Source: an uncultured Thiotrichales bacterium
Lineage (GTDB): Bacteria; Pseudomonadota; Gammaproteobacteria; UWMA-0217
Assembly: GCA_964620675.1 (NCBI GenBank)
Contig: CAZUJU010000009.1
Coordinates: forward strand, 13,943 to 77,942
Direction: 5' to 3'
Length of the DNA: 64,000 nt
In this document: piece after piece, positions 1 to 64,000 of the stretch
How positions within the stretch are numbered: the first letter of the stretch is position 1
Layout: each line of letters begins with the position of its first letter
The notes under the pieces: generated by a model
Seen by the model: the letters and a program-made list of their open reading frames with translations, nothing else
Told to the model about the DNA's origin: nothing
Database searches by the model: none
Position numbers and translations under genes: made by a program

Positions 1-1043
1 GGCAATGCGATCTGCACGGACTGGAGCATCGCACGTCGATGAACCTGACCCCGCTGATCGCCGCGGTCGCCGCTGGCAATGTGGCGTTGGTCGAAGCTTT
101 GCTCGAACGCGGTGCCGACCCCGGCAGCACAGACCATCTCGGACGCACCGCCCTGCATTGGGCCCTGCTCGGCGCCTTCGACGACAAGAAATACGCGCGC
201 ACCGCGCTGGCGCCGCTATATGAATTGATCGCGCCGGCGACGATCGATTTCAAGGTTGGCGAACGGCTGGTGCGGATCGATCGCCATCTGTCGGAGTACC
301 TTCTGGTCCAAAGTCTGTGGGCGCTGTTCAAGTCGCGCTTCCACGTCCTGAGTTGGCGCGAGCGGTCGGCGTTCGATACCGCGACCTTGCTGGACGCTTG
401 GCAGCACCTGCCACCGAATGTGCTCAAGCCCGAGCGCCATCGGCGTTCATTTCTCTCGGGTGTGCTGTCGCGCAATGAAGTCGAGCGGGACTATGCCTAC
501 AACCGGCATTTGTTCAAACGGGTCGTGATCGGCTGGTATCAGTTCAATCCGGACCTTGCGGTCCGTCGCAAGGCCGCCGATGGGGAGACCTGGCAATCCG
601 TGTTTGTCGCACTCAATCTCGCCTGGATCAAGGAATTTTCAGAACCGCGACATTGGGTGGAGATCGATTCCCGGCTCGCGCAAAGCGGTTGCAGACCCGC
701 TGGCACACCGATTGCCGCCGAGCGTCAGGTCGCGGCGGCACAACGTGAAGCGGCTGCCCGGCGCGAGCATGAGGCGTTGATGGCGAAGCTGCGCGATCGC
801 GAAATCCGACCCCGCGTGGCGTCGCAGCGGTTCCGCGGCAGAGCGAGCGTGCCGGCTGAAACCAAGCCCGCGCCGCCGCCGGTGAATGACCGGGACGACG
901 CTCCGTCGCAACCGCAAGAGCAACCCGCGCCGTGGGGCACCCCGCGGGCGCGGCAGCAAGCCCTGAAAAAGCTACAGCGTCAGATCGAAGAAAACCGGTT
1001 GCGCGAGGCGCGCGAGAAGGCCACGCGCGAGAAGCCGGAATAG
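1..1043 (+). CDS. Ankyrin-repeat protein, 5' partial (reading frame is open to the window start), with a long charged C-terminal tail
   Basis: ORF 39..1043 has the ankyrin motif (TALHWALLGA..., GADPGSTDHLGRTALH). No in-frame stop lies upstream of nt 39 back to nt 3. The C-terminus is a K/E/R/Q-rich low-complexity tail. Confidence 0.6.
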   Translation, partial: QCDLHGLEHRTSMNLTPLIAAVAAGNVALVEALLERGADPGSTDHLGRTALHWALLGAFDDKKYARTALAPLYELIAPATIDFKVGERLVRIDRHLSEYLLVQSLWALFKSRFHVLSWRERSAFDTATLLDAWQHLPPNVLKPERHRRSFLSGVLSRNEVERDYAYNRHLFKRVVIGWYQFNPDLAVRRKAADGETWQSVFVALNLAWIKEFSEPRHWVEIDSRLAQSGCRPAGTPIAAERQVAAAQREAAARREHEALMAKLRDREIRPRVASQRFRGRASVPAETKPAPPPVNDRDDAPSQPQEQPAPWGTPRARQQALKKLQRQIEENRLREAREKATREKPE

Positions 1044-1044
1044 C

Positions 1045-1178
1045 TTTCATGGCGAGGACACCGCCCCGGAGTATGCAAGCCGCGCCGGCCAGGCGGGAAA
1101 AGCCGTGAATCCTTCCCTGGGGGCTCGGCAGTCGCCTCCCTGCGGCCGACGCTCCCGCTTGGCCAACCCGGAGCGGCA
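1045..1178. repeat. Copy A of a structured repeat of about 135 nt, lying between convergent gene ends
   Basis: Near-identical to 29218-29356; both start with tttcatggcga...caccgccccggag and end with ...ggccaacccggagcggca. Internal 11-bp stem GGCCAGGCGGG (1087-1097) pairs with CCCGCTTGGCC (1154-1164) with one G-U wobble. Confidence 0.55.
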
Positions 1179-1264
1179 CCCCTGAGAATCGGATATTTCA
1201 CGCTGACGTGACCGGCGCGTAACGGCTGCAGTGACCGAAGCCGCCGGCATACATCGACGCGTAG

Positions 1265-2644
1265 TCAGGTAGGAGGGGCATTGACCTCGCGCAGCAGGCG
1301 CCAGGCCATTCCGCCGAGTAACGCGACCGCGCCAAGCAGCGCCCCCCACAAGGTCGGTTGCCGCCAGTCGGTGGCGCTCGCGAGCGCGGGGGTTACGACC
1401 GGCCCCATTTCAAGGCCTGCGAGCGGGAGGTCGTGCACTTGGGTGGGCGCATGCGGCGCGAGCAACTGCTTCACGTCGAGCGCGGCCGACTCCACTTCAT
1501 GGGCGCCAAACGCCAGCGTAAAAGGGCCGTCGCCGCGGGCGGCAAACACCAATGTACGTTCCGTCCAGCCGAGGCGCAGGATCGGCTGACCGGCGCCGAA
1601 TCCGCCGCTGTTCGGATCGACGCGCACTCGCCAGTGGTGCGCCGTGGTGCGCCGGATCGACGTCGGCGGACTGTTGCGCTCGACCCCGTCGCGGGTCATC
1701 CGATAGACGTTGGTGTGGAGCAGCGGGGTCCAACCGCGTTCGCCGTGCCCGTCGACTTGGGCGCTTCCGACCAGAAGTGTCGCCGCGACCGCCGTGTTGG
1801 GCTGCGGCGCGAGGATCTGAACCCGGTCGACCGGCGCAAGCGGTGCACCGGTGACTTCGTAGACGCCCTCGTCGCTGGTCGCGGTGGCGTTGAATTCAAG
1901 CCATTGACGGGGCGCTTCCACGTGTTCGCCCTCGCTCTCGGCGTGAAATGCGCGCGGCGTCGGCGGTTCTTGGGCGGCGTCGTTCCAGCTCACGCGCAGG
2001 TAGCTCAGCGTCCGGGCGGGGAACGCGATGCGGGTTTGCGCGAGGGACTGTCCGGCGTGGTGGAGTTGCAACAGCGGCGTTGCTTCCGCGAGTGCTTGCC
2101 AGCGCACGAGGTCATCGCTGCTTTCGACGCGCAGTGTGGCCTGCACCGATTGCTCTTCGGGCCAATCGATATTGAGCGCGGTCAAGGCTTGATTGAGTCC
2201 GCGCGCGTCGAGGAGCCAGCCGACGAGCTGTTCCGGCTGGTGGGTGACGGCGTTGCCGGCGGCGGCGCGGAGCCGCAAGGCGCCTTGCGCCGCGCCCGGT
2301 TGCCAGGTGAGTTCGAGGTCGTCGATCCGGGTGCCGCGCGGCGCGCGCAGTGGAAAACTCGGTAAGGCGCGCGGTGACGGTGCCGCGGTTGGCGGTGCGG
2401 GCGAATCGGTCAGCGCGAACGGCACCCGCTCGCCGCCCGCGTTGAAGACCCGCAGGTCACGCTGATCGCCGCGCGCGAACCCCGCGTACATCGCGGCGGG
2501 GAGCACGACTCGGTGGAGGCCGTCGGCCGTGGATTGCGGATGCAAGGTAAAGCGGTTGGCGAACTGGGCCGGGGTTTCCGCCGCCAGGGTGCCGGTCACA
2601 AGACAGATCGAGAGCAGGGCCAAACGGTGTAAGGTCGCACGCAT
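1265..2644 (-). CDS. DUF3999-like secreted protein; start taken as MRATLHRLALLSICLVTGTLAA (signal peptide), not the upstream ORF-track start
   Basis: An N-terminal signal-peptide-like segment follows the internal Met. That ATG overlaps the stop of the upstream membrane-protein gene as TGATG at 2642-2646. The pairing with the DUF2339 gene is from memory of a conserved gene pair. Confidence 0.5.
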   Translation of the reverse strand: MRATLHRLALLSICLVTGTLAAETPAQFANRFTLHPQSTADGLHRVVLPAAMYAGFARGDQRDLRVFNAGGERVPFALTDSPAPPTAAPSPRALPSFPLRAPRGTRIDDLELTWQPGAAQGALRLRAAAGNAVTHQPEQLVGWLLDARGLNQALTALNIDWPEEQSVQATLRVESSDDLVRWQALAEATPLLQLHHAGQSLAQTRIAFPARTLSYLRVSWNDAAQEPPTPRAFHAESEGEHVEAPRQWLEFNATATSDEGVYEVTGAPLAPVDRVQILAPQPNTAVAATLLVGSAQVDGHGERGWTPLLHTNVYRMTRDGVERNSPPTSIRRTTAHHWRVRVDPNSGGFGAGQPILRLGWTERTLVFAARGDGPFTLAFGAHEVESAALDVKQLLAPHAPTQVHDLPLAGLEMGPVVTPALASATDWRQPTLWGALLGAVALLGGMAWRLLREVNAPPT

Positions 2645-5403
2645 CACGACGTCTCCGGAGTTGGGGTGGATTTTGCTGGCGGCAGCGGCGCGAAGTAACC
2701 GACCGCGAGCATCAGCAGTCCAACGCCGATAAACGAGGCGATCCGGGTCATCCCGCTTTGGCTCGACAAATCGAGCAGGAGCAGCTTGAGCACCGTCAGC
2801 GCCATCAGCGCCGCACCGGCAAACCAGAGCGTGCGCTGGCGCAGGCGAACCGCGAGCACCATGGTGGTCAGTGCGAGGGTGGTCCAGAACAGCGAGAAGG
2901 CCATCTGCACCAGGAGCGAGTTCCACAGCGCATGCCAGCGATAGGGGATATCCGCGAACTGATGCAGGGTCCGCAACAAGGCGGCGTTGGCCCAGTAAAA
3001 GCCGGCGGCGCCGAGCAGCGCGGGCACGCTCGCGCGCGGCGGCGTGAACCCTGCAATCGGATTGCGGCCAAGCGCGTAACCGAAGCGCGCCAACACGGCC
3101 AGCGCCAACAGGCTCGCGAGATCGAGCGGATTGAGCAGCGGGATCGCGGGCAACGGTGCCGCGTTGCCGTCACTGCGCCAGTTGGCGATCAGCAGCCAGA
3201 TTAGCAGCGCCACCGCCAGCGGCAGTCCGGCGCCGAGGCGATAGGCGAGCGGATGGCTCCCGATCGGCCACGGCAAAACCCGTTCCCCGCGCGTGTGCAA
3301 AAACCACAGCGTGACGAGCGGGGCGATGACGATCGCGGCCCACCACCAGGCTTGGGATTCCGGCACGAGCGCGCGCATCCGCCAACCGATCTCCCAGGCG
3401 GCGAGACCCACGCCCACCACCACGCCGAGCGCATGCGGGAGTCCCACCAGCCAGCCGGGCAGCGGCGCGAGTTCACGCGCGTGCCGCCACAACAACAGAT
3501 AGTGCGCGCCGAGCGCGACCGGCCACGCCAGCCAGCCGAACCCGGCGCCGGGATGGGTGATCGTCTCGATGTACAGGCCGGCGCCCAGTATCAACGTCAA
3601 CGCCAACGGAAGCGCCGCGAGCGCAAGCGCTGGCCAGCGCAGCGCGCTCGCGAGCGACGAGAAGCCCAGCGCCGAAACGGCGATAAACCCAAGTTGGGCG
3701 TGCGTTTGAAGCTCCGACTCCGGGACGATACGCGCGAGTTCGCCGAGGCCCGCGGCGTACCACCATCCGGCGCCCCACACGAGCAACCCGCCCGACCAGG
3801 GCCACCGTGCAAACCAGGTGCCGACGCCACCGGAGGGCCCCGCAGGCAAACCTTGGCGACTGTATCGGGCCGAGAACAACCCGGCCACCGCGAGCAACGC
3901 GGCCCCGATAAATCCAGCATGCAGCCAGGCCTCGGCGTCGGCGCCTGCGGGCAGGCGCGTCAGGAACGCGATCCCGGCGAGTCCCTGCAACGCGATCCCG
4001 GCGAGCCAGCTGGTCCAGCGTTGCTGGCGTATTCCGATCCAGAGTAACGCGGCGCCTTCGAGTGCCCAGGTGACCGCGATCCAGCCGCCCGAGAGCGCGA
4101 GCGGAACCGCGAGGGTGAGAAAACCGATACCGAGCGCCAACCAGGATTCGGTTAGCAGACGCAACTCCGCGCGCCGACCGCGCCACAACCACGCGGCGAG
4201 CATCAGATACAACGCGCCGAAGCCGAGCGCGCTAAAGGCGGGGCCGAACGGAATCTCGCGCACCAGCGCATATTGCAGGCTGAAGGCGGTGATCGGGACG
4301 CCGAAGGTGAGCGTCCCGTCCACATAGTCGCGCAACGCGAACGCGGCCCGACGCCGCGCGACCAGCCAGCCGATCGCGAGGTACATCGCGAAGAACAGCA
4401 GCAGAAACGGCTGCGTCGAGGCGTAGTGCTGCGGTCCGTAGTGGAGCACGCCCCAGGCGGCACCAATGACGAAGGTGAAAACAAATCCGAGCACGTTTAG
4501 CACCCGCCAGGCGCGGAACCCGGCGACCAGCAGCACCCCGCCGTTCAGCACCGCGTAGTAGCCGAACAGGGCCACGTGGCTGCCGCCCCCCGAGGACGCC
4601 AGCAGCGGCGCGAGGAAACCGCCGGCGGTGCCCAGCACCGCCAGCGCCAGCGAGTTCTGCGCGACGGCAAGTACGGCCGAGAATCCGGCCAACAACGCAA
4701 GGAGCGCGAACGCCGGAGTGGGCGTCAGAATCTCGAATACCCGCAGCGCGCCAAAGGTCGTCAGGTACAGGATTCCAACTCCGCCGCCTTGCAGCGAGAG
4801 CGCGTAACCGGGGCGGCGGGTACGCAAACGCCAGCCAAGTGCGAGTAATGCGCTACCGAGCAGTGCGGTCGCGGCGAGACGCAACTCGACCGGCAACAGG
4901 GAATGTTCGGCGGCGTACTTCACCAACAGTCCGATGCCGACGAACAGTATGACAATGCCGACGCGCACAATCGTATTGCCGCCGCTCAGCCAGTCGCTTG
5001 CCAGCGCCCAGCCGCGGGCCAGGGGACCGGGGCTCGTCGGCGGGGGCGGAACGGTGTCTTCGGCTTCGATCCAGCGTGCGGCGGGTGCTGGCTCCGGTGC
5101 GGTTACCGTGGGCGCATCTTTGGCGTCGTCCGTGGCCGGTTCGGTCATGGTCGGGGACGATGTCGGCGCGGCGTTGAGGGCCGCGACGCCGAGCGCGGAT
5201 TCGACGCGCTCCAGGCGTTGCGTCAGTGCTTCGAATTGCGTCAAGAGCGCCGGATCGGCCGTAATCGGGTGGCGCCAGCTGAACAGTCCGCCCAGCAACG
5301 CGCCGAACCACGGCAGGGTCGCTCCCGAGACGCCGATTGCTTCGAGCAGCACGGCGGCGATGAGGCCGAAGACGGCACCGATCAGAATTCCTTTCAGGAT
5401 CAT
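2644..5403 (-). CDS. Large polytopic membrane protein (DUF2339-like), 919 aa, with a Pro/Ala/Thr-rich N-terminal linker
   Basis: Many hydrophobic helices throughout. N-terminal TM followed by a low-complexity PT/PA-rich segment. Translationally coupled to the downstream DUF3999-like gene. Confidence 0.6.
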   Translation of the reverse strand: MILKGILIGAVFGLIAAVLLEAIGVSGATLPWFGALLGGLFSWRHPITADPALLTQFEALTQRLERVESALGVAALNAAPTSSPTMTEPATDDAKDAPTVTAPEPAPAARWIEAEDTVPPPPTSPGPLARGWALASDWLSGGNTIVRVGIVILFVGIGLLVKYAAEHSLLPVELRLAATALLGSALLALGWRLRTRRPGYALSLQGGGVGILYLTTFGALRVFEILTPTPAFALLALLAGFSAVLAVAQNSLALAVLGTAGGFLAPLLASSGGGSHVALFGYYAVLNGGVLLVAGFRAWRVLNVLGFVFTFVIGAAWGVLHYGPQHYASTQPFLLLFFAMYLAIGWLVARRRAAFALRDYVDGTLTFGVPITAFSLQYALVREIPFGPAFSALGFGALYLMLAAWLWRGRRAELRLLTESWLALGIGFLTLAVPLALSGGWIAVTWALEGAALLWIGIRQQRWTSWLAGIALQGLAGIAFLTRLPAGADAEAWLHAGFIGAALLAVAGLFSARYSRQGLPAGPSGGVGTWFARWPWSGGLLVWGAGWWYAAGLGELARIVPESELQTHAQLGFIAVSALGFSSLASALRWPALALAALPLALTLILGAGLYIETITHPGAGFGWLAWPVALGAHYLLLWRHARELAPLPGWLVGLPHALGVVVGVGLAAWEIGWRMRALVPESQAWWWAAIVIAPLVTLWFLHTRGERVLPWPIGSHPLAYRLGAGLPLAVALLIWLLIANWRSDGNAAPLPAIPLLNPLDLASLLALAVLARFGYALGRNPIAGFTPPRASVPALLGAAGFYWANAALLRTLHQFADIPYRWHALWNSLLVQMAFSLFWTTLALTTMVLAVRLRQRTLWFAGAALMALTVLKLLLLDLSSQSGMTRIASFIGVGLLMLAVGYFAPLPPAKSTPTPETS

Positions 5404-5580
5404 GTTGCCCTCGAATTGACGGAGATAGCGCCGCGCGCGGTTAAATCCGACGGCGCGTTGCGACGATTCTAGCGGTTAGGGTCGAACTTGACACTGGACC
5501 CGCTGGGCATGTCCGCGACTTGTGACCGGCTTAACGAGGCTTTTTCCCGCGTTCTCTGCGCTGGAGTCGCGCCAAACCAA

Positions 5581-6708
5581 TCAGGTGAGGAGTCGCTTGA
5601 GGGTCGCCTCGTAAACCTGACTCAGCTGGTCGAGATCGGCGACGCTGACGTGTTCATCGATCTTGTGGATGCTCGCGTTGAGCGGACCCAGTTCCACCAC
5701 CTGGGCACCGGTCGGGGCGATGAAGCGGCCATCGGAGGTGCCGCCAGAGGTCGATAGCCGCGGCTCGTGGCCGGTAACGTCCGCGACCGCCGCCCGGACC
5801 GCGGAGACGAGCGTACCCGCAGGGGTCAGATAGGGTTCGCCAGACAGTGTCCATTCGATCGAATAGTCGACTCGATGCCGGTTGAGGATGCTCTCGGCGC
5901 GGGCCTTCAATTGCACGTCGTTTGATGCGGTCGAATAGCGGAAGTTGAACAGCATTTCCAACTCGCCCGGAATGACGTTGCCGACCCCGGTTCCGGCGTG
6001 AATATTGGAAATCTGGAACGTGGTGGGGGGGAAGTGTTCGTTGCCGCGATCCCAGGTCGTGTGGGCGAGTTCCGCGATTGCGAACGCGGCGCGATGGATC
6101 GGGTTGATCGCCTTGTCCGGGTAAGCGACATGGCCTTGTTGGCCCTTGACCACCACGCGGGCGCTGAGCGAGCCGCGCCGACCGTTCTTGATCACATCGC
6201 CAAGGCGTTCCTCGCTGGTCGGTTCGCCGACCAGGCACCAGTCGATCTTTTCACCGCGGGCTTCGAGTGCGGCGACGACCTTGACCGTGCCGTCGATCGC
6301 CGGGCCTTCTTCATCGCTGGTCAGCAGCAACGCGATCGAGCCCGTCGGTTCGGGATGCGCGGCGAGAAAACGCTCGATCGCGACCACCATCGCCGCGATG
6401 CTGCCTTTCATGTCGGCGGCGCCGCGACCGAACAAGGTGCCGTCCTGCACGGTGGGGAGAAACGGTGGTGTTTGCCATTGCTGCTCGGGGCCGGGAGGTA
6501 CGACATCGGTATGACCGGCGAAGCAGAACAGCGGACCTTGATCACCGCGCCGTAACCAGACGTTTTCGACTTCGCCAAAGCGCATCCGCTCGGCCTTGAA
6601 ACCCAGGGGTTCGAGGCGTTCGATGACGAGGGCCTGACAGCCCTCGTCATCGGGGCTGACGGAGGGTCGTTCGATCAGCGCGCGGGTCAGTTCTAGCGTG
6701 TCGGACAT
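5581..6708 (-). CDS. dapE: Succinyl-diaminopimelate desuccinylase
   Basis: M20 peptidase signature ([16 protein letters not shown]) and the N-terminal [10 protein letters not shown] motif typical of DapE. Confidence 0.9.
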
Positions 6709-6799
6709 GGTGATTTCCAGGGTTATTTGGACGGTTAGCGGAGTCTAGACGGGATCAGCGCGCCGGATTGATAAATCATGTGACGCGATGGGCTGCCGT

Positions 6800-7621
6800 T
6801 CATAGATCGCGCAGCAGTTCGTTGATCCCGACCTTGCCGCGGGTCTTGTCGTCGACGCGCTTGACGATCACCGCGCAGTAGAGGCTGTACTTGCCGTCCT
6901 TCGAGGGCAGATTACCCGAGACCACGACCGATCCGGCCGGGATGCGACCGTAGATCACCTCGTCGCGCTCGCGGTCGTAGATCCGGGTTGATTGACCGAT
7001 GTAAACGCCCATCGAGATGACCGAGCCTTCCTCGACGATGACGCCTTCGACCACCTCGGAGCGGGCGCCGATGAAGCAGTTGTCCTCGATGATTGTGGGC
7101 GCGGCCTGCAGCGGCTCAAGCACCCCGCCAATTCCGACACCGCCGGAGAGGTGGACGTTCTTACCGATCTGGGCGCAGGATCCGACCGTGGCCCAGGTAT
7201 CGACCATCGTACCGCTGTCGACGTACGCGCCGATATTCACATACGACGGCATCAGGACCACGCCCGGTGCGATGTAGGCGCCGTGGCGCGCGGTCGCCGG
7301 CGGGACGATGCGCACGCCGTCGTTGCGAAATTCGCGGGTGTTTTTGTCCTGAAATTTCGACGGCACCTTGTCGTAATAGTTGGTGAATCCACCCTTGATA
7401 AATTCGTTGTCGCGTATGCGGAACGACAGCAGCACCGCTTTCTTCAACCACTCGTGCACAACCCAGTTGCCGTCGACCTTTTCCGCCACCCGCAGCGCGC
7501 CGGCGTCGAGTTGGTCGAGGGTTTCCTGCACCGCCTCGCGGACCCGCGTTTCGACGTTGCGCGGCGTGATATCGGCACGGCGCTCGTAGGCTTCTTCGAT
7601 AAGGCTCTTGAGTTCGGACAT
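6800..7621 (-). CDS. dapD: 2,3,4,5-tetrahydropyridine-2,6-dicarboxylate N-succinyltransferase
   Basis: Hexapeptide-repeat acyltransferase with a DapD-type N-terminus ([18 protein letters not shown]) and left-handed beta-helix repeats. Confidence 0.9.
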
Positions 7622-7636
7622 GCGAGAGGTGCTCCT

Positions 7637-8845
7637 TTAATTCTGCGGAAGATGGATGAGGGTATCGCGGATGCGCTCGGCGGCCTCGACGCAGGCCTCA
7701 AGCGGTGCCACGAGCGCGATTCGGACATACTCGCGGCCGGGATTGCCGGCGTCGGTGTCGCGCGACAGATAGCTCCCGGGCAGGACGATGACGTTGCGTT
7801 CGCCGTATAGGCGCCTCGCGAAGGTTTCGCCGTCAACCGGCAGGCGCGGCCACAGGTAAAATCCCGCGGGGGGCACTTCGAGCGGCAATACGCCGTCGAG
7901 CACGGTACGTACCTGGGCGAAGCGCTCGCGGTAGCGCGCTCGGCTCGCGCGCGCATGCACGTCGTCGCGCCAAAGCGCGGCGCTGACGGCTTGGGTCGGT
8001 GGCGGCAACGCGCAGCCGTGATAGGTGCGGTACAACAGAAATCGCTCCAGCACTCGCGCGTCGCCAGCGACGAAGCCCGAGCGAAGTCCGGGCACGTTGG
8101 AGCGTTTCGATAAGCTGTGGAACACGACGCAGCGATGGAATTCGGTGTTGCCGATACGCGCGGCGGCGCCGAGCAAACCCGCGGGCGGGGCCGCTTCGTC
8201 CTGATAAATCTCGGAGTAGCATTCGTCGGCGGCGATAATGAAGTCGTGGCGCTCGGCGAGTTCGATCACGCGGGCCAGGGTGGTTTCGTCGATCACCGCG
8301 CCGCTCGGGTTGCCGGGGGAGCAGAGGTAAAGCAACTGACAGCGCGCCCATTGCGCGGCGGTGACTTGTTCGAACGCCGGCACAAACCCGGTCTCGGCGG
8401 TGCAATTCAAAAAAAGGGGCTCCGCCCCGGCGAGCAGCGCCGCGCCTTCGTAGATCTGGTAGAACGGGTTGGGCATGGCCACGCGCGCGCCCGGGCGCTG
8501 ACGATCGACCACGGCCTGGGCGAATGCGAACAGGGCTTCGCGGGTGCCGCTCACCGGCAAGACGTGGCGTTCGGGATCGACCGCGCCCGCGGGCAGGGTG
8601 AAGCGCTGCGTGAGCCAAGCCGTGATCGCCTGGCGCAAATCGGGCTCGCCCTTGCTCACCGGGTAGCGTCCGAGGCCGGCGAGCTGCGCGCACATCACGT
8701 CTGCGACCAGCGCCGGGGGAGGGTCCTGCGGTTCACCGATCGAGAGCCGGATTGGCGCCAGTTGCGTGGGCGGTGTGACGTCGGAAAACAATCGCGCCAG
8801 TTTCTGGAAGGGGTAGGGTTGCAGTCGCTCCAGGTCGGGATTCAT
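7637..8845 (-). CDS. dapC: Succinyldiaminopimelate aminotransferase (PLP-dependent, fold type I); start at MNPDLERLQPYPF
   Basis: Aminotransferase class I/II features and a DapC-like N-terminus. Lies in the dapD/dapE neighbourhood. Confidence 0.8.
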   Translation of the reverse strand: MNPDLERLQPYPFQKLARLFSDVTPPTQLAPIRLSIGEPQDPPPALVADVMCAQLAGLGRYPVSKGEPDLRQAITAWLTQRFTLPAGAVDPERHVLPVSGTREALFAFAQAVVDRQRPGARVAMPNPFYQIYEGAALLAGAEPLFLNCTAETGFVPAFEQVTAAQWARCQLLYLCSPGNPSGAVIDETTLARVIELAERHDFIIAADECYSEIYQDEAAPPAGLLGAAARIGNTEFHRCVVFHSLSKRSNVPGLRSGFVAGDARVLERFLLYRTYHGCALPPPTQAVSAALWRDDVHARASRARYRERFAQVRTVLDGVLPLEVPPAGFYLWPRLPVDGETFARRLYGERNVIVLPGSYLSRDTDAGNPGREYVRIALVAPLEACVEAAERIRDTLIHLPQN

Positions 8846-8933
8846 GCCGGGCGCATAGGGTTGGCGTAGACTCGGGGACGGTGAGTATAACAAACTCGCG
8901 ACTCTGTCCAACGCAACCGGAGGACGCAAAGGC

Positions 8934-9335
8934 ATGAGCGAGGAAGATTCGATCCTGTCGCTGCACCACGCAAGCGTGCTGGTCGCCGATGTTGCGCGAT
9001 CGCTCGAGTTTTACTCCGGAGTACTCGGCTTGCGCACCGATCCGGCGCGCCCGCTACTTGGCTTTGACGGCGCGTGGCTACGGGTGAACGCGGAGCAACA
9101 AATCCATCTGCTGCGGCTGCCGAATCCAGATCCCGTGAGCGGGCGAGCGGAGCACGTCGGACGTGACCGACATGTCGCGTTGACGGTGCGCGACCTCGTG
9201 GGGGTTCGGGCGCGGCTGGATGCGGCCGGTATTCCTTATACGCAGAGCCGGTCGGGTCGCGCGGCGGTGTTTTGCCGCGATCCGGATGGCAACGGGGTCG
9301 AGTTGATCCAGGCGGGCGCCACGGCGTTTACTTAA
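8934..9335 (+). CDS. VOC/glyoxalase-family protein
   Basis: Glyoxalase/bleomycin-resistance-fold motifs (HHASVLVADVARSLEFYSGVLGL, HVALTVRDL) in a 133-aa protein. Confidence 0.7.
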   Translation: MSEEDSILSLHHASVLVADVARSLEFYSGVLGLRTDPARPLLGFDGAWLRVNAEQQIHLLRLPNPDPVSGRAEHVGRDRHVALTVRDLVGVRARLDAAGIPYTQSRSGRAAVFCRDPDGNGVELIQAGATAFT

Positions 9336-12033
9336 CCGGTTCGAGGACTTCGACGAGTTTTTGCTTGAGTTGTAACTGTTGCGACTGCGTCAGCGGCTCG
9401 CCGTCGCTGTTGGCGACGTGGAGGATATCCTGGGCTTGCTCGCTGACGGTGGCGATCCGTGCCATGCGGATCCTCACGCCGGACTCATGGAGCACCGCAG
9501 CGATATCGGCGAGCAGGCCGGGGCGATCGGCCGCGGTGAGGTCGAGCACGGTGTAAGCTTTGTTCGGTGCGGTCGCAAAGCGGATCTCGACCGGGGTGTG
9601 AAAGGATTTGAGTTTGAACGGTATGAGGTGACGCTGATGCGGCACCACGGCGTTCTCTGGGTTGGTTACCAAGGCTTCGAGCCGCTCGCGGATCTCAGCG
9701 ATGCGGAAGTCGTCCGTGCAAACCGTGCCGTTGGTGTCGAGCACCGAGAAGGTATCGAGCGCCATCCGGTCGCGCGTGGTGTAGATCCGGGCATCGATGA
9801 TGTTGAGCCCGAGCTGCTCCATACTGCGGGTCGCGAGGCTGAAAATACGCGGATGGGCCTTGGCGTAAATCGCGATCTCGGTGACGCCGCGGTGCGAACA
9901 CGGGATGATATCGATCGGTCCCCGATCATCGCGTACCTGACCGAGCACGAGGCGGGTGTGCCAGGCCGCCGTGGTGGCGTCGTGGCGGCGAAAATACTCG
10001 GTGTGAAACTGCTCCCAAGCCTTCAGCACCGACATCTCGTCGATCGAATCCTGGGCGAGAAGACGTAACGCCTCCATCCGGGTTTCCTGGATCTGCTGGT
10101 CCTCCAACTCCCCTTGACTGCGATGCTTGGACTCGTATTCGAGCCACTGCCGGGTCCGCCGGAACAACTCCGCTAGCAGGCTCGAACGCCAGTCGTTCCA
10201 GAGGTCCGGATTGGTGCCGCGAATGTCGCTGACGGTGAGGAGATACAGATAGGTCAGCCGGTCGACATCGCCGACCTCGGCCGCGAACTCACGAATGACG
10301 TCGGGGTCGCTGATGTCCTTGCGCTGCGCGATCAGCGACATCAACAGGTGCTTCGCCACCAGCCATTCGACCAGCGCCGAATCCTCGGCGCTCAGGTTGT
10401 GGCGCAAGCAGAACTCGCGCGCATCGACCGCGCCCAATTCCGAGTGGTCACCGTTGCGGCCCTTGCCGATATCGTGAAACAGCGCGGCAAGGTAGAGCAC
10501 TTCGGGGCGCTGGATGCGCTGGTAGATTTTGCTGCATTCGGGCAACTCGTGGCGGTGTTTGGCGACCCCGAGGCGGCGCACGTAGCTCACCACGGTCAAA
10601 ATATGTTCGTCGACGGTGTAGATGTGGAACAGATCGAACTGCATGCGTCCGGTGACGTGCTCGAAGATCGGCAGATAGGCGCCGAGCACCCCGTAGTTGC
10701 TCATGCGCTTGAGTTCGTGAAACACCCCGCGCGGCTGGCGCAGGATTTCCATGAACAAGGCGCGGCAGATCGTATCGTTGCGAAAGTCCTCGTCGATACG
10801 GAACAGATTCTTGCGGATCAGCCGGATCGTGCTCGCGCGCACTCCGCGTGCCTCGGGCATTTGTTCGAGCAGCAGAAACACCTCAAGTAGCGAAGGCGGC
10901 GAGATCTCGAAGACCTCCGGCGTGCGCGCTTCGATATACCCCCGCCGTAACTGAAAGCGACGGTTGATCGGCGTGATCTGTTCATCCTCGCCGGCAAACA
11001 GGATTTCCTCCTCGAAATACTGGAGCAGCATCTCGATCAGGCGCTCAAGCCGCATTACGGTGCGGAAATACCCCTGCATGAAGCGTTCGACCCCGAGATT
11101 ACCGGCCGCGTCGGTATAGCCGAACTGTTGTGCCAGGGTTCGCTGGAAATCGAACAACAAACGGTCTTCCTTGCGCCCGGACAGATTGTGCAGCGCGTAG
11201 CGGATGCGCCAAAGGAAATTGCGGCCTTCGCAGAGGGTCTCGTACTCGTGGGCGGTGATGACGCCGAGGTCGATCAGCTCGCGCGGATTGTCGATGTCGA
11301 AGTGGCGGCGGGCGATCCAGCCGATCAGCTGGATGTCGCGCAGTCCGCCCGGACTTTCCTTGAGATTGGGTTCGAGCCGGTAGGCGGTTTCGCCAAAGCG
11401 TTCGTAGCGGCGTTTTTGCTCCTGCAGCTTGGCTTGCAGAAAAGTTCGGCTGGGCCAGAATTCTGGCGCGCGGATCGCGGTAACGAAGCGCGCGACCAGT
11501 GTTTCGGTACCGGCGAGATGGCGCGCTTCGATCAGATTGGTCGCGATCGTCAAATCGTGGTTGGCGGCGTCGAGACATTCATCGAGCGTTCGCACGCTGT
11601 GCCCGATGTTGAGCCCCATGTCCCACAGGAAGCTGACGAAGTAACCGATCGCTTCCGGTAGTTCGGAGTTGGCCTCGTGTTCGACCAGGATCAGGATGTC
11701 GACATCGGAGGCCGGATGCAGTTCGGCGCGGCCATAGCCGCCGACCGCGAGCAGTGCGGTGTTGGACGCATCGGCGAGACCGCATACCGTCCAGGCGCGC
11801 TGCAGGAGAATATCGACGCCGCAGGTGAGATCGCGCAGCAGATCGCCGATAAAGGCGCCTTCGGCAAACGCGGCGTCGAGTTGGCGGCGTAACGATTTGA
11901 GTGCATCGGCATAGTTGCGCGGGATTGCGCCCAGCGTCTCGACCCGCTGGCGCCAATCGCCGATATCGAGCATCGGGACAGGATCGCGGCAGATCGGGTC
12001 CGATTTGATCATGGTGGGTTCCGCTGCGTTCAA
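9328..12033 (-). CDS. glnD: Bifunctional [protein-PII] uridylyltransferase/uridylyl-removing enzyme
   Basis: 901-aa protein with a nucleotidyltransferase domain, an HD domain (FHDIGKG) and C-terminal ACT domains. Lies next to map, as in E. coli. Confidence 0.9.
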   Translation of the reverse strand: MNAAEPTMIKSDPICRDPVPMLDIGDWRQRVETLGAIPRNYADALKSLRRQLDAAFAEGAFIGDLLRDLTCGVDILLQRAWTVCGLADASNTALLAVGGYGRAELHPASDVDILILVEHEANSELPEAIGYFVSFLWDMGLNIGHSVRTLDECLDAANHDLTIATNLIEARHLAGTETLVARFVTAIRAPEFWPSRTFLQAKLQEQKRRYERFGETAYRLEPNLKESPGGLRDIQLIGWIARRHFDIDNPRELIDLGVITAHEYETLCEGRNFLWRIRYALHNLSGRKEDRLLFDFQRTLAQQFGYTDAAGNLGVERFMQGYFRTVMRLERLIEMLLQYFEEEILFAGEDEQITPINRRFQLRRGYIEARTPEVFEISPPSLLEVFLLLEQMPEARGVRASTIRLIRKNLFRIDEDFRNDTICRALFMEILRQPRGVFHELKRMSNYGVLGAYLPIFEHVTGRMQFDLFHIYTVDEHILTVVSYVRRLGVAKHRHELPECSKIYQRIQRPEVLYLAALFHDIGKGRNGDHSELGAVDAREFCLRHNLSAEDSALVEWLVAKHLLMSLIAQRKDISDPDVIREFAAEVGDVDRLTYLYLLTVSDIRGTNPDLWNDWRSSLLAELFRRTRQWLEYESKHRSQGELEDQQIQETRMEALRLLAQDSIDEMSVLKAWEQFHTEYFRRHDATTAAWHTRLVLGQVRDDRGPIDIIPCSHRGVTEIAIYAKAHPRIFSLATRSMEQLGLNIIDARIYTTRDRMALDTFSVLDTNGTVCTDDFRIAEIRERLEALVTNPENAVVPHQRHLIPFKLKSFHTPVEIRFATAPNKAYTVLDLTAADRPGLLADIAAVLHESGVRIRMARIATVSEQAQDILHVANSDGEPLTQSQQLQLKQKLVEVLEPVK

Positions 12034-12797
12034 ATCACTTCATCGTGTCGCGCGGTGAGCACCTCGTAGCCATGCTCGGTGACCAGCACGGTGTGTTCCC
12101 ATTGCGCCGATAGGCTGTGATCTTTGGTCACTACGGTCCAGCCGTCCGGCAACAGTTTGGTATGGGCCCTGCCGGCATTGATCATCGGCTCGATGGTGAA
12201 GGTCATCCCCGGCACCAGCTCCATCCCGGTGCCTTGTTTGCCGTAGTGCAATACCTGCGGATCCTCGTGGAAGCCGCGGCCGATGCCGTGTCCGCAGTAC
12301 TCCCGCACCACCGAGAAGCGGTTGCCTTCGGCGTAGCTTTGAATGGCGTATCCGATATCGCCGAGTCGGGCCCCGGGGCGTACCGTCTTGATGCCGCGGA
12401 TCATCGCCTCGCGCGCGGCTTCGACCAGGCGCCGCGCGAGGACACCGGCTTGCCCAACATAGAACATTTTGCTGGTGTCGCCGTGGTATCCGTCCTTGAT
12501 CACGGTGATGTCGATATTGACGATATCGCCGTCCTTGAGCCTTTTGTCACTCGGTATGCCGTGACAGATTTGATGATTGACCGAGGTGCAGATCGAGCGC
12601 GGAAACCCGCGGTAGTTGAGCGGCGCCGGTACCGCGTGTTGCACTTCGACGATATACCGGTGGCAGATATCGTTCAGCTCGTCGGTGGTCACACCGGCTT
12701 TGACGTGAGGCTCGATCATTTCCAGAACCTCGGCGGCAAGCCGCCCGGCGACCCGCATCTTCTCGATTTCATCGGGGGTCTTGATCGAAACGCTCAT
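12030..12797 (-). CDS. map: Type I methionine aminopeptidase; start at MSVSIKTPDEIEKMR
   Basis: Classic Map sequence with the metal-binding residues, and the map-glnD synteny. Confidence 0.9.
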   Translation of the reverse strand: MSVSIKTPDEIEKMRVAGRLAAEVLEMIEPHVKAGVTTDELNDICHRYIVEVQHAVPAPLNYRGFPRSICTSVNHQICHGIPSDKRLKDGDIVNIDITVIKDGYHGDTSKMFYVGQAGVLARRLVEAAREAMIRGIKTVRPGARLGDIGYAIQSYAEGNRFSVVREYCGHGIGRGFHEDPQVLHYGKQGTGMELVPGMTFTIEPMINAGRAHTKLLPDGWTVVTKDHSLSAQWEHTVLVTEHGYEVLTARHDEVI

Positions 12798-12897
12798 GGC
12801 TCGGGCAGGATTGAACATAATCGCGAGAGACTGACAGGATCATCGAAAAAGGTCAAAAACCCGTGGTACGAAACCGTGGGTTTCGGCGCCATGGGGA

Positions 12898-14529
12898 TCA
12901 GTCGCACGGGGCGTTGACGCGTGGCCGCAGGCCGCGCTGCAACACGCTGCCGACGCCTTCAAGCGCGGGGTCGGGCTCGGGATAGTCGCGGGTGAAATGG
13001 AGTCCGCGGCTTTCCTTGCGCAGGGTTGCCGCTTGAATGATCAGGTCGGCGACCTCGGCGAGGTTGCGCAGTTCGATCAGGTCGGGCGTGATGCGAAAGT
13101 TGGAATAGAACTCATGGATCTCTGCATTGAGCAGATCGACGCGGTGCTTGGCGCGTTCAAGACGCTTTTTGGTCCGTACGATACCGACGTAGTCCCACAT
13201 GAAGCGTCTTAACTCATCCCAATTGTGAGTCACCACCACGTGCTCATCGGAATCGGTGACCCGACTTTCGTCCCACTCCGGGATCGGCCCAAGGTAGGTC
13301 GTCTCGGCCGATCGCCGCAGCATGTCGTGCGCCGCCGCGCGACCGAATACCAAGCATTCAAGTAGGGAGTTGCTGGCGAGGCGATTGGCGCCGTGCAGAC
13401 CTGTGTAGGCGACTTCGCCCGCGGCGTAGAGGTTGGGTAGATCGGTGCGCGCCCGCAGATCGGTGACGACGCCGCCGCAGGTGTAGTGCGCGGCGGGTAC
13501 GATTGGCAGGGGTTCGCGCGTCAAGTCGAAGCCAAATTCGAGGCAGCGTGAATAAATGTTGGGGAAGTGCGCGCGGATGAATTCGGCGGGTTTGTGGCTG
13601 ATGTCGAGGTACAGGCAATCCGCGCCGAGGCGTTTCATTTCGTGGTCGATCGCGCGGGCAACGATATCGCGTGGCGCTAGTTCCTGGCGCGGATCGAAGC
13701 GGTGCATGAAACGTTCACCGTCCGGCAACTTGAGGTGCGCGCCTTCGCCACGCAGCGCCTCGGTGATCAGGAACGACTTGGCCTGCGGGTGATATAGGCA
13801 GGTCGGGTGAAACTGCACGAACTCCATGTTGGCGATGCGGCAGCCTTTGCGCCAGGCGATCGCGATCCCGTCGCCGGTCGAGCCGTCCGGGTTGCTGGTA
13901 TAGAGGTAAACCTTGCTGCAACCGCCCGTCGCGAGTAGGGCGAAGCGGGCGCGAAATACCTGCACGTGGCCGGACTCGGCATTCAGGATATAGGCACCGA
14001 CGCACCGCGCGCTACCTTCGTGATAGGCGGTGATGAGGTCAACCGCGATATGGGATTCGAACAGTTGGATATTCGGCTGCGCGCGGGCCTGTTCCAGCAG
14101 GACTTCCTCAAGCGCGCGACCGGTCGAGTCTTCGACATGGGCCACTCGGCGCTGGCTGTGGCCGCCCTCGCGCGTGAGATGCATGCCGGATTCGAGGCCG
14201 TCGCGGGTGAAAGGCATCCCTAGGTCGCTCAGCCATTCGATCACTTCCCGCCCCTGAGCGGCGGTGAATCGCACCACCGCTTCGTCGCATAGGCCAGCGC
14301 CTGCAATCAGCGTATCGGCGACGTGAGCATCAACGCTGTCCTGCTGGGATAACACTGCGGAGATCCCGCCTTGCGCCCAGTAAGTGCTCCCCCCAGCGAG
14401 GCGAACCTTGCTGAGTACCGCCACCGTGAAGTGTGGGCTGAGTTGCAAAGCGGCACTGAGGCCTGCGGCGCCGCTGCCTATTATGAGAACGTCAAAACAG
14501 AAATCTTGTAGCGCGGATTTCGAGTGCTT
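12898..14529 (-). CDS. nadB: L-aspartate oxidase; start at MKHSKSALQ...
   Basis: FAD-binding GSGAAG motif and fumarate-reductase/succinate-dehydrogenase flavoprotein-like domains. Divergent from rpoE, as in enterics. Confidence 0.9.
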
Positions 14530-14639
14530 CATTGCATCGGCCTTTTTGACATAATCGTCTGACAGGAGGAGTCGACGGGTGCGATGGACGGTACTCGCGG
14601 CCCTGAACAAAGACAATACATAACAAGACGAGGACAACC

Positions 14640-15236
14640 GTGAAAATAGGCTCGCCAGCGAGAGCTTCGGCAACGGACGCTGAACTGGTCAAGCTCACTC
14701 AAAGGGGAGATAACGCGTCGTTCGACTTGCTGGTGCAAAAGTACCAAAACAAGCTCCTCCATCTGGTGTCGCGTTACGTCAAAGATCCGGATACCGCGCT
14801 GGATGTCGTCCAGGATACCTTTATCAAAGCCTACCGTGGTCTTGCCACGTTTCGCGGCGATTGCGCGTTTTATACCTGGATCTACCGCATCGCGATCAAC
14901 ACCGCCAAGAATCACCTGGTATCTGAGGGACGCCGGCAACCCGAGGTTGAACTCGATGCGCCCGATACCGAGATCTATCATGCCGACGCGCAGCAGTTGC
15001 GAGATGACGCTACCCCGGAACGAGTGCTGCTGACCGAGGAAATCAAGCTCAAGATTCACGCGGTGATCGAATCGCTACCGGAAGATCTCAAGATGGCAAT
15101 CATTCTGCGCGAGCTGGAGGGTTTGAGCTACGAGGAAATTGCCGAAACGATGAGCTGCCCGATCGGTACCGTTCGTTCGCGTATATTTCGCGCTCGTGAG
15201 GCAATCGACCGCGTACTGGAGCCGCTATTGAACTAA
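14640..15236 (+). CDS. rpoE: ECF sigma factor sigma-E/AlgU; GTG start
   Basis: Sigma-70 region 2 and 4 motifs ([31 protein letters not shown]). GAGGA ribosome-binding site 5 nt upstream of the GTG. Confidence 0.9.
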
Positions 15237-15297
15237 TCTCACGTTACAATGCCTTATTAGCATACTTAATCGAGACATTAGGTCAGTGTGAAAGGGC

Positions 15298-15918
15298 ATG
15301 AAGCATACCCAGACTGAAACGCTTTCGGCCGCGATAGACGGTGAACTAACGCCGTTCGAGACTCGGCAAATCGTGCGCGACACTTTACGCGATCCAAAGC
15401 TCGCGGCCAAATGGTCGCGTTACCATCTGATCGGTGACGCGATGCGCGGCGAATTGCCGACCAATTACGAAAGCGAGCTTGCCAAGCGCATCTCCCGACG
15501 GCTTGCGCTCGAAGGTGATAACCCGCGTCCGGCGACCGTGTCAGGAGATAGTTCGTGGGCGCGAACACTCGGCGGATTGGCCATCGCGGCGTCGGTTGCG
15601 GCGGTTTCGCTGTTGTCGTTGAAGCTCCTGACGAGCAACAATAACTATACTCCGGGTGCGGTGGAAACGGCCGGCGTCGCGCTGCAGGCGCCGTCGGCCG
15701 CGCGGCCCGGTACGCCCACCATCGCGGGGATCGAGGTGCAACCGGTTAGTACGATTGGCGCATCGCAAGGGGCTGCCGGAAACGATGCCGTCGGTGCTGC
15801 GCCGACATTACGCGATCCTCGACTCAATAGCTTCCTGGCGACACACGCCGAATTCGCGGCACGGTCAGGTCTGATGGCTCGCGCGCGAATCGTCGGTTTT
15901 GACTCGCCGCAAGAGTAA
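15298..15918 (+). CDS. rseA: Anti-sigma-E factor RseA/MucA
   Basis: N-terminal anti-sigma domain (LSAAIDGEL, WSRYHLIGDAMRGE), a single TM segment and a periplasmic tail. Lies immediately downstream of rpoE. Confidence 0.75.
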   Translation: MKHTQTETLSAAIDGELTPFETRQIVRDTLRDPKLAAKWSRYHLIGDAMRGELPTNYESELAKRISRRLALEGDNPRPATVSGDSSWARTLGGLAIAASVAAVSLLSLKLLTSNNNYTPGAVETAGVALQAPSAARPGTPTIAGIEVQPVSTIGASQGAAGNDAVGAAPTLRDPRLNSFLATHAEFAARSGLMARARIVGFDSPQE

Positions 15919-16072
15919 CGCGCCGCATCGATCGCGCTAATGGAACCGATCTGAACAACGTCCGGCGGAGTGGCGCGCCGGGGTGCGGCAAAGTTCGCGA
16001 CTTATAACAACAACGAGGGCTTGCGTCGGGCATAGAGGCGCATGCTCGAGACCAGGAATCGAGACACACCCT

Positions 16073-17047
16073 ATGACTCCACGAATCGTTGCGGCATTTC
16101 TGCTGGTTTCGCTGTTCCAGGTGGCGCAGGCAAAAGATCCGACACCCCGTCAGCTCTTGGAAAAAATGCTGGCCGCCGAGCAATTTCTCAACTTCGAAGG
16201 AACGTTCGTCTATATTGCGGGTCCAAAGGTCGAGACGCTTCAGGTCGTACACAGTTTCGATAAAAACGGCGAACGTGAACGTCTGACCTCAATCGCCGGT
16301 TCGAGCGAAGAACTGGTGCGCGATGACAAGCGGATGCTGTGGGTGTCGCCGGCGCGGAAAGTGGTCTTGATCGAGTCGCTGCAAAACCGGGGTTCGGCGC
16401 GCGGCGCCATCCCCGATCCATTTCGCGAACCTGATGGACACTATGAACTGTTACTCGGCGGGACTGAGCGGGTGGCGGATCACCTTTGTCAGTCGGTCTC
16501 GATCTTTCCCAAGGATCAATTCCGTTATGGGTTCAGGCTATGCATCGAGGTTGAGAGCAGCCTACTGCTTAAGGCCCAGACCGTCGACAAGGCTGGCCAA
16601 CCCCGGGAGCAAATGATGTTTACGAGCATCCGCTTACCCGAGTCGATCGCGACCGAGCGGCTTCAGACTGCGGTGCCAAAAGACGATTTTGCGGTCTTGC
16701 AGGCGCGCGATCAGCCGGCCGGCAAGGCCAGCATCGCGATCGACCCGAGCTGGACGATAACCGATTTGCCGCCCGGCTTTCTCCTCACGCAGAACGTGAT
16801 GCGGCATATCGCGAGCAGCGCCTTGCCGGTCCAACACATCGTGCTGGATGACGGACTCGCGACCTTGTCAGTGTTTATTTCCAAATCGGTCCCGGGGGAG
16901 CCTTATGCTGAAGGGGTTCTGCAATCCGGGGCGCTCAGCGCGTTTTCCCGCAAGATCGACGACCACGTCGTGACTGTGATCGGAGAGGTGCCGGCGCTGA
17001 CCGCAGAAAAGGTCGGAATCGCAGTCGCCTACAAGCGTCCGAACTGA
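16073..17047 (+). CDS. rseB: Sigma-E regulatory protein RseB/MucB; start at MTPRIVAAFLLVSLFQVAQA (signal peptide)
   Basis: MucB/RseB-family features, a signal peptide and its position after rseA. Confidence 0.8.
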   Translation: MTPRIVAAFLLVSLFQVAQAKDPTPRQLLEKMLAAEQFLNFEGTFVYIAGPKVETLQVVHSFDKNGERERLTSIAGSSEELVRDDKRMLWVSPARKVVLIESLQNRGSARGAIPDPFREPDGHYELLLGGTERVADHLCQSVSIFPKDQFRYGFRLCIEVESSLLLKAQTVDKAGQPREQMMFTSIRLPESIATERLQTAVPKDDFAVLQARDQPAGKASIAIDPSWTITDLPPGFLLTQNVMRHIASSALPVQHIVLDDGLATLSVFISKSVPGEPYAEGVLQSGALSAFSRKIDDHVVTVIGEVPALTAEKVGIAVAYKRPN

Positions 17048-17170
17048 AGGGCTGCGAAAACCGATTCGCGTTCCGTTCCAACGATCAAGCCGTTACGGGG
17101 TTCGGTCCGGTGCGAAGCGCGCACGGCGACTGGATTCCGCTATGATTGGGGTTCCTAATGCAGCGCGAGA

Positions 17171-17695
17171 GTGGATCGAACCAGGATGATTGTGGAACAG
17201 GGGGTCGTGATCGCGACCGATGCCGAACTCGCCTGGGTTGAAATGCGACGCCAGCGCACCTGCGGCGGGTGCAAGGAGCAACAGGGCTGCGGCATCTCAG
17301 CGATCGATCGCTGGCTCGGCGAACGCGCTACGGTGTTGCAGGCACGCAATGCGGTTGGCGCGGCGGCCGGTGATCGAGTCGCGGTCGGACTTGGCGAAGG
17401 TGCCTTGCTGCGCGGGGCGGGGTTGGTTTACATCACACCCATTCTGGCGTTGCTTGTGATGGCCGGGGTGGTTCAGCTTTGGGCACCCGCAGCGAGTGAG
17501 TGGCCGGTGGTGTTGGCTGGGGCTTTGGGGTTCGTGGTCGCGTTGTTCTGGGTACGGCGGGTCGCGGTTGGCCAAGGTCGGCGCGACGACTGGCAACCGG
17601 TGGTCGTGGAGCGATTGGGGCGCGACGGCGAAGGCGACGAGATCCCGGTGCGTAATCAGCAAACGACGGTCGCCCGGCTTCGCTTTCGTCGGTAG
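17171..17695 (+). CDS. rseC: RseC/MucC family (SoxR-reducing-system-like) membrane protein
   Basis: CxxC pair (CGGCKEQQGCG) followed by two TM helices, in the fourth position of the rpoE operon. Confidence 0.7.
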   Translation: MDRTRMIVEQGVVIATDAELAWVEMRRQRTCGGCKEQQGCGISAIDRWLGERATVLQARNAVGAAAGDRVAVGLGEGALLRGAGLVYITPILALLVMAGVVQLWAPAASEWPVVLAGALGFVVALFWVRRVAVGQGRRDDWQPVVVERLGRDGEGDEIPVRNQQTTVARLRFRR

Positions 17696-17795
17696 AGAAT
17701 ATGCAGCCGGTCGCCCGTTCGGCGGTTATTGGCCTTTTCCGAAGGCACTTGCCATAATTGCGCGCTCGTTTTTCCCCACCGCTCCGGAAGCCGTC

Positions 17796-19256
17796 ATGTC
17801 ATTTCGCTCTCGTCGCCCCTTTTTGCGTCTCTCGCCTTGGCCCTGGCTTCTGGCGCTCATGCTCTCCGCCCCGGTCCACGCGGTGCTACCGGATTTTACC
17901 GGGTTAGTCGAAAAGCACAGTCCGGCCGTGGTCAATATCAGCACGACGGGTAAAGCGATCGCTACTGCGGCGCTGCCCGATATCTTCCGCATTCCTGATA
18001 TGCCAAAGGATGAAGGTCTGCAGGAGTTCTTGCGGCGGTTTATGGAGCGCTATCAAGGGGAAGGGCGCGGCGAAGGCGAGGGCGGCGGCGAGCGGGAAGA
18101 GGGGCCGGATACGAGTTCACTTGGTTCCGGTTTCGTCTTTTCGAAGGACGGCTACATCATCACCAATCACCACGTGATCGCTAACGCGGACGAAATCGTG
18201 GTGCGTTTGAGCGACCGGCGCGAGTTCACCGCAACCGTGATCGGTAGCGATCCCCGTAGCGATATCGCGCTGATCAAAATCGAGGCCAGCGATCTTCCGG
18301 TGTTACCGATTGGCAGCGCGGAGAAGCTCAAGGTTGGCGAGTGGGTGCTCGCGATCGGCTCTCCGTTTGGCTTCGAGCACACGGTCACAGCCGGTATCGT
18401 CAGCGCGAAAGGGCGGTCGTTGCCTTCAGAGCAATACGTCCCGTTCCTTCAGACCGACGTCGCAATCAATCCCGGGAACTCCGGTGGACCTCTCTTTAAC
18501 ATGCAAGGTGAAGTGATCGGCGTAAACGCGCAGATATACAGTGAAACCGGCGGTTTTATGGGATTGTCCTTCGCGATTCCGATTGAGGTGGCTATCGACG
18601 TCGCAGCGCAAATTAAATCCAAGGGAAGAGTCGATCGGGGCTGGCTCGGTGTCTACATTCAGGAGGTGACCCGCGAGCTTGCGGAGTCGTTCGGATTATC
18701 GAAACCCGCCGGCGCCTTGGTCGCGCAGGTGTTGCCGAACAGTCCTTCCGAAAAAGCGGGTATCCGGGTCGGGGATGTTTTGCTGAGTGTGGATGGTAAA
18801 TCGGTGCGCCGATCGGCGGATCTGCCACCGATTGTCGGTCGTTATACGATCGGCTCGAAGGCCAAACTCAAATTGCTGCGCGACGGCAAAGAGATTGAGA
18901 TTGTCGCGACGATCGAGCAGTTGCCGGAGGAAGATGAATTGCAGGTCGGGCGTACGCCGCGTGGTAACGAGGCGCCACACAGTACGCTCGGCTTAGTCCT
19001 CACGCCGTTAAGCAAGGAACAAGAGGAGAAGCTCAAGCTGAGCGAGGGCCTGGTGGTCAAGGAGGTTTTCAAAGGACCTGCGATGAAGGCCGGCGTGCGG
19101 GCAGGTGATATCTTAATATCGATCAATAATCAGCGGGTGACCACGCAGGAGGCCTTGGCGAAGCTACTCGAAAACCTGCCCCAGGATCGGCCGGTGCCGC
19201 TCTTGATCCACCGTGAAGGCAGCCCGGTCTTTCTCGCGCTGAAGTTGGGCGAATGA
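17796..19256 (+). CDS. degP: Periplasmic serine endoprotease DegP/MucD (Do family); start at MSFRSRRPF
   Basis: Signal peptide, trypsin-like domain with the GNSGGPL active site, two PDZ domains, and the algU-mucABCD-type context. Confidence 0.9.
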   Translation: MSFRSRRPFLRLSPWPWLLALMLSAPVHAVLPDFTGLVEKHSPAVVNISTTGKAIATAALPDIFRIPDMPKDEGLQEFLRRFMERYQGEGRGEGEGGGEREEGPDTSSLGSGFVFSKDGYIITNHHVIANADEIVVRLSDRREFTATVIGSDPRSDIALIKIEASDLPVLPIGSAEKLKVGEWVLAIGSPFGFEHTVTAGIVSAKGRSLPSEQYVPFLQTDVAINPGNSGGPLFNMQGEVIGVNAQIYSETGGFMGLSFAIPIEVAIDVAAQIKSKGRVDRGWLGVYIQEVTRELAESFGLSKPAGALVAQVLPNSPSEKAGIRVGDVLLSVDGKSVRRSADLPPIVGRYTIGSKAKLKLLRDGKEIEIVATIEQLPEEDELQVGRTPRGNEAPHSTLGLVLTPLSKEQEEKLKLSEGLVVKEVFKGPAMKAGVRAGDILISINNQRVTTQEALAKLLENLPQDRPVPLLIHREGSPVFLALKLGE

Positions 19257-19498
19257 GTACGGCTACGCTGACGGTTTATTCGCGTGGTGGTTGTCATCTC
19301 TGCGAAGCCTTGCTGGACGAGCTCGCGTTGCTTCGCACCCAACTTGATTTCAGGGTCGAGGTTGTCGATATCGACACGAGCAGCGCGTTGCGTCAGCGCT
19401 TCAACGCGGATGTTCCGGTGTTGACGTATGCCGATCGCATCATTTGTCGCCATTTTCTCGATCCGGAGCAAGTGCGGGGGGCACTGGCGCATGCCTGA
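19253..19498 (+). CDS. Glutaredoxin-like protein (DUF836-type) with a CxxC motif
   Basis: 81 aa, with GGCHLCE as a thioredoxin-fold CxxC. Overlaps the mucD stop (ATGA) and the lepA start. Confidence 0.6.
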
Positions 19499-21293
19499 TA
19501 CGATCAAGCACATCCGTAACTTTTCGATCATTGCACATATCGACCATGGCAAATCAACGCTGGCCGATCGATTGATTCAGCTTTGCGGCGGGCTCTCGGA
19601 GCGTGAGATGGAGAATCAGGTGCTCGATTCGATGGATCTCGAGCGCGAACGCGGCATTACCATCAAGGCACAAAGTGTGTCGCTGAACTATCGCGCCCGT
19701 GACGGGGAGACCTATCAGCTGAACATTATCGACACCCCGGGGCATGTCGATTTTTCCTACGAGGTGTCGCGTTCGCTTGCGGCCTGCGAGGGTGCTCTAC
19801 TGGTGGTCGACGCCTCCCAGGGGGTCGAGGCTCAGAGCGTCGCGAACTGTTATACGGCAATCGATCAAGGTCTCGAAGTCGTACCCGTGTTAAACAAGAT
19901 CGACCTGCCTGCGGCTGATCCTGAAAGTGTCAAGAAGGAGATCGAAGACATTATCGGGATTGATGCCCACGATGCCTTGAACGTGAGTGCGAAGACCGGT
20001 TTCGGCGTGGATGAACTGCTCGAGTCGCTGGTCAAACGCATTCCTCCCCCGCAGGGTTCGCCAGCCGCGCCTTTGCAAGCGCTCCTGGTCGACTCCTGGT
20101 TCGATAATTACCTCGGCGTGGTGTCGCTGGTGCGGATTGTCAACGGGGTGCTGCGTCCGAAACAGAAGATGCTGGTCATGTCGACCGGACGCGCCTACCA
20201 GGTTGATCGGGTCGGCATCTTTACCCCGAAGCCGTCGGATCGCGAGCAGCTCTCCACCGGTGAGGTCGGATACGTGATCTCGGGCATCAAGGATATCGAC
20301 GCGGCACGCGTCGGCGATACCTTTACCGCGGTGGAAAACCCGGCGGCCAGCGCCTTGCCGGGTTTCAAGGAGGTTCAGCCGCGGGTGTTCGCGGGCCTCT
20401 ACCCGGTGGAGTCGGACGCTTACGAAGCCTTGCGCGACGCGCTGCAGAAACTGCGCCTGAACGATTCGGCGCTCTACTACGAGCCCGAGACCTCGCAAGC
20501 GCTCGGTTTCGGATTTCGGTGCGGTTTTCTCGGCACCCTGCACATGGAGATCGTGCAGGAGCGCCTGGAGCGGGAGTACAACCTCGACCTGATCACGACC
20601 GCGCCAACGGTGGTCTACGAGGTCGTAACCGCGAAGGACGAACATTTCCAGATCCACAATCCGTCGCAGTTGCCGCCGGTCAATCAGGTCAAGGAGATTC
20701 TCGAACCGATCATTCAGGCGAACATCCTGGTACCGCAGGAGTATCTCGGTGACGTGATCGCGCTGTGCATCGAGAAGCGTGGGGTACAGAACAAGATGCT
20801 GTATCTCGGGCGCCAGATTGCACTCGGTTACGAATTGCCGCTGAGTGAAGTGGTGCTCGATTTCTTCGATCGCCTCAAGTCGGTGAGCCGTGGGTACGCT
20901 TCGTTCGATTACAGCTTCGCGCGATTCCAGGCCGCGCCGCTGGTGAAGCTGGATATCCTGATCAACGGCGACAAGGTCGATGCGCTTTCATTGATCGTCC
21001 ATCAAGGCGCGTCGCAATCGCGCGGACGCGATCTCACCGAGCGGATGAAAGACATCATCCCGCGTCAAATGTTCGAAGTTGCGATACAAGCAGCGATCGG
21101 CAACCATGTTATCGCGCGTTCGACGGTCAAGGCACTGCGTAAGAATGTATTGGCCAAGTGTTATGGGGGCGACGTTTCGCGTAAGCGCAAGTTGCTGGAG
21201 AAGCAGAAGGCGGGAAAAAAGCGGATGAAAAAGGTGGGCAAGATCGAGATTCCTCAGGAAGCGTTTTTGGCCGTGCTGCAGGTGGAGAAATAG
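19491..21293 (+). CDS. lepA: Elongation factor 4
   Basis: GTPase G1 motif ([10 protein letters not shown]) and the LepA-specific C-terminal domain; about 600 aa. Confidence 0.95.
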
Positions 21294-21418
21294 ATTCCGC
21301 CTTATTCGTGGGGACGCAAGGGCCGCGCGATGGCGTCACCGACGTTGCGAATCGCGTACGTTCTTGGTCCGCTGACAGGGGTTTTCGATGAACTTGAAAG
21401 GGAGCGGAGATTTTTCGC

Positions 21419-22246
21419 ATGAGATTTGACCTTGAGATGGCCCTGTTGGTGGGGTCGGTATTGACGGGCCTGGTTTGGTTGTTGGATGCCTTTTGGTTGC
21501 GCCAACGTCGTATGCAACTGACCCCCGTGGCCGACGGCGGCGGCATGCCCGGCGAAGCGGTTGAAACGGATGTGCGCGAAGCCCGCGAGCCGTGGTTCGT
21601 TGAGTATTCCAAATCGTTTTTTCCGGTACTCGTGATCGTGCTGTTGCTGCGTGCATTCGTCGCCGAACCGTTTCGTATCCCGTCCGGCTCGATGATGCCG
21701 ACCCTGTTGGTCGGGGATTTCATTCTGGTCAATAAATTCTCTTATGGCATCCGCTTGCCGGTATCGCATCAGCGGGTCGTCGATCTCGGTCTGCCCAAAC
21801 GCGGTGACGTGGCAGTATTTCGTTACCCCAAGGATCCCGATCTCGATTACATCAAGCGCGTGATCGGGTTACCAGGGGATCGCATTGGCTATTTCGGCAA
21901 ACAGATTTTCGTGAACGGTGCACCGGTCGTGCAGGTCCAGTTGGGCGATTACAGCGACGGCGGCGTCCATGCGCCCGGACAAAACGTGCGCCTCGAAGAA
22001 GATCTGATGAGTCTGCGCCACGAAATCCTGGTCAATCCGCGCCGGCCGAGTATCGAAGGCGAATACATTGTGCCGAAGGGGCATTTCTTTGTAATGGGCG
22101 ACAATCGTGACAACAGCAACGACAGTCGGTTTTGGGGTTTCGTGCCGGAGGAAAATCTGGTTGGCAAGGCGATCTTGATCTGGATGAACTGGGACTTTTC
22201 GCGTAATTCGATTGATTTCAATCGAATCGGGCGAATGATTCACTGA
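21419..22246 (+). CDS. lepB: Signal peptidase I
   Basis: S26 family: catalytic Ser box (PSGSMMPTL), Lys box (KRVIGLPGD) and GDNRDNSNDSR. Confidence 0.9.
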   Translation: MRFDLEMALLVGSVLTGLVWLLDAFWLRQRRMQLTPVADGGGMPGEAVETDVREAREPWFVEYSKSFFPVLVIVLLLRAFVAEPFRIPSGSMMPTLLVGDFILVNKFSYGIRLPVSHQRVVDLGLPKRGDVAVFRYPKDPDLDYIKRVIGLPGDRIGYFGKQIFVNGAPVVQVQLGDYSDGGVHAPGQNVRLEEDLMSLRHEILVNPRRPSIEGEYIVPKGHFFVMGDNRDNSNDSRFWGFVPEENLVGKAILIWMNWDFSRNSIDFNRIGRMIH

Positions 22247-22256
22247 GATTTGAGGT

Positions 22257-22649
22257 GTGGCGATGGTTGCAAGGATGCCTGGCGACGTAGCTCGGCAACG
22301 TGGGATGACCCTGATGGGGGGACTCGTCCTATTGGTTGTCGGCGGTTTTTTCGCGCTCGTGGCGTTGCGGGTGGCGCCTTACTATTACGATTATGTGATG
22401 TTGAAAAGGGTGCTCAACGACCTCGCCGCCGAGAGTGGCAGCGGTGGGTTGTCGCGGCAACAACTCGCCGGGCGCCTCTCCTCACGGCTGGCGATGAACA
22501 ACATCGGCTATGTCAAAGATCAGCATTTTACCGCGCAACGCCTCGGCCAGGGGCGTCAGATGCTGCGCATTGCTTACGAGGCGCGTACGCCGTTGATCGG
22601 CAACGCCTCGTTGTTGCTGGAGTTCGACTACCAGACGCCGACGAAATAG
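22257..22649 (+). CDS. DUF4845-like small membrane-anchored protein
   Basis: An N-terminal TM helix followed by a conserved lepB-rnc intervening ORF, as seen in pseudomonads (from memory). Confidence 0.5.
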   Translation: MAMVARMPGDVARQRGMTLMGGLVLLVVGGFFALVALRVAPYYYDYVMLKRVLNDLAAESGSGGLSRQQLAGRLSSRLAMNNIGYVKDQHFTAQRLGQGRQMLRIAYEARTPLIGNASLLLEFDYQTPTK

Positions 22650-22752
22650 ATGCGTGAATCCCGTTCGTTGAATGTGTGGCGCAGGTCGCCGAAAGTACCG
22701 CCATTCGCCGGTGCGATCCCGCTGCGACGTGATTCAGATCGGTACGGCCCGC

Positions 22753-23454
22753 ATGCCTAAAGGCGCCGCCATTCCCAAACGGCGGCTGCGCATGTTTCGC
22801 CTGCTCGATGATGAGATACTGCGCTCGGATTTGATCGACAAGGCCATCACGCATCGCAGTGCGAGCAAGACGAACAACGAACGTCTCGAATTTCTCGGCG
22901 ACAGCGTGCTCAATCTCGTGATGTCAGAATACCTCTACGAACGTCATCCGGAGGCGGACGAGGGAGACCTCAGCCGGTTGCGCTCCTTCCTCGTCCGCGG
23001 CCAGTCGCTTGCGGCCCTGGCCCAGCGGGAACAACTCGGCGAACACCTCGTACTCGGGCAAGGCGAGCTCAAGAGCGGCGGTTTTCGCCGTGATTCAATC
23101 CTCGCCGACGCGGTCGAGGCGATAATTGGTGCGGTGTTCAAATTGAAAGGCTTCGAATACACCCGGTGTTTCGTTCTCGAATTGTTTGCGACCGAACTCG
23201 CTGCCCTGCCGCCCGCGGAAACGCTCAAGGACCCCAAGAGCCGGCTCCAGGAGTGGTTGCAATCGCGTGGCTTGACGCCGCCCCAGTATGAGGTCGTGTC
23301 AGTCACCGGCGAAGCGCATCGCCAGACCGTGACGGTTGCCTGCATGGTGGCGGCGATGGAATCCCGGGCCACCGCCGCGGCGAGCAGTCGCCGCAGCGCC
23401 GAGCAGGAAGCGGCCCAACAAGTCTTGAGTCAGCTATTGAGTAAATCCAATTGA
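22753..23454 (+). CDS. rnc: Ribonuclease III; start near MPKGAAIPKRRL (alternatively MFRLLDD at 22792)
   Basis: RNase III signature (ERLEFLGDSVL), a dsRBD at the C-terminus and lepB-rnc-era synteny. Confidence 0.9.
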   Translation: MPKGAAIPKRRLRMFRLLDDEILRSDLIDKAITHRSASKTNNERLEFLGDSVLNLVMSEYLYERHPEADEGDLSRLRSFLVRGQSLAALAQREQLGEHLVLGQGELKSGGFRRDSILADAVEAIIGAVFKLKGFEYTRCFVLELFATELAALPPAETLKDPKSRLQEWLQSRGLTPPQYEVVSVTGEAHRQTVTVACMVAAMESRATAAASSRRSAEQEAAQQVLSQLLSKSN

Positions 23455-24365
23455 ACTTGAACGAAATCATTACCCATTGCGGTTCCGTCGTGATTGCGGG
23501 TCGACCCAACGTCGGTAAATCGACTTTGCTGAACCAGATCCTCGGCACCCATCTCGCGGCGACCGCGCCCAAACCCCAGACCACGCGTAATCAGATTCTC
23601 GGCATCCATACCGAAGGCGATTATCAGATGCTGTTTCTGGATACGCCCGGGATTCACGACGACCGCGAGCGACCGCTCAACCGGCGCTTGAACAAGGCCG
23701 CGCTCGCGAGCCTGCCCGATGCCGATGTGGTGTTATTTGTCATCGAGGCGGGGCAGTGGACCGACGAGGATGAGCGGGTACTCGGCCACCTGGCATCGGT
23801 CGCGGCGCCGGTGCTGCTGGTTATCAACAAGATCGACCGGCTGAGCGACCGGGCCGCGCTACTGCCGTTCATTGACTCGGTGCAGCAACGGCGCGCGTTC
23901 GCTGAAGTCGTGCCGCTTTCTGCATTCGAGACTCGCAATGTCAACTATCTGCTACGGTTGTTGCGGCGATACCTACCCGCCGGTCCGTTTCAGTACGGCG
24001 AGGATGAAATCACCGATCGCAATCTGCGCTTTCTAAGCGCGGAAATGATCCGCGAACAGCTCACGCGCTTCCTTGAACAAGAGGTGCCCTACACGCTCGG
24101 AGTCGAGATCGAGCAGTTCAAGGAAGGAGCTGAGTGCACCGAAATTGGTGCCGTGATCTATGTCGAGCGCGAGGGGCAGAAGGGCATCGTGATCGGCAAG
24201 GGTGGGGCGATGCTCAAGAAGGTGGGCTCAGAGGCGCGGCGGCGGATCGAAGGCATCCTCGGCGGGCCGGTGTTTCTGCAGCTTTGGGTCAAGGTCAAGC
24301 CGGGCTGGACCGAGTCCCCGGGCTGGCTCGACAAACTCGGCATGGACGTCGAAGTTCGCCGCTGA
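23451..24365 (+). CDS. era: GTPase Era
   Basis: G1 motif (GRPNVGKSTL) and a KH domain at the C-terminus. Start overlaps the rnc stop. Confidence 0.9.
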   Translation: MNLNEIITHCGSVVIAGRPNVGKSTLLNQILGTHLAATAPKPQTTRNQILGIHTEGDYQMLFLDTPGIHDDRERPLNRRLNKAALASLPDADVVLFVIEAGQWTDEDERVLGHLASVAAPVLLVINKIDRLSDRAALLPFIDSVQQRRAFAEVVPLSAFETRNVNYLLRLLRRYLPAGPFQYGEDEITDRNLRFLSAEMIREQLTRFLEQEVPYTLGVEIEQFKEGAECTEIGAVIYVEREGQKGIVIGKGGAMLKKVGSEARRRIEGILGGPVFLQLWVKVKPGWTESPGWLDKLGMDVEVRR

Positions 24366-24378
24366 GCCCACCGCGACG

Positions 24379-25092
24379 ATGGCAACCGAGTACGCGAGTG
24401 CCGGTTATGTCCTGCATGCCCGGCGCTACCGTGAGAACAGCCGAATTCTCGAAGTGTTTAGCGAGGCGCACGGACGCGTCGCACTGCTGACGCGGGTTTC
24501 GCAAAAGCATTCCGGCGGTGCGCTGGGCAAGCTGCAACCGTTTCATGAGAATCTGTATCGCTGGCGTGGCCGCTCCGAGCTTCAAACCGCCGTCGGCATT
24601 GACGAACTCGGCGCGCTGCGGCTCGAAGGGCTGGCCGGGATCTGCGGTCTATACTGCAACGAGTTGTTGCTCAGGTTGCTGGCCAAGAGCCTGCCCCATC
24701 CCGAGATCTATAAAGCCTACCGCGAGACCCTCGCGGCCCTCGCCGAAGCCTCGCCACCCGGACCCTGGCTGCGGCGCTTCGAGGCGGAGTTGCTCGACGC
24801 GCTCGGCTACGGCCTCAACCTCGAAACCGATTGCCACGATGGCGCCGATCTCGCGCGCGCTGACGGTTACTTTTTTCATCCGGGACACGGGATTTCGACC
24901 CGTCGCGTCGCAGCCGAAGGCTTCGCGGTGGGTGCCGCGGCGCTGCGGGCGATCCATGAGCGCCGTTTCGACGAGCCGGCGCTGATGCGGGAGATTCGCC
25001 AGATCCTGGGGGCGGCTGTTAATCACTTGCTGAACGGTCGTCCACTTGCCAGTAAACTGTTGTTGCAATCTCTTGAACGGAAACGCTCATGA
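24379..25092 (+). CDS. recO: DNA repair protein RecO; start at [19 protein letters not shown]
   Basis: RecO N-terminal OB fold and its position after era. Confidence 0.85.
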
Positions 25093-25814
25093 CCTCAAAT
25101 CCAGCGATACGCCTCGGCGTGAATATCGACCATGTCGCCACCATCCGACAGGCGCGGTTCACGCCTTATCCTGATCTGGAACAGATGGTTGCCGAGGTCG
25201 AAGCGGGCGGCGCGGACGGCATCACCCTGCATCTGCGCGAGGATCGGCGGCATATTCAGGATCAAGATGTACGGACCTTACGCCGGATCATACGCACGCG
25301 CATGAATCTTGAGATGGCGCCGAGCGCGGAAATGGTCCGTATCGCCTGCGAGGTGGTGCCCGAGGATTGCTGTCTGGTGCCGGAACGACGGGAGGAATTG
25401 ACGACCGAAGGCGGTCTCGATGTGCTCGGTCAGCGTGAACGCCTGCGTGCGGTCTGCCGCGAACTCGCCGCCGCCGGGGTGCGGGTCTCGATCTTTATCG
25501 AGCCCGATCTCGCGCAGATCAGCGCCGCCGCCGAGATTTGTGCGCCGGTGATCGAGTTGCACACCGGCACCTACGCCAACAGCCAGGGTGAGGAACAGCA
25601 ACGTCAGCTTGAACGCCTGATCGTCGCAGCCAACCATGCCGGATCGCTAGGCTTGGTGGTCAACGCCGGTCACGGACTCGACTACCGCAACGTCATCGCG
25701 ATCAAACGCTTGCCCGGGTTACACGAACTCAACATCGGCCACTCGATCGTTGCGCGTGCGTTGTTCGTCGGCATGCGTCAAGCAGTGCGCGAGATGCGCG
25801 TGCTGCTCGACTGA
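25089..25814 (+). CDS. pdxJ: Pyridoxine 5'-phosphate synthase
   Basis: PdxJ N-terminus ([15 protein letters not shown]) and a TIM barrel. Confidence 0.9.
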
Positions 25815-25824
25815 GGCGAACATC

Positions 25825-26205
25825 ATGGCCGTGTTCGGAATCGGAACGGACATCGTCAGCGTGGCGCGGATCGAGCGGATCTTTCGTCGCCATCCGCAAC
25901 GCTTCGCCGAGCGTGTGCTGGCGCCCGAGGAGCTGGAGGCAATGCTCGGGACCAACGATGCGGTGGCCTTTCTCGCCAAGCGCTTCGCGGTCAAGGAAGC
26001 CACCGCCAAGGCGCTCGGTACAGGGTTTCGCGACGGCCTGCGCTACAGCGACATTACGGTACAGCATACGCCACTCGGGCAGCCCCGTTTGCGCTGTTTC
26101 GGCCGTGCCGCGAATCTGCTGACTCTGCACGGGGTAACGGCGACCCATCTTTCGATCTCCGATGAACGTGACTTCGCGGTCGCCTTCGTCGTCCTGGAGC
26201 GCTAG
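25825..26205 (+). CDS. acpS: Holo-[acyl-carrier-protein] synthase; start at MAVFGIGTDIV
   Basis: The GIGTDIV motif typical of AcpS and pdxJ-acpS synteny. Confidence 0.85.
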   Translation: MAVFGIGTDIVSVARIERIFRRHPQRFAERVLAPEELEAMLGTNDAVAFLAKRFAVKEATAKALGTGFRDGLRYSDITVQHTPLGQPRLRCFGRAANLLTLHGVTATHLSISDERDFAVAFVVLER

Positions 26206-26210
26206 TTTCA

Positions 26211-27104
26211 ATGTCTTATCCAACAATCGAAGCCCTGATCGGTAATACCCCGCTGGCTCGCCTGCAACGCCTCGGTGCCGCTTCGGACAACACCCTGCTG
26301 GTCAAGCTCGAAGGGCAAAATCCCGCCGGGTCGGTCAAGGATCGCCCAGCATACAGCATGATTCGGCGCGCCCAGGAACGCGGTGAGATTCGTCCCGGTG
26401 ATCGCTTGATCGAAGCGACCAGCGGTAATACCGGGATCGCCCTGGCAATGGTCGCCGCGATTCTCGGTTATCGAATGACCCTGATCATGCCCGAGACGAT
26501 GAGCCTCGAACGGCGCGCGAGTATGGCCGCTTACGGCGCGGAACTGCTGCTCGTGACCAAGGATGAAGGGATGGAAGGCGCGCGCGATTTGGCATTGCGC
26601 ATGCAGGCCGAGGGCCAGGGGCGGGTTCTCGATCAATTCGCCAACCCCGACAATCCGCGAGCCCACTACGAAACCACCGGCCCCGAGATCTGGCGTGATA
26701 CCGCCGGTGGCATCACGCATTTTGTCAGCTCGATGGGAACCACCGGGACCATCATGGGCACCGGACGTTTTTTGAAAGAGCAATCCGCGGCGGTTCAGAT
26801 CGTAGGGGTACACCCGGCCGAGGGTGCGAGCATCCCGGGGATCCGCAAGTGGCCGGAGGCCTATCTGCCGCGGATTTATCAAGCCGCAGGGGTGGATCGG
26901 ATTCTCGAGGTGACTCAGGACGAGGCCGAGACCACGATGCGTCGCCTGGCCAAGGAAGAGGGCATCTTCTGTGGCGTATCGTCCGGTGGGGCGGTCGCCG
27001 CGATGCTGCGTCTCGCCACCGAACTCAAGGGTGCAACGCTCGTCGCGATCATCTGCGACCGCGGTGATCGTTATATTTCGACCGGGGTCTTTCCGCCATG
27101 TTGA
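26211..27104 (+). CDS. cysM: Cysteine synthase (CysM-like, PLP-dependent)
   Basis: PLP lysine motif (SVKDRPA) and a GNTG glycine loop (SGNTGIALAMVAA). Confidence 0.85.
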   Translation: MSYPTIEALIGNTPLARLQRLGAASDNTLLVKLEGQNPAGSVKDRPAYSMIRRAQERGEIRPGDRLIEATSGNTGIALAMVAAILGYRMTLIMPETMSLERRASMAAYGAELLLVTKDEGMEGARDLALRMQAEGQGRVLDQFANPDNPRAHYETTGPEIWRDTAGGITHFVSSMGTTGTIMGTGRFLKEQSAAVQIVGVHPAEGASIPGIRKWPEAYLPRIYQAAGVDRILEVTQDEAETTMRRLAKEEGIFCGVSSGGAVAAMLRLATELKGATLVAIICDRGDRYISTGVFPPC

Positions 27105-27877
27105 ATGTACTGGTGTTCGATATCGAGACGGTGCCCGACGTTGACGGGGGGCGCCGGCTTTATGGGCTGGACGGGCTCGACGACGAACGCACCGCCCAGG
27201 CGCTGTTCAGCTTGCGCCAGCAGAAAACCGGCTCCGAGTTCCTTGCCCTGCATTTGCAACGGATCGTTGCGATTTCGGTGGTGTTGCGCACGCGGGATCA
27301 ATTCAAGGTCTGGTCACTCGGTGACGAGGACGCCTCCGAGGCCGAGCTGCTGCGCCGTTTCTTCGACGGGATCGAGCGCTATACCCCAACATTGGTCTCA
27401 TGGAACGGCGCCGGTTTCGATCTGCCGGTGATCCATTATCGCGCGCTGTTGCACGGAGTCGCCGCGCCGCGGTACTGGGATACGGGAGAGGAGGATTCGT
27501 CCTTTCGCTTCAACAACTATCTCAATCGGTTTCAGTGGCGCCACACCGACTTGATGGATGTGCTGGCGCTTTATCAGCTGCGGGCTGCCGCGCCGCTTGA
27601 TGAGATCGCAACCCTGCTAGGCTTTCCGGGCAAGATGGGGATGAGCGGGGCGAAGGTCTGGGACGCGTTTCTGCAGGGCGAAATCCGGGAGATTCGCAAT
27701 TACTGCGAGACCGATGTCCTCAATACCTATCTCGTTTACCTGCGATTCGAACGTTTACGCGGGCACCTCACCGCCGAGGACTGTCAGCGCGAGTGCGATC
27801 TGGTGCGCGATCATCTGCGCGCGGCCGATAAGCCGCACCTGCTCGCGTTCGAACAAGCCTGGCGGAATATCGCTTGA
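27098..27877 (+). CDS. Predicted 3'-5' exonuclease (RNase H-like fold, related to the PolB exonuclease domain)
   Basis: DEDD-type exonuclease N-terminus (MLNVLVFDIETVPD) and a second acidic motif (SWNGAGFDLPV). Overlaps the cysM stop and the rlmD start. Confidence 0.6.
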   Translation: MLNVLVFDIETVPDVDGGRRLYGLDGLDDERTAQALFSLRQQKTGSEFLALHLQRIVAISVVLRTRDQFKVWSLGDEDASEAELLRRFFDGIERYTPTLVSWNGAGFDLPVIHYRALLHGVAAPRYWDTGEEDSSFRFNNYLNRFQWRHTDLMDVLALYQLRAAAPLDEIATLLGFPGKMGMSGAKVWDAFLQGEIREIRNYCETDVLNTYLVYLRFERLRGHLTAEDCQRECDLVRDHLRAADKPHLLAFEQAWRNIA

Positions 27878-29193
27878 GAAAGACCCGCCCGCCCGGGCCG
27901 CCCTATGAGGTCGAGATTGCGTCACTGGCGCAGGACGGCCGTGGTGTCGCGCGCCGGGACGGCAAGGCGGTGTTTGTCGACGGTGCCTTGCCGGGTGAGC
28001 GGGTCTTGGTTCAGCCGGTTGCGCTGCACCGTCAATACGACGAGGCCGTCACCGAGCAGGTGCTGGCGCCATCGCCGGACCGGGTCGAGCCCCGCTGTGC
28101 GCACTTCAAACTCTGCGGTGGGTGCAGCTTGCAGCATCTGCGTTCGGAGCGGCAGATCGAGTTCAAGCAGCAAGCGTTGCTTGATGCGCTGACCCATATC
28201 GGCAAGATCGCGCCGAAAACGGTGCTCGCGCCGCTGCTCGGCCCGGCCTGGGGTTATCGGCGTAAGGCGCGTCTCGGGATGCGGTTTGTGCGCAAGATGG
28301 GGCGAATCGCGATCGGCTTTCGCGAAAAGCACTCCCATTTTGTGACCGATGTCCAAGCGTGTCCGATCCTCGATGCGGCGGTGGGTGACCAGATCGGTGC
28401 GCTCGGCGAGTTGGTGGGGCGCTTGGAAAGGCCGGATAGGATACCGCAGATCGAAATCACCGTGGCCGATCAAGGAGTCGCGCTCGTGATCCGTCATTTG
28501 CAGCCGTTGAGCGCGGCGGATCGGACGCAAATCGAGGCATTTGCCGCGCCGCGCGACTACGCCGTTTATCTCCAGGCAGGTGCGCTGGAGAGCACGATTG
28601 CGCTGCGGGCACCTGCTGCGGGCCTGACTTACACGCATCCGGCGTACGGTTTGCGGCTCGCAGTTCACCCGCAGGACTTTATGCAGGTCAACGCCGAGAT
28701 CAATCGCACGATGGTGCCGTTGGTGCTCGATCTGCTTGCACCCGGTCGCGACGAGGCGGTGCTGGATTTGTTCTGTGGACTCGGGAACTTCACGCTGCCG
28801 CTTGCCACGCTCGCAGCCAGTGTTGTCGGCGTGGAGGCATCGGCGGAGATGGTTCGGCGGGCACGGGCCAATGCCGAGGCGAACGCTCTGAGCAACGCGA
28901 CCTTTCACACCGCCGATCTGTTTGGCGAGATTCGCCACGAAGGGTGGGCGCGGGCGCGATTCGACAAGATTCTGCTCGATCCGCCACGCAGCGGTGCCAA
29001 GGATCTCACGCGAAAACTGGGTTCGTTTCGCGCGCGGCGCATCGTTTACGTTTCATGCCATCCCGGTACGCTGGCCCGGGATGCGAGTGAACTGGTGCAC
29101 GGCCAGGGCTACCGCCTGAGCGCCGCGGGCGTGCTCGATATGTTTCCGCACACCGCGCATGTCGAATCGGTCGCGGTATTCGATCGCAATTGA
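27874..29193 (+). CDS. rlmD: 23S rRNA (uracil1939-C5)-methyltransferase RlmD/RumA
   Basis: TRAM domain, a 4Fe-4S Cys cluster (CAHFKLCGGCSLQH) and a SAM-methyltransferase domain (DLFCGLGNFTLPLA). Confidence 0.85.
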   Translation: MRKTRPPGPPYEVEIASLAQDGRGVARRDGKAVFVDGALPGERVLVQPVALHRQYDEAVTEQVLAPSPDRVEPRCAHFKLCGGCSLQHLRSERQIEFKQQALLDALTHIGKIAPKTVLAPLLGPAWGYRRKARLGMRFVRKMGRIAIGFREKHSHFVTDVQACPILDAAVGDQIGALGELVGRLERPDRIPQIEITVADQGVALVIRHLQPLSAADRTQIEAFAAPRDYAVYLQAGALESTIALRAPAAGLTYTHPAYGLRLAVHPQDFMQVNAEINRTMVPLVLDLLAPGRDEAVLDLFCGLGNFTLPLATLAASVVGVEASAEMVRRARANAEANALSNATFHTADLFGEIRHEGWARARFDKILLDPPRSGAKDLTRKLGSFRARRIVYVSCHPGTLARDASELVHGQGYRLSAAGVLDMFPHTAHVESVAVFDRN

Positions 29194-29217
29194 GCAAAGT
29201 CGGTCGACCGCGTTAAC

Positions 29218-29356
29218 TTTCATGGCGATGGCACCGCCCCGGAGGATGAAAGCCGCTCCGGGCCGGCCAGGCGGGAGACGCCGTGAATCCATCCATGGAG
29301 GCTCGGCAGCCGCCTCCCTGCGGCCGACGCGCCCGTCTGGCCAACCCGGAGCGGCA
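29218..29356. repeat. Copy B of the structured repeat of about 135 nt, between convergent rlmD and the PPIase gene
   Basis: Aligns end to end with 1045-1178. Stem GGCCAGGCGGG (29265-29275) pairs with CCCGTCTGGCC (29332-29342), with the single G-U wobble at a different position from copy A. Confidence 0.55.
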
Positions 29357-29428
29357 GTCGTTCGTTCACGTTAAAGAACGCGGCCGGCCGATTTCAGTCG
29401 AATGATACGAAACGGAAACCGCGGGGCG

Positions 29429-30346
29429 TTACTTTTCGGTCGACGCGTCCGGTTTGCCTGCGGGCTCCGGTGCGGCATCCGAGGGCGCCGCCGCGTCGGC
29501 CTTCGCCTCGATCACGTCAATCTTCGCCGCCTGGCGCAGTGCACCGATATAGCCTTGCATCGCCTTGTTGGTCACGACCATTTCGAGCTGGTCCTTGACC
29601 TCGTCGAATTTTGGCGGATCGCCGACTTTGACGTCATCGAGCTGGATGATGTGCCAGCCGAACTGGCTGCGTACCGGAGTTTCGGTGAATTTGCCTTTCT
29701 CCAGGCCTTGCGTGGCTTCGCCAAATTCGGGCACCACCGCGCTGAGGGGGAACCAGCCCAGATCGCCGCCTTCTGCCGCGCTGGGATCCTTCGACTGGTC
29801 CTTCGCGAGAGCCTCAAACGATTTGCCGGCCTTGAGATCGGCGATGATGGCCTTGGCCGCGTCTTCCTCGTCGACCAGGATATGGCGCGCCTTGTATTCC
29901 TTGAGGTCGAGCTCCTTGATCTGATTGTCGTACTCCTGCTTGAGCACGGCGTCGCTAAAGTCGATCGATTTGCGCTGTTCGCCGATCATGGCGCTGACCA
30001 GAAGCTCATCGCGACGCTTTTCGAGATCGAACTTGAACTCGGCCCGTTCGGCGATCCCTTTGGCGAGGGCGTCCTGTTTGACCAGTTCGCGATTGATCAT
30101 CTCATTGAGCACCAGCGACGGATCGGTGGATTCCGGCGTCCCGGCGAGGGTTTTGGCATTGAGGAATTCGCTAAATGCCTGCAGTGTGATCGGGCGCGAA
30201 TTGACGGTGGCGATCACGTCGCCACCGACCTCCGCCGATGCATTGCGCTCGGATTCGACGGCGGCGGGTGACGAGGCTTGGTCGCACCCACTGAGGGTGA
30301 ATGCCAACAACGCCGCGAGCGCGGACGCGGGGATTGCATAATTCAT
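29429..30346 (-). CDS. PpiC/parvulin-type peptidyl-prolyl isomerase lipoprotein (SurA-like)
   Basis: Lipobox (LSGC) and a parvulin domain (ARHILV, GGDLGWF, FGWHIIQL). Confidence 0.75.
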   Translation of the reverse strand: MNYAIPASALAALLAFTLSGCDQASSPAAVESERNASAEVGGDVIATVNSRPITLQAFSEFLNAKTLAGTPESTDPSLVLNEMINRELVKQDALAKGIAERAEFKFDLEKRRDELLVSAMIGEQRKSIDFSDAVLKQEYDNQIKELDLKEYKARHILVDEEDAAKAIIADLKAGKSFEALAKDQSKDPSAAEGGDLGWFPLSAVVPEFGEATQGLEKGKFTETPVRSQFGWHIIQLDDVKVGDPPKFDEVKDQLEMVVTNKAMQGYIGALRQAAKIDVIEAKADAAAPSDAAPEPAGKPDASTEK

Positions 30347-30381
30347 GCGGTAACCTCTTGGTAAGATTGGATAAGAACGGG

Positions 30382-30681
30382 TCAGGGGAGTACTTTCTTG
30401 AACGGCTTGACGGTCACCCGGGCATAGACGCCGGCGCTGACGTAGGGGTCGCTATCGGCCCATGCCTTGGCGCGCTCCAGGGACGGAAATTCGGCGACGA
30501 TCAGACTGCCACTGAACCCGGCCGGGCCTGGATCGTTGGAGTCGACCAGCGGGTTTGGACCGGCCAAAAGCAAGTGGCCCTGTTCCTGCAGCGCCTGGAG
30601 CCGTTCGAGATGCGCCGGCCGCGCGTTGAGCCTCGCCGACAGGCTATCGGCGACATCTTCGCCGACAATCATGTATAACAT
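30382..30681 (-). CDS. yciI: YciI-family protein; start at MLYMIVGED
   Basis: About 99 aa with the YciI-like motif [23 protein letters not shown]. Divergent from yciO. Confidence 0.7.
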
Positions 30682-30806
30682 CGCACTCAATCCCGTTGAA
30701 AAATCCGCGCCATCATACCCTAAGCCCATCCGTGAGGCATTGGGGTTTGAGATTCGCGGTTTCGGCCATTATCATCAAGCGCTCGACCGCCAACGATACC
30801 CACCCC

Positions 30807-31433
30807 ATGAGTCAATTCTTCGAGATCCACCCGGAGAATCCACAGCTACGCTTGATTCGTCAGGCCGTCTCGATCGTCACCAATGGCGGCGTGGTGGTGT
30901 ATCCCACCGATTCCTGTTACGCGTTGGGTTGTCTGATCGGCGACAAGGACGCAATGGAGCGTATTCGGCGTATCCGCAAGGTGGGCAAAGACCACCACTT
31001 CACCCTGATGTGCCGGGATCTGTCCGAGATCTCCAGCTACGCCAAGATCGACAACGACGCATTTCGGCTGATGCGCAGTCTGACACCCGGACCGTACACG
31101 TTCATCCTGAATGCGACGCGCGAGGTGCCCAAGCGTCTGCAACATCCCAAACGCAAGACCATCGGCATCCGGGTCCCGGACAATCCGATTGCGCTCGCGC
31201 TGCTGGAGGAGTTGGGGCAGCCCTTGCTCAGTAGCACGCTGATCCTGCCGGAGACCGATCTGCCGCTGACTGACCCTTACCAGATCCGGATCCTGCTGGA
31301 GCACGAGGTCGATCTCGTGATCGACGGCGGCTTCTGTGATATCGATCCCAGCACCGTCATCGACATGACCACCGGCATGCCGGAAGTGGTGCGTCTCGGC
31401 AAGGGTTCGATCGATTGGCTGGAACGACATTGA
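30807..31433 (+). CDS. yciO: L-threonylcarbamoyladenylate synthase-like protein, YrdC/YciO/Sua5 family; start at MSQFFEIHP
   Basis: YrdC-domain motifs (VVVYPTDSCYALGC, KDHHFTLMCRD). Confidence 0.8.
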   Translation: MSQFFEIHPENPQLRLIRQAVSIVTNGGVVVYPTDSCYALGCLIGDKDAMERIRRIRKVGKDHHFTLMCRDLSEISSYAKIDNDAFRLMRSLTPGPYTFILNATREVPKRLQHPKRKTIGIRVPDNPIALALLEELGQPLLSSTLILPETDLPLTDPYQIRILLEHEVDLVIDGGFCDIDPSTVIDMTTGMPEVVRLGKGSIDWLERH

Positions 31434-31463
31434 ACATACACCTACGCGGGACGGATCACGACC

Positions 31464-32114
31464 GTGGATGAAATGATCAGGCTGCTGAGTGTGGCGGCGC
31501 TGCCGCTGATATTCGCGATCACGTTGCACGAGGCCGCCCACGGTTGGGTCGCGAATCGTCTCGGTGATCCGACCGCCAAACAACTCGGGCGGCTGACCGC
31601 GAACCCGATCCCGCATATCGACCCGATCGGTACGGTCCTGGTACCGCTCGCGATGTTGGCGTTGAGCGGATTCATTTTCGGCTGGGCGAAACCGGTGCCA
31701 GTCAATATCCGCAATTTTCGCGATCCGCGTAAGGATATGGCCCTGGTCGCGGTGGCAGGCCCTGTTTCCAATCTGTTGATGGCGCTCTTCTGGGGCCTGA
31801 TTTGGAAGGCTGGAATCCTGATGTCGGGCGGCGATTTCGCTTGGTTCGCCGAGCCAATGCAGTTGATGGGTCGGATCGGCATGTTTCTGAACTTGATCCT
31901 GATGGTGCTTAACCTGCTGCCATTGCCGCCGCTCGACGGGGGACGGGTGCTGAGCTGGCTGGTGCCGACCCGCTGGGCGCTGGCGCTCGACCGGATCGAG
32001 CCGTATGGAATATTCATCCTGCTTGGGTTGCTGTTTCTCGGGCTGTGGCCCCACGTCATCGGTCCCGCCACCGATGTATTTTCTCGGCTGATCAAAATGT
32101 TGCTTCAAATCTAA
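31464..32114 (+). CDS. Site-2 protease family (peptidase M50) membrane metalloprotease
   Basis: HExxH in a TM helix (LHEAAHGW) plus several further TM helices. Confidence 0.7.
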   Translation: MDEMIRLLSVAALPLIFAITLHEAAHGWVANRLGDPTAKQLGRLTANPIPHIDPIGTVLVPLAMLALSGFIFGWAKPVPVNIRNFRDPRKDMALVAVAGPVSNLLMALFWGLIWKAGILMSGGDFAWFAEPMQLMGRIGMFLNLILMVLNLLPLPPLDGGRVLSWLVPTRWALALDRIEPYGIFILLGLLFLGLWPHVIGPATDVFSRLIKMLLQI

Positions 32115-32126
32115 AAGGCCAATGCC

Positions 32127-33323
32127 ATGCACAGGATACTTTCCGGCATGCGCCCGACTGGGCGCCTGCATCTCGGGCACTATCGCGGGGTGCTTAAAAA
32201 CTGGATCGAGCTTCAACACAGTCACGAGTGTTTCTTTTTTGTCGCCGATTGGCATGCGCTGACGACGCATTACGAGACGCCCGAGGGCATCGAAGCCAGC
32301 GTTTGGGACATGGTGATCGACTGGTTAGCGGCGGGTGTCAGTCCGTCCTCTGCGACCTTGTTCATCCAATCGCGGGTACCTGAACATGCGGAACTGCATT
32401 TACTGTTGTCGATGATCACCCCGCTGGGTTGGCTTGAGCGGGTGCCGAGTTATAAGGACCAACAAGATAAATTGCGTGAGAAAGATCTCGCAACATACGG
32501 ATTTTTAGGGTATCCGTTACTGCAAAGTGCCGATATCCTGATCTACAAGGCGGACGGCGTCCCGGTCGGCGAAGACCAGGTCGCGCATATCGAGCTGACG
32601 CGCGAGGTCGCGCGACGCTTCAATCATCTGTTCGGGCGTGAGATCGGCTTTGAAGACAAAGCCGAACTCGCGATTGCCAAGATGAGCAAGAAGGATGCAC
32701 GGCTGTACCGGGAGAAGCGCAAGGCCTACGTCGAGAAAGGCGACCAGGCGGCCTTGGAAACGGCGCAGGCGCTCCTCGAAGCGCAGCAAAATCTCTCAGT
32801 CGGCGACCGCGAGCGCTTGTGGGGTTATCTCGAAGGCTCCGGCAAGATTATTCTGCACGAGCCGGATGCGTTGCTGACCGCGTCGGCAAAGATGCCGGGT
32901 CTGGATGGGCAGAAAATGTCGAAATCCTACGGCAATACGATCGCGTTGCGTGAAGCGCCGGATGAGGTCGCGCGCAAGATCCGCACCATGCCGACCGATC
33001 CGGCGCGGGTACGCCGCACTGACCCGGGCGACCCAGCCAAGTGCCCGGTATGGCAGTTTCATCGCATTTATTCGGACGAGGCGCGCCGCGTCTGGGTGGA
33101 CAACGGTTGCCGCAATGCCGCGATTGGCTGCCTGGAGTGCAAGCAGCCGATCATCGATGCGGTGTTGGAAGAACTCACGCCGATACGCGAACGCGCCGCC
33201 GAGTTGGAGCGCGAACCGGCACTGATCCAGAACATCATCAACGAGGGTTGTGAGGCGGCGCGCGATGTCGCACGCGATACGCTGGAAGAAGTCCGCAAGG
33301 CGATCGGTCTGAATTACCGCTGA
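32127..33323 (+). CDS. trpS: Tryptophan--tRNA ligase (long, 398-aa form)
   Basis: Class I aaRS motifs: HIGH as TGRLHLGH and KMSKS as KMSKS. Confidence 0.9.
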   Translation: MHRILSGMRPTGRLHLGHYRGVLKNWIELQHSHECFFFVADWHALTTHYETPEGIEASVWDMVIDWLAAGVSPSSATLFIQSRVPEHAELHLLLSMITPLGWLERVPSYKDQQDKLREKDLATYGFLGYPLLQSADILIYKADGVPVGEDQVAHIELTREVARRFNHLFGREIGFEDKAELAIAKMSKKDARLYREKRKAYVEKGDQAALETAQALLEAQQNLSVGDRERLWGYLEGSGKIILHEPDALLTASAKMPGLDGQKMSKSYGNTIALREAPDEVARKIRTMPTDPARVRRTDPGDPAKCPVWQFHRIYSDEARRVWVDNGCRNAAIGCLECKQPIIDAVLEELTPIRERAAELEREPALIQNIINEGCEAARDVARDTLEEVRKAIGLNYR

Positions 33324-33332
33324 TCCCCGCCG

Positions 33333-34136
33333 ATGCCACCGCAACCGGAAACCGCCGTTCAGACCGAGCTGCCTTTTGCCATCGTGCAAGGGGAGCCGCT
33401 CAGCCTGCCGCCGTCGGACCTCTACATTCCACCGGATGCGCTGGAGGTGATTCTGGAGGCATTCGAGGGGCCGCTCGATTTGCTGCTATACCTCATCAAG
33501 CGGCAAAACCTCGACATTCTGGATATTCCAATCGCGGAGATCACCCTGCAATACGTCAGCTATATCGAGCTGATGGACGTGATGCGCTGGGAGCTGGCCG
33601 CCGAGTATCTGGTGATGGCCGCGCTGCTGGCGGAGATCAAATCCAAGATGCTGTTGCCGCGGCCGGAAGCGATGTCCGAGGAGGAAGACCCGCGCGCCGA
33701 ACTGGTGCGGCGCTTGCAGGAATACGAGCAGATTCGGCTCGCCGCTGAGCGTCTCGACGAACTGCCGCGTCTGGAGCGCGATATCGCCCTCACTCGCGCG
33801 GCCCCGCCGCCGCTCGAAACCCTGCGCCCGGAACCCGATGTGGGGATGGACGAGTTGATCGCCGTCATGCGCGATCTGCTCAAGCGCTCGGAAATGTTTG
33901 GTCGGCACCAGATCAAGCGCGAACGGCTTTCGGTGCGCGAGCGTATGGTCGCGATCCTGGAGCGGCTGGAATCGGTTGAACACTATACCGAGCTCGCCGC
34001 ATTGTTCATGGTGACGGAAGGGCGGCTCGGCATCGTCGTAACGTTTCTTGCGGTGCTTGAACTGCAAAAGGAGCACGCGATCGACCTGATGCAAAATGCC
34101 CATCACGCCCCGATTTACGTCAAGCGTGCCGGTTGA
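33333..34136 (+). CDS. scpA: Segregation and condensation protein A
   Basis: ScpA motif FEGPLDLLLYLI and its position before scpB. Confidence 0.85.
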   Translation: MPPQPETAVQTELPFAIVQGEPLSLPPSDLYIPPDALEVILEAFEGPLDLLLYLIKRQNLDILDIPIAEITLQYVSYIELMDVMRWELAAEYLVMAALLAEIKSKMLLPRPEAMSEEEDPRAELVRRLQEYEQIRLAAERLDELPRLERDIALTRAAPPPLETLRPEPDVGMDELIAVMRDLLKRSEMFGRHQIKRERLSVRERMVAILERLESVEHYTELAALFMVTEGRLGIVVTFLAVLELQKEHAIDLMQNAHHAPIYVKRAG

Positions 34137-34736
34137 GTGACCGACGCGCGCGCGGAGACGAGAAACATGGAACCGCAGCCACTGAAACGGATCGTTGAGG
34201 CGCTACTGATGGCCTCCGATCAGCCACTTAAACTTGAACGTATCGCCGAGATTGTTAATGACGGCGACTCGCACCAGGCGCGCAACGAGATCGCCGCCGC
34301 GCTCACCGCGTTGCAAATCGACTATGCCGAGCGCGCGGTCGAGTTGCGGGAGGTCGCTAGCGGCTTTCGCTTTCAGGTACGCACCGAGTTCGCGGTCTGG
34401 ATCGGACGACTGCACGAGGAAAAGCCGCCGCGCTACTCACGCGCGGTGCTGGAGACCTTGGCCCTGATCGCTTACAAGCAGCCGACCACCCGCGCCGAGA
34501 TCGAGGCCGTGCGCGGCGTGACGGTGAGTACCCAAATCGTCAAGACCTTGCTGGAGCGGCAGTGGGTCAGGGTCATTGGGCATAAAGATGTCCCAGGCCG
34601 TCCGGCCTTGTATGCGACCACCCGCCAGTTCCTCGACTACTTCAACCTCAACACCTTGGACGGATTGCCGTCGTTACAGGGACTGAAAAATGATGATGCG
34701 CCCAACCGTGAGCTGGAATTCCGGGAATTCGATTGA
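34137..34736 (+). CDS. scpB: Segregation and condensation protein B (GTG at 34137, or ATG at 34167)
   Basis: Winged-helix ScpB motifs (LEALLMASDQPL, LETLALIAYKQPTTRAEIE). Confidence 0.85.
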   Translation: MTDARAETRNMEPQPLKRIVEALLMASDQPLKLERIAEIVNDGDSHQARNEIAAALTALQIDYAERAVELREVASGFRFQVRTEFAVWIGRLHEEKPPRYSRAVLETLALIAYKQPTTRAEIEAVRGVTVSTQIVKTLLERQWVRVIGHKDVPGRPALYATTRQFLDYFNLNTLDGLPSLQGLKNDDAPNRELEFREFD

Positions 34737-34846
34737 AGGGCTGCGAGCGCTGGCGCGCGGAGAAAGCGTCGATCCGCGCCCGCGCCTCGCGAGAATGGCT
34801 GGGCTTGTTGACTGCACGGTACGTCGATGGTGACAGATAAAACCGT

Positions 34847-35812
34847 ATGACCGCACTTCAGGAAAGCATTGAAGAGCAGCGCGCTGCGCTGACGAACGTG
34901 TTGGCCGGGCCGATCACCGCGCTGGTGGAACGCTGCGTGGTGGCGTGGCCGGATCGCGATGGTTTGAATCAGGTGTTGCGCGCTCACCTCGCGCCGGTTC
35001 CGTATGCGAAATTTCTCTATGCGCTGGACAGCGCGGGCGTGCAGGTGAGTGATACCGTCAGCCGCAGCGGGCTGATGCCGGAGCATTACCGGCGCGATCG
35101 CGCGGATCGGCCGTACATGAATTCGGTATTGCCGTGCGTGGATTTCTGGTTGTCCGCGGCCTATATCAGTCTGCGCGCGAAGCGTCCGTCGCTGACCGCC
35201 TTGCACCTGGTACGTAAGAACGGCGCGGTGGTCGGATTCATCGGCGTCGATTTCGACCTGCGTGATCTGCCGCTGACGCGCGCGGTCTACCGCGAGCCCG
35301 ACCACTGGCGCCAAATCAAGGGCGATCCGGCGATCCGCGGTCAGGTTTTTCATCAGTGCCGGATCGACAGCCCGCTCGATCGCGAGATTGACAACGTGCT
35401 CGCGGTGGTCGAGGCCTTGCTGATCGATCATGGGGTGTTTCAATGCAAACTCCATTTTTCAAGCAGCCGCGCCACGATTTTTCTGATGAGCGACCCCTAC
35501 CGCTACCGGATTCTCGACTACGAGGCCTTGATTGACCCGGACATGTGTCTTGCCTATCCGCGCGAACAGTATCCCGCCGACGCGCTGGTGCCTGCCAACG
35601 CGATTCGCCCCCTCCTGCGGGTAATGCGCGCGTTGCGTTTCATTGACGAAACCTTTTACCTGCGCTCCGGCAGCATCAACATCTTTAACGGGATCGTGAG
35701 CCTGACCTTTTCCTGCGACGGCTCGCACTACATGCGCTACGACGAGTTTCTGACCAAAGGCAGTGATTTCTGGGTCAGTTCATCGTTGGGCGGCGAAGCA
35801 GCGCTGGCTTGA
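34847..35812 (+). CDS. Hypothetical cytosolic protein of 321 aa; apparent first gene of the channel operon
   Basis: Long ORF on the same strand, 44 nt upstream of the Nav-channel gene. No TM segment or signal peptide. Family not recognised. Confidence 0.4.
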   Translation: MTALQESIEEQRAALTNVLAGPITALVERCVVAWPDRDGLNQVLRAHLAPVPYAKFLYALDSAGVQVSDTVSRSGLMPEHYRRDRADRPYMNSVLPCVDFWLSAAYISLRAKRPSLTALHLVRKNGAVVGFIGVDFDLRDLPLTRAVYREPDHWRQIKGDPAIRGQVFHQCRIDSPLDREIDNVLAVVEALLIDHGVFQCKLHFSSSRATIFLMSDPYRYRILDYEALIDPDMCLAYPREQYPADALVPANAIRPLLRVMRALRFIDETFYLRSGSINIFNGIVSLTFSCDGSHYMRYDEFLTKGSDFWVSSSLGGEAALA

Positions 35813-35855
35813 GCGCGCATGGCGGCATTTTATTGGCACCGGGAGTTGAGGTTAT

Positions 35856-36716
35856 ATGTTGATTGAACCAGCCGAAGCGGCACCGCGCAGCCTGCGCGAG
35901 CGCGTGAATGCGCGGGTGGAATCACGGTTGTTTCAGCGCGTTATCGTGGCCTTGATCATCGTGAACGCGGTGATTCTCGGGTTGGAGACCGTCCCGTCGG
36001 TGATGGCGCGAGTCGGGTCGGCCCTGATTCTGCTCGACCGGCTGATTCTGGCGGTGTTCGTGGTCGAGATCGCGGCACGAATTTTCGCGCAGGGCTGGCG
36101 CTTCTTCACCCGCGCCTGGAATCTGTTCGACTTCTTGATCGTCGGGATCGCGTTGGTGCCCGCGAGCGGACCGCTGCAGGTGCTGCGGGCATTGCGCGTG
36201 CTGCGGGTATTGCGGCTGGTATCGGTGGTGCCGCAATTGCGCTTCGTGGTCGATTCGCTGCTGCATGCACTGCCAGGCATCGGCTCGATCGCGGCCTTGA
36301 TGGTGGTGCTGTTTTACGTGTTTGCGGTGATGGCCACGGGCTTGTTCGGCGCTGAACACGCGGAGTGGTTCGGCACCATCGGGCGCTCGATGTATACCCT
36401 GTTTCAGGTCATGACGCTCGAAAGCTGGTCGATGGGGATCGTGCGCCCGGTGATGGAAACCCACAGCCTGGCCTGGTTGTTTTTCATCCCCTTCATCCTG
36501 ATGGCGACGTTCACGGTACTGAACCTGTTCATCGCGATCATCGTCAACACGATGCAGACCTTGCACGACGCGAGTCAGGGTAAGGCGGAAGCCGAAGCGT
36601 CAACGACTGAGGCCGCGGATGAGCAGACCCTGGCGCGCGAGATCCAGTCCCTGCGCGAGGAATTGCGGGTGATGCGTGAGCTGCTGGTGCAGCGTGGAAG
36701 CGATGCGGGGCGGTGA
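35856..36716 (+). CDS. Bacterial voltage-gated sodium channel (NaChBac/NavAb family)
   Basis: S4 voltage sensor with Arg every third position (RALRVLRVLRLVS). The pore/selectivity filter FQVMTLESWSMGIVRPVM is almost identical to NavAb. Six TM segments and a C-terminal coiled-coil. Confidence 0.8.
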   Translation: MLIEPAEAAPRSLRERVNARVESRLFQRVIVALIIVNAVILGLETVPSVMARVGSALILLDRLILAVFVVEIAARIFAQGWRFFTRAWNLFDFLIVGIALVPASGPLQVLRALRVLRVLRLVSVVPQLRFVVDSLLHALPGIGSIAALMVVLFYVFAVMATGLFGAEHAEWFGTIGRSMYTLFQVMTLESWSMGIVRPVMETHSLAWLFFIPFILMATFTVLNLFIAIIVNTMQTLHDASQGKAEAEASTTEAADEQTLAREIQSLREELRVMRELLVQRGSDAGR

Positions 36717-37369
36717 ACACCTACCTCGACCGTTACTGTGAGCGCGTCGAACCGGGGCTCTGGGCGGAGCCTCTGAACGTTGTCTCCAATCTTGCATTCC
36801 TGCTTGCCGCAGGGATGCTTTTTCGCGCCTACCGCGCGCAACCCGTTCACGCGCCGGAGCTGCCCTGGCTGATCGGGTTGGTCGCGGCGATCGGTGCTGG
36901 CAGCGGACTCTGGCATCTGTTGGCTCGGCGCTGGGCTGAGTACGCGGACGCACTGCCGATTCTCGCTTTCATCGGTCTCTATTTCCTGTTCGCGCTCTAT
37001 CGCTTGGTGACGCCGGTATGGTCCCGCGTCATGACGGTTTGGGTCGGATTCCATTTGCTCAACGCAGCGGTTCAGGTGACTCTACCGGCGGAACTCGGCA
37101 ACGGTTCGGGATTTTATCTGCCGACGTGGTTGACGTTGTTGCTGCTGGCGCTCTATCTCGGTGGCCGGCGACATCCGCAAGCCGAGGTGTTCGGGTGGGC
37201 CGCACTGCTATTTCTACTCGCGCTTGGCCTGCGTACGGTGGATCTCACGCTATGTCCGCGCGTGGCATTTGGTACCCATTTTCTTTGGCACCTTATGACC
37301 GCGGGCGTGCTTTACCTGCTGGTGAGCGGCTTGATCGCCGCGGCGCGGCGCGATGCGGTCAGTCCCTAA
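36713..37369 (+). CDS. Alkaline-ceramidase-family (CREST superfamily) 7-TM membrane hydrolase-like protein; GTG start overlapping the channel stop (GTGA)
   Basis: Ceramidase-like motifs: DRYCE...EP.N.VSNLAFL at the N-terminus and a His-rich helix (GTHFLWHLMTAG) matching the ACER ...FHAWWHILTG motif. Confidence 0.55.
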   Translation: MNTYLDRYCERVEPGLWAEPLNVVSNLAFLLAAGMLFRAYRAQPVHAPELPWLIGLVAAIGAGSGLWHLLARRWAEYADALPILAFIGLYFLFALYRLVTPVWSRVMTVWVGFHLLNAAVQVTLPAELGNGSGFYLPTWLTLLLLALYLGGRRHPQAEVFGWAALLFLLALGLRTVDLTLCPRVAFGTHFLWHLMTAGVLYLLVSGLIAAARRDAVSP

Positions 37370-38486
37370 GCGATTCCCAGGCGGCGATCAGGGCAACGGC
37401 GGCCGCGTCGATCTCGACCGCGGTGGTGAAGCGACCGAGTGAAAAACGCACCGCGCCGTGCGCGCGTTCGGGTGCGCAACCCATCGCCGCGAGCACTGCG
37501 GACACCGCCTGCCGTCCGGAATGACAAGCGGACCCGGTGGCGGCGGCCACCCCGCGCGCAGCCGCCAGGAGTTGCCAGCCAGATAAGCCCGGAAACGAGA
37601 CATTGAGCGTGTTGGGCAGGCGCTCGCTGCGGTGCCCGTTGAGTTGCAGTTGCGGAATCGCGCCCGCGAGCCGTTGCTGGAGTTGGTCGCGCAAGGTCGC
37701 CAACCGCGTGCTTTCCTCGGCGAGTTGTTGCCGCGCCAAGCGTGCGGCTTCACCCAGCGCAACGATCGCGGCGACGTTCTCCGTACCGGGGCGCAGTCCG
37801 CGCTCGTGGTTCGCTCCGAACAGGATAGGAACGAGCGGTGTGCCGGCGCGGACATACAGTGCGCCGACGCCTTTCGGGGCGTAAAACTTGTGTCCCGCAA
37901 GGGTTACAAGATCGGCGCCAAGCTGATTCACATCCACCGCGATCTTGCCCACCGCTTGCGCGGCGTCGACGTGCATCAAGGCGCCCGCTGCCTGCGCTCG
38001 AGTCGCGATCGCACCGATCGGTTGCACAGTGCCCACCTCGTTATTCGCCAGCATGACCGAAACCAGCGCCGTATCCCTGCTGACGGCGAGGATCTCGGGA
38101 TCGACGCGTCCCGCGGTATCGACGTCGATCTCGGTAACGGTCCAACCGGCACCGGCAAGATGTCGCATCGGTTGGGTGACCGAGGGATGCTCGACCGCCG
38201 AGTAACATAGTTCGCGCCGCTCGGGACGGGCGCGCGCTACGCCGAGTATCGCGAGGTTATTGGCCTCGGTGGCGCAACTGGTAAAGACGATTTCGTCAGG
38301 CTGGGCACCGATCAGCGTGGCAACTTCGCCACGGGCGTGATCGACCGCGATCCGGGCGCGCCGGCCATAGACATGGTCCGACGATGGATTGCCGTAATCC
38401 TCGGTGAGCCAAGGCAGCATCGCCTCCGTTACGCGCGGATCGACCGGAGTGGTGGCGTTGTAGTCGAGGTAGATTGGGTCGTTCAT
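37359..38486 (-). CDS. Cysteine desulfurase family (NifS/IscS-like, aminotransferase class V)
   Basis: PLP lysine motif (TLAGHKFYAPKGVGALYVR) and the active-site Cys loop (ATGSACHSG). Confidence 0.8.
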   Translation of the reverse strand: MNDPIYLDYNATTPVDPRVTEAMLPWLTEDYGNPSSDHVYGRRARIAVDHARGEVATLIGAQPDEIVFTSCATEANNLAILGVARARPERRELCYSAVEHPSVTQPMRHLAGAGWTVTEIDVDTAGRVDPEILAVSRDTALVSVMLANNEVGTVQPIGAIATRAQAAGALMHVDAAQAVGKIAVDVNQLGADLVTLAGHKFYAPKGVGALYVRAGTPLVPILFGANHERGLRPGTENVAAIVALGEAARLARQQLAEESTRLATLRDQLQQRLAGAIPQLQLNGHRSERLPNTLNVSFPGLSGWQLLAAARGVAAATGSACHSGRQAVSAVLAAMGCAPERAHGAVRFSLGRFTTAVEIDAAAVALIAAWESLRD

Positions 38487-39253
38487 AGCGGCGGAGCGGG
38501 GCGGGAAGGGCCCGGCGCCGGGGGGTGCGTCAGGATCTGCGCGCGGCGACGACCATCGCGGTAGAGGCGCAATTCCCCCGGTGTAAAGGCACCCCAGCCG
38601 GGCGTCTCGTCGAGCGGTTCGGTACTGACCAGCACGATCGGGTGCACGCCATCCGAGATTTCGCGTTCGTGCAAGCGATCGTGACCGTAAGCGATCAGAT
38701 ATTCGCCGTCGGAAAGCAGAAAATTGAACTGACCGTGGTGGGCGATCATCGCGCTGACATCTCCGAGTGCGGCCAACCAGTCCTCTGTGCGGCTGCTAAC
38801 GTCCGGGTGGCGAAAAACATGGCTCAGTAGGTGGCAAAACGCAAACTCCGAATCGGTTTCGCCGTCGGGCGCGCAGATCCGTTCGACATTGGCCACCTCC
38901 AGAGCGACCGCCGCCGGCACCAGACCATTGTGGGCGAAGGCCCACATCCGCCCGCAACAGGCATGCAGGAATGGGTGGGTATTACGCTGCGTATTCACCG
39001 GCGGAAACCGGGCCTTGCGCACATGTGCCAGCAACAGATCGCAACGTAAGTGGTCGATCAATTCCGCGAACACGTCACTCCGGCTACCCGGCTCGGGCGA
39101 CTTCTTGAGCTGGAACGTTCCGTTCTCACGCCACGCGACGCCCCAGCCGTCCGGGTTGTCGGCGATCGCGCCGCCACGGGCGCGAAACGCGGCCAGCGGC
39201 AGTGTCGTCGCGTCGAGCGGACGACTGGCGGAAAATCCGAATAGCTCACACAT
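38483..39253 (-). CDS. Class II (Ntn-type) glutamine amidotransferase, YafJ-like
   Basis: N-terminal MCELFGFSA with Cys2 as the nucleophile; Ntn-hydrolase fold motifs. Its stop overlaps the start of the cysteine desulfurase gene (ATGA). Confidence 0.75.
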   Translation of the reverse strand: MCELFGFSASRPLDATTLPLAAFRARGGAIADNPDGWGVAWRENGTFQLKKSPEPGSRSDVFAELIDHLRCDLLLAHVRKARFPPVNTQRNTHPFLHACCGRMWAFAHNGLVPAAVALEVANVERICAPDGETDSEFAFCHLLSHVFRHPDVSSRTEDWLAALGDVSAMIAHHGQFNFLLSDGEYLIAYGHDRLHEREISDGVHPIVLVSTEPLDETPGWGAFTPGELRLYRDGRRRAQILTHPPAPGPSRPAPPL

Positions 39254-39736
39254 CGCTGGCGCGAGCGATTACGGCGCTGTGAGTCTCCGCGGTAGCCTCG
39301 GCGCCGGGTGAACTTACGCGTGGTCGCCATTGCTGCGACGCTTGTGCTTGTATTTGCATCACCTGCCTCCAGTGCCGGTAACTGACAGGATATCGGGTGT
39401 ACGCGGCGAGCGAAACAGCGATATCCGCGCGCAGGTGCTCCGCGACCGGGTTCCGTTCGCCCCCTTCAGGTATTGCAGCCATGGATGGGAGTCGAACGAC
39501 GGTGGGCGCGATGGATTGCGCCGCTCCACAGACGTCCATTGAGTGGCGGTTCGTGGACCTGCCGGTAGCGAGAAATGGAGGCTTGGCGTGTTCCCAGGAT
39601 GCGCCACTGCGGTTGCTGCGCCGGGCGATCGGGTACAATCAAAGGCGCGGCCTGGTCTGTGAACCAAGCTCAGGCCGAAATAGTCGAGCGACCCGCTGCA
39701 GGGTGAGGTCGGCAAAATAAATTTCGCGCGGCATCG

Positions 39737-40588
39737 ATGCCGCCAGAGGACCGCATGAGTAATACCAACACCAAAACGATGGCGCTTTTTTGCGATTTCG
39801 AGAACATCGCACTCGGGGTCAGGGACGCCAAATACGCTCGTTTCAATATCCAGAAGGTGCTTGAACGCTTGTTGCTGAAAGGCAATATCGTGGTAAAAAA
39901 GGCGTACTGCGACTGGGAACGTTACAAGGAGTTCAAGGCGGCGATGCATGAGGCGGCCTTCGAGTTGATCGAGATTCCGCACGTGCGCCAGAGCGGCAAG
40001 AACTCCGCCGACATCCGCATGGTCGTTGACGCCCTTGATCTGTGTTACACCAAGTCGCACGTCGACATGTTCGTGATCATCAGCGGCGATTCCGATTTCT
40101 CGCCGCTGGTGAGCAAACTGCGTGAAAACAACAAGCTCGTCATCGGCGTTGGGGTCAAGAAATCAACTTCGGATCTGTTGATCGCGAACTGCGATGAGTT
40201 CATCTACTACGATGATCTCGTCCGTGAAGAAAAAAAGCCGCGCCGGCGGCGCAGTAAATCGGCCGCGCCGGCCAAAGCCAATGGCAAGGCGGTGACCAAG
40301 GCCGAAACCGAGGATAAGAACGACGAGAATAAGCGCCAGGAGGCGGTTGATCTGTTGGTCGAAACGGTTGAGGACCTGTTCGAGGAGCGTAGCGCGGAGG
40401 AGAAGGTCTGGGGATCAATGGTGAAACAGGCCATCAAGCGGCGCAATCCGGGGTTCAACGAGTCTTACCACGGCTTTCGCACCTTCGGTAAGTTGCTGGA
40501 AGAGGCGCAGACACGAGGTCTGCTGACCTTGGAGTTTGATGAAAAATCAGGTGGCTATATCATCGCGAGTTTTACGGCGGACGATTGA
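39737..40588 (+). CDS. NYN-domain (LabA-like) protein with a C-terminal OST-HTH/LOTUS domain
   Basis: N-terminal ALFCDFENI...(NYN/PIN-like acidic residues) and SGDSDFSPLV; a basic linker (KKPRRRRSK); a C-terminal OST-HTH-like helical domain. Confidence 0.7.
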   Translation: MPPEDRMSNTNTKTMALFCDFENIALGVRDAKYARFNIQKVLERLLLKGNIVVKKAYCDWERYKEFKAAMHEAAFELIEIPHVRQSGKNSADIRMVVDALDLCYTKSHVDMFVIISGDSDFSPLVSKLRENNKLVIGVGVKKSTSDLLIANCDEFIYYDDLVREEKKPRRRRSKSAAPAKANGKAVTKAETEDKNDENKRQEAVDLLVETVEDLFEERSAEEKVWGSMVKQAIKRRNPGFNESYHGFRTFGKLLEEAQTRGLLTLEFDEKSGGYIIASFTADD

Positions 40589-40728
40589 CGTCAGGTCCGG
40601 CAGGTGGTGCGACCGCGCGTGACCGCAAAGGCGCGCGAGTGGTCGCCGCGGGTGGCGCGCGGCAGCGGTGCTGCTTGCGCGCATAGGCGACGGTGAATGC
40701 TTAAGAGATCGACGAACGAACGCTTACG

Positions 40729-41268
40729 ATGTCGCGAACGACCGATCATGCCCTGATTGAAGCGATCGCCACGCCACGGCGCGACGGCGAGGTTTGGCCC
40801 GGGGCGTGGTATGACGCGCAACTCGCGCGGCTGCGCGCTGGCATCGGTCAGCGGGTTTACTTGGTAGAAATCCGGGAGAGCGCGATTCATCTCGCGGTCC
40901 ACCTCGATGACAAACCGCTCGAACTGCTTGCGGTGGTTGAGTTTCCGAAGCCCGATCCATCGCGCAATTTGTTACCGCATCTGATCGTGTTGAGCGACGG
41001 ACGCGGCATTAATCTCGGTCGGGTGACGCGAATCAGCGTCGGGCAACCGTTCTTGCCCGCACCGCGCGATGTGTTGTTCGAGAATGCCCCGTTGCGGCAG
41101 GCACTGCTCGGTGACGAACGCACCCTGAACCGCGACCGCATCGCGGCGATCAGTCACATGAATCTGGCTGCATTGCTCGCGACTGCCACACTACCGCCGT
41201 TGGTGACCGACGCGTCCACGCCGATCGGATCGGATGCGGCGGTTGCGCCCGAGGAATCGGGCCTTTAA
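40729..41268 (+). CDS. Hypothetical protein of 179 aa
   Basis: ORF with plausible coding composition; family not recognised. Confidence 0.35.
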   Translation: MSRTTDHALIEAIATPRRDGEVWPGAWYDAQLARLRAGIGQRVYLVEIRESAIHLAVHLDDKPLELLAVVEFPKPDPSRNLLPHLIVLSDGRGINLGRVTRISVGQPFLPAPRDVLFENAPLRQALLGDERTLNRDRIAAISHMNLAALLATATLPPLVTDASTPIGSDAAVAPEESGL

Positions 41269-51412: not shown

Positions 51413-52033
51413 ATGATCGAAGGCGTATCTCCGCAGCAATTACTAACGGACTCGTTTCTGTCCGGTACGACTGCCGGGCGCATGCAACCGCCTTCGCCGG
51501 CGGCGATCGAGTATTTCGACCGACAGCTCGCGGGCGCCGCGTCGCAGGACCGCAGCGTCGCTTCCGGTTCGCTTGACACGGGTTTGCAGGGCGCTGCCCG
51601 AGTTCCGCAGGGGGAGTCCGCAAACTTCGACGTCATGAATCGGCTGGCAGGTATCAATAACGAATACGAAGGCGTCGTGCAGCGACTTCAGGATTGGCCA
51701 ACGTTTCGTACCTACATGGAGCAACACGGCATTCTCGACGACAGCCCACTCGCTGAGCAGTCCGGACCTAAACATGTGTCGAATGTCGACGAAGCGACGG
51801 GGGCGGGACTTGATCGCAAGGCGACGATCGAGGATTACGTCAGGGAGGGGATCGAGCGCATGGAGCAAATGCATCAGACCACCCAGGCGTACTACGGCGC
51901 GGGTGCCGAATATACGCAAGACTCGGCGCGCTGGTTCATGAGCACGGAGTTTTGGTTGACCAAGATCAAGGTGCTGACTTCAGCGGTTTCTCAAGCAGGA
52001 ACTGCGGTTCGAACGCTATTTACGAGCCAGTAG
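51413..52033 (+). CDS. Hypothetical hydrophilic protein of 206 aa in the SctH/YopR position; possibly a secreted early substrate
   Basis: No TM segment. The C-terminal amphipathic helix (TKIKVLTSAVSQAGTAVRTLF) resembles rod/needle C-termini. Confidence 0.3.
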   Translation: MIEGVSPQQLLTDSFLSGTTAGRMQPPSPAAIEYFDRQLAGAASQDRSVASGSLDTGLQGAARVPQGESANFDVMNRLAGINNEYEGVVQRLQDWPTFRTYMEQHGILDDSPLAEQSGPKHVSNVDEATGAGLDRKATIEDYVREGIERMEQMHQTTQAYYGAGAEYTQDSARWFMSTEFWLTKIKVLTSAVSQAGTAVRTLFTSQ

Positions 52034-52248
52034 CCCAAGCTACGGAACTGCGGTGAGGAATGGTCCCGGCTTCGTTTGCGTTAAGCCGGGCGGTGACTTA
52101 AGCCACGCATAAACATATAACCTTTTACATATTGGGCTCGGGGAGTAAGTGAGGTACGATCCTAGTCGAGCACAAGTGGCAAAGCAACAGGTTGCCAAGG
52201 CCTGTTGAGTTCACGCGAATGCGCGACAGCCCCTGATTCGAGGTTGAT

Positions 52249-52485
52249 ATGAGTAACATGCTAGATCCAAATGACCTGCCGTTGCGGCAGCTGCTGAATA
52301 TCTACCAGCCGAAAGAGGATGGTGAGTCACGCAAATTGTCCAAATCCGCCCTGGCCACGCGCAAGGATGATGATGCTGGGCGAGCGCAATTGTTTCTGGA
52401 GCCCGCCGGCGCATTTGAGCGCGACGTCGATATTCATTCCGAGATCAACAGTCTTTTGATCAAGGTTGTGCAGGATATCAAATAG
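52249..52485 (+). CDS. Small protein in the SctI (inner rod) position, possibly needle/rod family
   Basis: 78 aa. The C-terminal INSLLIKVVQDIK resembles the conserved C-termini of needle/rod proteins (e.g. ...IDAAIIQNFR). Confidence 0.35.
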   Translation: MSNMLDPNDLPLRQLLNIYQPKEDGESRKLSKSALATRKDDDAGRAQLFLEPAGAFERDVDIHSEINSLLIKVVQDIK

Positions 52486-52508
52486 GGCTTTCACGTCATC
52501 CAATCGAT

Positions 52509-55500
52509 TCAATGAAAATCCCGCGAGCTCGTGACGAGCGCGCCAAGCCAGTCGGTATGATCGACAAGTTTGTCGGCGACGACGTGGATCACCATTCCTT
52601 CGCGTTCGACCTTGCCCTGCACCAGCAGCAGTCTGCCCTGTAGTACTTCGCGGCGAAAGCGCTCGCTGATCCGCGCCCAGACAATCAAGTTGGCAACCCC
52701 GTGTTCGTCCTCCAGCGTAATGAAGATTGCGCCACTGGCGCTGGCCGGATGTTGGCGGTTGGTGACCAGGCCGGCCAGACGTACCCGACTGCCGTGCGCG
52801 CGGGTGGACAGGTCGCGCGTCGAGATCCAGCCGAGGCGAAGAAAGCGCGGGCGGAGCAGTGCAAGCGGATGGCGGCGCAACGTCAGGCCAAGACTCGCGT
52901 AGTCTCCGGCAATGTCCTGTCCCTCGGTCGGGCCGGGAAGGCGCGGGGGTTCATCCCGCACGGCGCTGTTCGCCAGCAGCCCCGGCAGGATTTCGCTTCC
53001 AAGTGCCTCCCAACGGGCGCGGTGGCGGTGACCGGCAAGGCTCGCAAACGCATCCGCGGCGGCCAGTGCGTCGCGGTCGCGCTGATCCAGGCGGGCGCGG
53101 CGAATCAGTTCGCCAAGATCGCCCACCATTCCGTTGTTATCCCTGCGTATCGCCAGCAGACGTTCGGCCCCAGCACGGCTCAAGCCCTTCACTTGGTGCA
53201 TGCCGAGCCGGAGTGCCAGAGCGCCATCGGTGCCATGCTCCAGCGTCGATTCCCAGGCGCTTCGCAAGGCATCGACCGGGCGAACCTCGACCTGGTGTCG
53301 GCGCAGATCCTGCACCAGTTGCGAAGGCGAGTAGAAGCCCATTGGCTGGCTGTTGAGCAAGGCGCAGGTGAAAACCGCCGGGTGGTAATGCTTGAGCCAA
53401 GCGGAGACGTATACCAGCAACGCAAAGCTCGCGGCATGCGACTCGGGGAAGCCATATTCGCCGAATCCCTTGATCTGATTGAAAATTTGTTCTGCAAAAT
53501 GATCCGCGTAACCGCGTGCACGCATGCCCTCGACCAGGCGCTGGTGGAAGTATTCGAGGCGATAGCTGCGCCGCCACGAGCCGATGGCGCGGCGTAATTC
53601 GTCCGCCTCGCCGCCGCTGAAACCCGCCGCGACCATCGCCAGTTCGATCACCTGCTCTTGAAACAAGGGCACGCCGAGGGTGCGTTCCAGCACCCGTCGG
53701 ACTTCTGCGCTCGGGTAGGTGACTGGCTCTTCGCCCCGCCGCCGCCGCAGGTACGGATGCACCATCTCGCCCTGGATCGGCCCGGGGCGCACGATCGCGA
53801 CCTCGATGACCAGGTCGTAGTAATTCGCCGGCTTTAATCGTGGCAGCATGTTCATCTGCGCGCGCGATTCGATCTGGAACACGCCGATGGTGTCCGCACG
53901 CTGAATCATCGCGTAAACCGCCGGGTCTTCGGCCGGGACATCGGCGAGTTCGAGGTCGGGGCCTCCGTACTGGCGTAACAGCGCGAAACAGCGCTGGATC
54001 GCGGCCAGCATGCCGAGTGCGAGACAGTCCACCTTGAGCAGGCCGAGCGCGTCGAGATCGTTCTTGTCCCACTGAATGATTGTGCGCTCGGCCATTGCCG
54101 CGTTTTCCACTGGCACCAGGCGCGACAGCTGGTCGCGCGCGATGACAAATCCCCCAACGTGCTGCGAAAGGTGACGAGGAAAGCCGCGCAGCTCGCCGAC
54201 CAGGTGTAGCAGGCGCACGAGCACCGGGTTGTCCGGCGCAAATCCGGCCTCGCGCAAGCGCTCCGGCGGGATGCCCTCGTCCCACCAGGCGAGCGTTTTG
54301 GTGAGCCGATCCACTTGATCGAGCGAGAGACCGAGCGCCTTGCCGGCATCGCGCAGCGCGCTCCGGCGGCGGTAAGTGATCACAGTCGCCGCGAGCGCGG
54401 CGCGGTGGCGGCCGTATTTCTCGTAGAGGTACTGCATGACCTCCTCACGGCGCGCGTTGTCGAAGTCGACGTCGATATCGGGCGGTTCGTTGCGTTCCCT
54501 GGACACGAAGCGTTCGAACAACATCGACACCCGTTCCGGGTCGACCGCCGTGATGCCGAGGCAATAGCACACCGCCGAATTCGCCGCGGAGCCGCGCCCC
54601 TGGCAAAGAATCCCGCGGGCGCGCGCGAACGCGACGATGTCATACACCGTAAGAAAATAATGCTCGTAGCGCAGTTCGGCAATCAGCGCGAGTTCGTGCT
54701 CGATCATGCGCCGCACTTTGGCCGGCGCGCCGGTCGACCAGCGTTGACGGATGCCCGCTTCGGTCAGTTGGCGCAGATGGCTGGTCGCGGTCTGACCCGT
54801 CGGCACCAGGTCGTCCGGGTACTCGTAACGCAGTTCATCGAGACTGAAGGTGCAGCAATCGGCGATGTGTACCGATTCGGCGAGCCAGGCGGGCCGGTAA
54901 AGCTCGGCGAGCGTCGTGAGGGGACGCAGGTGGCGTTCGCCGTTTGGGTAGAGCGCGAATCCCGCCGCCGCGAGCGGGATGTTGAGGCGGATCGCGGTCA
55001 CCAGATCCTGTAGCGCGCGCCGGCCGCGTTTATGCATATGGACGTCACCGCAGGCCACCAGGGGGACGCCGGACCAGGCGCTGGCCTCGGCCAGGGCCGT
55101 GATCCGAGCCGTCTCGTCCGGCAGGTGCAGGCACTCGACCGCGAGCCAGGCCCGCTGTGGAAACCACGCGCTGAGCCAGATCAATCCCTCACGGAGCGTG
55201 AGCGGCGCCGGACTTATCCCGACGCTGCCGCCCGCGCATGCAACCGGCGTGCCCGCGCAATCGTTGGGTGCCGGTCGGACTTGTGATGACTCGGCAACAA
55301 AAGTGGGGGAGTGGTGCCCTTTCGTTCCAGACGAAAGGGGCGTCAAATCGCTATGGCGATTCTCCTCAAGCGAGCGACTCATCCGCGAGGAGCGGATTGA
55401 GCGGCGATCGCCGGCCCGCAGGGCGTTGGGCAGGAGGCCCGGAGTAAAAAATGCCCTCGCTCCCCCACTTTTTCGCCGTGCTCCCCCCAGGTCCGACAGG

Positions 55501-55955
55501 TGCTCGGGCTGCGCCGGGGCAGGGGCGGGTGCGTCTTGCGTGAGCGCGAATGCCGCACCGCTGGCGGTTGCGGTGGTTTCCGGCACCCACACCGCCAGGC
55601 AATCCGCGAGGGTGCCTTCGAGATCGGCGCGCCGCAATGCGTACTGGCCTTTCGGGCTGCGGCGGCGCCCGGTCGTGATCAATGCCGCGAGCTGGGCGTA
55701 ACCCTCCCGGTTGCGCGCGAGCAGCACCAGCTTCGGCCCGTCCTCCAGGCGAACCTCGGTGCCAATCAAGAGCTTCAACCCGACCTCTTTCGCTGCGACA
55801 TGCGCCCGGACCACGCCGGCGAAGGAACACTCATCGGTAATCGCGAGCGCCGCGTAGCCCAGTTCCGCCGCGCGCCGCACCAGCTCCTCCGGCTGCGAGG
55901 CGCCGCGCAGGAAGGTGAAATTGGTCAGACAGTGGAGTTCGGCGTAGGCAGTCAT
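52509..55955 (-). CDS. dnaE2: Error-prone DNA polymerase DnaE2 (ImuC), carrying an in-frame insertion of about 58 aa
   Basis: N-terminal PHP domain (MTAYAELHCLTNFTFLRGAS) and Pol III alpha core motifs. No imuA/imuB upstream. Confidence 0.9.
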   Translation of the reverse strand: MTAYAELHCLTNFTFLRGASQPEELVRRAAELGYAALAITDECSFAGVVRAHVAAKEVGLKLLIGTEVRLEDGPKLVLLARNREGYAQLAALITTGRRRSPKGQYALRRADLEGTLADCLAVWVPETTATASGAAFALTQDAPAPAPAQPEHLSDLGGARRKSGGARAFFTPGLLPNALRAGDRRSIRSSRMSRSLEENRHSDLTPLSSGTKGHHSPTFVAESSQVRPAPNDCAGTPVACAGGSVGISPAPLTLREGLIWLSAWFPQRAWLAVECLHLPDETARITALAEASAWSGVPLVACGDVHMHKRGRRALQDLVTAIRLNIPLAAAGFALYPNGERHLRPLTTLAELYRPAWLAESVHIADCCTFSLDELRYEYPDDLVPTGQTATSHLRQLTEAGIRQRWSTGAPAKVRRMIEHELALIAELRYEHYFLTVYDIVAFARARGILCQGRGSAANSAVCYCLGITAVDPERVSMLFERFVSRERNEPPDIDVDFDNARREEVMQYLYEKYGRHRAALAATVITYRRRSALRDAGKALGLSLDQVDRLTKTLAWWDEGIPPERLREAGFAPDNPVLVRLLHLVGELRGFPRHLSQHVGGFVIARDQLSRLVPVENAAMAERTIIQWDKNDLDALGLLKVDCLALGMLAAIQRCFALLRQYGGPDLELADVPAEDPAVYAMIQRADTIGVFQIESRAQMNMLPRLKPANYYDLVIEVAIVRPGPIQGEMVHPYLRRRRGEEPVTYPSAEVRRVLERTLGVPLFQEQVIELAMVAAGFSGGEADELRRAIGSWRRSYRLEYFHQRLVEGMRARGYADHFAEQIFNQIKGFGEYGFPESHAASFALLVYVSAWLKHYHPAVFTCALLNSQPMGFYSPSQLVQDLRRHQVEVRPVDALRSAWESTLEHGTDGALALRLGMHQVKGLSRAGAERLLAIRRDNNGMVGDLGELIRRARLDQRDRDALAAADAFASLAGHRHRARWEALGSEILPGLLANSAVRDEPPRLPGPTEGQDIAGDYASLGLTLRRHPLALLRPRFLRLGWISTRDLSTRAHGSRVRLAGLVTNRQHPASASGAIFITLEDEHGVANLIVWARISERFRREVLQGRLLLVQGKVEREGMVIHVVADKLVDHTDWLGALVTSSRDFH
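55299..55472. mobile_element. MITE-like palindromic element of 174 bp inserted in-frame in dnaE2
   Basis: Perfect 13-bp terminal inverted repeats AAAAGTGGGGGAG (55299-55311) and CTCCCCCACTTTT (55460-55472). Internal 8-bp hairpin CCCTTTCG...CGAAAGGG (55317-55339). Length is a multiple of 3, and the encoded 58-aa segment is low complexity, sitting in an extended PHP-domain linker. Confidence 0.5.
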
Positions 55956-55959
55956 GTCG

Positions 55960-56003
55960 CGGCGCGAAGAGTAGTGTTTAAATATACACTACTCTTCGCG
56001 CCG
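55960..56003. promoter_or_regulatory. Perfect 18-bp-stem palindrome 5-8 nt upstream of the dnaE2 start codon; core GTGT-N8-ACAC resembles a LexA (CTGT-N8-ACAG) SOS box
   Basis: GCGCGAAGAGTAGTGT-ttaaatat-ACACTACTCTTCGCGC at 55962-56001, with the flanking c/g pair extending the stem to 18 bp. AT-rich 8-nt spacer. Overlaps the expected ribosome-binding-site region. Confidence 0.5.
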
Positions 56004-56182
56004 ATGATCCTGAAATCCTCGGTCGGATGGGTTCGGAGTACGGGTCACCGCTGCCATGGATCCACGCCCGGGTCGTGATGGAGCACACGGCGATTCCGCG
56101 CGGGTTACGATTTTCCGGGTTGCGCGGTGCATTTCGAATTCCGTTTCGAACCCCTCACGGAGGGACTACAAAACGCGTCGCT

Positions 56183-56905
56183 TCATACTTCAAACCGCAC
56201 AATCGGCTCGGAGCGCTCATAAACCTGGGTGATGCGTTCGCCGTTCCAGACATAGACGAGGTGCGCGCCTTGGATCGGTGCGGAAACGGCCGGCGGACGC
56301 AACGCGGCGATGCATTCACCGCCGGGGTGGCGCACGCTGCGGTAATAAAGCCCCCATGAACCGGTTGCGCGCAGTGACTGGGCGTAGGCTTGCGCGAGCG
56401 GATGGTCGCCCGGGTCGGGGGCCGCGTCGTGTAATGGATCGAATTCGGGTAGGCGGATGTCGTGCAGCGGCTTTTGTACCCGGCCGATCCAGGCGCGCAG
56501 ACTGAACTCGGTCTCGCTCAGGGCCGCGTGGCGAGCGATGCGTTCGCGGTGGTGCACGGTCTCGCGAATCGCGGTTTCGAGCGTACGCCCGGCGTAGTAA
56601 ACACCGTAACTGCCATCGCTGAAGCGCGATGGCCAGCCAATGTGGGTGAATGCCGCCATGACAATGCTGGCCCCGGGTCCGCTCAGACGGTCGACCGCCG
56701 CGACCCGGTGCAGGTCTCCGGTTTCTTCGAGGAGGCGCGGATTGGTCCGCGTTTCCAGTTCCCACACGGCGCCGAGAAGGTCGGAGGGCACGTGGCGTTC
56801 GAAGAAGTCAATCGGTGGATAGCGGGTGGCAATGATGCGGTACTGCTTGCCGGGCGGCCGCAGGATTGCGGGCAGGGGCAGGGCTTCCAGGCCCGGTGAA
56901 TTCAT
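56183..56905 (-). CDS. RES-domain toxin (RES-Xre toxin-antitoxin system; NAD+-targeting family)
   Basis: RES-domain features: conserved R...E...S spacing including YRIIATRYPPIDFFER and GSWGLYYRS. Preceded by a DUF2384-type antitoxin gene with a 10-nt gap. Confidence 0.75.
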   Translation of the reverse strand: MNSPGLEALPLPAILRPPGKQYRIIATRYPPIDFFERHVPSDLLGAVWELETRTNPRLLEETGDLHRVAAVDRLSGPGASIVMAAFTHIGWPSRFSDGSYGVYYAGRTLETAIRETVHHRERIARHAALSETEFSLRAWIGRVQKPLHDIRLPEFDPLHDAAPDPGDHPLAQAYAQSLRATGSWGLYYRSVRHPGGECIAALRPPAVSAPIQGAHLVYVWNGERITQVYERSEPIVRFEV

Positions 56906-56915
56906 GCCGGCCTAT

Positions 56916-57335
56916 TCAACCGCGCGCGGCGTCGAGGTAACGGCGGACGTCGGCCAGCGCGACCAGCGAACCGCTCAAGAGATAATCCAGCGGCGCGCGG
57001 CCTTGGAATAGCGGATCGCCGTTGGGGTTTTTCAACCATTCGCGCGCGCTGCGGTCGGAAAACAAAATATGCAGCGCCTTGTAGATGCCGAGCAGGTAGC
57101 TGATGCGATCGAGTGTGTCGCGCGAGAGTTGGCCGGCAAGATGTTTCTTCCATTTGAAAAAGGTCGAACGGGCCGGATCGCCGAGCAATACGCGCTGTTG
57201 TTCGTTGTCCAGGTTCCATTCGCTGGCAATCGAGAAGAACGCGGTCAGACCCGCTGCGGCAAGTTGGGCCTCGGAGTACTGCGGCGTGGCGATCGTATAG
57301 ACGGACCTGTGATCAGCGATTTGCATGGCGGACAA
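56916..57335 (-). CDS. Xre-like/DUF2384 antitoxin of the RES-Xre pair
   Basis: 139 aa, with the C-terminal DUF2384-like motif (DPLFQGRAPLDYLLSGSLVALADVRRYLDAA) seen in MbcA/ParS-type antitoxins. Confidence 0.7.
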   Translation of the reverse strand: MSAMQIADHRSVYTIATPQYSEAQLAAAGLTAFFSIASEWNLDNEQQRVLLGDPARSTFFKWKKHLAGQLSRDTLDRISYLLGIYKALHILFSDRSAREWLKNPNGDPLFQGRAPLDYLLSGSLVALADVRRYLDAARG

Positions 57336-57389
57336 TTGTAAGTCTATAAAGAAACCATATATTCTAAATAGTCCACTTGGAGACTTATG

Positions 57390-58112
57390 TCAAGGGCCTT
57401 CGCGCACCGCCGAAACCGGATGGCGGAACAGAAGCATGCGGTAGCAGAACAGGCAGAGCATCCAGTCAAGCAACAGGGTCCACAGGTTGTGCGAAAGAAA
57501 ATGCGCCCCCTGAATCAATCGGCCGAGCGAAAACAGCGTGCCTAATCCAAGCGCCACCCCGAGCGCAATGCGCGCCTCGCGCGGATGACGATCACGCAAC
57601 ATAAAAAACACGGCCAACAGCGAAAAGGCAGCGGACGCATGACCGCCCGGCCAGCAGCGGCCGGGTCGGCTCGCGGGCGGGCGCTCATCCAGTAGGGACG
57701 AGTAGCGCTCGCTGCCGCCGAATTCCTGGAGATTCCAGGGACATTGCACGTTGGACAGCGTTTTCAGTGGCCCGACGACACCGGTGGACAGACTGAGCGC
57801 CAACACCACGTAGGCGAGGCGCCGCCGCCAGTGGCGCCAGCGCGGCATAACCAGACTGGTGACGAAAGCCGCAATGCAGAATACCCCGAACAGCACTACG
57901 ACTTTCCTGGCATAGTCATGGAGGATGTTCTCAAGCCAGAAGTCGTAGCGCCCAACGAACCCTTCGCCCGGCACGTAAAACAGCCGCGCAATCGCGAAAT
58001 CGAGCGCGGTCGGGTCGAGTACGAGCAGCAAGCCCATCGCCACGAGCGGCAGACCGAAGCCGAGTCGAAAATTGAACGCGCGCGCCGCATGCGGGCTTTC
58101 CATGCTTGTCAT
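57390..58112 (-). CDS. PAP2-family phosphatase (lipid phosphate phosphatase-like membrane protein); start at MTSMES
   Basis: PAP2 motifs (PGGHASAAF and SRxxxGAHFLSHNLWT) and several TM helices. The start overlaps the upstream gene's stop (TGATG). Confidence 0.7.
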   Translation of the reverse strand: MTSMESPHAARAFNFRLGFGLPLVAMGLLLVLDPTALDFAIARLFYVPGEGFVGRYDFWLENILHDYARKVVVLFGVFCIAAFVTSLVMPRWRHWRRRLAYVVLALSLSTGVVGPLKTLSNVQCPWNLQEFGGSERYSSLLDERPPASRPGRCWPGGHASAAFSLLAVFFMLRDRHPREARIALGVALGLGTLFSLGRLIQGAHFLSHNLWTLLLDWMLCLFCYRMLLFRHPVSAVREGP

Positions 58113-60073
58113 TACTCGCGCCAACTCAGATGTTGACCCTTTGCGGTTTCTTCTTTCCACGCGATCAAGCCGTGGCGAAAGGCGTGACTTGCGCCTTGGT
58201 AGTAGGCGACATCGCGGCGTATCAGCGGATCCTCAAGATCAGCTGCCTGTTCGAGACTCCGCCCCAGCGCGTCGTCATGCCGGCGCAGGACTCCGCGGGG
58301 GCTCAGAATCGCGAGACGGTCGTCTTCGAACAGGCCGAGATGTTGATAATTACCAATCAGTGCCCGTCCGGCGCGGGCGTCATCGCGCAACACGTCGCGC
58401 CCGAAAAACGTCGAGCCGTAGTCGAAATTCAACAACCCAAGCAGGGTCGGCGCAAGATCGATCTGACTCGCGACTTGGTCGACTTCGCGTGGCTGTAACA
58501 GGGCCGGTGCGTGGATGAGCAGCGGAATGTGGTAGTTGGCAATTGGCAGGTCCTCCTTGCCCGCGCTGCCGGCGGTGTGATCGGCGACGATGACGAACAC
58601 GGTTTGCGCGAACCACGGCTTCTCGCGCGCAGCCGCGATGAACTGACCCAGCGCGAAGTCGGTGTATTTCACCGCGCCCTCGCGGCCGGTACCCGGGGGG
58701 ATATCGATACGCCCGGCGGGATAGGTGTAGGGGCGGTGGTTGGAGGTGGTCATCAACTGGAACAAAAAGGGTTTGCCGGCGGCGTGGTCGGTGTCGGCCG
58801 CGCGCAGGGCTTGCGCATAGAGATCTTCGTCGGCCATGCCCCAGGCGTTCTGAAATGTCATCTCGCTGGCGGCGACCCGACTCTGGTCGACGATGCGATA
58901 GCCGTTGCCGCTGAAGAACGCGTTCATATTGTCGAAATAGCCGCGGCCGCCGTAGAGAAACACGCTGTCGTAACCCTGCGCGTTGAACTGGCGCCCCAGG
59001 CTCGCGTGGCCGGATTCGCGTCCGATCCGTTTGACAATCGAGCGACCCGGGGTCGGCGGTATCGACAGCGTGATGGCCTCGAGTCCGCGATCGGTGCGGG
59101 TACCGGTGGCGTAGAAGTGGGTGAATAACACACTGTGCCGAGCCAGTTCATCGAGGTTTGGCGTCAAGCCCCGGGTGTCGCCGAAGCGACCGAGGAATTT
59201 CGCGCTCAGGCTCTCAATGGTGATCAGGACGACATTGAACCGCCGCGGCTTACCGACATTATTGACCTCACGCCGGATATCGAGCGGATCGTCGCTGCTA
59301 AAGCGCACGTTGGTCGCCCGTACCTCGTCCCGTAATAGATGCGCGACTTCCGCGTCGGGCAGGGTGGCATAAAATTGTTCGTAGTCGAGTTCGTTGTTGC
59401 GAAAGGCGGCAAAGAACTGAAACGGCCCGTTGCTCGCCAGTTCGCGCTGGTAGGCATTGCCGCCCAGACCGCGCGGCGCGTGCTGATCGATCACGAAATT
59501 GCTCAGAACGGCCGCGATCACGAGCGCCGTGAATGTCAACGCGGCGTGCTTGCCGCGCAACGGCGGTGCCGCCAGCGCGTACTGCACCGGTCGCCGTAAA
59601 GCCGCCCCCACGCCCAGCGCAACCACGGCGATCAATGCCAGCAATGGGTAAATCGGATACGACTCCAGCAGGTTGTCGACCACCTCCCGCGAGTAGACCA
59701 AGTAATCAACCGCGATGAAATTGAAGCGCACGCCGAATTCGTCCCAGAACAGCCATTCCGCTACCGCCGTGAATAGCATGATGAACACGCTGACGGTCAC
59801 CCCGAGGTGCAGCCCGCGCCGATGCCAGGTTTGGCGCCACACTCGGTGCGGACAAAGGAGTAGATACAGCGCGAGTGGTAGACTGGCATACAGCAGAAAA
59901 GCCAGATCGTAGATCAAGCCGACCCCGAATGCTCCGGGCAGGCGGGCGGACTGCATCGCGACCTCCGTCCAGTGCACGACCAGCAGCGCACCGCGCGTGA
60001 TGAAGAAGACCGCCAGCCACGCCAGCAGGATGATGGACAGGTAACGGAGTTGGGCGTATCGGAGCCAGGGCAT
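58112..60073 (-). CDS. LTA-synthase/sulfatase-family membrane enzyme (phosphoglycerol/phosphoethanolamine transferase-like); start at MPWLRYAQ
   Basis: Five N-terminal TM helices plus an alkaline-phosphatase-superfamily sulfatase domain (NVVLITIESLSAKFLGRFG, VIVADHTAG). Confidence 0.75.
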   Translation of the reverse strand: MPWLRYAQLRYLSIILLAWLAVFFITRGALLVVHWTEVAMQSARLPGAFGVGLIYDLAFLLYASLPLALYLLLCPHRVWRQTWHRRGLHLGVTVSVFIMLFTAVAEWLFWDEFGVRFNFIAVDYLVYSREVVDNLLESYPIYPLLALIAVVALGVGAALRRPVQYALAAPPLRGKHAALTFTALVIAAVLSNFVIDQHAPRGLGGNAYQRELASNGPFQFFAAFRNNELDYEQFYATLPDAEVAHLLRDEVRATNVRFSSDDPLDIRREVNNVGKPRRFNVVLITIESLSAKFLGRFGDTRGLTPNLDELARHSVLFTHFYATGTRTDRGLEAITLSIPPTPGRSIVKRIGRESGHASLGRQFNAQGYDSVFLYGGRGYFDNMNAFFSGNGYRIVDQSRVAASEMTFQNAWGMADEDLYAQALRAADTDHAAGKPFLFQLMTTSNHRPYTYPAGRIDIPPGTGREGAVKYTDFALGQFIAAAREKPWFAQTVFVIVADHTAGSAGKEDLPIANYHIPLLIHAPALLQPREVDQVASQIDLAPTLLGLLNFDYGSTFFGRDVLRDDARAGRALIGNYQHLGLFEDDRLAILSPRGVLRRHDDALGRSLEQAADLEDPLIRRDVAYYQGASHAFRHGLIAWKEETAKGQHLSWRE

Positions 60074-60179
60074 CGCGAGATCCTCGATTGAATGAGCTGC
60101 CGCAGTCTGGCGCGTGGCCCGTGAGCGGCGTGTCAACGCGATGTGAAGAAAACGTCAACGCGATCCAACAGGATTACCG

Positions 60180-60863
60180 ATGCGAATATTGGTCATCGAA
60201 GACAACCGCGACATCCTAGCGAATGTACTCGACTATCTGCAGCTCAAGGGCTACAGCGTCGATTGCGCCCAGGACGGCCTGAGCGGGCTGCATCTGGCAA
60301 CCACCGGCCATTACGATTTGCTGGTGCTCGATCTCATGCTGCCCGGCATCGACGGCATTCAGCTCTGCAAGCGCCTGCGTGAGGAGGGGCGTAACCCAGT
60401 GCCGATCATCATGCTCACGGCGCGCGATGCGCTCGATGATCGCCTTGAGGGCCTTGGCGCGGGTGCTGACGATTACTTGATCAAACCCTTCGCGCTCGCC
60501 GAACTGGTCGCGCGTATCGAAGCGGTGCTGCGGCGCAGTCAGGGCACGCGCGCACGGCAGCTCGAGGTCGCCGATCTCGTCTACGATCTCGACACCTTGC
60601 AGATCAGTCGCGCCGGTCAGGCGCTCAAGCTCAATCCACTCGGGATGAAACTGCTGGCCATCCTGATGCAGAAAAGTCCTGCGGTGGTCCGCCGCGAAGT
60701 CCTTGAGGAAGCGCTCTGGGGGGATGCCTGCCCCGATGGCGACAGCCTGCGCAGCCACATTCATCAACTGCGGCGGGTAATCGACAAACCGTTCTCGACC
60801 CCGTTGCTGCACACCCTGCACGGCGTTGGCTATCGCCTTTCGGAGCACGCCGATGGGGGCTAA
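60180..60863 (+). CDS. OmpR-family response regulator
   Basis: Receiver domain (DLLVLDLMLPGIDG) and a winged-helix DNA-binding domain. Confidence 0.9.
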   Translation: MRILVIEDNRDILANVLDYLQLKGYSVDCAQDGLSGLHLATTGHYDLLVLDLMLPGIDGIQLCKRLREEGRNPVPIIMLTARDALDDRLEGLGAGADDYLIKPFALAELVARIEAVLRRSQGTRARQLEVADLVYDLDTLQISRAGQALKLNPLGMKLLAILMQKSPAVVRREVLEEALWGDACPDGDSLRSHIHQLRRVIDKPFSTPLLHTLHGVGYRLSEHADGG

Positions 60864-62121
60864 GCAACCGTTCGAGTGGCGTATCGTCATCGCCTTCGTG
60901 CTGCTGACGGCGCTGGTCAGCGGCGTGTTTTCGCTCAGCATCGTCGCGGTGGTGCATTTTGTCGAAGAACACCTGGTCTCCGAAGAATTGCAGCGCGAGT
61001 TGAACTCGGTGCTACGCGAGGATATTCAATACGATCGACCGCCGCGGCTCGATTCGCGCACCCGGTTTTTCGCCACCGATCTGCCGCAGTACGCGGTGCC
61101 TGAACGATTCGCGCGCCTCGACGCCGGTTTTACCGAAATCGTCGATGAGAGTGGCGCGTATTACGCCTACACCCACCAAAGCAACGGGCACCGCTACCTG
61201 CTGGTGCGCGATCAGCACGAGTTCGAAGCGCGTGAACAGGCGCTGTTCAATGTGGTCCTGGCCGGCTTTCTACTGACGATCGCCGCCGCTTGGGGCCTTG
61301 GCCGCTTCACCGCGCGTGCGATCATGGCACCCGTCAGCCGACTCGCGCGCCAGGTGCGCGACCTCGACCCAACCCGACCCGCAGTGGCGGCGCTCGCGTC
61401 GGATTACCCGGCTGACGAAGTCGGCCAACTTGCCGCGGCCTTCGATGCCGCGTTGGGTCAGGTGAATCGCTTGCTCGAACGCGAACGCCTGTTCACCAGC
61501 GACGTCAGCCACGAATTGCGCACCCCGTTGATGATCGTGGCCAGCTCTTGCGAACTCCTGCGGGAGTCGTCCATGACCCCGCGTCAGAGCGAACAGCTTG
61601 AGCGGATCGAGCGCGCGAGTGAGGAAATGCGCGACTTGGTGCAAACCTTCCTCCAACTCGCGCGGGGTACGCCCAATGCGATGGTGTCCGACGCCGACAG
61701 AACCCTGTCCGAAGTTGCGGTGGAACAGGCGCAACGCTGGCGGTGGCTGTTTCAGGATAAGGGGCTTGAATTTCAATACGTCGAAGCGACACCGGATCAC
61801 GGCCACTACAATCCGACCCTGTTAGGCGCGGTCATGGCGAATCTGTTACGCAACGCCTTGCACTACACCGAACGGGGACATGTTCGCCTGATCGTCGAAT
61901 CCGGCGGTTTTCGGGTCGAAGACAGCGGCGTTGGCATCCCGGCTGCGGAACACGACGCGGTATTTCAAACCTTCCGGCGCGGCCAAAGCGCGCGCGGCGA
62001 GGGTCTCGGGCTTGGCTTATCGCTGGTCAAACGGATTTACGCGCGCCAAGGGTGGCGGATTTTCGTGCACGCAGGTGACGCCGCGGGGACCTGCTTTCGG
62101 GTATCGTTATCCGAGCACTGA
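60853..62121 (+). CDS. Sensor histidine kinase (two TM helices and a periplasmic loop); start at MGAKQPF
   Basis: H-box (SHELRTP) and HATPase N/G boxes (LRNALHYTE, GLGLGLSLV). Overlaps the response-regulator stop. Confidence 0.85.
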   Translation: MGAKQPFEWRIVIAFVLLTALVSGVFSLSIVAVVHFVEEHLVSEELQRELNSVLREDIQYDRPPRLDSRTRFFATDLPQYAVPERFARLDAGFTEIVDESGAYYAYTHQSNGHRYLLVRDQHEFEAREQALFNVVLAGFLLTIAAAWGLGRFTARAIMAPVSRLARQVRDLDPTRPAVAALASDYPADEVGQLAAAFDAALGQVNRLLERERLFTSDVSHELRTPLMIVASSCELLRESSMTPRQSEQLERIERASEEMRDLVQTFLQLARGTPNAMVSDADRTLSEVAVEQAQRWRWLFQDKGLEFQYVEATPDHGHYNPTLLGAVMANLLRNALHYTERGHVRLIVESGGFRVEDSGVGIPAAEHDAVFQTFRRGQSARGEGLGLGLSLVKRIYARQGWRIFVHAGDAAGTCFRVSLSEH

Positions 62122-62411
62122 ACCTCGCGGGCGTTGGAATTTTTCACATCTGTAGTTTTGCTTGAGCGCCCGGCCGTAGTACGACTTGCAGTCGCCGCGG
62201 CGGGCGAAGCTTCACGCGGCGCGATTCGATCGCGGTCGTGGCATAATTTCGGCGAACCGGCAGAGGTCACGCTCACACCGTAAGCGCTGCCGGACTTGCG
62301 GGCTCGTCGGTCGGTGTGAGAGGCCGGGAGTCGTTCACCCTTTGCTTGCAGGACCCACCCATTCCATCGACCACACCTGACCATGCCGAGCGCTTACGCC
62401 AGAATCCGTGA

Positions 62412-62903
<492 letters not shown>

Positions 62904-62993
62904 GCGTCGGACTCTTCATTCGCCACAGCGAATGAAGAGGGGCGGCAGACGAGCGCAACGCGGCGGCTCCATTCAACCCTACAGAGCCATAGC

Positions 62994-64000
62994 ATGATCG
63001 TGAAAAACAGCTGGATTCTCTTGGCCGCGTCCCTGGTGCTGGCCGGTTGCGGTGGCGAGCCGCAGACAAACGAGCCAACCAGTGGCGCCGCGCCAAACAT
63101 TGACGCCTCACAATCAAAGGCAACCGCGCGAGCCGAGCGAGTCTACGCTGAGGCGACCGTCGCGATGGAACTCAAACCGATCTCCCCTCATGTGTATTAC
63201 GTCATGGGCGCGCCGGGGGCCGCGACGGATAACCAGGGCTTTATTTCCAACGCCGGTGTCATTATCACCACCGATGGTGTGGTGTTGCTCGACGGCCTCG
63301 GCACTCCATCGCTTGCGGAGAAACTGCTTGGCCTGATCCGGAAGAAAACCGATCTGCCGATTCGCTACGTGATCGTCACCCATTACCACGCCGACCACAT
63401 CTACGGGTTACAGGTCTTTCAGGACGCCGGGGCAAAGATCATCGCGCCGCGCGGCGCCGATCTCTACCTCGCCGCCGCGAACGCCGAGACTCGCCTCGAC
63501 GAACGCCGCACCTCGCTGTTCCCGTGGGTGGATGAGCGCACGCGCCTCGTCGTGCCGGACGAATACATCGACGCCGAGCGCGAAATTGAACTTGGTGGGG
63601 TCAAGTTGCGCCTCGATTATCTCGGCGCCGCGCACTCGGACGGTGATTTGAGTCTGTACGTGCAGCCGGACAATGTGCTGTTCACCGGCGATCTGATCTT
63701 CGAGGGGCGGATTCCGTTTGTCGGCGACGCCGAAACCCGGCAATGGTTGGCGACCCTTGAGCGACTCGAACAAGCGCAACTGACAGCGCTTATTCCCGGT
63801 CATGGTCCCGCTGCGCGCGATCCGCAGGCCTCAGTGCGCACAACCCGGGAATATCTCGCCTACCTGCGTGAACAACTGGGTGTCGCAGTGGCCGATTTCA
63901 CGCCATTCGATGAGGCGTTCGCCGCGATCGACTGGTCGCGATTCGAAAAGCTGCCCGCGTACGAGCAGGCACATCGGACCAATGCCTACCAGGTCTATCT
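62994..64000 (+). CDS. MBL-fold metallo-hydrolase lipoprotein, 3' partial (runs off the window)
   Basis: Frame-3 ORF not in the supplied ORF track because it has no stop inside the window. Lipobox (LVLAGCGG) and the MBL HxHxDH motif (THYHADHIYG). Confidence 0.6.
   Translation, partial: MIVKNSWILLAASLVLAGCGGEPQTNEPTSGAAPNIDASQSKATARAERVYAEATVAMELKPISPHVYYVMGAPGAATDNQGFISNAGVIITTDGVVLLDGLGTPSLAEKLLGLIRKKTDLPIRYVIVTHYHADHIYGLQVFQDAGAKIIAPRGADLYLAAANAETRLDERRTSLFPWVDERTRLVVPDEYIDAEREIELGGVKLRLDYLGAAHSDGDLSLYVQPDNVLFTGDLIFEGRIPFVGDAETRQWLATLERLEQAQLTALIPGHGPAARDPQASVRTTREYLAYLREQLGVAVADFTPFDEAFAAIDWSRFEKLPAYEQAHRTNAYQVY

Follow-up and report, generated by a model that had tools for sequence, protein, structure and literature searches.

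Two hairpin repeats between convergent genes of a Thiotrichales bacterium are probable insertions of a YPAL-type miniature mobile element

Introduction

What is the repeat that lies twice between convergent gene ends in this Thiotrichales genome: a terminator, a small RNA or a mobile element? The window analysed here, the whole stretch of 64,000 nt with a GC content of 61.6%, carries the repeat at 1045-1178 (copy A) and at 29218-29356 (copy B). An initial annotation described two near-identical elements and proposed that they act as a bidirectional terminator, as a REP-like element or as a small RNA. The two elements and their ends are present in the sequence as described, both starting with tttcatggcga and finishing with ccaacccggagcggca. 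The wording near-identical, on the other hand, overstates their relationship; homology does run over the whole length, but the identity is 87% across 134/139 nt (blastn E 3e-45).

Long palindromic repeats with comparable properties have been described in enterobacteria. The RU-2 repeat of Y. pestis CO92, 168 nt long and printed by Delihas 2007 (PMC2759123, Table 1b), is the same as YPAL, which is present in 37-144 copies in most Yersinia genomes. As Delihas 2008 relays from De Gregorio et al. 2006, the duplications that YPAL leaves in its target measure 3-26 bp and the targets coincide with dyad symmetries or lie close to them; comparison of Y. pestis with Y. pseudotuberculosis shows empty and filled sites, and the repeat is co-transcribed with upstream genes, possibly affecting transcript stability. 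Here we find that copies A and B share the centre of this repeat, and that the same centre is also found outside the enterobacteria.

Results

Both copies are located between genes that point at each other. The open reading frame upstream of copy A, on the + strand, ends at 1043 and is followed on the - strand by a DUF3999 gene (1265-2926). Copy B is flanked by rlmD (27874-29193, + strand) and by a gene encoding a PPIC-type PPIase (29429-30346, - strand). Pfam identifies all four neighbours, and because the strands at both sites read + then -, both sites are tail-to-tail, in agreement with the initial annotation. The neighbour that had been called the ankyrin gene does carry Ank repeats by Pfam, but the window holds no more than the 3' end of this gene, which begins upstream of it and encodes a helicase-like/ankyrin protein of 1049 aa. 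Copy A begins 1 nt past the TAG stop codon of this frame (1041-1043), whereas copy B begins 24 nt past the stop codon of rlmD.

The similarity between A and B is confined to the element, and the DNA on either side of it is unrelated. Since the similarity stops at the element ends, the flanks were not duplicated and the pair is not the product of a segmental duplication, the origin that the initial annotation had named as the one that would speak against a repeat family. A single indel of 5 nt separates the copies, copy A being without TCCGG. By blastn there is no third copy in the window, where only short chance matches were seen. The rlmD product is identical to a protein of a MAG labelled Thiotrichales bacterium, and the window corresponds to positions 23,488-87,487 of contig JBHJNS010000050.1 (GCA_050330555.1, stromatolite metagenome); approximately 14 kb of additional sequence from this contig contains no other copy, so that two copies are present in about 78 kb. 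A covariance model of the family (R1), run over the window with filters off, scored copy B at 82.1 bits and copy A at 74.9 bits, with the next match at 12.8 bits (E 0.47); as both copies were part of the training alignment of R1, their scores are high partly by construction.

We refer to the + strand of the window as the W orientation, in which the tip loops read UCCNU, and to the - strand as F, in which they read ANGGAN. Each copy, on the + strand, is composed of an extension of 34 nt, an arm of 26 nt (21 nt in copy A), a tip of about 52 nt and a complementary 26-nt arm. In copy B, which is intact and in W orientation, the extension (29218-29251) folds as a small hairpin of its own and is followed by the 26-nt 5' arm of the outer stem P1 (29252-29277). 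The conserved tip occupies 29278-29329 and comprises an ACGCC junction (29278-29282), a GTGAA bulge (29283-29287), hairpin P2 (TCCATCCATGGA, 29288-29299), GGC-T (29300-29303) and hairpin P3 (29304-29329); the 26-nt 3' arm of P1 closes the structure (29330-29355). Copy A, delimited by its similarity to copy B and likewise read on the + strand, has the extension in common with it (TTTCATGGCGAGGACACCGCCCCGGAGTATGCAA, 1045-1078). There follow a 5' arm of 21 nt that is without TCCGG (1079-1099), the conserved tip (1100-1151) and the 3' arm (1152-1177). The tip of copy A is made up of an AAGCC junction (1100-1104), a GTGAA bulge (1105-1109), P2 (1110-1121), GGC-T (1122-1125) and P3 (1126-1151). A 34-nt extension on the same side is found in a metagenome lineage, CAJIAT; that of the window copies aligns loosely with the YPAL arm.

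As RNA, copy B folds at -80.9 kcal/mol (z -4.1) in W and at -83.2 kcal/mol (z -3.3) in F, and its hairpin overall ranges from -74 to -83 kcal/mol on either strand (z -3.3 to -4.8). Copy A folds at the level of shuffled sequences (z -0.9, -0.1, +0.2). With TCCGG missing from an arm and folding at shuffle level, copy A looks like a decaying copy and is probably a relic.

How widespread is this structure? An exact 20-mer scan of species-representative genomes returned mostly chance matches and missed the source genome itself, and it uncovered two MAGs, L009 (Pseudomonadota) and L011 (Ca. Thiodiazotropha), in which about 50-60 nt of the tip recur within quite different stems. A degenerate pattern derived from these sequences matched at least 120 stretches of metagenome sequence. 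Many of these are located at contig ends, which indicates that the repeat breaks metagenome assemblies. Among the matches listed, removal of three chance ones left 127, corresponding to 114 distinct sequences, and these were aligned. The pattern fixed GTRAAY, GCTCG, TCCCTG and GACG, so the invariance of these motifs in the alignment is no evidence of conservation. A covariance model built from the alignment retrieved 125 matches in 99 loci, and 27 more in 29 further sources, including more than 20 copies that lie outside the search pattern. Altogether at least 140 tip-bearing hairpin repeats were collected from metagenomes and MAGs, with up to 4 copies on one 14-kb metagenome contig. The GC content of the hosts, among the matches listed, extends from 0.40 to 0.72. 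Carriers of the tip are Yersinia, Thiotrichales, Ca. Thiodiazotropha and many uncultured lineages at 40-72% GC. The degenerate pattern produced one match in viral contigs, a chance match within a coding region; blastn of the element against the PLSDB plasmids gave no match, and the consensus tip matched two Yersinia plasmids only. E. coli genomes searched with a core of the Ysr224 type, the Rfam family discussed below, had no match, and a literature search on the core sequence itself found nothing.

The aligned elements share one fold. From 5' to 3' the consensus reads outer stem P1, AC-GCC-GURAA, P2 (UAC-N-UCC-N-U-GUA), GGC-U, CG-R, P3 (7 bp with the loop N-UCC-N-U), A-CG and the returning strand of P1. 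Among the matches listed, standard pairs occupy 91.1% of the cells as compared with 65.4% in column shuffles and 31-40% when the partners are slid, while cells changed on both sides number 889 against 277 in shuffles. RNAalifold, used independently on the matches listed, predicts P1, P2 and P3 with 27 pairs, 23 of which show compensatory changes. Hence the fold is supported by covariation across additional copies, which is what the initial annotation had proposed to look for. The element does not encode a conserved open reading frame, as the 5-nt indel shifts the frame between A and B, and a self-cleaving ribozyme (hammerhead, twister and others) was rejected since no core motifs were seen by eye and Rfam gave no match.

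The outer stem and the tip differ in how they are conserved. P1 is usually 25-33 bp long and often perfect (26 bp in copy B), and its sequence differs even among copies on one contig, yet its arms stay complementary. Mean pairwise identity among 49 lineages is 0.34 in the stem and 0.70 in those columns of the tip that the search pattern left unfixed. Mismatches in P1 are asymmetric: A·C on the + strand of the window, equivalent to G·U on the F strand, outnumbers G·T by 44 to 12.5 (p 5e-5 after clustering into 52 lineages; 25 clusters versus 4). P2 and P3 are free of this wobble asymmetry. Strand-asymmetric mismatches in P1 point to folding of the F strand in single-stranded form, either as RNA or as ssDNA during mobilisation. 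In the lineage made up of L047, L049, L062 and L115 the palindrome has inner segments that are turned around with respect to the outer ones, with break points that differ, an arrangement that would fit recombination or template switching between the arms. Such arm-to-arm exchange would preserve the complementarity of the arms with no need for selection acting pair by pair, and because it could maintain pairing, the covariation of P1 alone is no proof of an RNA function.

What is the family to which the two copies belong? At the gathering threshold Rfam has no match anywhere in the window. A permissive scan yields Ysr224 (RF02770) with 19 bits (E 0.056), and as the gathering score is 70 the copies fall below it. 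Ysr224 is nevertheless the only Rfam family to recognise the tip, if weakly, and its consensus has both hairpins, the bulge and the junction. Three metagenome elements with Yersinia-type arms (L077, L078 and L113) score 99-125 bits for Ysr224, above the threshold. The tip of both window copies, about 58 nt, aligns with the centre of Y. pestis RU-2, nearly all of the unpaired positions being identical; the RU-2 centre gtaaagCGTCCGCGCCAAGGATGGCGCGGCTCGAGCCTACATGGATGTATTTACGGCGTctttac corresponds to the window tip on the opposite strand. These tip alignments, taken together with the Ysr224 scores of the three Yersinia-type elements, close the chain from the window copies through the metagenome family and Ysr224 to YPAL.

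The resemblance to YPAL/RU-2 is not restricted to this shared centre of CGTC, hairpin, GNCGAGCC, hairpin and TTYAC-GGCGT. Both are long imperfect palindromes, non-coding and dispersed in intergenic regions near gene ends, and filled and empty sites are seen for YPAL/RU-2 as for copy B. Target duplications of YPAL/RU-2 vary in length, as do those of a lineage related to the window copies and the weak candidates at the window copies themselves. They differ outside the tip. YPAL/RU-2 measures 167-168 nt as opposed to 134-139 nt for the window copies; the arm sequences are unrelated, with no confident alignment between them; and the outer stem is 26 bp and better paired in the window, whereas that of YPAL is an interrupted 6 + 6 bp. 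The hosts are a Thiotrichales MAG of 62% GC on the one hand and Yersinia and Pectobacterium on the other. Furthermore, the Rfam model of Ysr224 represents one arm plus the tip, and draws the P2 region with a different structure.

Are the elements mobile? In a relative whose rlmD is 78% identical the gene order is the same, but the spacer between rlmD and the PPIase gene is 61 bp as compared with 235 bp in the window. At this site the related genome has no copy B, a presence/absence difference. In the CAJIAT lineage four elements are bordered by 10-bp direct repeats (CGCGAGGAGG, CCCTCTCTCG, CATCGGCGCG and CGGGGCGCCG/CGGGGCCCCG); these elements have imperfect terminal inverted repeats and a full length of about 157 nt. 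In other lineages the termini are different, and elements reach about 250 nt. That termini differ between lineages is unusual for miniature elements mobilised by a transposase. At the window copies the candidate duplications are read from the sequence and are weaker. CGTTAA on the + strand precedes copy B at 29211-29216 and recurs, as a weak candidate, at 29369-29374; at just 6 bp this pair could be due to chance. If it is a target duplication, the true 3' end of copy B would lie near 29368. Copy A is bordered on the + strand by a weak candidate pair, GAGAAGCCGGAATAG at 1029-1043, which includes the upstream stop codon, and GAGAATCGGATAT at 1184-1196; the pair is imperfect, approximately 12/15 with 2 gaps (about 13-15 bp). 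No arms without a tip were found in 0.9 Mb of sequence around elements, indicating that tip and arms travel together. For the same reason, and because stems of 25-33 bp are without T runs, we rejected an origin in which the tip would have inserted into an older terminator or palindrome, leaving it as the outer stem.

The position of the elements relative to genes was scored across the family loci with a gene caller based on codon log-odds, which had been trained on the window and recovered 25/25 known genes on a test locus. Of the 139 scored flanks, 80 are gene 3' ends and 59 are 5' ends, at median distances from the element of 48-62 nt and 108-169 nt, respectively. Their orientation shows no bias (42 W versus 38 F beside 3' ends; 27 versus 32 in the second pair of counts), which argues against a strand-specific role in cis. 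In both window copies the strand that is sense for the nearer gene is the one without GGA loops. A scan for promoter-like or terminator-like sites at either window copy, on either strand, found none, and no T/U tract follows the hairpin on either strand of either copy.

Discussion

Our analysis indicates that copies A and B are, with good probability, independent insertions of a non-autonomous hairpin miniature mobile element of the YPAL/RU-2 type in a Thiotrichales host. On the basis of sequence comparison the window copies are not a new RNA family; what stands out is how well the hairpin tip is conserved among Gammaproteobacteria. The element resembles ERIC/IRU, Correia/NEMIS and RUP in that these too are gene-less, hairpin-forming intergenic repeats of about 100-200 bp; they are co-transcribed with their neighbours and affect mRNA decay. 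In these repeats, however, the conserved part is the terminal inverted repeats, whereas in the family described here it is the tip, and the termini vary.

Could the element instead serve the genes between which it is found? A GC-rich hairpin placed between convergent genes might halt RNA polymerase, or make it pause, whichever side it comes from, and the tail-to-tail location of both copies, the great stability of the copy B hairpin on either strand and the preference of the family for the 3' side of genes all agree with a terminator or insulator. Still, the bidirectional terminator of the initial annotation finds no support as a canonical intrinsic terminator, given that neither strand carries a T tract after the stem and that neither copy has a terminator-like site. 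Folding is lost in copy A, 59 of the 139 scored flanks adjoin gene starts, the related genome manages with a 61-bp spacer bearing its own small hairpin and T-run, and a terminator does not explain why the sequence of the tip is conserved; we therefore regard this role as very unlikely. That the two copies are genes for a small regulatory RNA transcribed on its own is less likely still. The Yersinia relatives are listed in Rfam as the sRNA Ysr224, a label that lends the small RNA proposal some ground; in genome-wide Rfam counts Ysr224 ranks with the "most abundant sRNAs", and it is listed as temperature-responsive. This high abundance is explained by its being a repeat. Against an sRNA gene in the window stand the score of 19 bits where 70 are required and the lack of promoter-like and terminator-like sites at both copies, and it is repeats, not sRNA genes, that typically occur dozens of times in a genome, in both orientations and with hypervariable arms.

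Two further explanations concern the conserved tip. It may be a portable tandem site for CsrA/RsmA, in which case the F-strand hairpins, both of which a single CsrA dimer could bind, would place neighbouring transcripts under the control of Csr or act by titrating CsrA. In F orientation both copies would present C-ANGGAN-G loops, CAGGGAGG plus CATGGATG (copy B) or CAGGGAAG, 23 nt apart, so that by sequence each has, on the - strand, at least two putative sites with GGA in the loop of a short hairpin within a spacing of 10-60 nt. The consensus for CsrA/RsmE is (A/U)CANGGANG(U/A) (PMC6849547, which also gives the SELEX sequence). Among the matches listed, CANGGANG occurs on the F strand twice in 79/114 elements and at least once in 111/114, and is nearly absent from the opposite strand. 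The variable positions of the loops coincide exactly with the N positions of this consensus. Of the elements among the matches listed, 28 have UACARGGAUGU in P2, identical to 11/12 SELEX positions. Copies found by the model outside the search pattern keep the loop (ATCCATG, ATCCGTG, ATCCTTG), as does a divergent sub-family that is without the bulge and junction motifs, and the P1 mismatches favour wobble on the F strand. On the other hand, since orientation is unbiased, about half of the copies would be transcribed without GGA loops, as would both window copies from the nearer gene; for lack of such a bias CsrA binding is a hypothesis, and one we consider unlikely. Moreover, the P3 loop motif is partly imposed by the search pattern, the wobble asymmetry does not extend to P2 and P3, csrA is not seen within the window, and our literature search found no paper linking YPAL with CsrA. 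RNAs of the CsrB/RsmY/RsmZ type do share GGA in an ANGGAN loop closed by C-G, the SELEX/RsmE consensus, but they are sRNA genes controlled by GacA/UvrY, whereas the window element has just two sites, is mobile and occurs in both orientations; Rfam does not match it to any of these families. Alternatively, the element may be of the REP/REPIN kind, handled as ssDNA by an HUH tyrosine transposase (RAYT or IS200/IS605 TnpA), which would recognise the two tip hairpins, one of them preceded on the F strand by CGTC. Both are palindromic intergenic repeats, CGTC precedes P3 on the F strand in all copies, and the strand-specific tolerance of wobble in the stem fits a one-strand DNA intermediate. For Halothiobacillus neapolitanus, Di Nocera et al. 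2013 describe CGTC-tagged REP dimers that lie within palindromes of 41 bp, after which comes attcacg; this matches ATTCACGG on the F strand of the tip and might serve as a lead only. The invariance of GACG/CGTC is, however, not independent evidence, because the search pattern fixed it (it is present in both window copies), and GTAG is not conserved and covaries within the P2 stem. The element is 3-6x as long as the short REP, its two hairpins are different, in direct orientation and enclosed in a long outer stem, and neither a RAYT nor another transposase of the HUH type was found near elements by a crude HUH-motif regular expression applied to 0.9 Mb of flanking sequence. In addition, the 10-bp duplications of one lineage contrast with insertion of the IS200/IS605 type, which leaves none. 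We thus find a REP/REPIN element quite unlikely. Of the REP-like proposal there remains a dispersed structured repeat that has many relatives and whose copy B site is empty elsewhere; its class is YPAL/RU-2.

How would a YPAL-type element of this kind behave? It would spread by transposition through an enzyme supplied in trans. The 26-bp outer stem, specific to the lineage, carries the superfamily tip of about 58 nt with its two small hairpins bearing NUCCNU loops, its GURAA bulge and its short junction, the 34-nt extension being placed on one side. Complementarity of the arms would be kept by arm-to-arm correction or by inversion and not by selection on every pair. By analogy with published work on YPAL, the hairpin of copy B, when transcribed within the 3' end of the neighbouring gene, may alter mRNA decay. 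That the tip is in addition a functional module conserved across orders of Gammaproteobacteria, providing either CsrA sites or a sponge, or else the recognition site of a strand-specific mobilising enzyme, seems to us unlikely.

For the annotation of this window, both repeats are to be described as YPAL-like miniature insertion sequences and not as an RNA gene or a terminator. The YPAL elements of Yersinia and Pectobacterium appear to be one branch of a far larger gammaproteobacterial family that is recognisable solely by the tip of its hairpin, and the Ysr224 model covers the enterobacterial branch only. This family inverts the usual pattern of miniature transposons, having a conserved middle and variable ends. 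Its apparent breadth and its putative CsrA-like tip merit a small follow-up. If the tip does bind CsrA, mobile repeats would scatter CsrA sites through the transcriptome, or would act there as a collective sponge.

Variation within the family

The outer stem P1 of these hairpin miniature elements carries mismatches that are strand-asymmetric across the family. Read in the window-plus orientation, that is, on the + strand of the window copies, A.C mismatches outnumber G.T by about 3.5:1, and the excess survives clustering (p 5e-5). The count covers alignment A2, columns 1-15 paired with 71-85, and beyond. P2 and P3, the two small hairpins of the tip, are free of this asymmetry, and none of the explanations tested in this analysis accounts for the A.C excess.

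The A.C mismatch also serves as a marker of orientation in a set of inverted, or "flip-flop", elements, whose outer stem starts with ACATTAGATAGCCGAC (loci L047, L049, L062 at 5836-5917, and L115). In these, either the whole inner hairpin (stem and tip) or just its tip has been inverted with respect to both the asymmetric outer flanks, ACTAATGAGT and TCGGCTTAGTAA, and the mismatch marker. These forms look like the products of arm-to-arm crossover or arm-to-arm template switching, occurring at differing depths.

The tip itself diverges in one sub-family, found at two loci as pairs of elements (L072, 4977-5060 and 5599-5683; L093, 12592-12676 and 13213-13296). Its members keep both ATCCNTG hairpin loops, and their GTGAA bulge, GCTCG and GACG motifs are replaced; hence no other part of the tip is as durable as its loops. 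Outside the stem, TTAG(T) is enriched 5-20 nt past the 3' arm in about a quarter of family members, among them those at L042, L044, L050, L070, L103, L104 and L108. It occurs 19 times in 74 3' flanks, as against once for the control word CTAA at the same positions; on the 5' side of the elements it is CTAA, the mirror of TTAG, that is enriched. The pair is probably a terminal motif restricted to some lineages.

Other features of the window

What the initial annotation called an ankyrin gene (1-1043) encodes only the C-terminal portion of a protein of 1049 aa that carries Ank repeats and faint UvrD-helicase/AAA_19 matches, and whose gene begins upstream of the window. A 44-nt palindrome at 55960-56003, to which the hairpin model gives 12.8 bits (E 0.47) on either strand, is no relative of the family. 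One side of it faces the dnaE start (about 55955, - strand), the other the end of a RES-domain toxin gene. That gene adjoins an Xre-like/MbcA-ParS antitoxin gene (about 56183-57326, - strand; from Pfam annotation precomputed for the source contig), and the palindrome may be a terminator for this pair. Small genes at about 50180-51303 weakly match the type III secretion families Yop-YscD_cpl and HrpB1_HrpK.

Genomic setting and assembly breaks

In a Pseudomonadota MAG (L009), a family member with a perfect stem of about 44 bp precedes the RNase P RNA gene (RF00010, 324 bits) by some 30 nt, the two features lying at 7433-7603 and 7636-7983. At L143, a Logan contig of 5194 nt, the element (5074-5155) sits right by the contig end. 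Many metagenome contigs terminate within or directly beside an element (for example L024, L045, L051, L065, L079 and L114), so that this family would seem to be a common reason why metagenome assemblies break.

Follow-up and report, generated by a model that had tools for sequence, protein, structure and literature searches.

The 64-kb window, by which we mean the whole stretch of DNA analyzed here, carries a gene for an error-prone DNA polymerase that is interrupted by an in-frame palindromic segment; the coordinates of the gene and of the parts of this segment are collected in Table 1. The product of the gene scores 1439 bits against the NCBIfam profile NF004225 (“error-prone DNA polymerase”), for which the cutoff is 939, and all five of the expected Pfam domains (PHP, DNA_pol3_alpha, finger, HHH_6 and OB) are present. 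By family score and domain architecture the protein is DnaE2, as proposed in the initial annotation of this DNA. The same annotation raised the possibility that the insert marks the gene as decaying; this did not hold up. The residues invariant across 16 aligned orthologues are all kept, including the Asp motif PDIDVDF, and the full-length ORF is also retained in two sister assemblies. Pseudogenization can be ruled out given the intact ORF and the retention of the invariant residues of this 17-sequence alignment, and by these features the gene is not decaying.

Table 1. Coordinates of dnaE2 and of the palindromic insert in the 64-kb window
Feature	Position	Strand	Basis or remark
dnaE2 ORF (error-prone DNA polymerase, 1148 aa), host of the insert	52509-55955	minus	ORF list and translation
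Whole expanded PHP loop, codons 129-248, predicted disordered	55212-55571	minus	AlphaFold2
Extended imperfect palindrome, ~318 bp, probable full inserted unit	55229-55546	no strand	outer boundary approximate
Left arm, statistically secure part	55271-55322	no strand	outward 28-nt in-register test
Left-arm perfect 13-bp core, AAAAGTGGGGGAG	55299-55311	no strand	“TIR” of the initial annotation
Inner hairpin, 9-bp stem, 5-nt loop, 100% complementary	55317-55325 / 55331-55339	no strand	
Central 126 nt, several small hairpins, not self-complementary as a whole	55323-55448	no strand	
Right arm, statistically secure part	55449-55500	no strand	same tests as left arm
Right-arm perfect 13-bp core, CTCCCCCACTTTT, exact reverse complement of the left core	55460-55472	no strand	

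The segment first drew attention as a 174-bp element bounded by perfect 13-bp terminal inverted repeats. The two 13-mers are indeed perfect reverse complements; with a seed of 10 nt, the whole window contains just 12 local inverted repeats, of which this is one, and no further match to AAAAGTGGGGGAG occurs in it even when one mismatch is allowed (0.04 expected by chance). The 174 bp between their outer ends are free of stops and, as 55955-55472 gives 483 nt or 161 codons, correspond exactly to the 58 codons 162-219 of dnaE2 (KSGGARAFF...GHHSPTF). However, the 13-mers do not mark the ends: the sequences outside them remain complementary in the same register over at least 28 nt on either side, with a score of 8 versus -6.3 ± 3.1, a value equaled in none of 2000 shuffles and none of 1189 window controls of the same geometry. 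Farther out, weak complementarity in register persists over another 42-46 nt (p ~0.007-0.009, with boundaries chosen post hoc), and the 11 nt inward from the 13-mers reach p ~0.05. Local alignment of the left half with the reverse complement of the right half likewise gives a score of 24, against 12.1 ± 2.0 for shuffles (maximum 19). Since the complementarity runs past them, each 13-mer is better understood as the best-preserved part, or core, of an arm that measures at least 52 nt, and the figure of 174 bp or 58 codons is a consequence of having picked that core. The arms and the centre share a single exact symmetry axis at 55385.5, and the arms are ~70-79% complementary around the still-perfect 13-bp core. 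Both minimum-free-energy and centroid folds consist of 4-5 short stem-loops closed by the long stem of the arms, with z-scores relative to shuffles of -4.66 as DNA (410 nt) and -4.22 as RNA (251 nt, sense strand). The internal hairpin that had been described with a stem of 8 bp is real, though its stem is 9 bp long.

Alignment to orthologues shows this segment to be an insertion rather than a native conserved part of the protein: neither P0002, the closest orthologue (1073 aa, 85% identical), nor 14 of the 15 other aligned DnaE2 proteins have it. Hence, the initial annotation was right in seeing an in-frame palindromic insertion but underestimated the unit, for P0002 lacks ~312-318 nt at the insert site, which fits the extended palindrome and not 174 bp. 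The size was estimated by affine-gap alignment and by an in-frame deletion scan against the loop of the sister species; the deletions that best restore similarity to that loop are 312-318 nt long (e.g., 55234-55548) and lie on a broad plateau of nearly equal solutions. As the loop of the sister species does not permit a base-by-base alignment, the ends of the insert can be given only approximately; the palindrome is probably co-extensive with the insertion. The insert also differs from the remainder of the gene in composition. Its GC content is flat across the three codon positions (0.57-0.63, 0.62 and 0.63-0.66, against 0.72, 0.47 and 0.79 elsewhere in dnaE2); of all 58-codon windows of the gene, the one with the lowest GC3 begins inside the insert, at codon 182. 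Between 55250 and 55399 the GC content of 100-nt windows is 0.58-0.59, with neighbors at 0.66-0.76. In its composition, then, the insert DNA looks non-coding; a search of 1.84 billion representative proteins with its 107-aa translation gave 0 matches at E <= 0.001, and no Pfam family was detected on it. The insert is found unchanged in two other assemblies, the sister MAG GCA_050330555.1 and a stromatolite assembly from ENA. Compared with the window, their dnaE2 genes have 8 and 6 differing positions, respectively, none of which lies in the insert. Because it is shared by assemblies whose dnaE2 differs elsewhere, an assembly artefact is ruled out.

These data bear directly on the reading that a native low-complexity linker contains the inverted repeat by chance or through its composition. 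By a rough estimate, a 64-kb window at 67% GC would be expected to contain about one perfect inverted repeat of 13 bp spanning no more than 200 nt, and the outer arms taken alone are not significant in a local test (13 versus 11.9 ± 2.1), both of which would be in keeping with chance. Yet the in-register extension was matched by no shuffle and no window control, and the segment is absent from an orthologue with 85% identity and has no coding GC pattern. At the sequence level this reading is largely refuted, and we regard it as barely credible.

The insert had been placed in the linker between the PHP and polymerase domains; instead, it splits the PHP domain itself. The Pfam PHP match ends at residue 100, the NCBIfam profile picks up again at residue 256 (profile position 153) and the GDVHMH motif lies downstream of the insert. 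Residues 7-108 and 156-206 of Escherichia coli Pol III alpha align to residues 4-99 and 258-308 of the window protein, and the E. coli PHP alignment is split by the insert also when the PHP-only crystal construct is used. By these alignments, the site is a variable loop within the PHP domain. In the AlphaFold2 model, residues 129-248 have a pLDDT <50 and no secondary structure, and lie between a strand (119-124) and a helix (254-264); the insert is thus predicted to be translated as a disordered surface loop. Comparison with 101 homologues having scorable anchor motifs gave a median KGxY-to-GDVH distance of 84 aa. This loop is expanded by >25 aa in 10 of the 101, and the longest distance, 201, is that of the window protein and its 99%-identical sister P0121. 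One of the homologues, P0075, has a tandem duplication of ~43 aa in the loop. Moreover, three independent dnaE2 genes (L069, L076 and L077) carry significant lower-GC DNA palindromes in the same loop, with self-complement scores of 52, 35 and 34, respectively (shuffle means ~12-13, shuffle maxima 23-31). Like the window insert, these are in frame, have a GC content below that of the host gene and are significantly self-complementary; however, they are built of short hairpin pairs of the GGGGGAGGG/CCCTCCCCC type spanning 60-116 nt, whereas the window element is longer, of different sequence and single-copy in the data examined. The three palindromes are unrelated in sequence and occupy different positions within the loop, and the repeat units of L069 and L077 recur elsewhere on their own contigs.

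The initial annotation compared the insert to miniature inverted-repeat elements and pointed to further genomic copies and target-site duplications as the evidence to look for, taking the lack of both as grounds for abandoning the comparison. No second copy was found in the 64-kb window, in ~80 kb of the same genome (including flanks taken from the sister assembly) or in the loci of the sister species, and blastn searches of plasmid and phage records recovered no further copy. Pattern scans for exact 18-26-base matches in 185,579 representative genomes, JGI metagenomes and IMG/VR returned nothing or chance-level matches confined to a 13-25-nt seed, with no extended similarity. One locus in a Chloroflexota MAG (L027) gave an nhmmer E-value of 0.004; it was rejected because this locus had been chosen for its 19-nt exact match in the first place and because it lacks a second arm in inverted orientation. 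Dispersed palindromic repeats do occur in this genome, which counts in favor of a repeat origin: a 145-nt family has two copies in the window, but its kinship with the insert was rejected, the alignment scores being at the level of shuffles. Since no second copy turned up, the MITE claim is unproven, and so is the membership of the insert in a repeat family.

As for target-site duplications, there is no direct repeat at the outer ends of the 13-mers (flanks ...GGCAAC / TCGCCG...), and scanning all near-symmetric boundaries gave only 4-5-nt matches at or below chance (2 boundary matches of >=5 nt observed versus a control mean of 4.5). The best candidate, a 5-nt GGTGC around 55272-55498 that would delimit a 227-bp element, is at chance level, and an insertion bounded by it would break the reading frame because 227+5 nt is not a multiple of three. 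Repeats mobilized by IS200/IS605-type tyrosine transposases are not expected to show a target duplication, and its absence at the dnaE2 insert would fit this type of mobilization. No transposase or IS with matching ends was found: single-arm exact scans of representative genomes and JGI metagenomes, which would miss an IS with diverged ends, gave chance matches without extended similarity. Rfam yielded no match at the gathering threshold and noise only at E <= 10, and no promoter-like or terminator-like site was found.

It is here that an origin in situ has to be considered, namely an inverted duplication through template switching or hairpin-primed repair, either in an already expanded loop or around captured filler, followed by decay and involving no mobile element. 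A single copy in everything searched, no target-site duplication above chance and the placement of arms and centre on one exact axis are all in line with such an event, and the loop accepts other expansions, such as the tandem duplication in P0075. Nevertheless, neither arm resembles the loop of the sister species, the rest of the gene or the window, and a foreign, non-coding composition characterizes the entire unit and extends to its non-palindromic centre of 126 nt. Further, three other dnaE2 genes have palindromes in this loop, two of them (L069 and L077) with units that recur on the contig. On balance, we consider an origin in situ rather unlikely.

Comparison with known repeat families allows the insert to be placed more closely. 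Correia elements (CREEs) are characterized by a Neisseria-type 26-bp TIR consensus and a TA target duplication. In the window there is no TA at either junction of the outer 13-mer ends, the Neisseria-type 26-bp TIR is absent and the host is not a Neisseria, so that by its sequence the insert would not qualify as a Correia element. MITEs are defined by inverted repeats at their termini, direct repeats on either side and a presence in multiple copies, none of which could be demonstrated for the window element: it does have an inverted repeat, but the perfect 13-mer lies within longer arms, and no target-site duplication rises above chance. In size and lack of coding character it does fall within the range of MITEs (about 70-500 bp), being at least 230 bp and probably ~318 bp long, with flat codon-position GC and no protein homologue. 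Coxiella QMITE1/2, Correia and ERIC elements resemble it in their size (70-400 bp), their inverted repeats, a lack of coding capacity, folding into a long stem and the fact that they are at times inserted in frame within ORFs (PMC5896051, PMC10969869).

In-frame insertions of both RPEs and QMITEs have been described (PMC10969869, PMC5896051). The Rickettsia palindromic elements (RPEs) are ~100-150 bp long and are translated in frame within intact genes at fold-compatible positions (PMC10969869). They form a multi-copy family with a conserved encoded peptide, whereas the window peptide is without a match in the 1.84 billion proteins; in addition, the window element has about double their length, resembles none of the sequences searched and resides in a Thiotrichales-like MAG. 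Thus, it is in frame as RPEs are, but judged by its peptide it would not belong to them. REPs are known within replication and repair genes, explicitly including those for error-prone DnaE2 (Di Nocera et al. 2013, PMC3733652), and are typically stem-loops of 20-40 bp with a GTAG or CGTC tag and a high copy number, often arranged as inverted dimers (PMC3733652). These REP inserts and that of the window have in common a palindromic non-coding repeat in frame, a functional-looking gene, DnaE2 as host and a flexible loop as the site. In contrast to REPs, the window unit is ~315 bp long and consists of two arms, each at least 52 nt in length, around a centre of 126 nt; no other copy of it was found. 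Furthermore, unlike in the RAYT-associated REP/BIME elements, its arms are not themselves stem-loops, and the only possible tag is a lone CGTC at 55341-55344, one base past the 9-bp hairpin (G+CGTC at 55340-55344), which is at chance level. The proposed likeness to MITE, RPE and Correia elements stands as regards a palindrome that is in frame like RPEs and intragenic REPs, and is not supported as regards target duplication or, in the sequences searched, further copies.

Taken together, we interpret the segment as a genuine palindromic insertion in frame, most probably a solitary MITE/REP-like repeat that has decayed. Specifically, we favor, with a probability of roughly 0.55, a history in which the PHP loop of dnaE2 received a palindromic, non-coding element of the repeat type, ~315 nt long, whose arms decayed thereafter. 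The element, either MITE-like or an inverted dimer of the REP/RPE type and presumably moved by a transposase, would have entered the variable PHP surface loop after the split from the lineage of the sister species. The insertion would have survived by virtue of a length that is a multiple of three, a stop-free frame and a loop tolerant of extra residues. What is seen at present would be a stretch of ~105 disordered residues, probably neutral or nearly neutral for the polymerase, encoded by a repeat whose arms have since decayed to ~70-79% complementarity and whose 13-bp core is still perfect.

As palindromes recur in this loop among other dnaE2 genes, the insert could also be taken for a functional structured nucleic-acid element, e.g., an mRNA hairpin tuning the translation or stability of a mutagenic polymerase, or a recombination or protein-binding site, with the translated loop as a by-product. 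This would agree with the strong predicted structure (z = -4.2 as sense-strand RNA) and with a 13-bp core that is perfect while the flanking arms have decayed, and the REP study itself asks why repair genes are enriched for such inserts (PMC3733652). However, neither an Rfam match nor promoter-like or terminator-like sites were found, the available copies are all identical, so that there is no covariation to read, and the other dnaE2 palindromes are unrelated and differently placed in the loop, as would be expected of a tolerant loop more than of a shared function. A functional element accordingly appears very unlikely to us.

In all, palindromes in the DnaE2 PHP loop are found in at least four independent lineages, and ~10% of the 101 close homologues are expanded there. 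A broader proposition, which we offer as speculative and distinctly unlikely, is that unrelated palindromic repeats have landed or been retained in this loop again and again in different lineages, for reasons beyond mere tolerance, with the window element as the largest example and a representative of a previously unseen family. Such recurrence could possibly result from hairpin-targeted insertion during the SOS-induced transcription or replication of dnaE2, or from selection for mRNA or DNA hairpins that dampen the expression of a mutagenic polymerase.

In-frame palindromic inserts are already known for repair genes, and the DnaE2 gene class has already been reported among them. The practical value of the present case is modest: the insert shows where the PHP domain of DnaE2 is permissive, may serve as a strain or lineage marker for the stromatolite Thiotrichales-like population and calls for caution in annotation because the 105 extra residues are no domain. 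If it is a decayed mobile repeat, it would be another instance of a selfish palindromic DNA absorbed into a protein as a disordered loop. If the recurrence in the loop were targeted or selected, it would link the biology of repeats to the control of induced mutagenesis.

By sequence comparison, the segment inside the window's dnaE2 is an insertion relative to its orthologues. The host gene product scores 1439 bits against the NCBIfam profile NF004225 "error-prone DNA polymerase" (cutoff 939) and contains the PHP, Pol III alpha, finger, HhH and OB domains; hence, its assignment as DnaE2 holds. Its closest homologue, P0002 (1073 aa, 85% identical; encoded by the MAG of a stromatolite "Thiotrichales bacterium"), has a loop of ~25 residues where the window protein has ~130, and the remaining aligned orthologues likewise lack the segment, so that the alignment proposed in the initial annotation supports an insertion. 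A base-by-base DNA alignment of the two loops was not attainable. A deletion scan showed that in-frame deletions of 312–318 nt best restore likeness to the sister-species loop, and the NCBIfam profile agrees (~22 profile positions covered by ~127 residues); thus, the inserted unit is ~315 nt. The element size of 174 bp (58 codons) given initially arises only from taking the perfect core of the palindrome as its boundary. An assembly artefact is ruled out, because a 99.7% identical 1148-aa DnaE2 is present in the sister MAG GCA_050330555.1 and the ENA assembly of SRR3310977, with 8 and 6 nucleotide differences, respectively, every one outside the unchanged insert.

The insert lies within the PHP domain and not in the PHP-to-polymerase linker, where it had been placed. 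The Pfam PHP match is interrupted at residue 100, and residues 7–108 and 156–206 of E. coli Pol III alpha align to DnaE2 residues 4–99 and 258–308, a split also seen with the PHP-only crystal construct; the conserved GDVHMH motif is C-terminal to the insert. In an AlphaFold2 model of modest overall quality (mean pLDDT 61.9, pTM 0.39), residues 129–248 lack secondary structure and have pLDDT below 50.

The perfect 13-bp inverted repeat reported initially is present, and the 174 bp between its outer ends indeed read without a stop, as codons 162–219 (KSGGARAFF...GHHSPTF); a scan of the window that allowed one mismatch gave no other occurrence of the 13-mer. These repeats do not form the ends, as complementarity runs on outward in register: the 28 nt directly outside each score 8 vs. 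-6.3 +/- 3.1, a value matched by 0/2000 shuffles and 0/1189 same-geometry window controls. A further 42–46 nt outward are complementary in register at p ~0.007–0.009, with boundaries picked after the fact, and the outer parts of the arms alone are not significant in a free local test. The palindrome region folds considerably more stably than its shuffles, with z = -4.66 (DNA) and z = -4.22 (sense-strand RNA), and the internal hairpin is real, with a stem of 9 rather than 8 bp. Such folding would also fit a hairpin that has a function in the dnaE2 gene or its mRNA, which we consider unlikely.

Coordinates of dnaE2, its palindrome and associated features (in the window unless a locus is named)
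Feature	Position	Strand	Remark
dnaE2 ORF	52509-55955	minus	1148 codons; ORF list + NCBIfam NF004225
Left core AAAAGTGGGGGAG	55299-55311		exact reverse complement at 55460-55472
Right core	55460-55472		exact reverse complement of AAAAGTGGGGGAG
Secure arms of inverted repeat	55271-55322 / 55449-55500		
Probable full palindrome	55229-55546		318 bp
One of two best deletions	55234-55548		nearly the extended palindrome; optimum a broad plateau
Palindrome directly upstream of dnaE2 start codon	55960-56003		44 nt, near-perfect; 21-nt arms, 95% complementary
Xre-type antitoxin + RES-domain toxin genes	56183-57219	minus	directly upstream of dnaE2
Same arrangement with dnaE2, sister species	L004 8630-9773		
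~145-nt repeat	1041-1184; 29214-29361		intergenic, sharp ends
Partial ~145-nt repeat, sister species	L001 9830-9919		78% identical; RES-dnaE2 spacer
Tyrosine-recombinase genes, other lineages	L070 8975-9985; L071 8967-9995; L077 36-1073		directly upstream of dnaE2
AAAAAGGGGTCTGACCCCTTTTT-type hairpin-pair repeats	L069 1992-2051; 3357-3447		in frame, two further sites of dnaE2

Outside the loop, GC at codon positions 1/2/3 of dnaE2 follows the usual coding periodicity (0.72/0.47/0.79); in the insert it is flat (0.57–0.63/0.62/0.63–0.66), and the lowest-GC3 58-codon window of the entire gene begins within it, at codon 182. GC is 0.58–0.59 in 100-nt windows between 55250 and 55399 vs. 0.66–0.76 in adjacent windows. 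For the 107-aa translation of the insert, neither Pfam nor a set of 1.84 billion representative proteins gave a match. Together, the flat codon GC, lower GC, missing protein homologues and missing modelled structure are the signature of non-coding DNA read in frame by chance, and not what a long-established native linker or domain would show. That the inverted repeat arose by chance in a native linker is highly improbable, being largely excluded by the in-register arm extension, the flat codon GC and the deletion scan. The gene shows no sign of the suggested decay: its frame is unbroken and all invariant residues of a 17-sequence alignment are kept, including the PDIDVDF Asp motif.

No second copy of the element was found in the window, in ~80 kb of the same genome (window plus flanks from the sister assembly), in the sister species' loci or, by blastn, in plasmid or phage records. 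In 185,579 representative genomes, JGI metagenomes and IMG/VR, scans for exact patterns gave nothing, or chance-level matches limited to the seed; that the element itself was not recovered there places the source genome outside the representative-genome collection. No target-site duplication rises above chance. IS200/IS605-type tyrosine transposases are not expected to leave one, and its absence is therefore no argument against such mobilisation. The RAYT/TIRYT association is covered elsewhere (PMC3733652). As these searches yielded neither a second copy nor fixed ends nor a target duplication above chance, the insert, though palindromic and in frame as first described, cannot be classed as a MITE. 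A solitary copy would also fit inverted duplication in situ or filler capture, a possible though doubtful origin.

The same loop is variable in other DnaE2 proteins. Measured from KGxY to GDVH, its median length is 84 residues in 101 close homologues, 10 of which are expanded by >25; the longest (201) is that of the window DnaE2 and the 99% identical homologue P0121. Thus, the PHP-domain loop of DnaE2 tolerates expansion. We fetched the loop DNA of three dnaE2 genes from other lineages that have a repeat-like translation (L069, L076, L077). All three loops contain a significant palindrome (self-complement scores 52, 35 and 34; shuffle means ~12–13) lower in GC than the host gene, and in L069 and L077 units of the repeat are found again at other places on the contig. 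The AAAAAGGGGTCTGACCCCTTTTT-type copies in L069 are additional to a 116-nt palindrome in the PHP loop of the same gene. In another homologue, P0075, the loop (residues ~135–225) contains a tandem duplication with a ~43-aa unit (SARVARPI...GDDGYV); therefore, it also grows by non-palindromic mechanisms.

An unrelated dispersed repeat of ~145 nt, with ~87% identity between its two window copies, forms a fold in which a long closing stem encloses inner hairpins. It has no Rfam match and no sequence relationship to the insert, but shows that this genome has other palindromic repeats. This, the tolerance of the loop, the palindromes in other dnaE2 genes and the published cases cited below all favour a repeat as the source of the insert. 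The window's RES-dnaE2 spacer has a more degenerate trace of it at the same place as the sister-species copy. The 44-nt palindrome upstream of dnaE2, whose core GTGTTTAAATATACAC (GTGT-N8-ACAC) is kept upstream of the sister-species gene, may be a LexA/SOS-type operator; no imuA or imuB adjoins the window dnaE2. The tyrosine-recombinase genes of the three other lineages (Phage_int_SAM_4 + Phage_integrase) are separated from dnaE2 by 5–15 nt in two of the three.

The best explanation of the insert, at a probability of roughly 0.55, is that a palindromic non-autonomous repeat persists here as a decayed solo copy. The event resembles the insertion of RPEs or intragenic REPs, and this kind of event is already known: REPs occur within replication and repair genes, with error-prone DnaE2 explicitly included (Di Nocera et al. 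2013; PMC3733652), and in-frame RPE and QMITE insertions have been reviewed (PMC10969869, PMC5896051). Such a repeat would have entered the permissive PHP-domain loop of dnaE2 and been kept because the reading frame was preserved; the copy would since have decayed, leaving its translation as a disordered passenger in DnaE2.
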